A program made the translations under genes and the position numbers. The notes under the pieces are model-generated. The model ran no database searches and was not told where the DNA came from. It was given only the letters and a program-made list of their open reading frames with translations. Below, piece after piece: positions 1 to 55,355 of a DNA stretch of 55,355 nucleotides. Positions within the stretch are counted from its first letter, which is position 1; each line of letters begins with the position of its first letter. The stretch lies in sequence record DRR723986_5248. One strand, 5' to 3'.

Positions 1-50
1 AAGGTGACTGGCATCTTTGCGGATAATCATTGTAAGTATTGAAAATACAT

Positions 51-566
51 TCAGAAATGAATTCGCATCAAAAAATCTGTTTGAATCTCATCACCAAATG
101 GGAATGGATGTGAGCTAAAAATACTCAGGCCATTTTTTTCGTAAAACTTGATCGCTCGAACATTCTTTTCCCAGACGCCTAGCCACAGGTACTTTTTCTT
201 ATTCAGCTTCGCGAAATTAATGGTGTGATTCAGCAGCACCTTCCCTAATCCTTGACCGATATAACGTTGAAGAAGATACAATCTAGCCACTTCCAGACTA
301 GAATTATCCTGAAGATCTGTCTGAGCGGGAACAAAATTAACCTTGGCGTAGCCAGCCAACTCCCCGTCTACTTCCAGAAGAAAAAACACAGAAGCTGGAT
401 TCTCCATTTCTTCCGAGAATTGTTCTTCGGTAAATGCCTCTTCTAAGTAGGCGTTGACATTTTCAATTTTATTTCCTTCTGTGAAAGCTTCGACAAATGA
501 AATTCTCGCCATTTCCACCAAAGGATTCAGGTCAGCAAAATTGGCTTTTCTGATTAAATAGGGCAT
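51..566 (-). CDS. GNAT family N-acetyltransferase (PaiA-like)
   Basis: 171 aa; RLYL..YIGQGLGK acetyl-CoA motif, WLGVWEKNVRAIKFYEKNG C-terminal GNAT motif. Confidence 0.9.
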   Translation of the reverse strand: MPYLIRKANFADLNPLVEMARISFVEAFTEGNKIENVNAYLEEAFTEEQFSEEMENPASVFFLLEVDGELAGYAKVNFVPAQTDLQDNSSLEVARLYLLQRYIGQGLGKVLLNHTINFAKLNKKKYLWLGVWEKNVRAIKFYEKNGLSIFSSHPFPFGDEIQTDFLMRIHF

Positions 567-619
567 TCGATAATAGGATAATAGGAAACACTCCTTTATG
601 GAGCCTCACAATTTTCGCA

Positions 620-627
620 CAAAGCTA
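620..627 (-). promoter_or_regulatory. Bacteroidota -7 promoter element (TAGCTTTG) upstream of GNAT gene
   Basis: Matches TAnnTTTG consensus about 55 nt upstream of ATG. Confidence 0.5.
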
Positions 628-752
628 ATTTGATTTTTTTTCTAGGACCTGAAACTCTCGCTTTTCCTCGCAGAAAAAACCTGCAGGCCTTCCATATTAA
701 ATTGAAGGTAAAACTTTACCACCTTGATTTTCAATGAAAATCGGGCTACCAC

Positions 753-1679
753 CTACTTTAACATTTTTTTGATTTCCGCATCAATTTCTCTCCCTTTAGC
801 CTGGGCTTCTTCTAAAGGAATCCCAGCATTTATACCCGGTCTAAGATGCCCAGTGGCCGTAAGCCAAGCATCCCGAAGTAAAGCTTGTCTTTTTGAAACA
901 AGGGATAGAATTTCCTCTCCCATGGCATGTGAGGCGATAGCATCCTGGATGTCTACATAGTTTTTTACTTCAGACTCACCAATACTAATTAGAATCTCCT
1001 TTGCCATCAGCCAGTGACCGATTTCTCCTGGATGCACGCCATCTTTTGCGAGATAGAAGGCACTATCCAATTCACGCTGATCTTCTAAATACTTTCGCAT
1101 TGGCCAATGAATATCAATTACCTTCCAATCCTCAGTATATCTTTTAGAAATTAGCCATTCCGAATAATTGTCTAAAACATTGGCATAAGCCGCATCCTTT
1201 TTCGGATCATATACCGGCGGAGTCACGAAAATCGCCTCAGCACCAATTTCCCCAATCTTTGTATCCAGCCAATTGATCCCATCCTTATACTTTTGGTACC
1301 TCTCTTCGTCTAAAGGCAAATAAATCCCATCGTTCATGCCATAATTCACAAAAACCAAGTCGGGCTTCAACTGCTCCAATACCCGATCCAATCGCTCGTG
1401 AAGATCTGGTCTTGGAAAAGCGCCATTCGCATGGTTTTCCTCAGATAGTCCAGAAACCGTCTCAGATGGCAGCCCCACATTGATCCAATCTAATTCCCGA
1501 TCTGGATATTTTAAACGAAAATACGTCTCCACATAACTTATGTACTGTCCTGCATACGTGATGCTATTTCCCAAAAACACTATTCGCTGCGTATCTGCAG
1601 GGATTTCATAATTCGACTGTGAAAAGACAGAAACTTTTGGAAGAATAAATAGTAGGAAAACAAAGGCAAATCGCATCAT
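753..1679 (-). CDS. SGNH/GDSL family hydrolase, secreted
   Basis: Signal peptide; FLGNSIT block I, YGMND block III, DGVHP catalytic block V. Confidence 0.9.
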   Translation of the reverse strand: MMRFAFVFLLFILPKVSVFSQSNYEIPADTQRIVFLGNSITYAGQYISYVETYFRLKYPDRELDWINVGLPSETVSGLSEENHANGAFPRPDLHERLDRVLEQLKPDLVFVNYGMNDGIYLPLDEERYQKYKDGINWLDTKIGEIGAEAIFVTPPVYDPKKDAAYANVLDNYSEWLISKRYTEDWKVIDIHWPMRKYLEDQRELDSAFYLAKDGVHPGEIGHWLMAKEILISIGESEVKNYVDIQDAIASHAMGEEILSLVSKRQALLRDAWLTATGHLRPGINAGIPLEEAQAKGREIDAEIKKMLK

Positions 1680-1852
1680 AATCTGAGTTTTGGAATAAAA
1701 CGTGTATTAATTTTCAAGTTAAACAGATTCTAGCGCAGTCCAGCAAATCGCTCATTTAGGAAATCTTGATTTGTGCACCTCGCTGGAGCAAAGTATCTTC
1801 ACTTTCAATTGTCCTTTTTTCGGCATCTACCTTCTTAAATTTTAATAACAAA

Positions 1853-2722
1853 ATGGCTTCTGGAATATTTGCATTGCTTGATGATATCGCTACTCTGATG
1901 GATGATGTAGCAGTAATGAGTAAAGTGGCAGCGAAGAAAACCGCCGCAATTTTGGGCGATGATCTTGCTGTAAATGCAGAGAAAGCTTCTGGTTTCGTGT
2001 CGGATCGTGAAATCCCTGTGCTATGGGCGATTACCAAAGGTTCACTTCTCAATAAAGTTATCATTCTGCCTTTTGCTTTTTTACTCTCTGCCTTTGTACC
2101 AGCAGTCATTAACTATATTTTACTACTCGGGGGTCTTTATCTGGCATACGAAGGCGCTGAGAAAATCTACGAATACATCGTGCCTCACAAGCCGCACAAA
2201 GATGTAAGCCTTGACGAAACTCTTACCAAAGAGCAGATTTTAGCTAAAGAAAAAGAAAAGGTAAAGTCAGCTATCGTCACAGATTTTATTTTATCAATAG
2301 AGATCATAATTATTACGCTTGGCACTGTAATAGGCGAACCACTACTAGAGCAAATCCTAGTGGTATCCGCAATCTCTATGCTTGCTACTGTCGGCGTTTA
2401 TGGCATTGTCGCATTAATCGTTCGTATGGATGAATTTGGCTATAAACTGATTGCCATTAATGATCGTAATGACAGCTTTTCTGATAAAGTAGGACTAATC
2501 CTCGTCAACGCTTTGCCAAAAATCATCAAGGGAATGGGGATCGTTGGAACCATCGCACTGCTTTTGGTATCTGGTGGAATCTTCGTTCATAACCTTGATT
2601 TCATGCACCACATTTTACCCTCTATCCCGTCTATCATCACCGAATTCCTAGTAGGTTTGGTGGTAGGGTTCGTTGTGTGGGCGATTATTCATTTTGGAAA
2701 AAAACTTTTCATTAAGAAGTAG
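1853..2722 (+). CDS. DUF808 (YedI-like) inner membrane protein
   Basis: MASGIFALLDDIA, GDDLAVNAE, TDFILSIEI motifs; start moved to ATG 1853. Confidence 0.88.
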   Translation: MASGIFALLDDIATLMDDVAVMSKVAAKKTAAILGDDLAVNAEKASGFVSDREIPVLWAITKGSLLNKVIILPFAFLLSAFVPAVINYILLLGGLYLAYEGAEKIYEYIVPHKPHKDVSLDETLTKEQILAKEKEKVKSAIVTDFILSIEIIIITLGTVIGEPLLEQILVVSAISMLATVGVYGIVALIVRMDEFGYKLIAINDRNDSFSDKVGLILVNALPKIIKGMGIVGTIALLLVSGGIFVHNLDFMHHILPSIPSIITEFLVGLVVGFVVWAIIHFGKKLFIKK

Positions 2723-2803
2723 AATTTAGGCGCTGCGAACCCCTTTACTCATGATTCTAGGATGAAGTGATTATCTTAATCTTTCTCATCCAAAGAATCT
2801 ACT

Positions 2804-4357
2804 ATGAAGCCAATCCATTTGATTACTCTTTTAGCATTTGCATGCCTTTCATTTTCCGCAAATGCACAGGAGAAAAGACCTGAAGGAGTACCCCATACAT
2901 TCTCTGAAGACTATCAAAAGTCAGTTTTCAAAAAAGATCATAGAGCTGAAAAGATCAAGGAAATCCTACCTGAACTAGAAGCGCTCATGACAAAATACGC
3001 CAAGGAAAACCACATTCCAGGAATTTCTTATGGCATTGTGGTGGACGACAAACTGGTCATAGCATCTTCTACAGGTTTACTAGATGTGGAGAAAAACACC
3101 TCAGCATCCACCAATTCAGCTTTCAGGATTGCTTCAATGACCAAAAGCTTTACTGCGATGGCCATCCTAAAACTTCGGGATGAAGGCAAACTGTCTTTAT
3201 CTGATCCAGCGGAGAAATATGTTCCTGAATTAGCCAATCTCAAGTACTTGACCCAGGATGCAGCGTTAATTGATATCGAAAATCTATTGACCATGACTGC
3301 TGGGTTCCCAGAAGACAATCCTTGGGGAGACCGCCAGTTAGATGAGCCAGACCAAATGCTTTTAGATCTGATTAGCCAAGGCATTTCATTGTCCAATTCG
3401 CCCTCTTATCAATACGAATACAGCAATACCGGCTACGCGATCTTAGGACACATCGTTTCGAAAGTTTCCGGGCAACCCTATCAGGAATACATCTCCAATA
3501 ATATTTTGCTACCGTTGGGAATGACGAATACTTACTGGGAAATTGATGAAGTTCCTGATGAAAAATTAGCAGTTGGATATCGTTGGGAAGATGAACAATG
3601 GAAACTGGAGCCAATGCTTCATGACGGAGCTTTCGGAGCGATGGGTGGATTGATTACATCGATTGAGGATTTTAGCAAATATGTAAGTTTTCATCTATCT
3701 GCTTGGCCACCCAAAAATGGCCCAGAAGAAGGTCCGATCAAACGAAGTTCGCTACGTGAAATGCATACACCACAATTCCCGCGGCTAAACTCCAACGGGG
3801 ATTGCGCTATCATGAGCGGCTATGGTTTTGGATTGGGTATTTATCAAAACTGCAACGGTACCAAGTGGGTGTCTCACGGAGGCGCTTTGCCTGGTTTCGG
3901 AAGTAACTTTAGGTTTTTTCCTGAGTTCGGAATCGGGATCATGGCATTTTGCAACTTGACATATACAACCCCCTGGCCACTTGCAGAGATTGAGAAATTG
4001 CTTTATGAGAAAGGTGTAATGACCCCGAGGCAGTTACCAGTTTCAAATATTTTAGAAAAGCGAAAGGGTCAAATCGTGCTTTTAATTCAGACAGGCAGCC
4101 AAGAAATAGAAGAGTCGATTTTAGCTGAAAATTTCTTTTTGGATCAATCAAAAGAAAGTCGCTATACTCAATACAAAGCTATTTTAGCACAAGCTGGAAA
4201 AATCACAAATATCAACGACCTGATTCCTCAAAACCAACTTAGAGGTAGTTTCACGATGGAAGGAGAAAATGGAAATATTTCGATTTTCTTCACCCTAACT
4301 CCCGAGAAAGACCCTAAAGTCCAGCAATTGGACATAAGTTTCAAGCCGAAGCAATAA
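2804..4357 (+). CDS. Serine hydrolase, beta-lactamase/class C PBP-like family
   Basis: Signal peptide; FRIASMTK (SxxK), YEYSN (YxN), HGG motifs. Confidence 0.9.
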   Translation: MKPIHLITLLAFACLSFSANAQEKRPEGVPHTFSEDYQKSVFKKDHRAEKIKEILPELEALMTKYAKENHIPGISYGIVVDDKLVIASSTGLLDVEKNTSASTNSAFRIASMTKSFTAMAILKLRDEGKLSLSDPAEKYVPELANLKYLTQDAALIDIENLLTMTAGFPEDNPWGDRQLDEPDQMLLDLISQGISLSNSPSYQYEYSNTGYAILGHIVSKVSGQPYQEYISNNILLPLGMTNTYWEIDEVPDEKLAVGYRWEDEQWKLEPMLHDGAFGAMGGLITSIEDFSKYVSFHLSAWPPKNGPEEGPIKRSSLREMHTPQFPRLNSNGDCAIMSGYGFGLGIYQNCNGTKWVSHGGALPGFGSNFRFFPEFGIGIMAFCNLTYTTPWPLAEIEKLLYEKGVMTPRQLPVSNILEKRKGQIVLLIQTGSQEIEESILAENFFLDQSKESRYTQYKAILAQAGKITNINDLIPQNQLRGSFTMEGENGNISIFFTLTPEKDPKVQQLDISFKPKQ

Positions 4358-4400
4358 ACCTAAGAACCTGAAAATCAATAATCACCAAAAAATATTTTAC

Positions 4401-4412
4401 ATGTACATACAT
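4401..4412. promoter_or_regulatory. Candidate operator ATGTA-N2-TACAT upstream of nitroreductase
   Basis: Perfect short inverted repeat about 100 nt upstream of ATG; regulator unknown. Confidence 0.3.
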
Positions 4413-4509
4413 TTATCTTCTAAACACGGAACTTAAAGAACCTGTCAGTGTTTAGTAGTCATATCTTTTGATTCTACCATCAAAAGTTTGAAAACTGAAC
4501 CAACATATT

Positions 4510-5139
4510 ATGCAAGTTTTAGAAAATCTGAATTGGCGATATGCCACCAAATCAATGAACGGAACGCCTGTTCCACAAGAAAAAGTAGATTACATCCTAG
4601 ATGCTATTAGACTTTCAGCTTCTTCCTCAGGATTGCAGCCTTACGAGATTTTGGTGATCACTGATCAGGAAGTAAAGGAAAAAATCAAGCCTATTGCTTG
4701 GAACCAAAGTCAAATCACAGACGCATCACACGTTCTTGTATTTGCTGCCTGGGACAATTACACTCCTGAGCGTATCAACGGCGTATTCAAATACAACAAT
4801 GAGCAGAGAAATCTTCCAGACTCTGTCACGGATGATTACCGCAACATGCTTTTGACAAGCTATACTGCGAAAACTGCAGAAGAGAACTTCACTCACGCAG
4901 CGAAGCAAGCTTACATAGCACTTGGCACGGCACTAATCGCCGCAGCTGAGCAGGAAGTTGACTCCACTCCTATGGAAGGCTTTGACCCAGCGGCACTGGA
5001 TGAGATTTTGGATCTAAAATCCAAAGGACTCCGAAGTGTAGTGGTGCTGCCACTTGGCTATAGAAATGAAGAAGGCGACTGGCTAGTCAACATGAAAAAA
5101 GTACGTACGCCAAAAGAGAAATTTGTGACAGTTATCTAA
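4510..5139 (+). CDS. NAD(P)H-dependent nitroreductase (NfsB-like)
   Basis: WRYATK, SASSSGLQP, DSTPMEGFD, LPLGYR motifs. Confidence 0.92.
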   Translation: MQVLENLNWRYATKSMNGTPVPQEKVDYILDAIRLSASSSGLQPYEILVITDQEVKEKIKPIAWNQSQITDASHVLVFAAWDNYTPERINGVFKYNNEQRNLPDSVTDDYRNMLLTSYTAKTAEENFTHAAKQAYIALGTALIAAAEQEVDSTPMEGFDPAALDEILDLKSKGLRSVVVLPLGYRNEEGDWLVNMKKVRTPKEKFVTVI

Positions 5140-5161
5140 CTGAAGCTTTTTCCACACATAC

Positions 5162-5197
5162 AAAGCGGATTGGGTTAGCACTCAATCCGCTTTTTTT
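5162..5197 (+). terminator. Rho-independent terminator
   Basis: AAAGCGGATTG...CAATCCGC hairpin followed by T7 just after nitroreductase stop. Confidence 0.85.
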
Positions 5198-5337
5198 ATT
5201 TATAAAATCTTAACCTATATAATAAAGCCTAAAAATACACCTGACTATTAACCTGATAGAAAACCAAGGCCAATCTAAACCTTTTGGCGTTCATATTTCT
5301 TTAACTTTAACTTAGTGACTCTTAGAAATACTAGCCC

Positions 5338-7638
5338 ATGTCTCCTTCGATACGCAAGAATATCCAAACCCAAAGCTCCAAAGAATTTACTGGAATTGAC
5401 TTGAAGAAACCAGCTGTTTACGCTGCCGGATTTACTGGAGTAAAAGTAGCCCTTCAGCATACGTTCAAGGAAATGGGAGTGATAAAATCCTTCCAGACTC
5501 TTTCTCATATGAACCAGAAGGATGGGTTTGACTGTCCTGGTTGCGCATGGCCTGATCCTGAGCATCCATCCAAAGTGGCAGAATACTGTGAAAATGGAGC
5601 TAAGGCTCTGGCTGAAGAAGCTACTCACAAAGAGGTAGACAATGCATTTTTCTCAAACTATTCCGTACAGGAGATTTCGCGCTGGTCTGACTACAAAATC
5701 GGCAAAAGTGGTCGCTTGGTGGCTCCGATGATATTAAAGCCAAACTCAAATCACTACGAGGAATGTACCTGGGAAGAAGCTTTTAGAGTGATCTCAGAGC
5801 ATCTTCATGCGCTCGCCAGTCCTGACGAAGCCATCTTCTACACTTCTGGAAGATCGAGTAACGAAGCAGCATTTTTATACGGACTATTCGTCAGAGCTTT
5901 TGGCACGAACAACATGCCTGATTGCTCCAATATGTGCCACGAGTCCAGCGGAGTCGGACTTTCTGAAACGCTCGGAATAGGAAAAGGCTCGGTGAAACTC
6001 GAAGACTTTGATAAAGCCGAAGTGGTAATAGTCATGGGGCAAAATCCAGGAACGAATCATCCAAGAATGCTTTCTGCATTGGAAAAATGTAAGAGAAACG
6101 GGGGTAAAATCATTAGCATTAATCCACTTCAGGAGGCCGGACTCATACGATTCAGAAATCCGCAGGAAATCAGCGGAATGCTTTTGAATGGCCATGGATT
6201 GACTGATAGTTATCTTCAAGTGAAAATCAATCAGGATGTCGCGCTTTTAAAACTGATTGAGAAAAAACTGGTTGCTTTAGACAAGATTGACGGGAAGGTA
6301 TTTGATCATGAGTTTATTGAGAAGTATACCGAAGGCTACGAATCTCTTTTAGCACATCTGGACAGGCATTCAGAACAGGAATTACTAGAACTCTGCGGCG
6401 TTGACGAGAAATTGATAGACGAAGCAGTTGCTCTTTTAGCCAAGAAAAGCAAAATCATAATCTGCTGGGCGATGGGGTTGACTCAGCATAAAAATGGAGT
6501 GGAGAACATCAAAGAATGCGTCAATCTATTACTCCTTAAAGGAAGTATCGGTAAACCTGGCGCAGGAACATGTCCCGTTCGCGGGCATAGCAATGTCCAA
6601 GGCGACCGAAGTGTGGGTATCATGCACTACGTTTCAGAGGAACTGAATGCTGCGATCAAAAACACATTTGGATTTGAAGCTCCTGAGCATGCTGGAGTCG
6701 ATGTGGTCAAAGCCATTCCTGCCATGCATGAGGGGAAGGCTAAGGTTTTCGTCGCACTAGGAGGCAATTTCGTGTCTGCTGCGTCTGACACAGAGTACAC
6801 AGCCAAAGCACTTCAGAACTGCGACCTCACGGTGCAGATCAGCACCAAACTGAATCGGAGTCATTTGATCACCGGGAAAACAGCTTTGATTTTACCCACC
6901 CTTGGAAGATCTGACAAGGATCTCAAAGACGGGAAGCAACGGCATTTTACAGTGGAAAATAGTATGGGAATAGTCCACCAATCTAAGGGCTTCCTCGATC
7001 CAATCTCTGATGACCTCAAAAGTGAACCCGAAATAGTAGCAGGAATTGCCTCCACCTATTTCAAAGGAAATCATCCTGTAAAATGGAAGTTGCTTGGTTC
7101 GGATTATGAATTACTCCGTGAGAAACTTGGCGAGGTGATTTCCGGCTTCAAAGACATGAATTCAAAGTCTGAAGGGTCTGGATACTACTTGCCAAACAAT
7201 GTACGAGAGCTGGATTTCAGCAAACTCCCAAATCAAAGAGCACAGTTCAGCAACACCGAACTTCCAATTCATAACTTAAAGGAAAACGAATACCTGTTGA
7301 TGAGCATACGCTCACATGATCAATTCAATACGACTATTTATGGCTTGAACGACCGGTACAGAGGTATTCATAATGAGCGCAGGGTTCTTTTCATGAATGA
7401 ATCCGATATGCTTAGGGAGAACCTCAAGAAAATGGACGTGGTCAATATCCTAAGTAATTATGACGGACAAGAGCGTAAAGTTTTCCAATTTTTAGTCATC
7501 CCCTACCAGATCCCAAAAGGTAATTTGGCAGCCTATTTTCCAGAAACAAATCCGCTAATTCCCATTCATGAATACGCGGATAAGAGCAATACTCCTATTA
7601 GTAAGTCGGTGCGAGTAAGTGTGGAGAAGGCTGGGTGA
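5338..7638 (+). CDS. FdhF/YdeP family molybdopterin oxidoreductase
   Basis: GFDCPGCAWPD, YCENGAKA, DCSNMCHESSG, RGHSNVQGDR, RSHDQFNTTIYG. Confidence 0.93.
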   Translation: MSPSIRKNIQTQSSKEFTGIDLKKPAVYAAGFTGVKVALQHTFKEMGVIKSFQTLSHMNQKDGFDCPGCAWPDPEHPSKVAEYCENGAKALAEEATHKEVDNAFFSNYSVQEISRWSDYKIGKSGRLVAPMILKPNSNHYEECTWEEAFRVISEHLHALASPDEAIFYTSGRSSNEAAFLYGLFVRAFGTNNMPDCSNMCHESSGVGLSETLGIGKGSVKLEDFDKAEVVIVMGQNPGTNHPRMLSALEKCKRNGGKIISINPLQEAGLIRFRNPQEISGMLLNGHGLTDSYLQVKINQDVALLKLIEKKLVALDKIDGKVFDHEFIEKYTEGYESLLAHLDRHSEQELLELCGVDEKLIDEAVALLAKKSKIIICWAMGLTQHKNGVENIKECVNLLLLKGSIGKPGAGTCPVRGHSNVQGDRSVGIMHYVSEELNAAIKNTFGFEAPEHAGVDVVKAIPAMHEGKAKVFVALGGNFVSAASDTEYTAKALQNCDLTVQISTKLNRSHLITGKTALILPTLGRSDKDLKDGKQRHFTVENSMGIVHQSKGFLDPISDDLKSEPEIVAGIASTYFKGNHPVKWKLLGSDYELLREKLGEVISGFKDMNSKSEGSGYYLPNNVRELDFSKLPNQRAQFSNTELPIHNLKENEYLLMSIRSHDQFNTTIYGLNDRYRGIHNERRVLFMNESDMLRENLKKMDVVNILSNYDGQERKVFQFLVIPYQIPKGNLAAYFPETNPLIPIHEYADKSNTPISKSVRVSVEKAG

Positions 7639-7650
7639 ATTTTGTAAACA

Positions 7651-7710
7651 GTAAGTAGTCAGTAGTAAATTTTGTTCTACTACTTACAAAGTTTACGACT
7701 AACTACTTAC
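7651..7710. repeat. Imperfect 24-bp inverted repeat of AGT-rich low-complexity units
   Basis: GTAAGTAGTCAGTAGTAAATTTTG (7651-7674) vs CAAAGTTTACGACTAACTACTTAC (7687-7710), 21/24 Watson-Crick. Confidence 0.7.
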
Positions 7711-7868
7711 AAATCCCTCCGCTCCACATGCAATCCATTTCGTAAGAAAATCAGCATCCAAGCATCAGCACAGGTTAGTATTAAAAAAGATAATTGCTAT
7801 TTTAAGCCGATCTTAAAATGATTTTTAGGCAAAACCCAAATTATCCAAAATAACCTTAACCTATTCCC

Positions 7869-8081
7869 ATGCAATCCAAACAATGGAAAATCTTGGTGCT
7901 CGCTGTCATTGTACTGACGGTTTGTGCATTCCTCCTTTTATTTAAAGAAAACAAACTTCAGCCCACTCTAGCAGGCATACCCTTCGTGTTTTGGAGTGGA
8001 TTTCTTGTAACCGCCCTCGTGGTGTTTGCTACATTTCTGGGGTCGAAATTCTTTCCATTTGAAGACCCAAAGAAGCAATGA
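7869..8081 (+). CDS. Small 2-TM protein, probable accessory subunit of the downstream sodium:solute symporter
   Basis: 70 aa, two hydrophobic helices with PTLAGIPFVFW; ATGA overlap with SSS gene. Confidence 0.7.
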   Translation: MQSKQWKILVLAVIVLTVCAFLLLFKENKLQPTLAGIPFVFWSGFLVTALVVFATFLGSKFFPFEDPKKQ

Positions 8082-9496
8082 TCGGCTGGTTAATATTCTT
8101 CTTTACGCTGTTCCTAGCCATGCTGGGATACGCCTCTTACAGATCGTACAATAAAGAAAGGACCTCGGATGACTTCATCTTCGCAGGATCAAACATTGGC
8201 ACCATTCTCGGATTCCTGACGTTCTCGGCGGCACTATTCTCCGCATTTACCTTTATGGGAATGCCGGATTTCTTCCGAACACATGGCGTAGGAGCATGGA
8301 TTTTCTTGGCTTTATCAGATGCTTTGATGGTGTTTTTCCTGATTTGGTTTGGTTATGCGCTGCGCAAAAGAGCTACAATCAATGGGTATAAAGGAGTCGC
8401 GGGATTGATGAAATCCTGCTATGGCAACTCCTTTGCTGGCTATTTAGTCTTCGCCAGTGCCTTTCTCTTTTTGATTCCTTATGTAGCAATTCAAATCCGT
8501 GGAATTTCCATCTTTCTTGATGCCGCTTTCCCTGACATGTTTCCTTATTGGGCTTGGTCAGTATTGTTGGTGTTCATCATGTTGATCTACTCAGAAATCG
8601 GCGGCCTAAAAGCCATCGTATATAGCGATGCAATTCAGGGAGTGATCATGCTTACAGTGATTTGGATTATCGGAGTGACTTGCCTCAGCATGAGCGGCGG
8701 ACTGGAAGCCGGACTTGAAAAAGTATCCGCTACAAACCCAGATTTGCTTACACTTCCTGGACCGAAAGGTTTATTCACTTCACCATTCCTGATCGCTTCA
8801 GCCATTGCGATTGTTTTGATTCCAGTTTCACAACCTCAGTTCACCACGCGTTTGGTAGTGATGAAAAACCTGAAGTCAGTCCACAGAATGGCTTATGCCG
8901 TAGGAATTTTCGCGATGTTGGTAATTTTACCTACAGCATTTATTGGACTATATGGAGCGATCAAGTACCCTGAAGCGAGTACTGCAGATTTCCTGACAAA
9001 TGCATTGTTATTTGATCAAGCTGTCCCTGTTGCTGCATTAGCAGTGGTTGGCTTATTTGCGGCATGTCTTTCTACGACCAATGCTCAGATTTTTGCTTTG
9101 GGTACTGAACTTAGATCTCTACTTACTGGATCTGACAAAATCAATATGCGGATCACCAAGATCTCTATTATGGTCTTCTCGCTGATCGTATTGATCTTTT
9201 CCACTTATATGAGCGATGAGCTCGTTTTACTTGCGCGTGTGAGCTTCACTGGCACGTCTATGATCGCACCAGTAGTATTGGGAGCAGTGATTTTCTCTAA
9301 GCCTCCCAAATCTCTAATAGTACTTTCCACACTTGCTCTAGCAACTTTTATCGGTTCGCTTCTGGAAATTGTACCAGGAAAAATAGCCGGACAACCTATT
9401 GATTACTTGATGTACGGAATCTTATTTATTCTGACTACCATCATTATGATCACTCATTCTCAATCACAAAAGAAACAACATGCAACTCAATCCTAA
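8078..9496 (+). CDS. Sodium:solute symporter (SSS) family transporter
   Basis: About 13 TM; SAFTFMGMP, GGLKAIVYSDAIQG, AACLST motifs. Confidence 0.92.
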   Translation: MIGWLIFFFTLFLAMLGYASYRSYNKERTSDDFIFAGSNIGTILGFLTFSAALFSAFTFMGMPDFFRTHGVGAWIFLALSDALMVFFLIWFGYALRKRATINGYKGVAGLMKSCYGNSFAGYLVFASAFLFLIPYVAIQIRGISIFLDAAFPDMFPYWAWSVLLVFIMLIYSEIGGLKAIVYSDAIQGVIMLTVIWIIGVTCLSMSGGLEAGLEKVSATNPDLLTLPGPKGLFTSPFLIASAIAIVLIPVSQPQFTTRLVVMKNLKSVHRMAYAVGIFAMLVILPTAFIGLYGAIKYPEASTADFLTNALLFDQAVPVAALAVVGLFAACLSTTNAQIFALGTELRSLLTGSDKINMRITKISIMVFSLIVLIFSTYMSDELVLLARVSFTGTSMIAPVVLGAVIFSKPPKSLIVLSTLALATFIGSLLEIVPGKIAGQPIDYLMYGILFILTTIIMITHSQSQKKQHATQS

Positions 9497-10859
9497 CTTT
9501 TCCATAAATGATCTTGAAGTTCAACTCAAACGATTTTGGGAGCTTTCTGGAGAAAAAATAAACTTGATAGAAACATCCTTTGACACTGCGAATGGAGCGC
9601 CTGTTTTCACAGAAAAAGGAAAATATGTCACAAGAGGCTGGACGGAATGGACTCAAGGGTTCCAGTACGGCTCGGCAATTCTCCAGTTTGATGCGACCGG
9701 CGAGGAGCAGTTTTTGAAAATCGGCAGAGATAATACCTTGAACAAAATGGCTCCCCACCTCACGCATACTGGTGTGCATGATCATGGTTTCAACAATGTG
9801 AGTACCTATGGAAATCTGCTTAGACTGATAAAAGAAGGTAAAATTGAAGGCGCTGATTGGGAGAAAAACTTCTACGAATTAGCCCTGAAAATTAGTGGAG
9901 CTGTGCAGGCCATGCGCTGGACACCTACGGTTGACGGAGGCTATATTTATTCATTCAATGGGCCACACTCTTTATTTGTGGACACCATTCGCTCATGCAG
10001 AGCTTTGGTCGTCTCACACGGTTTGGGGCATGTGCTACAAGGTGAAAATGACAAACGAATTTCACTGATCCAGCGAGCTATTCAGCATATTTTGAGCACA
10101 ATTCGATATTCGATTTACTACGGGAATGGCAGAGACACCTATGATGTTTCTGGTAGAACGGCGCATGAAATCATCTTCAACACCAACGATGGAAATTACC
10201 GTTGTCCAAATTCTCAGCAAGGCTACACAGGCTTCAGTACCTGGACTCGTGGCTTGGCTTGGGCTATTTGTGGAATTGGGGAAACGTTGGAAATTTTAGA
10301 TCAAATTGATGAAAGTGATTATGCTGAGATCATTTCTAAAAATGACTTGATCAAAGAACTAACTGAGGCCGCAAATGCCACAGCTGAATTTTACCTGGCA
10401 AATACTCCTACAGATGGAATTCCTTACTGGGATACCGGAGCTCCCAATTTGCATAAAATGGGAGATTACCTAAACGAGAAATCTGATCCTTTCAATGCGC
10501 ACGAACCTATAGATTCTTCTGCAGCTTCTATCACCGCTCAGGGATTGATCAGAATTGGGAATTGGCTGAAAAGCTCCGATCCTGAGCGATCAGAAAAGTA
10601 CATCAACGCTGGAATTCAGATAGCGGGTAATCTTTTCGCAGAGCCCTATCTATCAACTGATCCAACTCACCAAGGCTTGATCTTACACTCCATTTATCAT
10701 CAACCGAATGGCTGGGACTATAGACCAGACCCAACTAAAGCTCCTTACGGGGAGTCATGTATGTGGGGGGATTACCATGCCCGGGAGTTGGCTTTGCTTA
10801 TTCAGCGCATGCAAAAAGGAGAAAACTACTACAGCTACTTTAACTGCGTAAGCCAATGA
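9480..10859 (+). CDS. GH88-like (unsaturated glucuronyl hydrolase-like) glycoside hydrolase, cytoplasmic
   Basis: WTQGF, HDHGF, FVDT, QQGY..STWTRGLAW, PYWD, DSSAA, WGDY motifs; no signal peptide. Confidence 0.82.
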   Translation: MQLNPNFSINDLEVQLKRFWELSGEKINLIETSFDTANGAPVFTEKGKYVTRGWTEWTQGFQYGSAILQFDATGEEQFLKIGRDNTLNKMAPHLTHTGVHDHGFNNVSTYGNLLRLIKEGKIEGADWEKNFYELALKISGAVQAMRWTPTVDGGYIYSFNGPHSLFVDTIRSCRALVVSHGLGHVLQGENDKRISLIQRAIQHILSTIRYSIYYGNGRDTYDVSGRTAHEIIFNTNDGNYRCPNSQQGYTGFSTWTRGLAWAICGIGETLEILDQIDESDYAEIISKNDLIKELTEAANATAEFYLANTPTDGIPYWDTGAPNLHKMGDYLNEKSDPFNAHEPIDSSAASITAQGLIRIGNWLKSSDPERSEKYINAGIQIAGNLFAEPYLSTDPTHQGLILHSIYHQPNGWDYRPDPTKAPYGESCMWGDYHARELALLIQRMQKGENYYSYFNCVSQ

Positions 10860-12301
10860 GCACTGGAAAATACAAACCACAATACCCACGAGTTGCCCAG
10901 CTGAAAACAGCAGAAAACCTTCGTGACCATCTGAATAAAGAAGGTATCAACCTAGGTTTTGATGAAGAGTTAAAAACTGGAGAAAACTCACCTTTTGCAA
11001 GAGCACATACCACACGAGCCGGCAATAAGATTGGAAATGCGTTCTGCATTCTTCCAATGGAAGGTTGGGATGGGACTACGGACGGTAAACCTACCGAACT
11101 TACCAAAAGACGCTGGAAGAACTTTGCTATCAGCGGAGCCAAATTACTCTGGGGCTGCGAAGCTGTAGCAGTGCAGCCTTCTGGACGTGCCAATCCGAAT
11201 CAACTCATGATCAATGAGCAAAATCTCGGAGACTTTGATGAGTTATATCAAATGGTGGAAAGTGAGCACAAGGCAGCATTTGGAAGCACAGATGATTTAC
11301 TCACAGGCCTGCAACTCACACATTCAGGCAGGTTTTGCAAACCGAATAGCAAAACTCAGATGGAGCCGAAGATTCTATATTCGCATCCAGTGTTGAATAA
11401 GAAATTTGGTTTGGCGGATGATTACCCGCTTATGACTGATGGAGAAATATCCGAGCTGATCGATGCATATGTGATTGCAGCAGTTCGCGCACAAAAGACC
11501 GGATACAAGTTCGTGGACATCAAACATTGTCATGGCTATTTAGGACATGAATTCCTGAGTGCTTATGACCGTGAAGGAAAATATGGAAAGTCTTTAGAAA
11601 ACAGAACCCGTTTTATCCGGGAAATAACAGCGGGAATCAGAGCAGAAGCGCCAGGATTGGAAATTGGAGTCCGCATGAGCATTTTCGACTGGGTGCCATT
11701 TAAGCAAGGAACTGAAGGAACTGGAATTCCAGCTGCCGAAAGTCCTTATAATTATGCCTTCGGAGGAAATGAATCAGGCATAGGCGAGAATCTATCGGAG
11801 TCATTTGAGTTTTTGAAAGAATTGGAGAAGCTTGACATAGAATTGCTATGCACCACAGCAGGCAGTCCTTATTATAATCCTCACATTCAGCGCCCAGCAC
11901 TTTTCCCACCCTCAGATGGTTACATGCCGCCAGAAGATCCATTGCATGGAGTCGCTCGACAAATCGATGCTGTCGCAGGAGTAAAAAAAGCATTCCCTAA
12001 ATTCTACACCGTCGGATCTGCCTACTCTTACTTACAAGAATGGCTACCTAATGTGGCTCAAAACGTATTAGAAGCAGGAAAAGCAGATTCTATCGGATTA
12101 GGAAGAATGGTACTGAGTTATCCCGAATTGCCAGCAGATGTTCTGCAAGGAACACCAATGAAGCGGGCAAAAATCTGTCGTACCTTCTCGGATTGTACTA
12201 CGGCGCCAAGAAATGGAATGATCTCAGGATGCTTCCCACTGGATCCTTTTTACAAGAAAATGGAAATACACGAAACACTTAAAACTATCAAAGCATCATG
12301 A
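10856..12301 (+). CDS. NADH:flavin oxidoreductase (Old Yellow Enzyme-like TIM barrel)
   Basis: PMEG, QLTHSGR, KHCHGYLGHEFLS, ENRTRF, IGLGR motifs. Confidence 0.88.
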   Translation: MSTGKYKPQYPRVAQLKTAENLRDHLNKEGINLGFDEELKTGENSPFARAHTTRAGNKIGNAFCILPMEGWDGTTDGKPTELTKRRWKNFAISGAKLLWGCEAVAVQPSGRANPNQLMINEQNLGDFDELYQMVESEHKAAFGSTDDLLTGLQLTHSGRFCKPNSKTQMEPKILYSHPVLNKKFGLADDYPLMTDGEISELIDAYVIAAVRAQKTGYKFVDIKHCHGYLGHEFLSAYDREGKYGKSLENRTRFIREITAGIRAEAPGLEIGVRMSIFDWVPFKQGTEGTGIPAAESPYNYAFGGNESGIGENLSESFEFLKELEKLDIELLCTTAGSPYYNPHIQRPALFPPSDGYMPPEDPLHGVARQIDAVAGVKKAFPKFYTVGSAYSYLQEWLPNVAQNVLEAGKADSIGLGRMVLSYPELPADVLQGTPMKRAKICRTFSDCTTAPRNGMISGCFPLDPFYKKMEIHETLKTIKAS

Positions 12302-13068
12302 GCCGAGTAGCATTAGTTACTGGGGGATCCAGAGGGATTGGTTTGGGAATTGCTAAAAAACTCGCTGAGGAAGGCTTTAACCTGGCTATCAATGGAGTGC
12401 GTGAGGAGGCTAGTGTACGAGAAGCCTTGGAGGAATTGAAAGGATTTGGTGTACGGGTAGAATACCTACAAGGAAACATTGCTTCCGCAGAGGATCGTGA
12501 GGCTATTGTTTCAGGGATGATCGCTAAGTTTGGGAAAATCGACGTGCTTGTAAATAATGCGGGAGTTGCCCCGAGAACGAGATCCGATGTGTTCGATATT
12601 ACGGAAGACGATTTTGACCATTTAATGAACATCAATCAAAGAGGGACCTTTTTCCTAACCCAAGCTATCGCAAAGTGGATGTCAGAACTTAAGACTGCCA
12701 CTCCTGATTCCGAAATATCAATCATCAACGTGACCTCTATTTCTGCCACAGTAGCATCCAAGATCCGTGCATCTTATTGCATGTCCAAAGCTTCATTGGC
12801 TATGCTTTCCCAAGTCATGGCAGTGAAAATGGCTGAATTCGGAATCCCGGTTTATGAGATTCGCCCCGGAGTGATAGAGACAGATATGATAGAGAAGGTG
12901 CGGGAAAAGTATCATGAGGGAGTCAAAAATGGAATGACTTTAGAGCCTAGAATGGGTGTTCCAGAAGATATTGGAAAAGTGGTTGCTGCTTTGGTGAGAG
13001 GAGATCTTCCCTACTCCACAGGACAAGTGATTTGCGTGGATGGAGGAATGACTATCGCTAGGATGTAG
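12298..13068 (+). CDS. Short-chain dehydrogenase/reductase (FabG-like)
   Basis: TGGSRGIG, NNAG, YCMSK catalytic motif, VDGG. Confidence 0.92.
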   Translation: MSRVALVTGGSRGIGLGIAKKLAEEGFNLAINGVREEASVREALEELKGFGVRVEYLQGNIASAEDREAIVSGMIAKFGKIDVLVNNAGVAPRTRSDVFDITEDDFDHLMNINQRGTFFLTQAIAKWMSELKTATPDSEISIINVTSISATVASKIRASYCMSKASLAMLSQVMAVKMAEFGIPVYEIRPGVIETDMIEKVREKYHEGVKNGMTLEPRMGVPEDIGKVVAALVRGDLPYSTGQVICVDGGMTIARM

Positions 13069-13229
13069 CAGGAATTATATAGAATTAGTATTGAAGAGAG
13101 TTTATTGAATTTCTTTGCATTTCGGGTAGAAAGTCATTTTCCATCAGCAAGCGAAGATAACAGGAAATCGAAATTACCTCCTCTTTACTGTTTATTATAT
13201 TCTATATCGCTTCAGCTTATCGTAACTGA

Positions 13230-13265
13230 CGTAGATTTCTTCAAACTAAGTTGAAGGAATCTACG
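13230..13265. repeat. 15-bp inverted repeat (stem-loop) in intergenic region
   Basis: CGTAGATTTCTTCAA-ACTAAG-TTGAAGGAATCTACG, one G-U pair; no U tract. Confidence 0.7.
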
Positions 13266-13572
13266 GTTCAAAAGAATTTCATTTTGTAGTTATTATGATG
13301 GCTATTCATGCAATTTCTTATCCCCTGCTTGTATAGTCTGTCATTCGCAGACCCAAGCATTAAATATTCTTCCGGAGTAGAAAGAGCAAAACAAAACCGC
13401 TGTACTGAGCTGAAATTCAATATTAATTCAAACGTCTAAGAAAATCAATTCTATAATTTTCAGTCCTCATTTAGTATAAAAACGTAATAAACCGCAAAAA
13501 AAATTGAACAATTGATATCAATTCACGTTGACTTTTAGTTAATTCGCTAACCACAGCTCATACTTAATAAGA

Positions 13573-13893
13573 TTGATTTTCAGCAAAGCCATATATAGCA
13601 TCATTGCCTTTGGGTTTTTAGTTATACTAACTTCCCTTTTGGTGGTGCCTTCTGTTATTGTGTCAGCTATAGATGAGGAAGTGGATATTTCTATGGTATA
13701 TTCTTTTGCAGAAGAAGAGACTAAAGAACATGAAGTCAAGGTATCTGCTAATCTGGACGATTATATTTTCTCAAGTACCTATTTAGACGAAAGAGCATTC
13801 TCTGAATTAATTATTATAAAATATAGCAATGTCGGCTATTTGACGGCCATACATCACGTTGGAATTATCGTTCCTCCCCCTGAGTTTTCCTGA
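13573..13893 (+). CDS. Small membrane-anchored protein ending in PPPE, possible leader of sulP-can operon
   Basis: TTG start, N-terminal hydrophobic helix, acidic middle, C-terminal HHVGIIVPPPEFS. Confidence 0.6.
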   Translation: MIFSKAIYSIIAFGFLVILTSLLVVPSVIVSAIDEEVDISMVYSFAEEETKEHEVKVSANLDDYIFSSTYLDERAFSELIIIKYSNVGYLTAIHHVGIIVPPPEFS

Positions 13894-13999
13894 TTTTTTC
13901 TTTCCCTATGACACCTATCCTGTCATTTGTGGATAATCTAATCGTATAGGTAATACACCTTTTTACTAGTGCAGGAATTTTAACTCATAATTTATTTAC

Positions 14000-15604
14000 A
14001 TGAAAAGTAATAATCTATTTGCGCATCTGAAATCAGATGTCGCATCAGGTTTAGTCGTATTTCTGGTAGCGCTACCGCTATGTTTGGGAATCGCATTGGC
14101 CTCTGGAGCCCCGTTATTTGCAGGAATTATTTCAGGAATCATTGGAGGTATCGTAGTCGGATTTCTAAGCCAATCCCACATAAGTGTCTCAGGACCTGCT
14201 GCGGGCCTAACAGCAATTGTTTTCGTCGCTATTACCGATCTTGGTTACGAAGCATTTTTAATAGCCGTTATTCTAGCCGGAGCTATGCAAATACTCCTAG
14301 GCTTTGTGAAAGCAGGAACCATATCTAATTACTTCCCTTCCAATGTAATTGAAGGCATGCTAGCAGGAATTGGTGTAATTATTCTAATTCAGCAAATCCC
14401 TCTAGCTTTAGGTTCAGACGTCGAAATCAGTTCTGGTTTCGGGCTGTTTGCAGACTTATTTACCGCGTTTCAGGAGATTCAACCTGGCATTTTGATTATC
14501 ACTGCAGCGTCTTTAACAGTACTTATAGTCTGGAACAAAGTTGCTGCTTTGAAGAAGCTAAAGCTTGTTCCAGGTGCACTAGTAGCCGTAGCTACTGGTA
14601 TCTTGATCAATGGGATATTCATAATGACAAATAGCTCATTGGTTGTCACCCCTGAATATTTGGTGAGCCTACCTGTACCAACCAGTTTTGAAGAATTCAA
14701 AGGCATTTTTACAACTCCATCTTATGATGCGATATTTAATCCAGTTGTATGGGTAGTTGCCTTTACCATAACTATAGTAGCATCGATTGAAACACTTTTA
14801 TGTATAGAGGCTACTGAAAGATTGGATCCATTAAAGCGATTTGTCAACACAAACGTGGAATTAAAAGCCCAGGGAATTGGTAATATGATCAGCGGAGTAT
14901 TAGGAGGGCTACCGATGACTTCGGTGGTGGTGAGGTCTTCTGCAAATTCAAACGCAGGAGCAAAAACCAAAATGTCCACTATAGTGCATGGTTTACTGCT
15001 ACTTATCTGTGTTCTCAGTATACCAACTATTCTGAATATGATACCAATGGCGACACTTGCTGCCATTTTATTAATGATAGGTTACAAATTGGCAAACCCA
15101 AGTACCGTCAAGCACTTTTGGCAGCGCGGGAAGTATCAATTTATACCTTTCATCATCACCTTATTAGCGGTCGTTTTCCTAGGTTTACTGAATGGCGTAG
15201 TATTGGGAATGTTTATGAGTATTGTATTCATACTTAGAGGGAATATTAAAAAAGCTTACTATTTCAGAACAGAAGAATACAAACATGGCGACGTAATCCA
15301 TGTGGATTTGGCTCAAGAGGTTTCATTTCTCAATAAAGCTGCAATCAAGCTTACCCTTAACAAATTACCTGACTACTCTAACGTAATTATTGATGCTTCT
15401 GACACCGTATATATCGCTCAAGATGTTTTGGATTTGATCAATGAATTTAAGACGATAAATGCCGAAGAAAAAGGCATAACCGTCGTACTTATAGGTTTCA
15501 AAAAAGCATATAGACTTGAAAATGACATTGAAACGAACAACAATGTCTACACGGAAAAGCGTGTTTTATCAGAAGATAAATACAGTGAATTGTTTCAAAA
15601 TTAA
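14000..15604 (+). CDS. SulP family anion (likely bicarbonate) transporter
   Basis: VALPLCLGIALASG, SGPAAGL, ASIETLL, VVRSSAN, STAS-like VSFLNK; adjacent to carbonic anhydrase. Confidence 0.92.
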   Translation: MKSNNLFAHLKSDVASGLVVFLVALPLCLGIALASGAPLFAGIISGIIGGIVVGFLSQSHISVSGPAAGLTAIVFVAITDLGYEAFLIAVILAGAMQILLGFVKAGTISNYFPSNVIEGMLAGIGVIILIQQIPLALGSDVEISSGFGLFADLFTAFQEIQPGILIITAASLTVLIVWNKVAALKKLKLVPGALVAVATGILINGIFIMTNSSLVVTPEYLVSLPVPTSFEEFKGIFTTPSYDAIFNPVVWVVAFTITIVASIETLLCIEATERLDPLKRFVNTNVELKAQGIGNMISGVLGGLPMTSVVVRSSANSNAGAKTKMSTIVHGLLLLICVLSIPTILNMIPMATLAAILLMIGYKLANPSTVKHFWQRGKYQFIPFIITLLAVVFLGLLNGVVLGMFMSIVFILRGNIKKAYYFRTEEYKHGDVIHVDLAQEVSFLNKAAIKLTLNKLPDYSNVIIDASDTVYIAQDVLDLINEFKTINAEEKGITVVLIGFKKAYRLENDIETNNNVYTEKRVLSEDKYSELFQN

Positions 15605-15635
15605 TCTTATCCCTCCACAACCTAACATTAAAAAA

Positions 15636-16286
15636 ATGAAAGTACATACAGCAGAAACTCAAGCTACAATTACTCCAGCAAAAGCTTTAGAAATATTAAA
15701 AGAAGGCAATCAGAGGTTTATAAATAATCTGAAAATAAATAGAAATCTCCTTGAGCAAGTGAATGAGACCAAAGACGGTCAATTTCCCTTTGCCGTAGTA
15801 TTGAGTTGTATTGATAGCAGAACCTCAGCAGAACTGATCTTTGACCAAGGACTAGGAGATATTTTTAGTATCAGGATTGCTGGGAACATTATAAACGATG
15901 ACATTTTGGGCAGCATGGAGTTTGCCTGTAAACTTGCCGGGTCAAAACTTATAGTAGTTCTTGGTCATAGCAAATGCGGGGCAATTAAAGGTGCATGCGC
16001 AGGAGTGAAAACTGGAAACTTAACGGGCTTACTGGAGAAGATTAATCCTGCTATTGATGAAGTTAAAAATGAAATGCCTGACATAGACCAAACTGATCCT
16101 GAATTTATCAATGCGGTGGAAAAACAAAATGTGATTTGCATGATGGACACCATTATCAAAGAAAGCCCCGTCTTAAAAGAATTATTCGAAAGTGGCGAAA
16201 TAGGAATGGTTGGTAGCTATTACGACGTGGAGACTGGTGAGGTGAGCTTCATGAAAGCCAAAATTGAAGAAGCAGTAACTCATTAA
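15636..16286 (+). CDS. Beta-class carbonic anhydrase
   Basis: CIDSR and HSKCGA zinc-ligand motifs, IRIAGN; start moved to ATG 15636. Confidence 0.93.
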   Translation: MKVHTAETQATITPAKALEILKEGNQRFINNLKINRNLLEQVNETKDGQFPFAVVLSCIDSRTSAELIFDQGLGDIFSIRIAGNIINDDILGSMEFACKLAGSKLIVVLGHSKCGAIKGACAGVKTGNLTGLLEKINPAIDEVKNEMPDIDQTDPEFINAVEKQNVICMMDTIIKESPVLKELFESGEIGMVGSYYDVETGEVSFMKAKIEEAVTH

Positions 16287-16293
16287 TTAATAC

Positions 16294-16367
16294 TATCCCA
16301 TTAAGTGTGTAAACGTTGAAAAGTTATTCATTAATTTTTCAGATTACTTTACACATTTAATGGGATA
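16294..16367. repeat. Long stem-loop after carbonic anhydrase (probable terminator/stabiliser)
   Basis: TATCCCATTAAGTGTGTAAA pairs with TTTACACATTTAATGGGATA (one G-U); inner TGAAAAGTTA/TAATTTTTCA stem. Confidence 0.7.
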
Positions 16368-16457
16368 CTACCTACAAACTCACAATTGCTTCAACCAGCT
16401 CCTTTTAGATCAGAACATCTCACAAAAGCTTCCTGACTATATCTTTTTGCATATTGG

Positions 16458-16884
16458 TTAACCCATAATCCCCATAAGCCAGTCATTCATCTGATCACCT
16501 TAGCATTGGTGAAAACGGGTAGGTAAATCCGAACTTCTCCTTCATCCAAATCATGATGCTCTTTTATCTCCGAACCTGGAGTTAATTTCATCAACCTCAC
16601 CGAACATTTTTCTGCTTTGAAGCTTTCCAAGACTGATTAAAAATAAGGACTGGATTCTAGGCTAGGAGTCGGTACAAAATCATAATCACCTGGAATAGCT
16701 ATCGCCATTAAGATAGGATGCGTCACTCCTACTCTAGCTGCGAGCGGAATCACTGACCAATTCCCTTGGTAATTTTATATTTCAAAATGGTTGATCCACA
16801 CCACTTCCATCAGTTTTTCACCTCTTCCTAAAGCAATTGACTGTCAAATTGAAATGGCAGTTGTATCCTATCTAGGTTAATCAT
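16458..16884 (-). pseudogene. Degraded aspartyl/asparaginyl beta-hydroxylase domain (Fe/2OG oxygenase) gene
   Basis: Manual translation MINLDRIQLPFQFD..*..WINHFEI*NYQGNWSVIPL..SPYF*..SVRLMKLTPGSEIKEHHD..EVRIYLPVFTN..NDWL; in-frame stops, frameshifts, internal deletion. Confidence 0.78.
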
Positions 16885-17023
16885 TCTAATACGTACCTTC
16901 CTTTAAGGCCTTCCAAAACTGAATGTATTGCAATGGTCGAGTTCTATTAAAACTAAAAATCATCGCATCCTTGCAAAGCCAATCCAATTTCCCGATTTTC
17001 TAGTTCTCAAACCTAACTAACCC

Positions 17024-18127
17024 ATGAAAACCCGATTCATTTTCTGTTTAATACTTTCAGTTTTTTTAAGTACTCATTCTTTTGCCCAGCAGAAACGCAC
17101 AAAAATTGGTGTGGCCGGTCTAACTCATGGGCATGTGGGCTGGATCCTGAATGCTAAAGATCGTACAGATTTAGAAATCGTCGGAATTGCTGAACCGAAT
17201 AGAGCGTTGGCAAAACGTCTAACTGAGCAGCATGGTATTTCCATGGATTTGGTTTTTGACACCATGGAAGAAATGCTTGAGAAGACGAAACCTGAAGCTG
17301 TAACGGCTTTCGGGAATATCTACGATCACTTAGCAGTAGTCGAGGCTTGCGCCCCAAGAGGTATCCATGTGATGGTAGAAAAGCCATTGGCGGTAAGCCT
17401 GGAACATGCTAAAAAGATGAAAGCTCTAGCTGAGAAACACAACATTCAGCTCATCACAAATTACGAGACGACTTGGTATCCTAGCACTTTCAAAGCTTAT
17501 GAAGTTCTTCAAAGTGGTGAGGTAGGTGACCTTCGGAAAATTGTAGTACGAGATGGACATAAAGGACCGAAAAAAATTGGTGTAAGCGAAGAATTCCTAG
17601 AATGGCTGACTGACCCGAAATTAAATGGCGGCGGTGCAATCATCGATTTTGGTTGCTATGGAGCAAATCTGGTGACTTGGTTGGAAAATGGGAAAAGGCC
17701 TAAATCTGTAACTGCCGTGACTCAACAGCTTCAGCCTGAAAACAATCCAAAAGTGGATGATGAGGCTACGATAATCCTGAATTATGAAGATTCCCAAGCT
17801 ACGATCCAGGCATCTTGGAACTGGCCAATTGGCAGAAAAGACATGGAAATCTATGGACTTACTGGCGCCATATATGCTGATAATCCAACTGATTTACGCG
17901 TACTAAATGCTGAAGGATATTCCGGATTTGAAGAAACTGAATACAAGCTAGAATATCAAAACACTCCTTTCGAAGATCCATTCACGCTGTTTCTAGCTGT
18001 GATCAATGGTGAACTTACGCTGGATGAATACGCCCTTCCTTCTTTGGAAAACAATATGATCGTTGTAGAAATTTTATCTACAGCCGTGGAAAGCGCGAAG
18101 ACTGGGAAGACGGTTTACTTGAAGTAG
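17024..18127 (+). CDS. Gfo/Idh/MocA family oxidoreductase, secreted
   Basis: Signal peptide; VMVEKPLA, GGGAIIDFGCYG motifs. Confidence 0.92.
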   Translation: MKTRFIFCLILSVFLSTHSFAQQKRTKIGVAGLTHGHVGWILNAKDRTDLEIVGIAEPNRALAKRLTEQHGISMDLVFDTMEEMLEKTKPEAVTAFGNIYDHLAVVEACAPRGIHVMVEKPLAVSLEHAKKMKALAEKHNIQLITNYETTWYPSTFKAYEVLQSGEVGDLRKIVVRDGHKGPKKIGVSEEFLEWLTDPKLNGGGAIIDFGCYGANLVTWLENGKRPKSVTAVTQQLQPENNPKVDDEATIILNYEDSQATIQASWNWPIGRKDMEIYGLTGAIYADNPTDLRVLNAEGYSGFEETEYKLEYQNTPFEDPFTLFLAVINGELTLDEYALPSLENNMIVVEILSTAVESAKTGKTVYLK

Positions 18128-18170
18128 GAAACTGGAGTCCGGAAGCTTCAGCCCACCCTTTTGAACAAAT

Positions 18171-18199
18171 AAAAAAGCCGTTCGTGAGACACGAACGGC
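18171..18199 (-). terminator. Rho-independent terminator for DUF1080 gene
   Basis: A6 then GCCGTTCGTG-AGA-CACGAACGGC perfect 10-bp stem (U tract on minus strand). Confidence 0.8.
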
Positions 18200-18223
18200 G
18201 GCAAATAGTTAGTAACTCTTTAA

Positions 18224-18293
18224 TTCTTGATTCTAGAATCTTGGTTCTCCAATTTGAAACCTTGCTACTTATGTCTTGATACTAGATACTTCT
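18224..18293. repeat. Degenerate 7-bp periodic array
   Basis: ttcttga ttctaga atcttgg ttctcca atttgaa accttgc tacttat gtcttga tactaga tacttct. Confidence 0.65.
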
Positions 18294-19096
18294 TAAAGCT
18301 CTTTAATCTTCAAATTCTTAAATATCACTCCCTGCCCTTCACTTTGTAAACCAATATAACCTTCTTTCAAAAGCTTGCCATCTTCCTTGTATTTAGGGTC
18401 AAAATTATTTGCAACACCTCCACCGATCTGTGGTTTGGTGTATTGTAAGACGGTGTCTCCATTTACCATATGAATCACCAACGAGTCTCCATAAACTACC
18501 AAATCAGCCTTTACCCACTCATCCCATTTGAAGGTTGGAGAAGTGGAATTGATGCAATGGCGAGGATCCTTTTCACCTTCGAAAAACACATCTGTACCTG
18601 GTGAACACATATTCCCCGTGGGTCTAGGCACCCCTTCTTTTTCTTCAGCTAGCATTTGCCATTCCACAGAAATCGGCCAATCCTGCTCTTTTAGAATCGT
18701 CTCCGGCGCTTGAGAATGGAACATCACTCCACTATTCCTGTAAGTATAGCTCGCTGCATCCTCCAGCCATTGATCTGTAAATCTGTATTCCCATGTCATG
18801 TGGAAGGACGAAAAAGACTTCTTGTAAAACAAGTGACCATAGCGATCATTGAAGCCCTCATTGTAGTCATCGTAATTAACTTCTATAGCGCCGTCAACTA
18901 CGCGAAACGTATTTTGGTAATTTTCACCGGCCTCGTGATGGTAAATTTTCGGAGTCCAATCTTCTAGATTTTGTCCGTTAAACATTTCTATCCATTCTGC
19001 TTTGGGCTCTTCGGAGACCATCACTTCTTTCTTCTCAGAACTACAGGAAATGAGTACGCTGCCCAAAAGGCCAGTAATAATTACTTTTCTAAACAT
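18293..19096 (-). CDS. DUF1080 (3-keto-disaccharide hydrolase-like) lipoprotein
   Basis: Lipobox LISC; FNGQNLEDW, NSGVMFH, EWQML, GYIGLQSEG..VIFKNLKIKEL. Confidence 0.9.
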   Translation of the reverse strand: MFRKVIITGLLGSVLISCSSEKKEVMVSEEPKAEWIEMFNGQNLEDWTPKIYHHEAGENYQNTFRVVDGAIEVNYDDYNEGFNDRYGHLFYKKSFSSFHMTWEYRFTDQWLEDAASYTYRNSGVMFHSQAPETILKEQDWPISVEWQMLAEEKEGVPRPTGNMCSPGTDVFFEGEKDPRHCINSTSPTFKWDEWVKADLVVYGDSLVIHMVNGDTVLQYTKPQIGGGVANNFDPKYKEDGKLLKEGYIGLQSEGQGVIFKNLKIKEL

Positions 19097-19181
19097 GGAA
19101 ATCAGGGTTGATGTAAAAAGATAAAAGTAAGTTAAGGAATTCTGGGGTTCTGATTAACTCTTTTAGATGAGTGCACGCTTT

Positions 19182-20081
19182 CTAGGAAATATGGCAAGCT
19201 TTGAATGACTTTCCTGTCAAAAACTGAAATGCATGCTTCTCTATTTTAGCAGTAATTGATTGTGGACTCCCCATTATTTCTCCATCGATTTGAAACTTAG
19301 CGCCAGTTGGATTCAAAAGTTGGCATGAATCTACTGACCAAGTCTGCACACTTTCCAATTGGTCCAGATCTCCCTTAAAAAATGCCATTGTCATTTTCAA
19401 ATAATCCTCAGCAGACTGCGGATTGATGGAAATAACCTCAAATTTCCCATCGCCCATTTTGCCTCTACAGTTCACAATTGCCCCCGTTCCGTATCGATCT
19501 CCATTGGCTAGAACGATCATTTTAGCCTTAATTTCAATTACCTCTTCTCCTACAATAAGTTGAAAACGAGCTTCCTCTGCACCAAAAATCTCTGAAAACG
19601 AATTCTTCACATAGCCAAACATGCCTCGGGATTCCTCCTCCTCAAATTTTTTGATCAGATTGGCATTCATTCCAAAGTCGGCTAAATGAAGACAAAGTTC
19701 GCCATTGATGTAGATAGCATCTATTGCCTGAGGGCTAAAATCATGAATAGCTTCCCAAGAATCCACCAAATCATTAATTTCCATACATTTAGCCAGGCCG
19801 TTGGCTGAGCCTAAAGGCAAAATGCAAAGCGGGACATTCTTGCCATGCAGCGTATTTGCAACCAACTTAACTGTACCATCTCCACCACCAATCAGAACCA
19901 AATCAGGAAGGAGCTCTTCAAATTTCTTTATTAATTTTTCATCATCCTTTTCACCAGTAGTTTTCCATAATTCAAGGAGAAAATCCGGCAATTTAACTTC
20001 AGCTAGTTCCAGAAGCTCCGCTTCGGTAATAGAATCATTCCCAGAAATAGGATTGAAAACTAAGAGACATTTTCTAGTCAT
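19182..20081 (-). CDS. Diacylglycerol/lipid kinase family protein (YegS/DgkB-like)
   Basis: NPISG, GGDGT, PLGSANGLA, QIDGE motifs. Confidence 0.9.
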   Translation of the reverse strand: MTRKCLLVFNPISGNDSITEAELLELAEVKLPDFLLELWKTTGEKDDEKLIKKFEELLPDLVLIGGGDGTVKLVANTLHGKNVPLCILPLGSANGLAKCMEINDLVDSWEAIHDFSPQAIDAIYINGELCLHLADFGMNANLIKKFEEEESRGMFGYVKNSFSEIFGAEEARFQLIVGEEVIEIKAKMIVLANGDRYGTGAIVNCRGKMGDGKFEVISINPQSAEDYLKMTMAFFKGDLDQLESVQTWSVDSCQLLNPTGAKFQIDGEIMGSPQSITAKIEKHAFQFLTGKSFKACHIS

Positions 20082-20098
20082 TCATTTGAAATGTTAGC

Positions 20099-21136
20099 CT
20101 AATTAAAAATTGATTCATTTTCGACTATTTGAATTGCCTCCTTGGATGAGGATATAAAATGAAAGTGATCAAACCCAGCCAAATTCTTCAACTCATTCTC
20201 TCTATTTTCATCCAATTTCCCAACAATTCTAATGAATACATCCTTGATTCTTCCGGGATAGTTCTTAATCACTTCAGCATAAATCTCAGGATCATGCTGT
20301 CCACTATCTCCGATCAAATAGAACTGCATCTCTGGATACATTTCCATAAGCAGCTCGATCTTCTTAAGTTTATGCGAATGGTCTCCTCCCCCTGACTTCC
20401 ATATATTTTTCAGGTTGATATGCTTATCCTTCAGCAAAATAGGGCCATTTGGGATATGCCTATATTTCAGAAAGTCCCGAATCATATCATAAAGTGACCA
20501 ATCACTACTTGACACATAGAAAATCGGTATTTCCATATCCTCGGTAATCTTCTTATAAAATTCAGACACACCAGGCAAGGGCCTTCTAGTGTATGCATTC
20601 TTGGAGATAGAAAGCCAGAACTTTTTCCCCAAATCAGTAGAATGAGATATTATAATCGTATCATCTATATCTGAAATCACCCCAAGATTTCCAGAGTACC
20701 TGACTACCTCCATATGTACTACTGAAGACTTTTTAGTCACTGGCTCCAACACCTGATAGGTTACATATTCATTTATCTCTGTACTGGGTTTGGAGTCCCC
20801 GATCTGTAGCTCAAAAACCCCATCTTCATCGGTTGATACAATAAAGCTTTTTTCCTGAAAGGTGATTTCAACCTTCGCAAGGGATACAGAAGAACCTGAA
20901 TATCTTTTGACTGCCGAAATGATATTTGAGAACCAATTATTCCGGGAAGACGGTCTTTTCTCTGTATAGGCCTTTATCACTCTTCCTTTGAAAAAAACCT
21001 CATCTTCATTTCCAAAGGCTAAGAAAGGTTCTACTCTTATTTTATCCTGTTTTGAAATACTCATCAAATGTACCACAAGTTGATAAGCCATTATTAAGGC
21101 AAAAACTACGCATATTATGGTGAGTACATTTTTCAT
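20099..21136 (-). CDS. App1 family (DUF2183) phosphatidate phosphatase-like protein
   Basis: ISDIDDT (DxDxT), FYVSSS, LIGDSGQHDPEIY motifs. Confidence 0.88.
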   Translation of the reverse strand: MKNVLTIICVVFALIMAYQLVVHLMSISKQDKIRVEPFLAFGNEDEVFFKGRVIKAYTEKRPSSRNNWFSNIISAVKRYSGSSVSLAKVEITFQEKSFIVSTDEDGVFELQIGDSKPSTEINEYVTYQVLEPVTKKSSVVHMEVVRYSGNLGVISDIDDTIIISHSTDLGKKFWLSISKNAYTRRPLPGVSEFYKKITEDMEIPIFYVSSSDWSLYDMIRDFLKYRHIPNGPILLKDKHINLKNIWKSGGGDHSHKLKKIELLMEMYPEMQFYLIGDSGQHDPEIYAEVIKNYPGRIKDVFIRIVGKLDENRENELKNLAGFDHFHFISSSKEAIQIVENESIFN

Positions 21137-21169
21137 TCGACTAGTTACTTACTAAGACTTAGATCCAAA

Positions 21170-22222
21170 TCAATGCTTCCAGTCGTACTGATCTATCTCT
21201 TCTAAACAGGTTTTCAACAATGCTATTGAGTCTGCTATATCTTGTTTATGAGCCATCTCAATAACCTGATGAAGATGTCGAGTTGGGATAGAAATAGCTC
21301 CTGCTATTGCACCCTGCTTGCCCATACGCTGCACACCTGCTGTATCTGTTCCGCCGGCTACAAGAATCTCAGGTTGCCAAGAGATCTTTGCTTTGTCTGC
21401 TGTTTGCTTCATAAATTCTACCATGCGGTAATCACAGATGGTCATCGCATCCATTATCTTGATCGCCGTACCTTTACCTAATTCAGTTACTTTTTCGTGA
21501 GCCTGAGCTCCTGGCACATCAAAAGCAATCGTGGTGTCCAAAGCAATCCCAAAATCGGGATTAATACCATGCGCTGCTACATTGGCGCCACGTAATCCAA
21601 CCTCTTCCTGCACGGTGAAGGTAGCATAGACATCATAAGCAGGGTTTTCAAGTTGCTTAAGAGTTTCAATAAGAATAAACACAGCAACGCGGTTATCTAT
21701 AGATTTACAATTCACACAATCACCCATCTCGATCAATTCCCTATCTCGGGTTACTGGATCTCCTACTGTAATGTATTTTTCCACCTCTTCTTTGGACATT
21801 CCTAGATCTATGAAAAAATCTGTCGTCTTTGGAAGTTTTGTTCTCTCCTCAGCTGACATTACATGGATAGGTTTACTTCCCATCACGCCTACCAGATCTT
21901 TTTTGCCATGTACGATCACTCGCTGAGCAGTTAAAGTCTTCGGATCAAAACCTCCCAACGTATGGAATCTCAAAAAACCATTATCGTCAATATGTGTGAC
22001 GATAAAGCCAATCTCATCCATGTGAGCAGCGATCATTACCCGCTTACCATCAGGATTTCTTTTACCTTTTTTGATGGCAATTACATTTCCTATGTTATCT
22101 ACTTTGACTTCATCGGCTAAGGGAGTGACCAAATCAATAACTAAATCTCTTACTCTTTTCTCAAAACCAGGTGCTCCGGCTATTTCACAGATTTCCTTAA
22201 GGAGGGCTACGTTTATATCCAT
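21170..22222 (-). CDS. M42 family metallopeptidase
   Basis: AHMDEIG, SIDNR, QEEVGLRGA, GGTD, RHLH motifs. Confidence 0.93.
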   Translation of the reverse strand: MDINVALLKEICEIAGAPGFEKRVRDLVIDLVTPLADEVKVDNIGNVIAIKKGKRNPDGKRVMIAAHMDEIGFIVTHIDDNGFLRFHTLGGFDPKTLTAQRVIVHGKKDLVGVMGSKPIHVMSAEERTKLPKTTDFFIDLGMSKEEVEKYITVGDPVTRDRELIEMGDCVNCKSIDNRVAVFILIETLKQLENPAYDVYATFTVQEEVGLRGANVAAHGINPDFGIALDTTIAFDVPGAQAHEKVTELGKGTAIKIMDAMTICDYRMVEFMKQTADKAKISWQPEILVAGGTDTAGVQRMGKQGAIAGAISIPTRHLHQVIEMAHKQDIADSIALLKTCLEEIDQYDWKH

Positions 22223-22274
22223 TTTTTATTTTTTTCTGATTAGGTGAAATTAAGAATTTGAACTGTCTTGAAAG

Positions 22275-22308
22275 AAAAAAGGCACAAAGAATAACCTCTC
22301 TGTGCCTT
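22275..22308 (-). terminator. Rho-independent terminator after purF-like gene
   Basis: A-run + GGCACAAAGA..TCTCTGTGCC hairpin. Confidence 0.65.
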
Positions 22309-22342
22309 AATAATTCTATTACTATATTCGAAATATTTTTGC

Positions 22343-24226
22343 TTAATATGCTCTCACAGTCTTGCCTTCCATGAAGTTTACAAAAGATCTGTTGACAACT
22401 CTCATCCCACCTGTGGTAGGATAATCACCCGTAAAATACCAGTCGCCTAGATGGTCTGGACAGCATTTATGAAGATTATCAACTGTCTGATAAATCACTT
22501 GCACTTCAGCTTTGATATCATCATTGGTAACAATCTCAGAGATTTTCTCTGAAATCTCATCATCCGTAAAAGAGCTATAAACGCCTTTGACGAAGTTCTC
22601 GGTAGAATAAGGATGTGCTACACATGAATCATGAACCTGTTCAAGTGTATAGTCGATTTTCCGTTCCTTGATCAAGGCTAATGCCGCTCTAAAAGCAATA
22701 AATTCCTTCATTTTCGACATATCGATTCCATAGCAATCAGGGAACCTAATCTGTGGAGCAGAAGAAACTATAATGATTCGCTTTGGATTTAACTTATCCA
22801 ACGTAGTCAAGATACTTTTCTCTAGTGTAGTTCCCCTTACGATACTGTCGTCAATTACCACTAGGGTATCCACACCTGGCTTGATTACCTCATAGGTGGT
22901 ATCATAAACATTGGCGACTATGGAATCACGATCTTCGTCGTTGGTGATGAATGTACGCAATTTCACATCTTTGCTCACCAGCTTTTCCACTCTTGGCCGG
23001 AAATTCAATAGCTCATCCAAATCCCCCATGTGAGGTTTGCCGTCCACAAAGACTTCTCTTCGTTTGGCCGCCAAATAATCCTCCAACCCTTCAATCATTC
23101 CTAGGAACGCAGTTTCGGCAGTATTTGGAATGTATGAAAAAACGGTATTTTTAAGATCAAAATCAATCGCTTTCAAGATCTGAGGGATCAATGCCTTACC
23201 CAGATTTTTTCTTTCCTGATAGATATTTGGATCAGTTCCTCTAGAAAAATAAATACGCTCAAAAGAACAAGATTTCTTTTCTCTTGCAGGCATAATTTCT
23301 GATTCTGCAAAAGATCCATCTTTATTGATTACCAAGGCATGACCTGGCTGAATTTCTTTGATGGAATTGAAATTAATATTGAATGCAGATTTTATCGCAG
23401 GTTTTTCTGATGCGACTACAATTACCTCATCATCCGCATAATAATAGGCTGGACGAATGCCTGAAGGATCCCGCACTACGAAAGCTGAGCCATTCCCTAC
23501 GATACCAGCCATTGCATATCCCCCATCAAAGTCTCTACAAGATCTCCTAAGGATTCTAGCCATATCCAATTCGTCCTCAATCACCTGAGTGATCTGCTCA
23601 TTGGAGAATTGGTGCTTATATTTATCAAAAATTCGTTGATTTTCCTCATCCAAAAAGTGGCCGATTTTCTCCATCACGGTGACAGTATCAGTCTTTTCTT
23701 TTGGGTGCTGCCCCAGCTGAACTAGCTTATCAAAAAGTTCTTCCACATTCGTCATGTTGAAGTTACCAGCCATTACCAGGTTACGGCTTCTCCAGTTGTT
23801 TTGCTTCAGGAAAGGATGACAAGTCTCGATGGAATTCTCTCCATGTGTCCCGTATCTCAAGTGACCCAGCCAAACTTCTCCAGTAAAAGCAATATTTTCT
23901 TTCAACCAGTTTCCGTCAGAAAGTGCATCGTGACCTCCGATTTTCTTGGCCTTCTTATATTTCCTGTTGATTTTGTCAAAGATGAAATTGACAGCTGAAG
24001 GCTCAATAGATCTATATCTACTGATATATCTAGTCCCAGGCTTAGTGTCAATTTTGACATTGGCGACTCCTGCACCATCCTGACCTCTATTTATTTGTTT
24101 TTGCATCAGGACATAGAGCCTATTAGAGGCAAAAGCTGCTGTCCCATATTTATCGATATAATATTGGGCAGGTTTTCGCAATCTAATCATTGCTATGCCG
24201 CATTCGTGTTTGATGGCGTCACTCAT
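22343..24226 (-). CDS. purF: Amidophosphoribosyltransferase (class II glutamine amidotransferase + PRTase)
   Basis: MSDAIKHE/CGI N-terminal Cys, RGQDGAG, GHLRYGT, CSFERIYFSR, VIDDSIVRGTT, PDCYGIDM. Confidence 0.88.
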   Translation of the reverse strand: MSDAIKHECGIAMIRLRKPAQYYIDKYGTAAFASNRLYVLMQKQINRGQDGAGVANVKIDTKPGTRYISRYRSIEPSAVNFIFDKINRKYKKAKKIGGHDALSDGNWLKENIAFTGEVWLGHLRYGTHGENSIETCHPFLKQNNWRSRNLVMAGNFNMTNVEELFDKLVQLGQHPKEKTDTVTVMEKIGHFLDEENQRIFDKYKHQFSNEQITQVIEDELDMARILRRSCRDFDGGYAMAGIVGNGSAFVVRDPSGIRPAYYYADDEVIVVASEKPAIKSAFNINFNSIKEIQPGHALVINKDGSFAESEIMPAREKKSCSFERIYFSRGTDPNIYQERKNLGKALIPQILKAIDFDLKNTVFSYIPNTAETAFLGMIEGLEDYLAAKRREVFVDGKPHMGDLDELLNFRPRVEKLVSKDVKLRTFITNDEDRDSIVANVYDTTYEVIKPGVDTLVVIDDSIVRGTTLEKSILTTLDKLNPKRIIIVSSAPQIRFPDCYGIDMSKMKEFIAFRAALALIKERKIDYTLEQVHDSCVAHPYSTENFVKGVYSSFTDDEISEKISEIVTNDDIKAEVQVIYQTVDNLHKCCPDHLGDWYFTGDYPTTGGMRVVNRSFVNFMEGKTVRAY

Positions 24227-24255
24227 AGAGTATGGCAAATGTTATTTTGAAGAAT

Positions 24256-24263
24256 CAAAGTTA
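24256..24263 (-). promoter_or_regulatory. -7 promoter element (TAACTTTG) of purF
   Basis: TAnnTTTG consensus 30 nt upstream of ATG. Confidence 0.55.
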
Positions 24264-24503
24264 CTAGTTTTTAAAAGAATTTTCCCTCAAAAAAGTTCGC
24301 TTCAAAGATTAAATATTCTGTCAAATCCTGCTATTCAGAATAACCTGCGAAATAGCTGAGATAGCCTATGTTTTATTGGGTGTTTTTAGATTTATAAAGA
24401 ACAATCTGAGGCATTTTTATACAAATACATTTTGACTTATATCAACAAATAGCTCAAAAGCGCATTTTCACTAATAGGCATACCCTCTGCATCTCCTATT
24501 TCC

Positions 24504-24575
24504 ATGATGTATTTGGCAATACTTAAAAGAAAAGCTGAAGAAAAAAGGAAACAAAATAAAAGACTAGTTGCTTAA
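24504..24575 (+). CDS. Putative 23-aa basic small protein/leader peptide
   Basis: MMYLAILKRKAEEKRKQNKRLVA*, followed 10 nt later by a terminator hairpin. Confidence 0.4.
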   Translation: MMYLAILKRKAEEKRKQNKRLVA

Positions 24576-24585
24576 TCTCTCAAGT

Positions 24586-24620
24586 AAAAAAGCATCGGGC
24601 ACTTGTCTGGTGCTTTTTTT
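24586..24620 (+). terminator. Rho-independent terminator-like hairpin 30 nt upstream of sigma-54 regulator
   Basis: AAAAAAGCATCGGGC-ACTT-GTCTGGTGCTTTTTTT. Confidence 0.75.
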
Positions 24621-24649
24621 GTTAACTAGCTCTACAAAGAAAGATATTC

Positions 24650-26056
24650 ATGAAGCGCATATTATTAGTAGAAGATGATCTGACTTATTCCAGAATAGTC
24701 AAGACCTTTTTAGAGAAAAATGGATTCATTATTCAGACTGCTATCAAAGTCAAGGAAGCACAGCAATTGTTTAGCAATTCTAAGTTCGATTTGATCATTG
24801 CCGATTTCAGGCTACCGGATGGCACTGGCATGGAGTTGCTCCAATGGTCTAAAAGCAATTATCCTCATACCCAAGTGATTCTAATCACTCACTATTCCGA
24901 TATACGAATTGCAATTAAGGCAATGAAACTAGGAGCTTTCGAATACATCACCAAGCCGATCAACCCGGATGAGCTGTTGGCAACTGTAAAAGAATCTCTT
25001 TCAGCCAAAATCCAAGAGCCTGATTCTACGGAGAACACTGCAGCTCCAACAAGTTTTTCACCAAAAAACAAGGTAAAAAGTAGCTATGTAATAGGGACTT
25101 CTGCTGAGGCCGAAAAACTTGAAAAGCATATACAACTCGTAGCACCGACTGATTTAAGCGTATTGGTTCTAGGAGAAACCGGTACAGGCAAGGAATTTAT
25201 TTCAAGAAGAATTCATGATTTATCCACCAGAAAAGATGGAGCTTTTATTGCAATTGACTGTGGAGCTTTGCCCAAAGAACTAGCTGGCAGTGAACTTTTT
25301 GGCCATGTAAAGGGTGCCTTTACGGGAGCTTTAGAGAACAAAACAGGACATTTTGAGATGGCGAATGGTGGCACCATCTTCTTGGATGAAATTGGAAATC
25401 TGAGCTATGATGTGCAAATACAACTACTGCGAGCGATTCAGGAGAGAACCATCCGAAAAATCGGAGGTAATAAGGAAATTCAAATCGATGTACGGATTAT
25501 TGCTGCCACAAATGATAATCTGATTTTGCAGGCTGGGGATGGGCATTTCCGTGAGGATCTATATCATAGATTGAATGAATTTACCCTAAGCGCTATCCCA
25601 CTAAGAAGCAAGAAAGAAGATTTGCAAGATTTCGCAGATCAATTCTTGGAAGAGAGTAATGCCCGTCTTGGCAAAAATGTCAAAGGGTTTTCTCCTGAAG
25701 TTTGGGAGATTTTCCTTGCCTATGACTGGCCAGGCAATTTGCGGGAGTTAAGAAACATCATCAAACGCGCGGTTCTTTTGACGTCAGGATCATATGTGGA
25801 GAAAGACTCTTTGCCTGCAGACATTTATGAGCCTTCTGTGAGTCTAGTTGGGTCAAACGGAAGCTACCCCTCCAACTCAAGCAAGACTGATAAGCTTTCT
25901 CCGAAAGATTATAAATCCCAGTGGATAGAGCAGGAAAAAGAATTGATTCAAAAAGTACTGATGGACACCAAATTTAATAAGTCCAAAACTGCCCGAATTC
26001 TAAATATGGATCGTAAAACCCTTTATAGTAAAATGGAAAAATACGGCTTGGATTAA
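24650..26056 (+). CDS. Sigma-54-dependent response regulator (NtrC family)
   Basis: REC domain, GETGTGKE, ELFGHVKGAFTGA, FLDEIG, WPGNLREL, Fis-type HTH. Confidence 0.95.
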   Translation: MKRILLVEDDLTYSRIVKTFLEKNGFIIQTAIKVKEAQQLFSNSKFDLIIADFRLPDGTGMELLQWSKSNYPHTQVILITHYSDIRIAIKAMKLGAFEYITKPINPDELLATVKESLSAKIQEPDSTENTAAPTSFSPKNKVKSSYVIGTSAEAEKLEKHIQLVAPTDLSVLVLGETGTGKEFISRRIHDLSTRKDGAFIAIDCGALPKELAGSELFGHVKGAFTGALENKTGHFEMANGGTIFLDEIGNLSYDVQIQLLRAIQERTIRKIGGNKEIQIDVRIIAATNDNLILQAGDGHFREDLYHRLNEFTLSAIPLRSKKEDLQDFADQFLEESNARLGKNVKGFSPEVWEIFLAYDWPGNLRELRNIIKRAVLLTSGSYVEKDSLPADIYEPSVSLVGSNGSYPSNSSKTDKLSPKDYKSQWIEQEKELIQKVLMDTKFNKSKTARILNMDRKTLYSKMEKYGLD

Positions 26057-28581
26057 CTTTGTAAATCCGCAGTTTTTTCAATGGTCTCGGAAAGCGCTGA
26101 CAGCAAGATGTTAATTTCTTCATCCAGCTGATTTAACGTTTCACCGAGGCCATTTTTATTCCCTATTTTCAAACTGTTCTCTACCTTCCTAGCCGTCTGA
26201 CCTGCAGTACTTTTGATTTGACCTAAGCGACTTCCTAATTGATGACAAATCTCGAGAATCTGCTCATAATCATCCTCTAACCTCGCTTTTTTCAATTTAC
26301 CGAGATCCTTCCTAGTCTCCGCTATCAGCTCACGTACAATATCTTGCAGAAGAAGTTCGTCGCCCATACAAAATCTCGCCAGATCTTTCAACTGAAACAA
26401 CGTATTTTCCGATTCACTGATTTTAGGGCTTAAAGGAGAGTTTTTAACCACATTATTTGGGAAAAATTTACCTAAGCATTCGACCAATACCCGCTCTTGG
26501 AAAGGCTTGAAAATAATCTCCGTAAAACCACTTTCCATCATTTTTTCCCGCTCTTCCACAAACACATTCGCTGTCATAGCCAGGATCGGAATCTCCTTAT
26601 ACTTATCAATGGATCGTAAGTTAGCCACCACATCAAATCCTGAGAACTCAGGCATTTGTATATCCAAAATCGCCAAGTCAAAATCAACCTCAACAAACTC
26701 ATCCCGGAAATTAGTACCCCCAGGATAGGCGATAATAGATCCCCCAAAGTAACTTAAAATAGTCTCCAAATACCTGATACCCACCTTGTCGTCATCGACC
26801 AAAAGTATCTTCAGCCCCGTAAGATCAATGGTTGCTATTTCATCGGGGTTAAACTCAACGCGCTGGGACTCTGTAGCTACCATAGGCAAAGTCACCAACA
26901 TGCAGGTTCCTTCATGCTCTACACTTTTTGCGCTAATCTCTCCTCCCATCAAGTAAACCAAGCGCTGAACTATGGCCAAACCAAGACCCGTTCCTCCATA
27001 TTTTCTTGAGATCGAGGTGTCGGCCTGATCAAATTCCATAAAGACCTTTTCGAGCACTGCTGGAGACATCCCAATACCTGTGTCCTTTATTTCCACAGTC
27101 AGTTCATTTTTCACCCACCCCACATTTACACAAATTGAGCCTTCTGAAGTAAATTTAAATGCATTACTAAGCAGATTATTTAGGATTTGTTTCAAACGAA
27201 GCTGATCACCGATCAACCATTTGTCTTTTGGGAGATCCAAAGCCCATTCAAAATCGACTTTCTTTTCTCCAGCCTGCAATTCAAAAAAGCTTTGCAAGGA
27301 GGAAAAGAGAGCCTCCGGGTCGAAAGGCCTTGCCTCTAACTTCAACTTACCGGCTTCCAGTTTCGAAAAGTCAAGCACCTCATCGACGATTTCCATTAAA
27401 GTATCTGATGCAAACCCTATCATTCTTAAATGGGATTGCTGACTGGAGTCTAATTCTGATTTTTCCAAAACTGATCTATAGCCTTGGATTACGTGAAGAG
27501 GGTTTCGAATCTCATGACTCATGTTGGCTAAAAATTCTTGCTTAGACCTTGCCAACTGCTCCGACTTCTGTCTCGAGATTTCGAGATTTTCCTGATATTT
27601 CTTTGTAACCTGGATCTCCTTCAAAATCGAATAAACCATTACCGCAGCACCTATAACTGCTAATACCACGATCATGATCAAGAAATAAGTCATGTCATAA
27701 GTAAGCTGATAGGCGGAGTCATTTTGGCGATCCGATTTCTCAATCGCACGCTGCTGAAGGGTGCTTACGAGACTTTGGATAGTATTGATAATTTTGCTTT
27801 GGCTGATGGAAATATCGGCTTCCATCTTGGCAAGTTTCTGCCGCTGTATAGACTCCTCCCGATTGACTCTGTTGATTACACCTTTGATGTTATATAGAAC
27901 ACTATCTAGAGTCTGCCCTTCTGGCAAATTGGAGTCTTTGAAATTTTGCTTTTGTAAATCACGAAGGAAGGCAATTGACTTGTCATCTTCATTTGTAATA
28001 ATGGTCTTTTGCTGAACTTTACCTGTCTTTGCCTCTTGGCGAGAAGTCATCTCTTCCTCCAGCTCATTGAACAAGGAAGCTTTTGGATTGATCTTCTCTA
28101 TGGGTTTTTGCTCCAGACTCGCTGCACGCCTTCTAATTCCCAATTCCACCTTGTTCAACGCTTCTTGGGTGAAATTCCGATTAGCCAAACTAGATTTAAC
28201 CTCATACAAGTTGATATAACCCAAGATGAGGGTATCGAGATTGGTTCTTATACTCTGGATATAGCTGTTTTCTAAGGAGTCTTCCGCCAATAATGCTAAT
28301 TCCTGAAGCTTAAGTTTAAGCGAAATCACACTTGAATCCTGAACTCTAAAGTCCTGATCAACAGTAGAGTGATCCATCTGGGTGATTTGAATAATCTCAG
28401 ATTGGAGATTATTGAGCAGGTTTTGTTTCTGATTTGGCTCCGCAAGTTCCTTCATGGTTTCAAGGAGCCTATTCTGAGTGTAATAAGTCAACCCTGCCAT
28501 TCCAATCAGGAAAATGGCGGCTATGAAAAAGCCGGTAACGACTTTCCCAGCAGTACTGGAACTAGGGGATTTCTTATTCAT
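26053..28581 (-). CDS. Hybrid sensor histidine kinase (periplasmic sensor, HisKA, HATPase, REC, Hpt)
   Basis: Two TM; FLANMSHEIRNP, NLLSNAFKFT, GGTGLGL, DIQMP, C-terminal CHQLGS Hpt-like. Confidence 0.92.
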   Translation of the reverse strand: MNKKSPSSSTAGKVVTGFFIAAIFLIGMAGLTYYTQNRLLETMKELAEPNQKQNLLNNLQSEIIQITQMDHSTVDQDFRVQDSSVISLKLKLQELALLAEDSLENSYIQSIRTNLDTLILGYINLYEVKSSLANRNFTQEALNKVELGIRRRAASLEQKPIEKINPKASLFNELEEEMTSRQEAKTGKVQQKTIITNEDDKSIAFLRDLQKQNFKDSNLPEGQTLDSVLYNIKGVINRVNREESIQRQKLAKMEADISISQSKIINTIQSLVSTLQQRAIEKSDRQNDSAYQLTYDMTYFLIMIVVLAVIGAAVMVYSILKEIQVTKKYQENLEISRQKSEQLARSKQEFLANMSHEIRNPLHVIQGYRSVLEKSELDSSQQSHLRMIGFASDTLMEIVDEVLDFSKLEAGKLKLEARPFDPEALFSSLQSFFELQAGEKKVDFEWALDLPKDKWLIGDQLRLKQILNNLLSNAFKFTSEGSICVNVGWVKNELTVEIKDTGIGMSPAVLEKVFMEFDQADTSISRKYGGTGLGLAIVQRLVYLMGGEISAKSVEHEGTCMLVTLPMVATESQRVEFNPDEIATIDLTGLKILLVDDDKVGIRYLETILSYFGGSIIAYPGGTNFRDEFVEVDFDLAILDIQMPEFSGFDVVANLRSIDKYKEIPILAMTANVFVEEREKMMESGFTEIIFKPFQERVLVECLGKFFPNNVVKNSPLSPKISESENTLFQLKDLARFCMGDELLLQDIVRELIAETRKDLGKLKKARLEDDYEQILEICHQLGSRLGQIKSTAGQTARKVENSLKIGNKNGLGETLNQLDEEINILLSALSETIEKTADLQS

Positions 28582-28626
28582 TAAAAACACATTACCCCAG
28601 GAACCAATAATTATTCCAATTGGGGA

Positions 28627-29169
28627 TTAAAATTTTAAGATCGTGTAGCCTTTTGGAGCATAGGTAGTCACTGTGGTCATAGCTGACAAAGCTACTTCCA
28701 CGCCCTCATAAAGATCTGATTTTTCTAGATTTCTAGCTCGAAGTGACTGCCCACACACCAACACTTCTACTCCTGCTTCTTCCAATGCCTTGAAAACAGG
28801 AATATTCGGGTTATCAGAATTATATCGCTTTTGATATACTTCATTGTTCATAACGGTAGCAATCGCTCCACCATGTACAACCACTTTTACATGCATGCGA
28901 TCCTTAGAAACACCCGCAAGGCCGTGAAGATTCATCATTCTGGCAATATTATCCACCCAGCGACTGATCTTAGCATTATCTTCAGCTGCTGAGGTCATGT
29001 CTATTAGGATGTAATAATCCAAACTCCCATCTGGCCTTTCAGAGGCCTCAGGAACTTCATAAATCCCCCCAAAATCTTTTACGAGAGGGAATTGAGCAGA
29101 TTGGCCAAATGAAAATTGTGTTATAAAAATCGTCGCACAAAATAATGCTGCTTTAACTAGTCGGTTCAT
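28627..29169 (-). CDS. DsrE family protein, exported
   Basis: Signal peptide; ARMMNLH, VVVHGGA, VCGQS motifs; start moved to ATG 29169. Confidence 0.82.
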   Translation of the reverse strand: MNRLVKAALFCATIFITQFSFGQSAQFPLVKDFGGIYEVPEASERPDGSLDYYILIDMTSAAEDNAKISRWVDNIARMMNLHGLAGVSKDRMHVKVVVHGGAIATVMNNEVYQKRYNSDNPNIPVFKALEEAGVEVLVCGQSLRARNLEKSDLYEGVEVALSAMTTVTTYAPKGYTILKF

Positions 29170-29472
29170 AGAAATCAAATTTGGCTCAAAATGTAGGAAA
29201 AAAAATATGGAGAGGAATGCCGATGGTGGAAAAAAGTCAGTTCCCCTCCACAAGAACCTCAATGATGGTATATCTACCCGAAAGCTCAGTTAAGCATAAA
29301 CCCAACTAACTATCAACCAGTTATAGATTCAACCTTAGTATGATGATCAAATCACTTCTGATTATTATATTAGTACATGTGATCAAACCAATGTAAACTG
29401 ACCTATGTGCAAAACTGTGAATAAGGTTTAGTGAAATTGGTACTCTTCTTACTTTTTTTAACAAAACTTCCT

Positions 29473-31317
29473 ATGACTGTTCGAAAATTCACACTTGAAA
29501 TCGAGGGATTATTTAAAGCCTCAGGAGAAATTGACATTGACGATTCTGTGGTAAACACCTCCCTCCTTTCGACTATCCCTGCACCCTCTACTCCAACTCC
29601 TGAGCATAAACAAGAACGAGAACCATACAAGCCAACACCTATTCCTGAGGATGCAATAAGTATTCATGAGTACGGAGTTGAGCCAATAGATTCCCAAATA
29701 GAAGGGTTAACATTTCAAGGCTGCTGTTATCCTGGACATTCCACACCGATGGGTGATGGATACTGGATAGAGCAAAACAATGGGGTGAGAATAATAAAAA
29801 TTAAAAATGGAGTTAAAACCAGCGAGTTGGCCAGAAGCTACATTGGAACTCCTGAATTTAATAATCTTGATCTCTCCAATGTAAACCTATATATACCCAA
29901 AGGGACTTACATCCACTTGCAGGGAGCAGGAATGAACGCACTTTGGTATCAGAAGACTAAAAGTATATCGGGTGAAGGGACGTTGATAGGAATTAAAAAT
30001 GACAACAATCCATCTTTCAATAAAATATCCACTAAAGTACAAGGTATAACACTAAAGAATATCATTGTAGAATGTACTCCTGATAGACATGCTGACCAGA
30101 TCTTACATGGTCTAACTATTAACCTAAACTCTTTAGAAAAAAGCAGGAACCCTATAACGGTTGACAGTTTAAAGGCAACAATCGAAGCTGATGGAGTGGT
30201 AATTGAAACAGAGGCTCAATTGAGGTCAGGTTTTTACATTGACCACGCAAAAAAAGTAAGTATAAAAAATTCCTCTATCGTCGCGAGTTATGCCGATAAC
30301 GGCATTCGTGTAAGCCGCGTACTTGAAACCTGTGAACTCATTGGAAATACATCCGGAAAGGGATTTAATACAGCTTTACAAGCATCAGCCAATAGGGAAG
30401 CTTTGTCCATTGGATTTAAATTTCATGGAAATACAGTAAACGAAGTATTGGAAGAAGGAGCCGGATTTGATTCCTATGCAAACTCGCTGAATCTATTGCC
30501 TGTTATTACCAAATTTTATATTTCCAAGGCATACAGAGGAGATCACGGAACAGTAATAGAAATTGATACTCTTTACTTCATTGAAGAATTAATAGCCGGT
30601 AAAAAATATGGGAATAAAACTGTGAATGCCGCTTTTGTAGGAGATGCTAAAAACTTCCTTTTCGTGATTGATGGCGAGTATAAAGATTTCAGAGTTATTT
30701 CTTCTGAACCATACAACAATGGTAATTCCCTTAAAATCGTTATTGAAAGTGACTATATCCCCTCCGTAGGTTCTGAAGCTTCGCTGGTCACTGGTTTTTA
30801 TAAATGTTCTATCTCCGAAAACACAGTAAATGGTGTAGTACCCAAGACCAATCAGCCTGGACATGCACTAAGTCTTTGGGGAGGTGGATTTCATAATATA
30901 ATTGCAAGAAATGTGGTAAGAGGGGGCCGAAGTGGCTTAAATATGGCTAGTCTTGGAGCTTTTGGGGTAGAGAATCCAGATTACTTTTGCCATGCAATAG
31001 GCAACATAATCGAGGAAAACAAGATCTACGACACTATTAGTGCAATCCGCATTACTAGCGAGTACAGTAAAAGATTTGGATATGGCAATAAACTTTTGAA
31101 GAATGAGGTATCAGGGGGCGAAATTTATATCAATAACCAACGTGACTTTACTATGAGAGGAAATTTCCTTTCAGGTAATACTGTGATGATCGAAAATGTA
31201 TCAGGAATTCTGGAAGGCGGTGTCTTGACAGATACACTAATTGAAATCAAAAATTGTCCTGATTTGGTCTTAGGATCCATAGATCTGGTAGGTAAATCTG
31301 AAATCAGAAGAGTGTAG
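29473..31317 (+). CDS. Predicted right-handed parallel beta-helix protein, function unknown
   Basis: Repeated Asn/Gly/Ile units (IKNSSI, IGNT, FHGNTV, ISENTV, IARNVV, IEENKI, LKNEV, RGNF); Pro-rich linker; no signal peptide. Confidence 0.65.
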   Translation: MTVRKFTLEIEGLFKASGEIDIDDSVVNTSLLSTIPAPSTPTPEHKQEREPYKPTPIPEDAISIHEYGVEPIDSQIEGLTFQGCCYPGHSTPMGDGYWIEQNNGVRIIKIKNGVKTSELARSYIGTPEFNNLDLSNVNLYIPKGTYIHLQGAGMNALWYQKTKSISGEGTLIGIKNDNNPSFNKISTKVQGITLKNIIVECTPDRHADQILHGLTINLNSLEKSRNPITVDSLKATIEADGVVIETEAQLRSGFYIDHAKKVSIKNSSIVASYADNGIRVSRVLETCELIGNTSGKGFNTALQASANREALSIGFKFHGNTVNEVLEEGAGFDSYANSLNLLPVITKFYISKAYRGDHGTVIEIDTLYFIEELIAGKKYGNKTVNAAFVGDAKNFLFVIDGEYKDFRVISSEPYNNGNSLKIVIESDYIPSVGSEASLVTGFYKCSISENTVNGVVPKTNQPGHALSLWGGGFHNIIARNVVRGGRSGLNMASLGAFGVENPDYFCHAIGNIIEENKIYDTISAIRITSEYSKRFGYGNKLLKNEVSGGEIYINNQRDFTMRGNFLSGNTVMIENVSGILEGGVLTDTLIEIKNCPDLVLGSIDLVGKSEIRRV

Positions 31318-31345
31318 CGCTATAAAAAATGCTATAAAATAAATG

Positions 31346-31380
31346 AAAAAAGGCCTATATGATGAGTATAGGCCTTTTCT
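31346..31380. terminator. Bidirectional terminator between beta-helix gene and tRNA-Leu
   Basis: AAAAAAGGCCTATA..TATAGGCCTTTT. Confidence 0.8.
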
Positions 31381-31381
31381 G

Positions 31382-31465
31382 TGCGCACGAGAGGATTCGA
31401 ACCTCCACACTACTTAAAGCACCAGCCCCTCAAGCTGGCGTGTCTACCAGTTTCACCACGTGCGC
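31382..31465 (-). tRNA. tRNA-Leu(GAG)
   Basis: Acceptor GCGCACG/CGTGCGC, D-loop TGGTAGAC, anticodon arm CCAGC-TTGAGGG-GCTGG, long variable arm, GGTTCGAATCC; CCA not encoded. Confidence 0.96.
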
Positions 31466-31478
31466 GGTTAACAGACTG

Positions 31479-31511
31479 CAAAAATATCAGACTTGCCTAT
31501 TCTAAGCAAAC
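31479..31511 (-). promoter_or_regulatory. Bacteroidota sigma-A promoter of tRNA-Leu
   Basis: TTTG (31508-31511) -N21- TATTTTTG (31479-31486). Confidence 0.7.
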
Positions 31512-31615
31512 CCGATGCTAGCCTTTTGCATTTATTTTCTTAGGAATTACTTTAACGCCTCTGTTCGGGCCTGTCTTGCCGCTAGAAAGATTCCACTAAC
31601 AGAAACGCATCATCA

Positions 31616-32500
31616 TCACCCGTAAACCTTCTTCTCAGCTGACAAGAGTGTATTATAAAGCAACGATGCAATCGTCATAGGTCCTACTCCACCTGGTACT
31701 GGTGTGATCGCAGAAGCGATTTCAGAAACTTCCTCAAATTTCACATCTCCAACCAATCTGAAACCTGATTTCTTGCTTGCATCTTCAATCCTGTGAATCC
31801 CCACATCGATTACCACAGCGCCTGGCTTCACCATATCAGCAGTTACGAAATGAGGCTTTCCTAAAGCTACGATCAGAATATCAGCAGTTTTAGCGATCTC
31901 TGGAAGATTGGCAGTCCGGCTATGAGTCAACGTCACCGTAGCATTTCCCGGATAGCCATTTCTGGCCATCAGGATACTCATCGGACTTCCTACGATATGG
32001 GATCTACCGATCACCACGCAATGCTTGCCTGAAGTCTCGATATTGTATCTCTTCAGCAATTCTACGATGCCGTAAGGAGTCGCCGCAACGTAAGCAGGCC
32101 AGTTCAAAGCCATACGTCCAACGTTTGCTGGAGTAAATCCATCTACATCCTTCTCAGGCTTGATCTTATTGGTTACTTTCTCAACAGAGATATGCTTAGG
32201 CAGCGGAAGCTGTACGATCAATCCATCGATATCAGCATTCTCATTAATATCCTCCACCACTTTCAACAATTCCTCTTCGGAGACATTATCCTCCAGTCTT
32301 ACCAAAGTTGATTCAAAACCACATTCTCCACAGGCCTTCACTTTTGCATTTACATAGGTTTGGCTCGCTCCATCACTTCCCACAAGAATAGCTGCTAGGT
32401 GAGGTGTTTTGCCTCCTTCAGCTTTTATTTCCGCCACTCGGGTAGCGATTTCGGATTTGATTTGCGTTGAGGTGAGTTTTCCGTCGATGAGAATTGCCAT
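31616..32500 (-). CDS. folD: Bifunctional methylenetetrahydrofolate dehydrogenase/cyclohydrolase
   Basis: [34 protein letters not shown]. Confidence 0.97.
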
Positions 32501-32517
32501 ATTTTATTATTTACGGA

Positions 32518-32566
32518 TTCAAACTTCGAAATTCAACATTCGAAGTTCGCCATTCATTATTCAATT
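32518..32566. repeat. 7-bp periodic array TTCnnnN downstream of four-helix-bundle gene
   Basis: ttcaaac ttcgaaa ttcaaca ttcgaag ttcgcca ttcatta ttcaatt. Confidence 0.8.
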
Positions 32567-32923
32567 ATTATTTCTTTCAGCTGTTCCAACACTTTTTACA
32601 AATATTGAAATTAACTGGTTGCATTCATTCTGTATAACTTCAATTGCATTTTGATCAAGATGAAGTTTAGCTTTTTCAACAATCTTGATAGCAACTCCAC
32701 TTTCTCTTAGTTCTTTCAAAACTACTTTCATTTTATGGATAAAGTCCTTTCGGGATTCTCCTGACTGTGCTTCTCCATAATTCAAAGCAGGCGATGTTCC
32801 ACTTCTGAGAAGCTGATTAGCCATGTGATTTCCTGCTTTTGAGTTAACCATAGAATCGGTAAAAGATATAATAGCAGCAGCGAAATCTATTAATCGCGCC
32901 TCTAAATCATACTTTCTTTCCAT
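32561..32923 (-). CDS. Four helix bundle protein (23S rRNA IVS protein-like, TIGR02436 family)
   Basis: QLLRSGTSPALNYGEAQ..ESRKDFIHK...LKELRES family signature. Confidence 0.92.
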   Translation of the reverse strand: MERKYDLEARLIDFAAAIISFTDSMVNSKAGNHMANQLLRSGTSPALNYGEAQSGESRKDFIHKMKVVLKELRESGVAIKIVEKAKLHLDQNAIEVIQNECNQLISIFVKSVGTAERNNN

Positions 32924-32954
32924 TGTACCCAGGTATAGTGTTGAATTCTAATAC

Positions 32955-33099
32955 TTCATTATTTGAAATTCATCATTCTAAATTCACAATTTAATCCATC
33001 AATGGTTGAAGTTCCGTTGAACCCCACTTCATTATTCGAACTTCATCATTCTTCATTTGAAATTAAATTAATAATGAATGTCGAATGATGAATAATGAA
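32955..33099. repeat. Two direct 7-bp arrays and one inverted array upstream of four-helix-bundle gene
   Basis: 32955 ttcatta tttgaaa ttcatca ttctaaa ttcacaa; 33028 ttcatta ttcgaac ttcatca ttcttca tttgaaa; 33072 taatgaa tgtcgaa tgatgaa taatgaa. Confidence 0.8.
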
Positions 33100-33132
33100 T
33101 AACCAACTTTTGGACTCCGAAATAACCTCCGA

Positions 33133-34926
33133 CTAGTCCAGCTTCAGCACCGCCATAAATGCTTCCTGAGGCACCTCGACGTTTCCGACTTGTCTCATTC
33201 GCTTCTTACCTTTTTTCTGCTTTTCAAGTAATTTACGCTTACGCGAAATATCACCTCCATAACACTTCGCCAACACATTTTTACGCATTGCCTTTACTGT
33301 TTCTCTAGCGATAATTTTCTGCCCGATAGCCGCTTGTATAGCGATTTCAAACATTTGACGTGGAACCAGCTCCTTCAGTTTCTCACAAAGTCTTCTGCCC
33401 CAATCGTACGCTTTATCTCTGTGAACTACCGCTGACAAGGCATCAACTGGCTCGCCATTTAGCATCACATCCAATCTCACCATGTGCGAGATCTCGTATC
33501 CTTTCAACTCATAATCCAAAGAAGCATAGCCTCTGGATATGGTTTTCAATTTATCGAAGAAGTCAAAAACAATCTCCGCTAATGGCATATCGAAAGTCAA
33601 CTCCACACGCTCAGCAGTAAGGTAAACCTGGTTTTTGATCTGCCCACGCTTGTCCATACAAAGCGTAATCACCGCACCCACATATTCGGAAGCAGTGATG
33701 ATAGAGGCTTTCACATAAGGCTCTTCAATATGCTTCATCCGAGTTGGATCAGGCATATCGGAAGGTGCATTTATAATCTGGTAGGTATCGTTTGTCATGA
33801 GTGCTTTGAACTGTACCGAAGGCACTGTCGTGATCACAGTCATGTCAAATTCCCGCTCCAAACGCTCCTGGATAATCTCCATGTGGAGCATTCCCAAGAA
33901 TCCACAACGGAACCCAAAGCCCAAAGCCATGGATGTTTCAGGTTCCCAAACTAGCGAAGCATCGTTCAACTGAAGCTTCTCCATGGAATATCGTAGCTCT
34001 TCGTAGTCCGTAGTCTCCACAGGATAAATACCTGCGAAAACCATAGGTTTTACGTTTTCAAAACCCTGAATAGCTTTATCACATGGTCTTTTGATGTGCG
34101 TGATTGTATCACCCACTTTGATTTCTTTGGCAACTTTCACCCCAGAGATCAGGTAACCTACGTTACCAGCGCTCATGGTTTGTTGCGGAATTTGGTTTAA
34201 GCCCAAAATCCCGATTTCATCCGCCTCGTATTCCTTTCCAGTGTTGACAAATTTGATCTTGTCTCCTTTGCTGAACGTACCGTTGAAAATTCTGAAGATT
34301 ACCTCCACGCCTCGGAATGGATTGTAAACCGAGTCAAAAATCATCGCTTGAAGAGGTGCATCTGGATCTCCTTTAGGAGCGGGGATTCTAGTTACCACTG
34401 CTTTCAGGATATCGTCAATACCAATACCTGTTTTGCCGGAGGCCAAAATAATATCTTCTCTATCGCAACCGATCAAATCAATCACCTCATCGGCAACGGA
34501 TTCTGGATCAGCTCCAGGAAGGTCAATTTTATTTAGTACAGGGATGATTTCCAGATCATGACCCAATGCCAAGTATAAGTTGGAAATCGTCTGAGCTTCA
34601 ATTCCTTGAGAAGCATCCACGATTAGCAAAGCACCTTCACAGGCAGCGATAGATCGGGAAACCTCGTATGAAAAATCCACGTGACCGGGGGTATCAATTA
34701 GGTTCAGTGTATAAACCTCACCTTCATGTGTATATTTCATTTGAATCGCATGAGACTTGATCGTGATGCCACGCTCCCGCTCAAGATCCATATTATCCAA
34801 CAACTGATTTTGCATATCGCGATCTGCGACCGTATCAGTTTGCTGTAATAGTCTATCCGCCAAAGTACTCTTCCCATGATCAATATGGGCTATAATACAG
34901 AAATTCCTTATTTTTTGCATATCCAT
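33133..34926 (-). CDS. lepA: Translation elongation factor 4
   Basis: [47 protein letters not shown]; start moved to 34926. Confidence 0.98.
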
Positions 34927-34934
34927 TCTGCCCG

Positions 34935-34942
34935 CAAAAGTA
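34935..34942 (-). promoter_or_regulatory. -7 promoter element (TACTTTTG) of lepA
   Basis: TAnnTTTG consensus immediately upstream of ATG, implying a very short leader. Confidence 0.55.
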
Positions 34943-34969
34943 GTAAATAAGTAGGAGATAAGAGAATTT

Positions 34970-35066
34970 TCAAACTCAATGATCAAGTTTCAAATTCAAT
35001 ATTCAAGTTTAGCCTCCACTTCTTATGCTATTTGAAAATTGATCATTGTTAATTGTTAATTGAAAA
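34970..35066. repeat. Opposed 7-bp periodic arrays (TCAA units then TTG units)
   Basis: TCAA at 34970, 34976, 34983, 34990, 34996, 35003; ttgaaaa ttgatca ttgttaa ttgttaa ttgaaaa at 35032-35066. Confidence 0.65.
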
Positions 35067-35100
35067 TTTCCCCAACTTTGTCTTTTCAAAAACCAGTCTC

Positions 35101-35640
35101 ATGCAGTCAGTAGCCGAAAACAAAAAGTCAAACAACATCGCCGAATACATCATCTACATGTACCAAATGGAGGATCTTATCAGATCTTACCAAGGAAATC
35201 CTGATGAAATCAAAACCTTCGTAGTAGAGAAATATCCAGTTTCTGAGGATGAGAAAAAGCAAATAGCTGATTGGTATTTAAAACTGCTAGCCCAAATGAA
35301 AGCTCAGGATATTTTGGAAAAAGGGCATTTGGAAGAAGTGAATAACCTTGTTTCTGAGCTGGCTCAAATCCACTGGAACCTACTAAAAACTGACCCTGCA
35401 TACTTTGAAGCCTATAAAAAAGCCAAACCATTTATTATAGAAGCTGTAATGCAGGCCGAAGGTCAGGATCTGGGAAATGAAATTCAAATCTGCCTAAATG
35501 GCGTTTACGGTCTTTTGCTTTGTCGCCTTCTAGGTAAAAAAGTATCCGATGAGCAATTGAAATCAGCTGATGCCTTTGGGGATATTCTTAGCACGCTGAG
35601 CTATCATTTTAAAGTGAAGAATACGATTTCGAAGAATTGA
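35101..35640 (+). CDS. DUF4924 family protein
   Basis: NIAEYIIYMYQMEDLIR, WY, EKGHL, CLNGVYGLLL motifs; start moved to ATG 35101. Confidence 0.8.
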   Translation: MQSVAENKKSNNIAEYIIYMYQMEDLIRSYQGNPDEIKTFVVEKYPVSEDEKKQIADWYLKLLAQMKAQDILEKGHLEEVNNLVSELAQIHWNLLKTDPAYFEAYKKAKPFIIEAVMQAEGQDLGNEIQICLNGVYGLLLCRLLGKKVSDEQLKSADAFGDILSTLSYHFKVKNTISKN

Positions 35641-35696
35641 AAAGAATTATAAATTTCCAATTTTCAATGTCCAATTTTCAGAAATTATATCCTCCA

Positions 35697-37625
35697 TCAT
35701 CCCAGAAACTCCCACACACTTCTATACCCCTCATTTTTCTCAAAATACTGAAGTAATTGGTCAAAGAATGGGTTTTGGGCTAATGTGCTACTATCGCCAA
35801 TCAGTACCAGTTTTCTCTTTGCCCGGGTCAAAGCAACATTCATCCTGCGAGTATCTGCAAGAAAACCAATCTCCCCTTTTTCATTGGATCGAGTAAGGGA
35901 AATCATCATCAGATCACGCTCCTGACCCTGGAAACCATCCACCGTATCGATCGTAATCACATCCGAAAAAGCTCTCAGGTTTGGATATTCAAACCCTTCG
36001 AAAATCAAAGATCGAAGCAAGCGGACCTGTGCTCCATAGGGAGCAATCAGACCAATAGTCCAGCCTTCTTGCTTAAAATCCGAAACCCCAATTCGTTTAA
36101 CAATCTCATTCAAATAGCGGCAAGCAAAAGCAGCTTCTTCGGGATTGCAGGTACTCAAGCTATCTTGTTCCTTTTGATCAGTATATCCTGCACCGGCCGT
36201 ATCAATCCATTCCAAAGCATTGCTCTCACCAGGAAAAGTATGAGATTTTGTATTCTCGGCAGCTTGAAGTTCTCCTTTATAAAACTGTTCGTTGGAGAAT
36301 CCCATAATTGCTTCAGGCATTCGGTATTGCACTTGTAGCATTTGTGAAGCATAAGGCTTCCGGGCGATCACTTTTTCAAATAAGGTTTCAGCCAACCCTT
36401 CCTGAGCCGCCTGAAAAGACTTTATCGTAGGCGGAAGTTGGCAGTGATCACCTGCAAACACCACTTTCTTTGACTTCAAAATGGGAATCCAAGTTGCCGC
36501 CTCCAGTCCCTGAGCTGCTTCATCGATAAAGACCACATCAAACTCCATCCCTTTCAAATTGTAAGATGATGCACCTACAAGTGTGCTGGCAAAAACCTTT
36601 GTCCTCTGAAAAATATCGTATTGAATGTATTCTTCCAGCGATTTGGATGCCTCCCTCAGTCGGGAAACTTCCGCATACATAAGCTTTCTTTGTGCACGTT
36701 CTTCATGACCAAAATTGCGCTTGTATTGCTTGGCCAATTTCAGGTATTGGTCAGTTTCTTTTCTAAGCTTTTTTAGATCACGGTAACTCGGATGGTAAGC
36801 TGTTTTGGCATCCAAAGTTTGATTCAGAATCTTCTCCTCCACTCTTGCCGGATGGCCAAGACGCAAGGTTTCAATCCCTCGATCGATCAGCTTTTCTACC
36901 AAAAGATCCACCGCGGCATTACTTGGTGCACAGACTAAAATCGACTCTCCGGCAATCACCGAATCTTGTATCGCTTCGATCAATGTTGTCGTCTTTCCAG
37001 TTCCCGGAGGTCCGTGAAACACCGCCACATCTTTGGCATTTGCTATCAGTTCACAGGCTTTGTTTTGGGAAAAATTGAGATTGGGTTTTGCATGAATCTG
37101 CTTTTCAGAAAACTGAGGCACTTTATCCCCCAGCAGGATTTCCTTTAACTCATCTACCCGCCTGTTTTCAGAAGAAATCACCTTCTTCAGCGCAAACTCC
37201 ATTTCCCGATAGCTTGCTTCATCAAAAAGAAGATCCACCCCCAGCTTACCTCCGTCCATCCACTCAGGCAATTCATCTGCCTGCAACGTGACGGTCATGG
37301 TATTTTGTCTGACAAAATTTATAACTCCGTTTACCCGATTCTCAGTAGCATTATAGTATTCATGAGTACTGAAAAAGGAAACTGATTTACCTGAATTAAA
37401 CGAAGATGCATAACTCGCATCCGAGCGCTCCACTTCCATGATAAGGCGTTCTCCCATTCCGATTTTACTCTTTTTAAGTTGAATCGGATGCCAAGTAATT
37501 CCTGCCTTTTTCTTCTCAGCAAGCGAAGTATTCAGGAATTTCTGTTTGTATTGGGCGAGATCTTCCTGCCATTCCAGTTTTAAAAGTTTCAGTCCTTTCT
37601 TTAATTCCTCAGTGACTTTGTCCAT
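35697..37625 (-). CDS. Superfamily 1 (Upf1/IGHMBP2-like) helicase
   Basis: GPPGTGKTT, APSNAAVD, DEAAQ, GDHCQLPP, QYRM, TVDGFQGQE, NVALTRAK. Confidence 0.93.
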   Translation of the reverse strand: MDKVTEELKKGLKLLKLEWQEDLAQYKQKFLNTSLAEKKKAGITWHPIQLKKSKIGMGERLIMEVERSDASYASSFNSGKSVSFFSTHEYYNATENRVNGVINFVRQNTMTVTLQADELPEWMDGGKLGVDLLFDEASYREMEFALKKVISSENRRVDELKEILLGDKVPQFSEKQIHAKPNLNFSQNKACELIANAKDVAVFHGPPGTGKTTTLIEAIQDSVIAGESILVCAPSNAAVDLLVEKLIDRGIETLRLGHPARVEEKILNQTLDAKTAYHPSYRDLKKLRKETDQYLKLAKQYKRNFGHEERAQRKLMYAEVSRLREASKSLEEYIQYDIFQRTKVFASTLVGASSYNLKGMEFDVVFIDEAAQGLEAATWIPILKSKKVVFAGDHCQLPPTIKSFQAAQEGLAETLFEKVIARKPYASQMLQVQYRMPEAIMGFSNEQFYKGELQAAENTKSHTFPGESNALEWIDTAGAGYTDQKEQDSLSTCNPEEAAFACRYLNEIVKRIGVSDFKQEGWTIGLIAPYGAQVRLLRSLIFEGFEYPNLRAFSDVITIDTVDGFQGQERDLMMISLTRSNEKGEIGFLADTRRMNVALTRAKRKLVLIGDSSTLAQNPFFDQLLQYFEKNEGYRSVWEFLG

Positions 37626-37687
37626 CAATCCGTATTTTAGACGAAACTAATCAAAACCGCTCGAGTTTTCCCAACTCAACATTCCCT

Positions 37688-38293
37688 ATGAACTACCTAG
37701 CCCATGCTTATCTTTCTTTTGGTCAGGATCAAGTGCTTGTAGGGAATTTTATTGGTGATTTTGTGAAGGGAAAAATGATGAGCAGCTTCCCTCAAGGAGT
37801 ACAAAATGGAATTAAGCTACATCGTGAAATTGATTTATTCACAGATACTCATCCATTAGTGCGAGCTGGACAGAGTTATTTGAGGCCAACATTCAGACAT
37901 TATTCCACCGTGATTACGGACATTTATTTTGACTATTTCCTAGCAAAAAATTGGGCAAAATTCAGCAGCATCCCTCTGGAAGATTTCATTCAAAAAACAT
38001 TTGCCACACTGAGACACCATCGGCAGCTTTTCCCGGATCGCTTCGCAAACATGTTTCAATGGATGGAAAAAGACAATTGGTTGTTGAAATACCGAGAAAT
38101 AGACGGGATCAAGCAAACACTTACCGGAATGTCCCGGAGGACTCGCTTCGATTCTAAAATGGATGTAGCCCATCTGGCTCTAATAGAGAAAGAAGCAGAA
38201 TTTGAGGTGATTTTCTTCGCTTTCTTCAAGGATTTGGAGACTTTTGCACGAGAGAAATTAATAGAAATTCAAGATTCCAATGCTGGTCATTAA
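37688..38293 (+). CDS. acpH: Acyl carrier protein phosphodiesterase
   Basis: MNYLAH, GNFIGDFVKG, LHREIDLFTD, DIYFDYFLA. Confidence 0.88.
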   Translation: MNYLAHAYLSFGQDQVLVGNFIGDFVKGKMMSSFPQGVQNGIKLHREIDLFTDTHPLVRAGQSYLRPTFRHYSTVITDIYFDYFLAKNWAKFSSIPLEDFIQKTFATLRHHRQLFPDRFANMFQWMEKDNWLLKYREIDGIKQTLTGMSRRTRFDSKMDVAHLALIEKEAEFEVIFFAFFKDLETFAREKLIEIQDSNAGH

Positions 38294-38735
38294 ACCAAAA
38301 GTATCCACCTACATTTCATTGAGCCTAGTTTTGCTCATCCTTATCTCTGGCTTAGTATTCATTCTGCGAGACTTTGCCTACAAAGGAAGCTTTGGAATAT
38401 GGTTTTATTTGATTGCCTGCTCGCTGATTACGTTAGTGATTTTGATGTTACTGGTGAAAATGCTGGCTGGATACCGATTCATCACAGCAGGAAGAGATCA
38501 GATCATAGTCAAATTACCTTTGAGGGGGTACACTAAAACCTATCCAGTCAGTCAAATTTTAGCTTGGGAAGAGGAAGTAGTTATGGCGAATAAAAAAGAT
38601 TTTCGCCAAGTAACTATCGCATTTTCAGATAAACAATCTATTTCGGTATCTAATCACGAACATGAAGCTTATAAAGATCTAGTGGCATATTTGGCTAAAA
38701 AAGCGAATAAGCAAAAAATCAAAAGTAAGAAATAG
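38280..38735 (+). CDS. Hypothetical membrane protein (2 TM + soluble domain)
   Basis: 151-aa ORF overlapping the acpH stop, two hydrophobic helices. Confidence 0.75.
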   Translation: MLVIKPKVSTYISLSLVLLILISGLVFILRDFAYKGSFGIWFYLIACSLITLVILMLLVKMLAGYRFITAGRDQIIVKLPLRGYTKTYPVSQILAWEEEVVMANKKDFRQVTIAFSDKQSISVSNHEHEAYKDLVAYLAKKANKQKIKSKK

Positions 38736-38829
38736 GAAGTCAGAAATCTGTAGTGAAAAATCTTATCGCTAGACAAAGCATATAATCGCGATCTCACATA
38801 AACCTTTGTGGCCAGAGCGGTGAACAACG

Positions 38830-38857
38830 AAAAAAGCCTGAGATGATCTCAGGCTTT
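38830..38857 (-). terminator. Rho-independent terminator after ppa
   Basis: A6 + GCCTGAGA-TGA-TCTCAGGC. Confidence 0.85.
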
Positions 38858-38861
38858 CATT

Positions 38862-39401
38862 TTATTTTCTAGTTCGGAAGTTTTGATCATATAAATCGAC
38901 ACTTTCCTGAATAATTCTCATGGCGTCTTCTTTTCCAAGGAAGTCTTCAACTTTCACTTCTTTGTTTTCGAGTTTTTTGTAATCCTCAAAGAATCGGTGA
39001 ACCTCCTTCATCAAGTGTGGAGGAAGATCGTCAATATCATTGATGTAATTCACTGACTGATCACCAGCAGCTACCGCTATAATCTTATCATCAGCTTCAC
39101 CACCATCGACCATTCTCATCACACCAATCACTTTGGCCTCCACTAGACACATTGATGGAATGTCAATTTGAGAAATAATCAAAATATCCAAAGGATCATG
39201 ATCTTCACAGAAAGTTTGTGGAATAAATCCATAGTTTGCTGGGTAATGCACCGCCGAGAAGAGTACGCGATCGAGCATCAGCATTCCAGTCTTCTTGTCT
39301 AGTTCATACTTACCTTTGCTACCTTTTGGTATTTCAATTACACCTGTTACAAATTCAGGGGCATTTTTCCCGATGTTGACGTCATGCCAGGGATTAATCA
39401 T
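38862..39401 (-). CDS. ppa: Inorganic pyrophosphatase (family I)
   Basis: [35 protein letters not shown]. Confidence 0.96.
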
Positions 39402-39449
39402 AATATCTTGAATTAGTTAATAAAAAGTGAAGCTTTCACAAAGCCCATG

Positions 39450-39457
39450 CAAAGATA
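39450..39457 (-). promoter_or_regulatory. -7 promoter element (TATCTTTG) of ppa
   Basis: TAnnTTTG consensus about 50 nt upstream of ATG. Confidence 0.6.
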
Positions 39458-39490
39458 CAGTTTAGGACGAAAATGCACAGAAACCGCTCA

Positions 39491-40576
39491 TTATTTCATA
39501 TTTGGCAAAGTGACCTTGAATGTTGCCCCTTCTCCAAATACCGAAGTTAGAACTACCTTTCCTCCCATTTGCTCTACTGCTTCCTTCACCATGTAGAGAC
39601 CTAGTCCAGTTCCTACATTTTTTTGAGTCGCACGGGTAAATAAATTAAAAACATCTGAGCGATGCTTTTCCTCTATGCCGATACCATTATCTGAAAGCGT
39701 GATGGTAGCGAGATTTTCTTCCACTTCAATACTCAAACTTATCTTGTTATCAATTTGATCTCCTTTCTGGAATTGAACCGAATTGCTAAATAAGTTATTG
39801 AGGATAACCCGGATTTTCGCATCATCTGAATAAAAAGGACTAGATTGATTAATTTGGACATCAAGCTGGATATGGTCAATAGGAAACTTAGCCCTGTAAG
39901 CAACAAGCTGTTGCTCAACAACTTGCCCAAAATTAATCTCAGAGATTTTATTATCAATCTTCGTTGACCTATAGAAATCAAGCATTTTATAGATATAATC
40001 GTCCAACTTGCCAGTTGCACTATCTATCATATCAAAATACTCGGCCGCAGCAGGATCTTTAAGCTCCATTTTTGCCAACTTAGAGACACCAGAAATACTC
40101 ATCAGCGGACCTCTTAATTCGTGTGACAAGCTGTAAACAAATTGATTCATCTCTGAATGAAGCTTTTTTAGCTTTATGTTCTTTTCTTTAAGCTCACGCC
40201 TCATAAAATAAATATCGGCAGCATTCTTTATCGAATTTTTAATCTGCTCAATATTCCAAGGTTTATCAATAAAACGATAAACTTCACCCTTGTTGATTGC
40301 ATCGATAACAGAAGCTATATCGGAATAGCCGGTCAGCAAAATTCGGATTGGATCAGGATTGAACTTTACCAACTCTTCAAAAAATTCTGTCCCAGTCATC
40401 CCGGGCATTCTTTGATCAGCAATAACCACATGGATTTCTTCTTCTCTGGCGATTTTCAACCCTTCATCAGCATCTATTGCTGTAAAAATTTTAAAGTCCT
40501 TTCTTAAAGTAGCTCTGAAAGACTTTAAATTATTGTCTTCATCATCTATATAAAGGACATGGATTTTATCATTCAT
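39491..40576 (-). CDS. Cytoplasmic hybrid response regulator-histidine kinase (REC-HisKA-HATPase)
   Basis: YIDDE..ADQRMPG REC; SLSHELRGP H-box; NLFSNS, DNGIGI, GTGLGL. Confidence 0.92.
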   Translation of the reverse strand: MNDKIHVLYIDDEDNNLKSFRATLRKDFKIFTAIDADEGLKIAREEEIHVVIADQRMPGMTGTEFFEELVKFNPDPIRILLTGYSDIASVIDAINKGEVYRFIDKPWNIEQIKNSIKNAADIYFMRRELKEKNIKLKKLHSEMNQFVYSLSHELRGPLMSISGVSKLAKMELKDPAAAEYFDMIDSATGKLDDYIYKMLDFYRSTKIDNKISEINFGQVVEQQLVAYRAKFPIDHIQLDVQINQSSPFYSDDAKIRVILNNLFSNSVQFQKGDQIDNKISLSIEVEENLATITLSDNGIGIEEKHRSDVFNLFTRATQKNVGTGLGLYMVKEAVEQMGGKVVLTSVFGEGATFKVTLPNMK

Positions 40577-42668
40577 AGCGTTGAGAGCTTTGGTAAATAG
40601 GAAGTGTTATTTTAAATGTAGTCCCCTGGCCCTCTTCCGTAATTACTTCCAGCGTTCCTTTGTGATTTTCAATAATAGAGTAAACAATTGAAAGCCCCAA
40701 ACCTGTACCTTTACCGACTGCCTTTGTGGTAAAGAAAGGTTCAAATATTCGTTGTTTTACATTATCAGGCATACCTGGCCCATTATCTATAATTTCTATA
40801 GTTATAAAATCCTCCAATGACCTCGTTCTAAGTTCAATCTTAGGGTCAACAATCGTATCAATATGATCGGCTAGGGCATGAACAGCATTGTTGATAATAT
40901 TCATGAAAACCTGGTTGATTTTACCTGCCAAGCATTCTACCAATGGAAGCTCACCGAAGTCACGAACAATTCGGATTTTCGTGGGCATAGTACTATTTAA
41001 TAGGATAATTGTACTGTTGATCCCATCATGTACGTCCACTTTTTTCATATCCTGCTCATCCACCCGTGAGAACAGCCGGAGACCTTTCACAATTTCCACT
41101 GTCCTTTTTGCCCCATCATCCATACCTTTCAGCAATTGGTCAACTTCATCGAGCACGTATTCCAACTCAAGATCTTCTTCAAGCTGCTTTGCTTCTTGCT
41201 GCGATTCTGGAGTAAACTCCCTCGCACCGGTAGTTCTATAGAACTCAATCACTTCCATAATATCCTTAATATCCCGCTTGAGAGGCATGATATTAGAACT
41301 CACAAAGTTGATCGGGTTATTGATTTCATGAGCAATACCAGCTGTCAGCTGACCTAAAGAAGCCATTTTTTCTTGATTTACCAGCTGGCTTTGCGTATTC
41401 TGAAGATTTCGAAGTGCCTGTTCTAATTCATCAGTTCTGATTTTGACCTTGTCTTCCAGCATGACGTTTTGCTCACGTACTAACTGTTCATTTTTTGCAA
41501 GTATGAGTAGGCGTTCAGCTTGTTCTTTTTCCTTTTCTTTCTTTAGAATATTTATTTTATCAGCAAGAGCAAATGATAGTAAGAGTGCTTCGAATACAGA
41601 GCCAAAGGTGAACACATAGCTAGTGAAGAAGCTATTAGGTAATATGTTTAAGTCCCCAAGTAAGAATACAATCATACTGCAGATCAATAATGACCAAGAA
41701 ATCAAAAAGAATTTTGCAGGTCTATATCCTCTGGCAAGGCTGTAGGACGATATAAACAGTAAGTAAAATGGCACAATGCCCAAGAAAACCTGTAAAAATC
41801 TAAACTTCAATTGGCCTATACCAAAATCAAATAAAAAGGCTGATAATATGAATACATAAACAACTATTATACTTACTCCAATGGCATATAATTTTTTGTT
41901 AAATACTTTAGTTTTCAGAAAGCTTAATGAGTAAAATATCCCAACAATATTCACTAATGCAGTGCTGATGTAAAAACCATATTCTTTCAGAAAAACACTA
42001 GATGGCCATACAAACGCATCAACATATCCCCCTAATATTCCTTGAGTTACACCGACAAAAAATATGTAGGTGATATATAACCCATATAAATTATCCCTTG
42101 TAGAAATCCATAGGAAGAGATTGTAAAAGAACATCGCCAATATAATCCCAAAGTAGATCCCAAAAATAAGATTCCGCTCGTCTAAAGTCAGGTAATTTTT
42201 GGTGTCGGTATTTAAGCTTATTGGAACATTTACATTACCGAAGCTCTTCACTTTTACATTGTAGGTCAATGACTTATCTTCTGAAATATCCGCAAAATTA
42301 AAAAGAGAATTAAAGTCCTGATCTGCTACATTAACTCTTCCCATTTTCTTCACCAAGACTCCTTCAGCATTGTAAACTTCAATCTCATTGAGCATAGGAT
42401 TACTAAGAGAAAGAATTTGCTTCCCTGAATTCTTTGGTACTTCTGTGAGCACTACGCGTATCCAAAAACTAGCATCAGAATACCCTAACGACAAGAATTC
42501 GCCTTCGGAATTCTCAAGGCTTGAGTTTGGCAAAGCTATAAAATCCTCAACACTATTAACCCCCTGATTTTCAGAGACCCAGCCTATAAATTCAAATTGA
42601 TTCTTGGATTGCTCCTTGCAAGAAGACAGTAAGACTAATGCTAAAAAAAAGTATAAATATTTTATCAT
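40569..42668 (-). CDS. 7TM-DISM sensor histidine kinase
   Basis: Extracellular LGYSDASFWIR domain; 7 TM starting GIYFGIILAMFFYNLFL and ending EALLLSFALADKI; MASLGQLTAGIAHEINNP H-box; PFFTTK..GTGLGL. Confidence 0.92.
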   Translation of the reverse strand: MIKYLYFFLALVLLSSCKEQSKNQFEFIGWVSENQGVNSVEDFIALPNSSLENSEGEFLSLGYSDASFWIRVVLTEVPKNSGKQILSLSNPMLNEIEVYNAEGVLVKKMGRVNVADQDFNSLFNFADISEDKSLTYNVKVKSFGNVNVPISLNTDTKNYLTLDERNLIFGIYFGIILAMFFYNLFLWISTRDNLYGLYITYIFFVGVTQGILGGYVDAFVWPSSVFLKEYGFYISTALVNIVGIFYSLSFLKTKVFNKKLYAIGVSIIVVYVFILSAFLFDFGIGQLKFRFLQVFLGIVPFYLLFISSYSLARGYRPAKFFLISWSLLICSMIVFLLGDLNILPNSFFTSYVFTFGSVFEALLLSFALADKINILKKEKEKEQAERLLILAKNEQLVREQNVMLEDKVKIRTDELEQALRNLQNTQSQLVNQEKMASLGQLTAGIAHEINNPINFVSSNIMPLKRDIKDIMEVIEFYRTTGAREFTPESQQEAKQLEEDLELEYVLDEVDQLLKGMDDGAKRTVEIVKGLRLFSRVDEQDMKKVDVHDGINSTIILLNSTMPTKIRIVRDFGELPLVECLAGKINQVFMNIINNAVHALADHIDTIVDPKIELRTRSLEDFITIEIIDNGPGMPDNVKQRIFEPFFTTKAVGKGTGLGLSIVYSIIENHKGTLEVITEEGQGTTFKITLPIYQSSQRYE

Positions 42669-43351
42669 TGTACATAGGATGTATAAGTCAATTTAATTTC
42701 TCTCCCTCTATAATTTTCTTCTATCACAAGGGTGTCGTTATCTCTGATTTTAAAAATAGAATCTCTATGTTCCTGAGTAGTCATAGGCAAATTTTCAGAA
42801 TCATACATTTTCATAGCCGTAGCTATCAAATCCAATTTTGGATAGTAAAAAGTACCGTTGTTCCCAACTTGAGTTAAAATTTCATAGCCCATTTCTAATC
42901 CAAGTTTAACTGTCACCGGAGCGAATAATGCATATAAGGAAGTAAGATTAAGCTTTGGAGTAAGCGCTAAGCAAGCTTTGGACATAAAAATTGCCCCTAT
43001 ACCAAGACCGGTGATTTTTCTTGAATTCCACATTCCACATATTTCACCGGTTCCCGCATCAATATCCTTTTCTATTACATCTTTGATACTGCTGTCTAAA
43101 TCCTCAATTGCTTCTACCATTGGTAATGGAAAATCTGCGTTAGCACGGTGAATTCTCGCGCCTCCATAGATTAAACCATCTTCATCTGACTCCACTATGA
43201 CCACGATGACGTCAGGATTTTTCACCCAACTATTATTAGCAGAAGTCACTTTCTTTACTCCAATACTTTCCAGTACCTGCCTATGTCCTTCTATGAACTT
43301 CTGACACCGTTCGGGATCATTAATTGCTCTAAATGCTATTAATTTGAACAT
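42665..43351 (-). CDS. Putative GNAT-fold acyltransferase (LuxI/FeeM N-acyl amino acid synthase-like)
   Basis: Beta-strand VVIVE..GGARI, LP, then GEICGMW, G.GIG pattern resembling LuxI/FeeM; operonic with ThiF-nitroreductase. Confidence 0.55.
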   Translation of the reverse strand: MFKLIAFRAINDPERCQKFIEGHRQVLESIGVKKVTSANNSWVKNPDVIVVIVESDEDGLIYGGARIHRANADFPLPMVEAIEDLDSSIKDVIEKDIDAGTGEICGMWNSRKITGLGIGAIFMSKACLALTPKLNLTSLYALFAPVTVKLGLEMGYEILTQVGNNGTFYYPKLDLIATAMKMYDSENLPMTTQEHRDSIFKIRDNDTLVIEENYRGREIKLTYTSYVQ

Positions 43352-43356
43352 CCCGG

Positions 43357-45624
43357 TTACAGTAAAATCAAACTAGCTGAAACATCTCTTCTAAATGCTC
43401 TCATTGATGGCTCGCCCGCTTTATTAATCCTCACCATAAACACCTCTTGCTTGCTTAAGCCTCTATTGAAAATTTGGTTAAGGTCATTTTTAAACTGTTG
43501 AATCATCCCCTTTTCATTCTCTGAAAAACCGGTTGTTTTTTCCCTTAATACTCTATGAAAAATAAAAAGAGAAGATGAAATCGGCTGAAAACTATAGCCG
43601 GATAAATTAGCTTTTATCCAGACTCTTTGAATTGCTGCCCCTGCTTTGAGAAAGGCGCTTGGTGTATATTCATCCGCAGTAAACATAAGCACTGCTGATG
43701 CAGATAGTATAGTCTGATCAGAAATCTTAGTTAACCCATAGCCTAAATCATTTTTCCTAAAAAACTCAATGGTTCCAGGATCACGAACTAGCCCTACTGC
43801 TGCACGCTCTGAATTCCCCATTTCAAGTGTGGCAATATCAATCCCGTCTTTCGTTTCCAACGCTTCTTCTGCCGACCATCTTATTTCACTTATAAAATCT
43901 TTATAGCCTTGATCATGAAGTAGCCTTAGACGATCCATTCCCCCTACTATAGGAGTCAGTGCTCTTAGTTGCTCAAGGCCATCAATGATTTCTAAGCTAA
44001 CACCATCTGAAGTAGCAATATTTTTAAATTCGTCAAGTGTCTGCTTTTCTAAAGGCACTCGCTCAGCATTTTTACGATTTGTACATCGCATAGAAATGCC
44101 CGCTACTAAATCCCCGTTCAAAATAGAAATCGGATCTTCTGATCTTGAATCAAACACAATGGAGGCGATAAGTTCCTCTTCAAAATTTTGAATATGCTGA
44201 TGGATGGTCAGCTCTATACCCATAGAAGCTGCCACAAGTCTAAAATTCTGTAATGCAGCCCCAAATGCCAACAAGGATCCAGTGCCTAGGTAATCAAGTA
44301 AAGATTCACTTTTAGATTTATCATGAAGTAGGTGGAGGACGCCACCTTGATCAAATATCCATTTCCAAGGCTGACTATTCCCTCCTGAAGGAGCTGTATT
44401 GGCTTTTTCTATTAAAAAAAATAAATCCTGATGAGAAATCTTATAGTTTGAAACGTATCTGTCCTTTGGTAATAGGTCTATAAAGTACTTGTCTGTCTTT
44501 GGGGTGTTGGTAGGTTCAGGTTTAGCCTTTTCGCTTTTGCTTAATACTAGCTCATCCAAATCGACGTAATACCTACCAGATTCTACATTTTCCCCTAACA
44601 ACACTTTTCTAGAAGCATTTGCCACCGTAGCACCCCCCAAATACACAGCAGAAGCTAACTGTGGCCAAGATGAAATTGACTGACTTAGCTCTAGCAAAGA
44701 AACCTTCATTCGTGTGGAAATGGTGTTTAGTCCGATAATCTTCAATCCAACTGGGACTTTTTGCTGACTTGTTAAGTTTTTTAAATCCGAAAAATTAAAA
44801 TCTCCTAACAGGCCATGAAAAATTTCACGGGATGGCTCCCGATCAAATCTTTCAACATCCAACATTCCACGGTCTGAAGTTTCCATCAAAACAGGAATCC
44901 TTTTAGCCTTAGCTCTTTCTCTTGCCAGCACCTTGATATCCAGGCTATCACATTCGTCAATCAGTAAGTCTAAATCCCCTCCATTCGAAAGAAAATCATC
45001 AATATTATCCTCGTTTACACCATTTCTATACAAGGTGATTTTGAGATACGGATCTATTTCGAAAATCTCTCTCGCCGCCAAAACAACCTTCTCAATCCCC
45101 AAATCCAAAACTCCGGCTTTGATCCTATTGAGATTACTCAACTCCAACGTGTCAAAATCTGCCAACCTTAATTCACCACAACCTCTTTCCAAGGCTATGG
45201 TCACAGCGATGCTCCTCCCTACAGATAGTCCAATTAATCCAATTTTCTTTTTTCTGAGCTCTTGCTGCTCTTTGGTAGTGATTTTATAATTGTTACGCTG
45301 AGTTCTTACTTTAATAAAATCCTCTTCGGGAAGAAGTCTGACCAAAGCCTTTTTCCAAGGAAAGTAAACCCAATTACCATAGCTTTCCCTATCTCGTTCA
45401 ACAAAAAACTGAATCACTAGTGAGGACAATTCGGCCTCCGTAAATGATTTAGAAGGATTGTTGGCCTTAATCAACTCACTTACCTGATCTTCCAATAAGT
45501 CAATTATTGTGATTTGAGGACTATCATACAACTCTCTAAAAATTAAAGAATCCGAAAAATCTGAAGGCGTAAAGATTAACGGAAACACTTGGTCATCAAG
45601 ATGGAACTGTGTACTACTTAACAT
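43357..45624 (-). CDS. ThiF-nitroreductase di-domain enzyme (Rv1355c/OxzB-like)
   Basis: WVYFPW, IGLSVG, ADFDTLELSNLNR, DECDS, DRGMLDVERFD (ThiF); APSGGNSQPW, RCTNRK (nitroreductase). Confidence 0.88.
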   Translation of the reverse strand: MLSSTQFHLDDQVFPLIFTPSDFSDSLIFRELYDSPQITIIDLLEDQVSELIKANNPSKSFTEAELSSLVIQFFVERDRESYGNWVYFPWKKALVRLLPEEDFIKVRTQRNNYKITTKEQQELRKKKIGLIGLSVGRSIAVTIALERGCGELRLADFDTLELSNLNRIKAGVLDLGIEKVVLAAREIFEIDPYLKITLYRNGVNEDNIDDFLSNGGDLDLLIDECDSLDIKVLARERAKAKRIPVLMETSDRGMLDVERFDREPSREIFHGLLGDFNFSDLKNLTSQQKVPVGLKIIGLNTISTRMKVSLLELSQSISSWPQLASAVYLGGATVANASRKVLLGENVESGRYYVDLDELVLSKSEKAKPEPTNTPKTDKYFIDLLPKDRYVSNYKISHQDLFFLIEKANTAPSGGNSQPWKWIFDQGGVLHLLHDKSKSESLLDYLGTGSLLAFGAALQNFRLVAASMGIELTIHQHIQNFEEELIASIVFDSRSEDPISILNGDLVAGISMRCTNRKNAERVPLEKQTLDEFKNIATSDGVSLEIIDGLEQLRALTPIVGGMDRLRLLHDQGYKDFISEIRWSAEEALETKDGIDIATLEMGNSERAAVGLVRDPGTIEFFRKNDLGYGLTKISDQTILSASAVLMFTADEYTPSAFLKAGAAIQRVWIKANLSGYSFQPISSSLFIFHRVLREKTTGFSENEKGMIQQFKNDLNQIFNRGLSKQEVFMVRINKAGEPSMRAFRRDVSASLILL

Positions 45625-45818
45625 TTTGTATTATCGGGGGTGATAAATTGAAGTAAAGTTAATTTTTTCAACTATAAGTCCAATTTTTTAATACTCTTTA
45701 TAGGGTATCTTTTTATATTGGTTATTGAAAATTCCTAGAAAACAATTTTCATTAGTTATTTTTATAAAAAAACACTGTTTAATTGTAACGTATCGATTGT
45801 TTTAGACAAATTTGTTGA

Positions 45819-46292
45819 ATGGAAACTAAGCCTCAAGAAAAAATTAAAATCCTCTATGTCGATGATGAAGAAAATAACCTTCAGGCATTCAAGGCTACTT
45901 TTAGAAGAGATTACCAAATTTTTCTAGCAATTGATGCTACAGTAGCTAGAGAAGTTCTATCGAAGCAGGAAGTTGACATAATTATCACGGATCAAAGAAT
46001 GCCTGGGGAAACTGGCGTGGAATTTCTGGAATCTATTATTCCTATTTACCCTAACCCCATAAGAATACTATTGACTGGCTATACTGACATCCAAGCCGTA
46101 ATTGATGCTATTAACAAGGGACAGGTTTATCATTATCTGACAAAACCTTGGGAGGAAGATTACCTCAGGACAGTAATTAAAAACGCATTTGAGATATATC
46201 AGCTTCGCAGGGAAAACGAAAAATTAACTAAAGCATTGATTAAGGCAAATGATCAATTAGAATTTATTTTAAGACAGAACCTACTGTCTTGA
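45819..46292 (+). CDS. Single-domain response regulator with C-terminal coiled coil
   Basis: YVDDE, TDQRMPG, LLTGY, KPW; no DNA-binding domain. Confidence 0.92.
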   Translation: METKPQEKIKILYVDDEENNLQAFKATFRRDYQIFLAIDATVAREVLSKQEVDIIITDQRMPGETGVEFLESIIPIYPNPIRILLTGYTDIQAVIDAINKGQVYHYLTKPWEEDYLRTVIKNAFEIYQLRRENEKLTKALIKANDQLEFILRQNLLS

Positions 46293-46293
46293 G

Positions 46294-47505
46294 TTAATAC
46301 CTTGCAGCTAGTAACAATTGTAGCTCTTTGTGGCTCATTCCAAATTTCCTTCCCAGATAGGCATTTGTAAGACTTCCTCTGTAGGTATACACCCCTCTCA
46401 AGAACCATTTATAATTGAATATCATTTCTTCAGCCCCACCTAGATCAGCCATCTGAAGTATAAGTGGAGTGAAGATGTTACTCAAGGAATAGGACGCAGT
46501 TCTTGCTACTCTAGAAGCAATATTCGGAACACAATAATGAATAATATCATGAACCTCGTAAACAGGTTCGTCATGTGAAGTCATTCTGCCCGTTTCGATA
46601 CAACCTCCTTGATCTATGGCTACATCTATAATAATACTACCATGCATCATGTTGGCGACCATTTCTTCGGAGACCACGATTTTATTTCGACCTTTTTCAG
46701 CACGTAATGCACCGATTACCACATCTGCCTCCGAAAGCGCTTGATTTAAGCTAAAATTATCAATGGTAGAAGTGTAAATCTGCTGACCGAGCAATTGCTT
46801 AAGTCTTCTTAATTTATAGATATGGTTGTCGAAAACTTTGATATTAGCTCCTAATCCCAAGGCTGTTCTAGCGGCATATTCAGCCACTGTGCCCGCGCCT
46901 ATGATTACTACTTGAGTTGGTGGCACTCCAGTGACGCCCCCCATAATTAATCCTTTGCCGCTATTTTCGCTAGAAAGATACTCTGCAGCTATTAGCATCA
47001 CCGTACTTCCGGCGATCTCCGACATAGCACGCACTACTGGCATTCCTCCTACTTTATCCTCTAAGTATTCGAATGCTACTGCTGTTATTTTCTTTTCGTT
47101 CAGCTTCTGAATAAATTCCTGACTTTGTCTTTCCAGCTGTAGAGCTGATATAAGGCAGCTACCAGTAGTCATGTAGCTCAACTCTTCTTCTGTTGGCGGA
47201 TCTATCTTTAAAACCACCTGTGATTCGAAAACCTCTTTTTTTGAACTGGTGACTTTCGCTCCGGCATCAGAAAAATCCTGGTCGGAAAACTTTGATTGTA
47301 AGCCAGCGCCTGCCTCCACTACAACGCTAATCCCATTATTAGTAAGTAAGCCTACAGATTCTGGGGTTATGACTACGCGCTTTTCCTGTGTAGAAACTTC
47401 TTTTGGCAAACCTATAACCAAGGAGTAGTCTCTTTTTTTCACCTTGGCAGGCGATTCCTTCGGTATCAGCCCTACAGCAGTAAGTTGATCGATTTCAGCT
47501 GGCAT
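46294..47505 (-). CDS. ald: Alanine dehydrogenase
   Basis: GLPKE..EKRV, MSEIAG, IGAGTVA, DVAIDQGGCIET, HYCVPNI. Confidence 0.88.
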   Translation of the reverse strand: MPAEIDQLTAVGLIPKESPAKVKKRDYSLVIGLPKEVSTQEKRVVITPESVGLLTNNGISVVVEAGAGLQSKFSDQDFSDAGAKVTSSKKEVFESQVVLKIDPPTEEELSYMTTGSCLISALQLERQSQEFIQKLNEKKITAVAFEYLEDKVGGMPVVRAMSEIAGSTVMLIAAEYLSSENSGKGLIMGGVTGVPPTQVVIIGAGTVAEYAARTALGLGANIKVFDNHIYKLRRLKQLLGQQIYTSTIDNFSLNQALSEADVVIGALRAEKGRNKIVVSEEMVANMMHGSIIIDVAIDQGGCIETGRMTSHDEPVYEVHDIIHYCVPNIASRVARTASYSLSNIFTPLILQMADLGGAEEMIFNYKWFLRGVYTYRGSLTNAYLGRKFGMSHKELQLLLAARY

Positions 47506-47926
47506 CTTGAATATGTTGAAAGTTCAGGGTTCGTTTTGTGTCGGATTCATTGATGATCCGAATGAGGAAAAATTTCTCAGGCAAAAATGCAGCAACTTTC
47601 TCTGCCCATTCTAACCAGCAATAATTTCCACTATAAAAATACTCTTCTATTCCGATATCCAAGGCTTCTGTAGCATCATCCATTCTATAAAAATCAAAGT
47701 GGTAAAATATTTCACCAACTTGATTTTCATAGTGATTTACTATTCCAAAAGTAGGACTACTGACTTGATCTAGGATGGAATATGATTTGGACAGCGCTTT
47801 GATAAGAGTGGTTTTACCCGCTCCCATATCACCCTGAAACACCCACACTTTTTCATCAGAAGCGGCTTCAATAACAGCTGAAGCTGCTTTTCCTATCTCA
47901 TCTAGCTCGTATGTAAACTGGGTCAA
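47495..47926 (-). CDS. tsaE: tRNA threonylcarbamoyladenosine biosynthesis ATPase
   Basis: GDMGAGKTT, VSSPTF, YHFDFYR, LEWAE; TTG start. Confidence 0.95.
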   Translation of the reverse strand: MTQFTYELDEIGKAASAVIEAASDEKVWVFQGDMGAGKTTLIKALSKSYSILDQVSSPTFGIVNHYENQVGEIFYHFDFYRMDDATEALDIGIEEYFYSGNYCWLEWAEKVAAFLPEKFFLIRIINESDTKRTLNFQHIQDAS

Positions 47927-47934
47927 ATGCTCAA

Positions 47935-49491
47935 TTATTTTGGTGACAAATGAACGATCGGAATGATCATTTCCTCCAAAGATACACCTCCATGCTGGAA
48001 AGTATCCTTATAGAAGTTCACATAATAATTGTAATTATTCGGGTATGCAAAGAAATAATCTTCAACGGCAAATACATAAGTAGAAGAAACATTCAGCCGT
48101 GGCAATTTGGCGTCTTCAGGTCTTTTGATTTCAAAAACTTTCCCCTGCTCAAAGTTCAAGTTTTTGCCTTGCTTATACCTCAGGTTTGTAGTCACATTTT
48201 TATCACCTATAATTCTGTAAGGCTTATTAACTCTTTTGGTACCATGATCAGTAGTAATGATCACCTCCGCTCCTGCATCATGAATCTTTTTCAAAAGCTC
48301 AAACAAGGAAGAATGCTCAAACCAACTTGTGGTTAATGATCGGTAAGCTGACTCGTCAGGAGCTAGTTCCCGGATCATTTTCATATCTGTTCGTGCATGA
48401 GAAACCATATCCACGAAGTTATAAACTAAGACATTTAGATCATTTTGAAGGAAAGTATGAAACTGCTCTAACACAGCCTTTCCTTGGTGTGCCTGAATTA
48501 TTTTATTATAGCTGGACTTAATCGACAATCGGTTTTTCTCCAAGTTGATTCTCAACCAGTCCTCTTCGAAGTTATTTTTCCCCTCATCTGAATCCTCATC
48601 TTCCCAGAAATTTGGATAAAATCTCGCCATATCCATTGGCATCATTCCACTGAAGAGTGCATTTCTCGCAAAAGCAGTAGTGGTGGGCAAAATACTATAA
48701 TAAGTATCCTTGTCTTTTATATTGAAATAAGGAGCTATGATCGACTCTATATCCTCCCATTGATCTAATCGAAAATTATCTATCACGATAAAGAACAGCG
48801 GTTTTTTGTCCTGAAGCTGGGGAAAAACCTTTTTCTTCATTACCTGATGCGAAAGCAATGGTTTTACAGGGTTTTTCTCTTCCATCCAATCCAGATAATT
48901 ATCTTTAATGAATCTGCAGAAATTAGCATTCGCTTCTATTTTCTGTGATTCCAGCACAGGAAGCATGTTTTTATTTTCAGTATCATCGATCTGCATCTCC
49001 CAATACGTCAGTTTCCTGTAGATATCTGCCCAATCTTGATGATCTTCAGCATCACCAAATGCCATACTGATATTCATAAAATCCTGCTGATAACTTTGGG
49101 TGGTTCGCTCGTCAATCAACTGCTTGTTTTGAAGTAACTTCTTCACCGAAAGCAAAATCTGGCTTGGGTTAATCGGTTTGATCAGGTAATCAGCAATTTT
49201 CCCTCCGATCGCATCATCCATGATATGTTCTTCTTCACTTTTGGTGATCATCACCACAGGAACTTGAGGCTTCATCTGCTTGATTTGTTGCAAAGTTTCC
49301 AGACCAGTCATTCCAGGCATCATTTCATCTAGAAAAATTACATCAAAGTTTTTTTGCTCTACTTCTTCGATAGCATCCACCCCAGAATTCACCGTGGTAA
49401 TTGCATATCCTTTTTGTTCGAGGAAAAGAATGTGTGGTTTGAGCAAGTCGATTTCATCGTCAGCCCAGAGTATGTTGAATTTTTGAGACAT
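47935..49491 (-). CDS. porX: PorX-type response regulator (REC + PglZ alkaline-phosphatase-like domain)
   Basis: ILWADDEIDLLKPH, DEMMPG, IDNFR, SILPTTTAFARN, TTDHG, FQHGGVSLEEMIIP; conserved porX-tsaE order. Confidence 0.9.
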   Translation of the reverse strand: MSQKFNILWADDEIDLLKPHILFLEQKGYAITTVNSGVDAIEEVEQKNFDVIFLDEMMPGMTGLETLQQIKQMKPQVPVVMITKSEEEHIMDDAIGGKIADYLIKPINPSQILLSVKKLLQNKQLIDERTTQSYQQDFMNISMAFGDAEDHQDWADIYRKLTYWEMQIDDTENKNMLPVLESQKIEANANFCRFIKDNYLDWMEEKNPVKPLLSHQVMKKKVFPQLQDKKPLFFIVIDNFRLDQWEDIESIIAPYFNIKDKDTYYSILPTTTAFARNALFSGMMPMDMARFYPNFWEDEDSDEGKNNFEEDWLRINLEKNRLSIKSSYNKIIQAHQGKAVLEQFHTFLQNDLNVLVYNFVDMVSHARTDMKMIRELAPDESAYRSLTTSWFEHSSLFELLKKIHDAGAEVIITTDHGTKRVNKPYRIIGDKNVTTNLRYKQGKNLNFEQGKVFEIKRPEDAKLPRLNVSSTYVFAVEDYFFAYPNNYNYYVNFYKDTFQHGGVSLEEMIIPIVHLSPK

Positions 49492-49550
49492 TTCAGGTTC
49501 CGTTTCTTTTAAAATTATAATTACTTTTGAGGCAAACAAAAAAGGCCTCC

Positions 49551-50783
49551 TTGAAAAGCCAGAAGATACTAAACGACCCGGTATACGGATTTATCACGAT
49601 CCCAAGCGAGTTGATTTTTACGATTATCGATCACCCATACTTTCAGCGACTGCGGAGAATAAAACAACTGGGTCTGACTGATTTTGTCTATCCCGGTGCT
49701 CTCCATACCCGATTTCATCATGCGATTGGGGCAATGCACTTGATGAGCATTACGCTAGACAATCTACGAAATAAAGGTACTGAAATCACAGACGAAGAAT
49801 ATGAAGCCGCATTAATCGCGATTCTTTTGCATGACATTGGACATGGACCTTTTTCACATGCCTTGGAATACAGCCTACTCAAGGGCGTTCCCCATGAAGA
49901 GCTTTCTCTTTTGACTATAGAACTCTTTAATCAAGAGTTTGGTGGCAAATTAGACCTTACTTTAAGAATATTTAAGAATCAATACGAGCGAAAATTCTTT
50001 CATCAGCTGGTTTCCAGCCAGTTAGACATTGATAGATTGGACTACCTTCAGCGCGATTGTTTTTTCACTGGCGTATCCGAAGGAACTATTGGTGCAGATC
50101 GCATTATCAAGATGATGGATGTGAAAAATGACCAAGTAGTGATCGAAGAAAAAGGAATCTATTCCATTGAAAACTTCCTGAGTGCTCGTCGATTGATGTA
50201 CTGGCAAGTTTACCTTCATAAAACCACCGTCAGTGCGGAGAAAATGCTCATCAAACTGATCGAGCGGGCTCGGTTTCTACGCCAATCAGGCACAAGCTTT
50301 ACAATCACGGAGGAATTTGACTTTCTTTTGAGCCAAAATTTATCTTTGTCCGACTTCCGAACTAATCCAGACTATTTACGATTGTTCCTCGAAATGGACG
50401 ATCTGGATATCTGGGGCGCTATAAAGCTGTGGAAAAATCACCCTGATTACGTCCTTAGAAATATTTCTCAGATGTTTTTGACTCGAAATCTTTTCAAAAT
50501 CAGCTTGACCAACGAGGCGTTTAAGCCTGAAGAAATCGCTCTGCTGAAAGAAAAGACGATTTCCAAATTGGGAATTCCTCCGCAAGACTTAACTTATTTC
50601 TTTTCGCATGGGGCAGTAAGTAACTATGGATACCTCGCTAAGGACAGAATTAATATTTTGACAAAAAAAGGTGAAGTAATCGATGTAGCTCAGGCGGCTG
50701 ACCTACCGAATATAAAAGTCATGAGTAAAATCGTAGAGAAACACTATGTATGTAAGGCCAAAAGCCTAAATTTAGATTATTAA
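49551..50783 (+). CDS. HD-domain phosphohydrolase (SAMHD1/dNTPase-like)
   Basis: DPVYG, FQRLRRIKQLG, HTRFHH, LLHDIGHGPFSH, DIDRLDYL; TTG start downstream of TACTTTTG element at 49522-49529. Confidence 0.9.
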   Translation: MKSQKILNDPVYGFITIPSELIFTIIDHPYFQRLRRIKQLGLTDFVYPGALHTRFHHAIGAMHLMSITLDNLRNKGTEITDEEYEAALIAILLHDIGHGPFSHALEYSLLKGVPHEELSLLTIELFNQEFGGKLDLTLRIFKNQYERKFFHQLVSSQLDIDRLDYLQRDCFFTGVSEGTIGADRIIKMMDVKNDQVVIEEKGIYSIENFLSARRLMYWQVYLHKTTVSAEKMLIKLIERARFLRQSGTSFTITEEFDFLLSQNLSLSDFRTNPDYLRLFLEMDDLDIWGAIKLWKNHPDYVLRNISQMFLTRNLFKISLTNEAFKPEEIALLKEKTISKLGIPPQDLTYFFSHGAVSNYGYLAKDRINILTKKGEVIDVAQAADLPNIKVMSKIVEKHYVCKAKSLNLDY

Positions 50784-50800
50784 CTCCGTTTATATTGTTT

Positions 50801-51823
50801 ATGGAATTTACCCTCGGACAAGTAGCTGCAATCCTACAGGGAATAGTAGAAGGTGACGAAACCCAAAAAGTATCCAGACTGGACAAAATTCAAGAAGGAA
50901 AACAAGGAGGTATTAGTTTTTTGGCGAATGAAAAATACACTCCCTTCATCTATGAAACTGATGCCACAGCGGTAATCGTCTCCACCAGTTTCGTCCCCAC
51001 TAAAACTCTGAAGACTAATTTAATCAGAGTGGAAGATGCCTATACAGGCTTCACCAAATTACTGGAAGCTTATTCCATGTTGATGAAAAGCAGTCTAGTT
51101 GGCGTCGAAGAGCCATGCTTTTTCGATGCTAGTTCGTCGATTGGCGATCAAGCTTTTCGAGGTGCTTTTTCTTACATTGGCAAAAACTGTGTAATCGGTG
51201 ATTCTGTAAAAATCCACAGCCATGTACATATTGGCGACCGTGTAAAAGTAGGAAACAACGTTATTATTCACACTGGAGCCAAAATTTGCGCAGATACAAT
51301 TATTGGAAATAATTGCGAAATCCATCCAGGAGCAGTTATAGGCTCAGATGGGTTTGGCTTTGCTCCGCAGGGAGACGGGAGTTACAAAGCTATACCTCAG
51401 ATTGGGAATGTTATCTTAGAAGACAATGTGAGCGTTGGTGCAAACTCAACTATTGATTGTGCGACTATGGGGTCTACGATAATTAAAAAAGGGGCTAAAA
51501 TCGACAATTTGGTACAAATCGCCCATAATGTGATCATCGGAGAAAATACGGTGGTTGCTTCTCAAACAGGAATTTCAGGATCTACCACAATTGGAAAAAA
51601 TTGTGTGATTGCTGGCAAAGTTGGCATTGTGGGGCATATAACAATTGCTGATAATACCACTATAGGAGCCAATACAGGCATTAGTAAGTCGATCAAAAAA
51701 TCAGGATCTACCTTATTTGGATATATAGCAATGGATATGAAGGATTTCTTAAAATCATATTCAATCTTTAAAAAGCTCGGATCGATAGAAGACCGAATAA
51801 GAGAACTAGAAAAAAAGCAGTAA
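50801..51823 (+). CDS. lpxD: UDP-3-O-acylglucosamine N-acyltransferase
   Basis: Hexapeptide repeats, GSDGFGFAP, KIDNLVQIAHNV. Confidence 0.96.
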   Translation: MEFTLGQVAAILQGIVEGDETQKVSRLDKIQEGKQGGISFLANEKYTPFIYETDATAVIVSTSFVPTKTLKTNLIRVEDAYTGFTKLLEAYSMLMKSSLVGVEEPCFFDASSSIGDQAFRGAFSYIGKNCVIGDSVKIHSHVHIGDRVKVGNNVIIHTGAKICADTIIGNNCEIHPGAVIGSDGFGFAPQGDGSYKAIPQIGNVILEDNVSVGANSTIDCATMGSTIIKKGAKIDNLVQIAHNVIIGENTVVASQTGISGSTTIGKNCVIAGKVGIVGHITIADNTTIGANTGISKSIKKSGSTLFGYIAMDMKDFLKSYSIFKKLGSIEDRIRELEKKQ

Positions 51824-51862
51824 ATTTGCAGCCTTTAGCATGCTGAACGGTTCAAAAATCAG

Positions 51863-53257
51863 ATGAAAGTAAAACAACACACCATTAAAAAGCAGGTGGA
51901 ATTATCCGGAGTGGGACTACATACCGGAGTTATTTCAAACATGACATTCCTCCCTGCACCTCCAAACCACGGATATAAATTTCAGCGAATTGATCTGGAA
52001 GGCAGACCAACCGTAGACGCAGACTGCGACTTGGTGGTAGATGTTTCCAGAGGTACCACATTGGAGCAAAATGGTGCCCGCGTCTATACTGTAGAGCACG
52101 TATTGGCAGCATTGGTAGGTTTAGAAATAGATAATGTACTAATCCAATTGGATGGTCCTGAGCCTCCAATCATGGACGGGTCTTCTATTCAGTTCATCGA
52201 AGTATTAGAAGAAGCAGGTCTAGAAGAGCAAAATGCACTGCGTAGATTCTACGAAGTCCAAGAAAGTATTCAATACAAAGATTCTGCTCGCGAAGTAGAG
52301 ATGGTGGCATTGCCAACAGATAACTATCGCGTCACAGTAATGGTAGATTACAACTCTCCAGTATTGGGTAGTCAGCATGCATCTATCACCGACATTGGCC
52401 AATTCAGATCAGAAATCGCTTCTTGCCGTACTTTTTGTTTTTTGCATGAGCTAGAAATGCTTTACAATTCCAACTTGATTAAAGGTGGAGATTTGAACAA
52501 TGCCATCGTTGTAGTTGATAGAATCGTAGAAGAGAAAGAATTGGTTAATTTGGCTAAGATGTTTAATAAGCCAAAGGTTGAGGTTAAGAAAGAAGGCATT
52601 TTGAATAATGTTGACCTACGCTACCGTAATGAACCAGCTAGACATAAATTACTTGATGTAGTTGGGGATTTAGCCCTTGTGGGACGCCCTTTGAAAGCTC
52701 AGATTATGGCAGCGAGACCTGGTCATGCCGCAAATGTAGCTTTTGCAAAAAAAATCAAGCGTGCGATGGAGAAATCATCTTCTTCCCACATCCCATATTA
52801 CGACCCGAAACTACCTCCTGTAATGGATATCAATCAGATCAGCAGCATTTTGCCGCACAGATATCCATTCCAGCTATTAGATAAAATTATCTACCTAGAT
52901 AATACAGTGGTGGCAGGAGTGAAAAATGTAACTATCAACGAACCTTTCTTTATGGGGCATTTTCCAGCTAACCCGGTGATGCCAGGTGTACTGCAGGTAG
53001 AAGCAATGGCCCAAACAGGTGGAATTTTAGTATTGAGTACAGTGGATGATCCAGAAAATTACTGGACTTATTTCCTGGGAATCGAAAACTGTAAGTTTAG
53101 AAAAATGGTTCTCCCTGGTGATACTCTCATTTTTAAATGTGAACTTTTGGCCCCGATAAGAAGAGGAATAGCAAAAATGCGTGGTGAAGCTTATGTCGGA
53201 AATACACTAGTATGTGAGGCCGTAATGACAGCAAGCATAACCAGAAAAGAATCATGA
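51863..53257 (+). CDS. lpxC: Bifunctional LpxC deacetylase / FabZ dehydratase
   Basis: [22 protein letters not shown] (LpxC); LPHRYPF, GHFP..PVMPGVL (FabZ). Confidence 0.96.
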
Positions 53258-54033
53258 TCAGTCCTTTAGCACATATCGACCCAAAAGCAACAATAGGTAA
53301 AAATGTTCACATCGATCCTTTCACAATGATTGGTGAGAATGTCACTATTGGTGATAACACATGGATCGGACCAAACGTAACTATTTTTTCTGGGGCCAGT
53401 ATAGGTAAAAATTGCAAAATTTTCCCTGGTGCTGTTATTGCCGGAATCCCTCAGGACCTGAAATTCCAAGGAGAAGACTCTACAGTAATGATAGGTGACA
53501 ACACCACCATTCGTGAGTGCGTGACCATCAGCCGTGGTACAGTAGAAAAGCAGACAACCGTAATCGGAAGTCACTGCTTACTTATGGCCTATGTCCATGT
53601 TGCACACGATTGTGTAATCGGGAGCCATGTGATTATAGCCAATTCTGTGCAAATTGCTGGACACGTATCTATTGATGACTGGGCGATCGTGGGTGGATCC
53701 AGTGCTGTTCACCAATTCGTTAAAATTGGTATGCATGCCATGGTTTCTGGTGGTTCTTTGGTTAGAAAAGACGTACCTCCATTCACTAAAGCAGCACGTG
53801 AGCCACTTTCTTATGCAGGTGTCAACTCTCTTGGCTTAAGAAGAAGAGGCTTTTCCAGCGAATCTATTTCCCACATTCAGGAAGTCTATCGCTACCTTTT
53901 CTTAAACAGCATGAATAACAGTCGTGCTTTGGAGGAAATTGAAGTGAATTTACCTGCTACTAAAGAGCGGGATGAAATCTTGAATTTTATCCGCTCTTCT
54001 GAAAGAGGTGTGATGAAAGGCTACATCAATTAA
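53254..54033 (+). CDS. lpxA: UDP-N-acetylglucosamine O-acyltransferase
   Basis: PQDLKF, IRECVTI.RGT, HVAHDC, VHQF, GLRRRGF. Confidence 0.96.
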   Translation: MISPLAHIDPKATIGKNVHIDPFTMIGENVTIGDNTWIGPNVTIFSGASIGKNCKIFPGAVIAGIPQDLKFQGEDSTVMIGDNTTIRECVTISRGTVEKQTTVIGSHCLLMAYVHVAHDCVIGSHVIIANSVQIAGHVSIDDWAIVGGSSAVHQFVKIGMHAMVSGGSLVRKDVPPFTKAAREPLSYAGVNSLGLRRRGFSSESISHIQEVYRYLFLNSMNNSRALEEIEVNLPATKERDEILNFIRSSERGVMKGYIN

Positions 54034-54035
54034 CA

Positions 54036-54656
54036 ATGTTAAAAATCCGCTTAGAAGAAGCTTCAAAACGCTTCCAATACGAATGGGTTTTTAAAAATCT
54101 AAGCCTTGAACTGACTCAAGGAAATTCTTTAGCAATTACAGGAAGTAATGGTTCTGGGAAATCTACTTTACTGAAATGTCTAAGCGGAGCAATCCCTATT
54201 ACATCCGGGAAAATAGAATATTCACTTAATGAGAAATCAATCTCAGAAGCGGATTGGTTTACTTATCTGGCTATTTCCGCTCCCTATATGGAAGTTCCTG
54301 AAGAATTCAGTTTAGAAGAATTGCTCAACTTCCACTTTAAATTTAAAAAGCCCCTTGATTCCATCCCTTTGGAAGAAATCATAGAAAAGCTCTACTTATC
54401 TCAACATAAGTCAAAGCAAATCAGTCAATTTTCTTCCGGAATGAAACAGAGACTTAAACTTGGGCTAGCCCTTTTTTCGGATGTTTCAATTATACTTCTG
54501 GATGAACCAACTTCTAACCTCGACCGTAAGGGTATAGAATGGTATCAGGAAATGATAAATCAATATGCGCAAAACAGAACGCTAGTAATTTGTTCTAATG
54601 AGCCTAGAGAGTACGAGTTTTGTGAACAAAAAATAGCACTTGAAGATTATAAGTGA
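54036..54656 (+). CDS. ABC transporter ATP-binding protein
   Basis: GSNGSGKST, FSSGMKQR, LLDEP. Confidence 0.9.
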   Translation: MLKIRLEEASKRFQYEWVFKNLSLELTQGNSLAITGSNGSGKSTLLKCLSGAIPITSGKIEYSLNEKSISEADWFTYLAISAPYMEVPEEFSLEELLNFHFKFKKPLDSIPLEEIIEKLYLSQHKSKQISQFSSGMKQRLKLGLALFSDVSIILLDEPTSNLDRKGIEWYQEMINQYAQNRTLVICSNEPREYEFCEQKIALEDYK

Positions 54657-54825
54657 ACACTAGCATTAAACTTTAATTTCTATCTTTAAATTCACTGGTA
54701 ATTAAGTTTTACGCCTATCTATTCGATCATATTGAAAACATTAAGCGTTTGAATTTCCCAAGACCTAATAGCTAGCAGAAAAAAATCGCAATCCCAACTA
54801 TCCTCTGAAAAACAAATATAAACAT

Positions 54826-55311
54826 ATGAAATCTTCTATAATTAGGCTTTGTATCCTAGCGTTTGCCATGTGCATTATTCAAAGTTGTGGTGGAGACGAT
54901 CCTGATCCTGATCCAATCAAAACTCCTGAACAAATAGCCACGGAAGCATTAACAGGTACAGGTACTCAAACGTGGGGGGTCGATGGCGGCGGATCTGTCC
55001 TTCGTGACGGCACGGCGGTTACAGACCTATATTCCGGTTTTGAACTGGTATTGACCTCAGGGTCATCTAAAACATACACTTCCAGAAACAATAATGATAT
55101 TTTTGATGCTTCGGGCTCCTGGTCTTTCGCCGGTACAAACTTCGACAAGTTTATGCTCTCAGGAACCAAGCCAGCCGCTGGAAGGGAAATTTCTTTTACG
55201 CAAACCAACAGTAATTTAACACTTACCTTCACAATCCCTGCCCCAGGTGCACGTGTAAATGGTGTATTAGCTGTTGCAGGAAATTACACTTTCAATCTAC
55301 TTAAGAAATAA
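54826..55311 (+). CDS. Hypothetical lipoprotein (possibly lipocalin-like beta-barrel)
   Basis: Lipobox IQSC followed by acidic GGDDPDPDP; LTG..TW and GSWSF motifs. Confidence 0.75.
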   Translation: MKSSIIRLCILAFAMCIIQSCGGDDPDPDPIKTPEQIATEALTGTGTQTWGVDGGGSVLRDGTAVTDLYSGFELVLTSGSSKTYTSRNNNDIFDASGSWSFAGTNFDKFMLSGTKPAAGREISFTQTNSNLTLTFTIPAPGARVNGVLAVAGNYTFNLLKK

Positions 55312-55330
55312 CCTGACTTAATCTTTAAAC

Positions 55331-55355
55331 AAAAATGGGGAGCAAATTTGCTCCC
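55331..55355. terminator. Terminator-like palindrome at window edge
   Basis: A-run then GGGAGCAAATTTGCTCCC perfect palindrome, truncated by window end. Confidence 0.5.

Follow-up and report, generated by a model that had tools for sequence, protein, structure and literature searches.

Next to a set of genes predicted to make an acylated amino acid lipid, this locus encodes a membrane-bound histidine kinase, which raises the question of whether enzymes and kinase form one circuit in which a lipid is made and sensed. The window, a stretch of 55,355 nt from sequence record DRR723986_5248, contains an Algoriphagus operon of four minus-strand genes in the order ThiF-nitroreductase, 228-aa protein (p228), 7TMR-DISM histidine kinase and REC-kinase hybrid. 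The open reading frames lie exactly where the earlier note had placed four coupled genes and a divergent lone receiver, and the Pfam domains agree with that description.

Table 1 Features of the Algoriphagus locus, with positions in the window
Feature	Length	Position	Strand	Basis
REC-HisKA-HATPase hybrid, second-tier kinase under the control of its own receiver	361 aa	39491-40576	-	Pfam
Junction 7TMR-DISM kinase/REC-kinase	8-nt overlap	40569-40576
7TMR-DISM histidine kinase, candidate receptor	699 aa	40569-42668	-	Pfam
Junction p228/7TMR-DISM kinase	4-nt overlap	42665-42668
p228, FeeM/LuxI-fold acyltransferase, candidate N-acyl amino acid synthase	228 aa	42665-43351	-	AF2 + Foldseek
Junction ThiF-nitroreductase/p228	5-nt gap	43352-43356		ORF coordinates
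ThiF-nitroreductase, first operon gene, candidate TrzS/OxzB-type oxazolone synthetase	755 aa	43357-45624	-	Pfam, NCBIfam
AT-rich divergent intergenic region between receiver gene and operon	194 bp	45625-45818
Single-domain receiver, divergent	157 aa	45819-46292	+	Pfam

Both divergent promoters presumably lie within the intergenic region, where sigma-70-like matches were weak and below shuffle expectation in a scan whose range lies outside Bacteroidota-type promoters. The start codons are plausible. A consensus scan detected no terminator-like site at any junction within the four-gene block; the two minus-strand sites listed both fall within the ThiF-nitroreductase gene, and the total of 5 terminator-like sites is at chance level (4.4 ± 2.0 in shuffles). 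A strong terminator-like hairpin lies 3′ of the downstream pyrophosphatase gene.

Two predicted enzymes of lipid biosynthesis

In the 755-aa protein, Pfam recognizes ThiF at residues 113–360 (E 1e-20) as well as Nitroreductase, and a match to the Acg family of FMN oxidoreductases covers residues 404–685. The NCBIfam model NF005901 ("Rv1355c family protein") gives it 760 bits, where 476 is the cut-off, over profile positions 9–716 of 722. This membership in the Rv1355c/TrzS family, to which the characterised tryptazolone synthetase TrzS belongs, bears out its earlier description as a ThiF-nitroreductase. DFD…SNLNR and DECD motifs were spotted by eye in the translation. From its domains we predict a ThiF-like adenylating cyclase to which a tandem flavin oxidase of the nitroreductase fold is fused, which makes the protein a candidate oxazolone synthetase of the TrzS/OxzB type.

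According to the available text of PMC12856293, TrzA-TrzS (Rv1356c-Rv1355c) constitute the N-acyl tryptazolone pathway of Mycobacterium and Rhodococcus; the Mycobacterium trzAS locus adjoins c-di-GMP genes, as the earlier note had stated for Rv1355c, and the authors raise cell-cell signalling as a possible function. The likeness to TrzS lies in the score above the NF005901 equivalog cut-off and in the pairing with a small acyltransferase in an operon. In contrast to TrzA-TrzS, the acyltransferase here is encoded downstream, not upstream, it belongs to a sequence family unseen by Pfam and NCBIfam, and the pair is co-translated with a 7TMR-DISM kinase relay.

This acyltransferase, p228, had been called a putative GNAT, a claim that sequence models leave without backing and that the structural comparison confirmed. 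Searches with the sequence gave nothing relevant from Pfam at E ≤ 10, NCBIfam or the PDB. The AF2 model (pLDDT 96.1, pTM 0.92) has FeeM (2g0b) as its best Foldseek match (E 1e-7, TM 0.78 on the target), followed by the AHL synthases BjaI, RpaI, TofI, EsaI and LasI and then by general GNATs. Unlike these best structural matches, FeeM and the LuxI-type AHL synthases, p228 has no HMM match to the Pfam models FeeM (PF21926), Acetyltransf_5 (PF13444) and Autoind_synth, and it carries an extra C-terminal β-hairpin (residues ~207–225 in the model). An hhalign comparison with a FeeM-family protein was weak (probability 25%) and paired E103, the central-strand Glu, with a Glu there; the protein language-model neighbours of p228 include clusters with PF21926 and PF13444. 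G64 and E103 are invariant among 69 homologues. In total, p228 has 1128 homologues (454 representatives), which by sequence make up a separate family with named members almost all from Bacteroidota, and one natural ThiF-p228 fusion (P0261) was found. Judging from the structural model, p228 is a FeeM/LuxI-fold acyltransferase and a candidate N-acyl amino acid synthase. FeeM and BjaI are also the closest structures of TyzA, a proven N-acyl-tyrosine synthase (PMC10404671, available text).

A kinase and its paralogous receivers

The 699-aa kinase contains the Pfam domains 7TMR-DISMED2 (residues 39–152), 7TMR-DISM_7TM (165–371, E 1e-40), HisKA (438–497) and HATPase_c (583–691). Its N-terminus carries a lipoprotein-type signal (…LLSSC), and its translation shows an H-box (AHEINNP) together with N, G1 and G2 boxes. 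In the 361-aa REC-kinase, Response_reg (7–116), with the acceptor Asp in the context ADQRMPG, is followed by HisKA (143–204), with the H-box SHELRGP, and HATPase_c (251–358). The 157-aa receiver (Response_reg 11–120, followed by a short C-terminal helix) is 54% identical to the REC domain of the hybrid kinase (tblastn) and likely acts as end acceptor or phosphate sink. No DNA-binding regulator, enzyme-linked output or transporter is encoded in the cassette.

The kinase is linked to the acyltransferase

Where present, p228 is single-copy; it occurs in 85 of the 401 genomes of a class sample, or 44 of 199 genera. Among 61 loci anchored on p228, 59 were evaluable for the kinase, and in all of them, from many genera, a 7TMR-DISM kinase gene lies 0–1 genes from p228. 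It is because of this recurrence, not from this window alone, that the gene arrangement is judged to be beyond chance. A lone divergent REC gene lies upstream in 47 of 58 evaluable loci. Of the 61 genomes of a family sample, 10 carry a full-length kinase orthologue (>550 bits), and p228 is present in 9 of these; the next match (275 bits) covers the kinase core only.

Which second enzyme accompanies p228 varies among the 61 loci: 24 have ThiF by itself, 5 have a methyltransferase and 2 have no such enzyme; 1 locus was not evaluable. Since the ThiF-nitroreductase occurs in only 29 of them, "oxazolone" is a label for the variant in this window and not for the system. Loci lacking ThiF have an ICMT/PEMT-family or class I SAM methyltransferase gene in the slot that separates p228 from the kinase, where the reading frames overlap or nearly abut, and in three genomes with methyltransferase-type loci a ThiF-nitroreductase homologue is absent genome-wide at E ≤ 1e-5. 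One genome (G041) has the kinases and the receiver in the same slot but lacks both enzymes. The linked partner of the kinase is the acyltransferase p228, not the oxazolone synthetase.

This exchange of partners bears on an alternative that we regard as very improbable, in which p228, instead of synthesising a small molecule, acylates proteins or serves as a regulatory subunit, with the kinase or the receivers as the targets that it modifies or binds. Some GNATs acylate signalling proteins, and in one database protein (P0208) part of p228 is fused to the catalytic domain of a kinase. However, P0208 aligns to p228 residues 44–204 followed by REC-kinase residues 177–360, without the phospho-acceptor region and looks like a deletion or chimeric contig, and a search for longer p228 forms gave one 453-aa protein only. 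Moreover, the enzymes that replace one another beside p228 (TrzS-type, ICMT, class I methyltransferase) tailor small molecules, and the closest folds are those of small-molecule N-acyl synthases.

The signal of Ralstonia, a neutral fatty-acid methyl ester, is the product of a methyltransferase, a parallel to the methyltransferase variants of the cassette. Chemical precedent for the products of the ICMT and methyltransferase variants comes from the N-acyl alanine and amino acid methyl esters (NAMEs) of the Roseobacter group, which differ in belonging to another phylum and, in the available text of PMC6296433 and PMC11580390, have no part in AHL signalling and no known receptor. For the ThiF variants, OxzA-OxzB of Pseudoalteromonas rubra and TyzACB of M. 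tuberculosis (PMC10404671) have the same expected chemistry of N-acylation, ATP-dependent cyclisation and flavin-dependent desaturation, and the split TyzB/TyzC shows that ThiF can act as a separate protein, like in the ThiF-only loci. In contrast to the cassette, no receptor kinase is mentioned for these two systems in the available text, and 24 of the 61 loci here have no nitroreductase partner. The OxzB homologues considered in the accessible part of bioRxiv 10.1101/2020.06.11.147165, 56 UniProt proteins, are from proteobacteria and not from Bacteroidota.

A further possibility, though an unlikely one, is that the cluster makes an N-acyl amino acid with antibiotic or allelopathic action and that the two-component system regulates it or protects the producer. 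As far as the available text of the two sources goes, Stieleria N-acyl tyrosine derivatives are cited as antimicrobial (PMC12856293) and NAS-ThiF-nitroreductase clusters yield N-acyl dehydrotyrosines (PMC12479983). The cassette, however, contains no resistance or export gene, and one-to-one pairing with an orthologous receptor kinase in 59 loci, together with a receptor-only variant, is more typical of signalling than of clusters for antibiotics.

Co-divergence of acyltransferase and seven-helix domain

Identities among nine syntenic loci from a single family range from 64 to 83% for the kinase core, 28 to 81% for the 7TM domain and 37 to 91% for p228. The 7TM domain and p228 sort into the same four groups, between which REC157 (71–79%) and REC-HK (61–68%) remain conserved. 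The Mantel correlation between p228 and 7TM was r = 0.957, and 0.855 in the partial test given the kinase core (p about 0.0004), compared with 0.523 for p228 and kinase given 7TM. Few independent events stand behind this pattern because there are only about four groups, and a shared recombination tract could mimic the coupling because p228 adjoins the sensor-encoding half of the kinase gene. A further point against the circuit is that sensor domains, as a rule, change more quickly in evolution than the cores of kinases.

Across 58 loci, 7TM exceeded the divergence predicted from the kinase core by more when two loci differed in their accessory enzyme (residual 0.023, permutation p 0.0005); DISMED2 (p 0.12) and the linker (p 0.25) showed no such effect. 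The partial Mantel test on all 58 loci was not sensor-specific (0.40 for p228 and 7TM given the kinase vs 0.48 for p228 and kinase given 7TM), and nearest-neighbour agreement with p228 was equal for 7TM and kinase (22/58 each). Co-conservation of enzyme and kinase had been set beforehand as a test that might refute the hypothesis; with adjacency in 59/59 evaluable loci and coupled divergence of p228 and kinase, the hypothesis survived.

The same data can be read differently, if with rather low probability: the kinase may sense an external or envelope cue, for example via DISMED2, the relay may control, at the post-translational level or by way of a regulator encoded elsewhere, the synthesis of an N-acyl amino acid or oxazolone that acts as a stress or membrane lipid, and the genes may be co-located for co-expression only. 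Since DISMED2 is an extracellular domain, a cue from outside is plausible, and the result of the whole-set Mantel test fits this reading. From the accessible parts of the literature, antibiotics induce the production of oxazolones in proteobacteria, and a connection with stress has been suggested (PMC12856293; bioRxiv 10.1101/2020.06.11.147165), and mycobacterial tryptazolones are mainly cell-associated, with more found intracellularly than in the supernatant (PMC12856293), which also counts against a signalling circuit. Against control of the pathway by an unrelated cue stands that the cassette has neither a DNA-binding nor an enzyme-linked output and that at the family level the coupling of p228 is stronger with 7TM than with either kinase core or receivers, which would be unexpected in that case. 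Furthermore, it is 7TM and not DISMED2 that diverges by accessory-enzyme class, and the receptor-only locus of G041 keeps the relay without a pathway to control.

A candidate synthase-receptor circuit

We consider a synthase with its cognate receptor the best reading of the cassette, at about an even chance of being correct, and on this reading the cassette would produce, export and sense a signal. The claim that a lipophilic signal is made and sensed here stands in part: the enzyme assignments and the co-conservation of p228 and kinase speak for it, whereas the kinase is tied to p228 and not to the oxazolone synthetase. Points on the other side are the failure of p228 in the family models, the lack of a transporter or DNA-binding regulator in the cassette, the enzyme-less kinases and receiver of G041, and the report by De Rond et al. 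in which, according to its available text, oxazolones added to bacteria gave no phenotype (bioRxiv 10.1101/2020.06.11.147165).

In such a circuit, as suggested by fold and context, p228 would move an acyl group from acyl-CoA or acyl-ACP onto an amino acid. The ThiF domain, by its family membership, would adenylate the free carboxylate of the resulting N-acyl amino acid and cyclise it to an oxazolone, which the fused flavin oxidase would desaturate, as has been shown for TrzS and OxzB; an anionic lipid would be turned into a neutral, hydrolytically labile one. Linkage and co-divergence point to the oxazolone or its precursor as the cognate ligand; the co-translated 7TMR-DISM kinase would detect it, most likely in or at its seven-helix domain. 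From the domains present, the kinase would then phosphorylate two paralogous receivers, that of the REC-kinase hybrid and the lone one, giving a two-tier relay with an output that is non-transcriptional within the locus. The exchangeable second enzyme (ThiF-nitroreductase, ThiF, ICMT-type or class I methyltransferase, or none) would fit varied head groups with matched receptors. The signal may pass between cells, as in quorum sensing, or act on the producing cell alone.

LuxM/LuxN, CqsA/CqsS, LqsA/LqsS and PhcB/PhcS are quorum-sensing pairs of a synthase and a membrane histidine kinase. The cassette resembles LuxM/LuxN-type pairs in having the gene for a lipophilic-signal synthase, here predicted from the genes, beside that of a polytopic membrane kinase. 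It differs in the receptor class, a 7TMR-DISM protein with a DISMED2 ectodomain, and in the predicted signal chemistry. In contrast to LuxN-LuxO, a REC-gated second kinase and lone receivers follow, and the locus has no LuxO-type DNA-binding output. Our literature search found no paper on this synthase-receptor cassette. Because the pairing of enzyme and kinase recurs across Bacteroidota, the cassette provides a candidate receptor, open to experimental testing, for this class of lipids.

Gene arrangement of the cassette

The cassette in the window consists of a tightly packed four-gene block on the minus strand and a divergent lone receiver gene. Read in the direction of transcription, the first junction within the block is a 5-nt gap, the second an overlap of 4 nt and the third an overlap of 8 nt. 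All five reading frames had been called from the sequence alone in the earlier note, and a six-frame ORF list returned them with the same coordinates and junctions.

Features of the cassette and its immediate surroundings; positions refer to the window and domains to Pfam
Feature	Position	Strand	Length	Domains or remarks
ThiF-nitroreductase	43357-45624	-	755 aa	ThiF + Nitroreductase
p228, candidate acyltransferase	42665-43351	-	228 aa	
7TMR-DISM kinase	40569-42668	-	699 aa	7TMR-DISMED2 + 7TMR-DISM_7TM + HisKA + HATPase_c
REC-kinase hybrid	39491-40576	-	361 aa	Response_reg + HisKA + HATPase_c
Lone receiver (REC157), divergent	45819-46292	+	157 aa	Response_reg alone
Alanine dehydrogenase, TsaE and PorX-like REC-PglZ response regulator	46294-49539			REC-PglZ protein of T9SS-regulator type
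Gap between the REC-kinase and pyrophosphatase genes	39402-39490		89 nt	no terminator-like site; contains TATCTTTG
Hairpin terminator 3′ of ppa	38832-38858			strong

The 7TMR-DISM kinase shows the receptor layout of this class, with a DISMED2 ectodomain (PF07696, residues 39-152, 39 bits, cut-off 22) followed by the seven-helix domain (PF07695, residues 165-371, 140 bits, cut-off 29). Its N-terminus is a lipoprotein-type signal. The contexts of the phospho-acceptor His and Asp as well as the ATP-binding boxes are present in the kinase and receiver translations.

The flanks are housekeeping genes assigned by Pfam, inorganic pyrophosphatase on one side and alanine dehydrogenase, TsaE and the REC-PglZ protein on the other. 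The order of the latter three is kept in 9/9 loci of the window's family, with the pyrophosphatase gene on the other side in 8/9. Within this family the cassette is located in a fixed slot, and in other families it has different neighbours. A scan for sigma-70 promoters and terminators was uninformative within the operon, and Rfam and tRNA scans found only a distant tRNA-Leu. The element TATCTTTG in the 89-nt gap resembles the Bacteroidota -7 promoter motif.

Fold and family of p228

Sequence searches with p228 found no match in Pfam (E ≤ 10), in NCBIfam or, using phmmer, among PDB sequences. A profile of 69 homologues reached at best weak GNAT matches in PDB (serotonin N-acetyltransferase, E 0.034). 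From the alignment of these homologues, AlphaFold2 produced a model with a pLDDT of 96.1 and a pTM of 0.92. When this model was searched against PDB with Foldseek, chains of FeeM (2g0b) occupied ranks 1-5 (E 1e-7 to 3e-7, TM 0.74-0.78 on the target, rmsd 3.5-3.8), followed by the AHL synthases BjaI, RpaI, TofI, EsaI, MesI and LasI (E 6e-7 to 1e-4), with ordinary GNATs ranking below these. The previous suggestion of a putative GNAT acyltransferase, to be compared by Foldseek with FeeM and LuxI, is thus borne out by a FeeM-type top match of the model.

The models of FeeM and N-acyl amino acid synthases, PF21926 and PF13444, do not detect p228 (Pfam, E ≤ 10), and a PF21926 scan of five genomes missed the p228 loci and matched other genes. 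Despite the similar fold, there is also no match to Pfam Autoind_synth, the family of LuxI-type enzymes. Aligned by hhalign with one FeeM-family protein, the p228 profile gave a weak result (probability 25%), in which the invariant Glu103 is paired with a Glu. The closest structures of p228, FeeM and BjaI, are the same as those named in PMC10404671 for TyzA, which belongs to the tyz cluster of M. tuberculosis and has been proven biochemically to synthesise N-acyl-tyrosine. By fold and context, p228 is probably a FeeM/TyzA-type synthase that belongs to a separate sequence family.

Named database homologues of p228 come from Algoriphagus (75-98% identity), and a search for longer forms yielded one 453-aa protein. 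A natural ThiF-p228 fusion protein (P0261) argues that both belong to one pathway. An apparent p228-kinase fusion (P0208) was discounted as a probable deletion or chimera. We consider it very improbable that p228 acts by acylating proteins. Among metagenomic single proteins, P0139 (570 aa) and P0126 (662 aa) carry the p228 domain fused to leucine-rich repeats or to a TIR domain at the N-terminus. One cassette-bearing Bacteroidota genome of high GC content has, at a distance from the cassette, three clustered PF21926 matches (G771:C59, ~45.5-50 kb; L093, L097 and L099), two above the cut-off and one just under it (26.1 bits versus 27), indicating that p228 coexists with classical N-acyl amino acid synthases.

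Relationship of the ThiF-nitroreductase to TrzS and OxzB

Against NF005901, the NCBIfam equivalog model named “Rv1355c family protein”, the 755-aa protein scored 760 bits (cut-off 476) and covered profile positions 9-716 of 722. Its translation contains the motifs DFD…SNLNR and DECD, which we take to be ThiF-type. As is typical of the TrzS/OxzB family, the single chain begins with a ThiF-like domain and ends with a flavin oxidase of nitroreductase fold.

According to PMC12856293, Rv1355c is TrzS and Rv1356c is TrzA. TrzA supplies N-acyl tryptophan, which TrzS, described in 2025, cyclises in its ThiF domain using ATP and then desaturates in its flavin oxidase domain using O2, yielding N-acyl tryptazolone; mutagenesis assigned catalytic residues Asp217 in the adenylation motif and Arg540 in the oxidase. 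OxzB of Pseudoalteromonas is the founding member (bioRxiv 10.1101/2020.06.11.147165). PDB holds no structure of TrzS or OxzB. The window protein is likened to TrzS through the NCBIfam profile and its domains, and the FeeM/LuxI-fold protein encoded 5 nt downstream may correspond, by fold and position, to the amino acid N-acylating operon partners of the TrzA, OxzA and TyzA type. As judged from sequence, the enzymes are probable new members of the oxazolone pathway kind.

Occurrence and linkage to the receptor kinase

Within the window's family, 10 of 61 genera carry a homologue of p228, which in one case is a paralogue of 28% identity; a phylum sample yielded 17 positive genomes out of 401. A class sample contained homologues in 85 of 401 genomes and 44 of 199 genera, roughly a fifth, always as a single match. 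We fetched 16-20 kb around 60 p228 sites, comprising all 8 other strong family matches, 12 from the phylum sample and 40 from the class sample, which together with the window gave 61 p228-anchored loci. The phylum-sample loci exclude five matches from the window's own genus (G001 among them), and the class-sample loci represent one from each of 35 genera not yet covered, with five more from two of these. Left out were a locus near-identical to the window (L011), the locus of the distant paralogue (L020), a kinase-anchored locus (L049) and a stretch of 100 bases (L050). Genes were labelled by BLAST to the window domains, and unlabelled genes were checked with Pfam.

In all 59 evaluable loci, a 7TMR-DISM kinase gene follows p228, directly or past one enzyme gene; the other two end at a contig edge just past p228. 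The co-conservation of enzyme and kinase across Bacteroidota, proposed in the earlier note as a check by synteny, therefore holds for p228 and the kinase, and a candidate synthase gene and a membrane kinase gene are linked across genomes as in LuxM/LuxN-type circuits. A REC-(PAS)-kinase hybrid comes next after the kinase in 49/59 loci (manual count), a lone divergent receiver lies upstream in 47 of the 58 loci evaluable for it, and many loci possess an additional receiver of ~130 aa at the 3′ end. The reading of such loci as antibiotic gene clusters has to be set beside this linkage, and we regard it as improbable.

Conversely, searching 61 family genomes with the window kinase gave ten full-length matches of >550 bits, cleanly split from the remaining matches of ≤275 bits, which covered only the kinase core. 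Nine of the ten genomes with a full-length orthologue carry p228. In G041, from a genus of the window's family, receiver, 7TMR-DISM kinase and REC-kinase occupy the same syntenic slot (L049, G041:C30, 8398-11657). The kinase orthologue scored 583 bits in a tblastn of the locus and 618 bits in the family-genome search, and the place expected for ThiF and p228 is taken by a gap of 620 bp free of ORFs, which points to a receptor-only variant.

Two further loci deviate in their kinase genes. In L012 (G030:C15, ~10430-12495) the 7TMR-DISM kinase seems split into a 145-aa ORF and a 542-aa ORF without the ectodomain, which could be a frameshift or a pseudogene. In L020 (G007:C41, 5363-10399), the distant p228 paralogue has an FAD-linked oxidase gene upstream and adjoins, in place of a 7TMR-DISM kinase, a divergent multi-PAS histidine kinase.

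An exchangeable second enzyme

The second enzyme varies among the 61 loci. The ThiF-nitroreductase fusion is present in 29 and a ThiF-only protein of ~340-385 aa in 24, four of which have it between p228 and the kinase. Three loci encode a class I SAM methyltransferase and two an ICMT/PEMT-family membrane methyltransferase; two lack a second enzyme, and one was not evaluable. In the ThiF-less cassettes the methyltransferase gene lies between p228 and the kinase in frames that overlap or nearly abut its neighbours, to which it appears translationally coupled. Methyltransferase genes were located in L041 (10425-11063), L042 (9003-9644) and L037 (10457-11218), and also in L056 and L065. With the window ThiF-nitroreductase as query (E ≤ 1e-5), we found no homologue in three complete genomes having ThiF-less loci and no nitroreductase part elsewhere in one ThiF-only genome.

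Given this variable content, the constant partner of the kinase is the acyltransferase rather than the oxazolone synthetase. The earlier note had joined oxazolone enzymes and kinase in one unit, which stands for the acyltransferase but not for the ThiF-nitroreductase, confined as it is to 29 loci. ThiF proteins adenylate a carboxylate, and the usual substrate of ICMT-family methyltransferases is the carboxylate of a lipidated amino acid; on an N-acyl amino acid, either reaction would give a neutral head group. For the class I methyltransferase, another part of the molecule is an equally plausible target, as in the ring methylation proposed for Stieleria clusters (PMC12479983).

Co-divergence of p228 and the seven-helix domain

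Nine loci of the window's family are syntenic, and in every pair of them the kinase core is 64-83% identical. Between groups of loci, identities are 71-79% for the lone receiver, 61-68% for the REC-kinase, 37-53% for p228 and 28-49% for the 7TM domain; within groups they reach 54-91% for p228 and 68-81% for the 7TM domain. p228 and the 7TM domain divide the loci alike into four groups: the window by itself, L012 with L016, L013-L015 with L017, and L018 with L019. L012 and L016, which have the most similar p228, are 68% identical in the 7TM domain and 68% in the kinase core, there no closer than other pairs. Among the matches listed, the kinase core of the window is nearest to family members, and its p228 and 7TM domain are as close or closer to loci from other families. 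The distances of p228 and the 7TM domain correlate with a Mantel r of 0.957 over the nine loci; controlling for the kinase core leaves a partial r of 0.855 (p ~0.0004), against 0.523 for the reverse partial test. This family-level pattern represents few independent events.

A broader set comprised 58 loci, that is, the 59 with both genes minus L044, which has no assigned accessory class. Here, the excess divergence of the 7TM domain over the kinase core was greater when two loci differed in their accessory enzyme (p 0.0005), and in the same test DISMED2 and the linker showed no excess linked to the accessory class. Over the 58 loci, Mantel tests did not set the 7TM domain apart from the kinase core, partial Mantel tests gave it no advantage (0.40, against 0.48 for the kinase core), and nearest-neighbour agreement with p228 was equal for both. 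The 7TM domain stands out from the kinase core in two analyses alone, the accessory-class residual test and the one within the family. As p228 adjoins the half of the kinase gene that encodes the sensor, recombination tracts spanning both could look like a functional coupling. The main alternative, which we hold to be unlikely but serious, is that the kinase reads another cue and the lipid is a controlled output.

Proposed signalling mechanism

The best-supported reading, to which we give about an even chance, leads from synthase to receptor in four steps. Going by fold and family membership, p228 would produce an N-acyl amino acid, which the ThiF-nitroreductase would turn into an unsaturated oxazolone. 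Linkage, co-divergence and domain logic suggest that this oxazolone lipid or its precursor would be the ligand of the cognate 7TMR-DISM kinase, and that the kinase would feed a two-tier relay of a REC-gated kinase and lone receivers with its final output beyond the locus. The cassette contains no DNA-binding regulator, its outputs being only receiver-only proteins and REC-(PAS)-kinase hybrids. It resembles LuxM/LuxN and CqsA/CqsS in the coupling of an enzyme to a dedicated receptor kinase but differs from them in receptor class, relay and predicted chemistry, as well as in having no DNA-binding end point in the locus.

According to De Rond et al. (bioRxiv 10.1101/2020.06.11.147165), addition of oxazolones gave no phenotype. 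In the main texts of the literature searched, we found no paper linking oxazolone-pathway enzymes to a kinase. The cassette is real and conserved; its signalling function is predicted, and whatever goes beyond gene content and linkage is what we infer.

Possible implications for signalling in Bacteroidota

The discoverers of bacterial N-acyl oxazolones regard their role as a major open question, and the available texts of both papers mention no receptor (PMC12856293; bioRxiv 10.1101/2020.06.11.147165). In the window, the biosynthetic genes are translationally coupled to a membrane receptor kinase, and one orthologous kinase is coupled in every evaluable locus. The role of oxazolones thereby becomes directly testable, which makes the locus of high interest.

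Taken jointly, the results may tentatively be read as a widespread, undescribed signalling family of Bacteroidota, a reading that is possible, if somewhat doubtful as a whole, and in which signalling would be cell-cell or strictly cognate autocrine. The family would combine a FeeM-fold synthase of N-acyl amino acids, interchangeable carboxylate-masking enzymes and a 7TMR-DISM kinase as the matched receptor. An oxazolone would arise through ThiF, whether or not the flavin oxidase is present, and a methyl ester through an ICMT or class I methyltransferase. Synthase and seven-helix domain would diversify together into pherotype-like specificity groups, and receptor-only genomes would eavesdrop as listeners.

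We know of no quorum-sensing chemistry established for Bacteroidota. If true, the cassette would supply the first ligand class for 7TMR-DISM receptors, a large receptor class, together with a function for oxazolone lipids in cell physiology and, for Bacteroidota, a candidate for a native signalling chemistry dedicated to quorum sensing. Judging by the exchangeable second enzyme and the grouped co-divergence of synthase and seven-helix domain, the loci may form a natural series of signal/receptor pairs usable for specificity studies.
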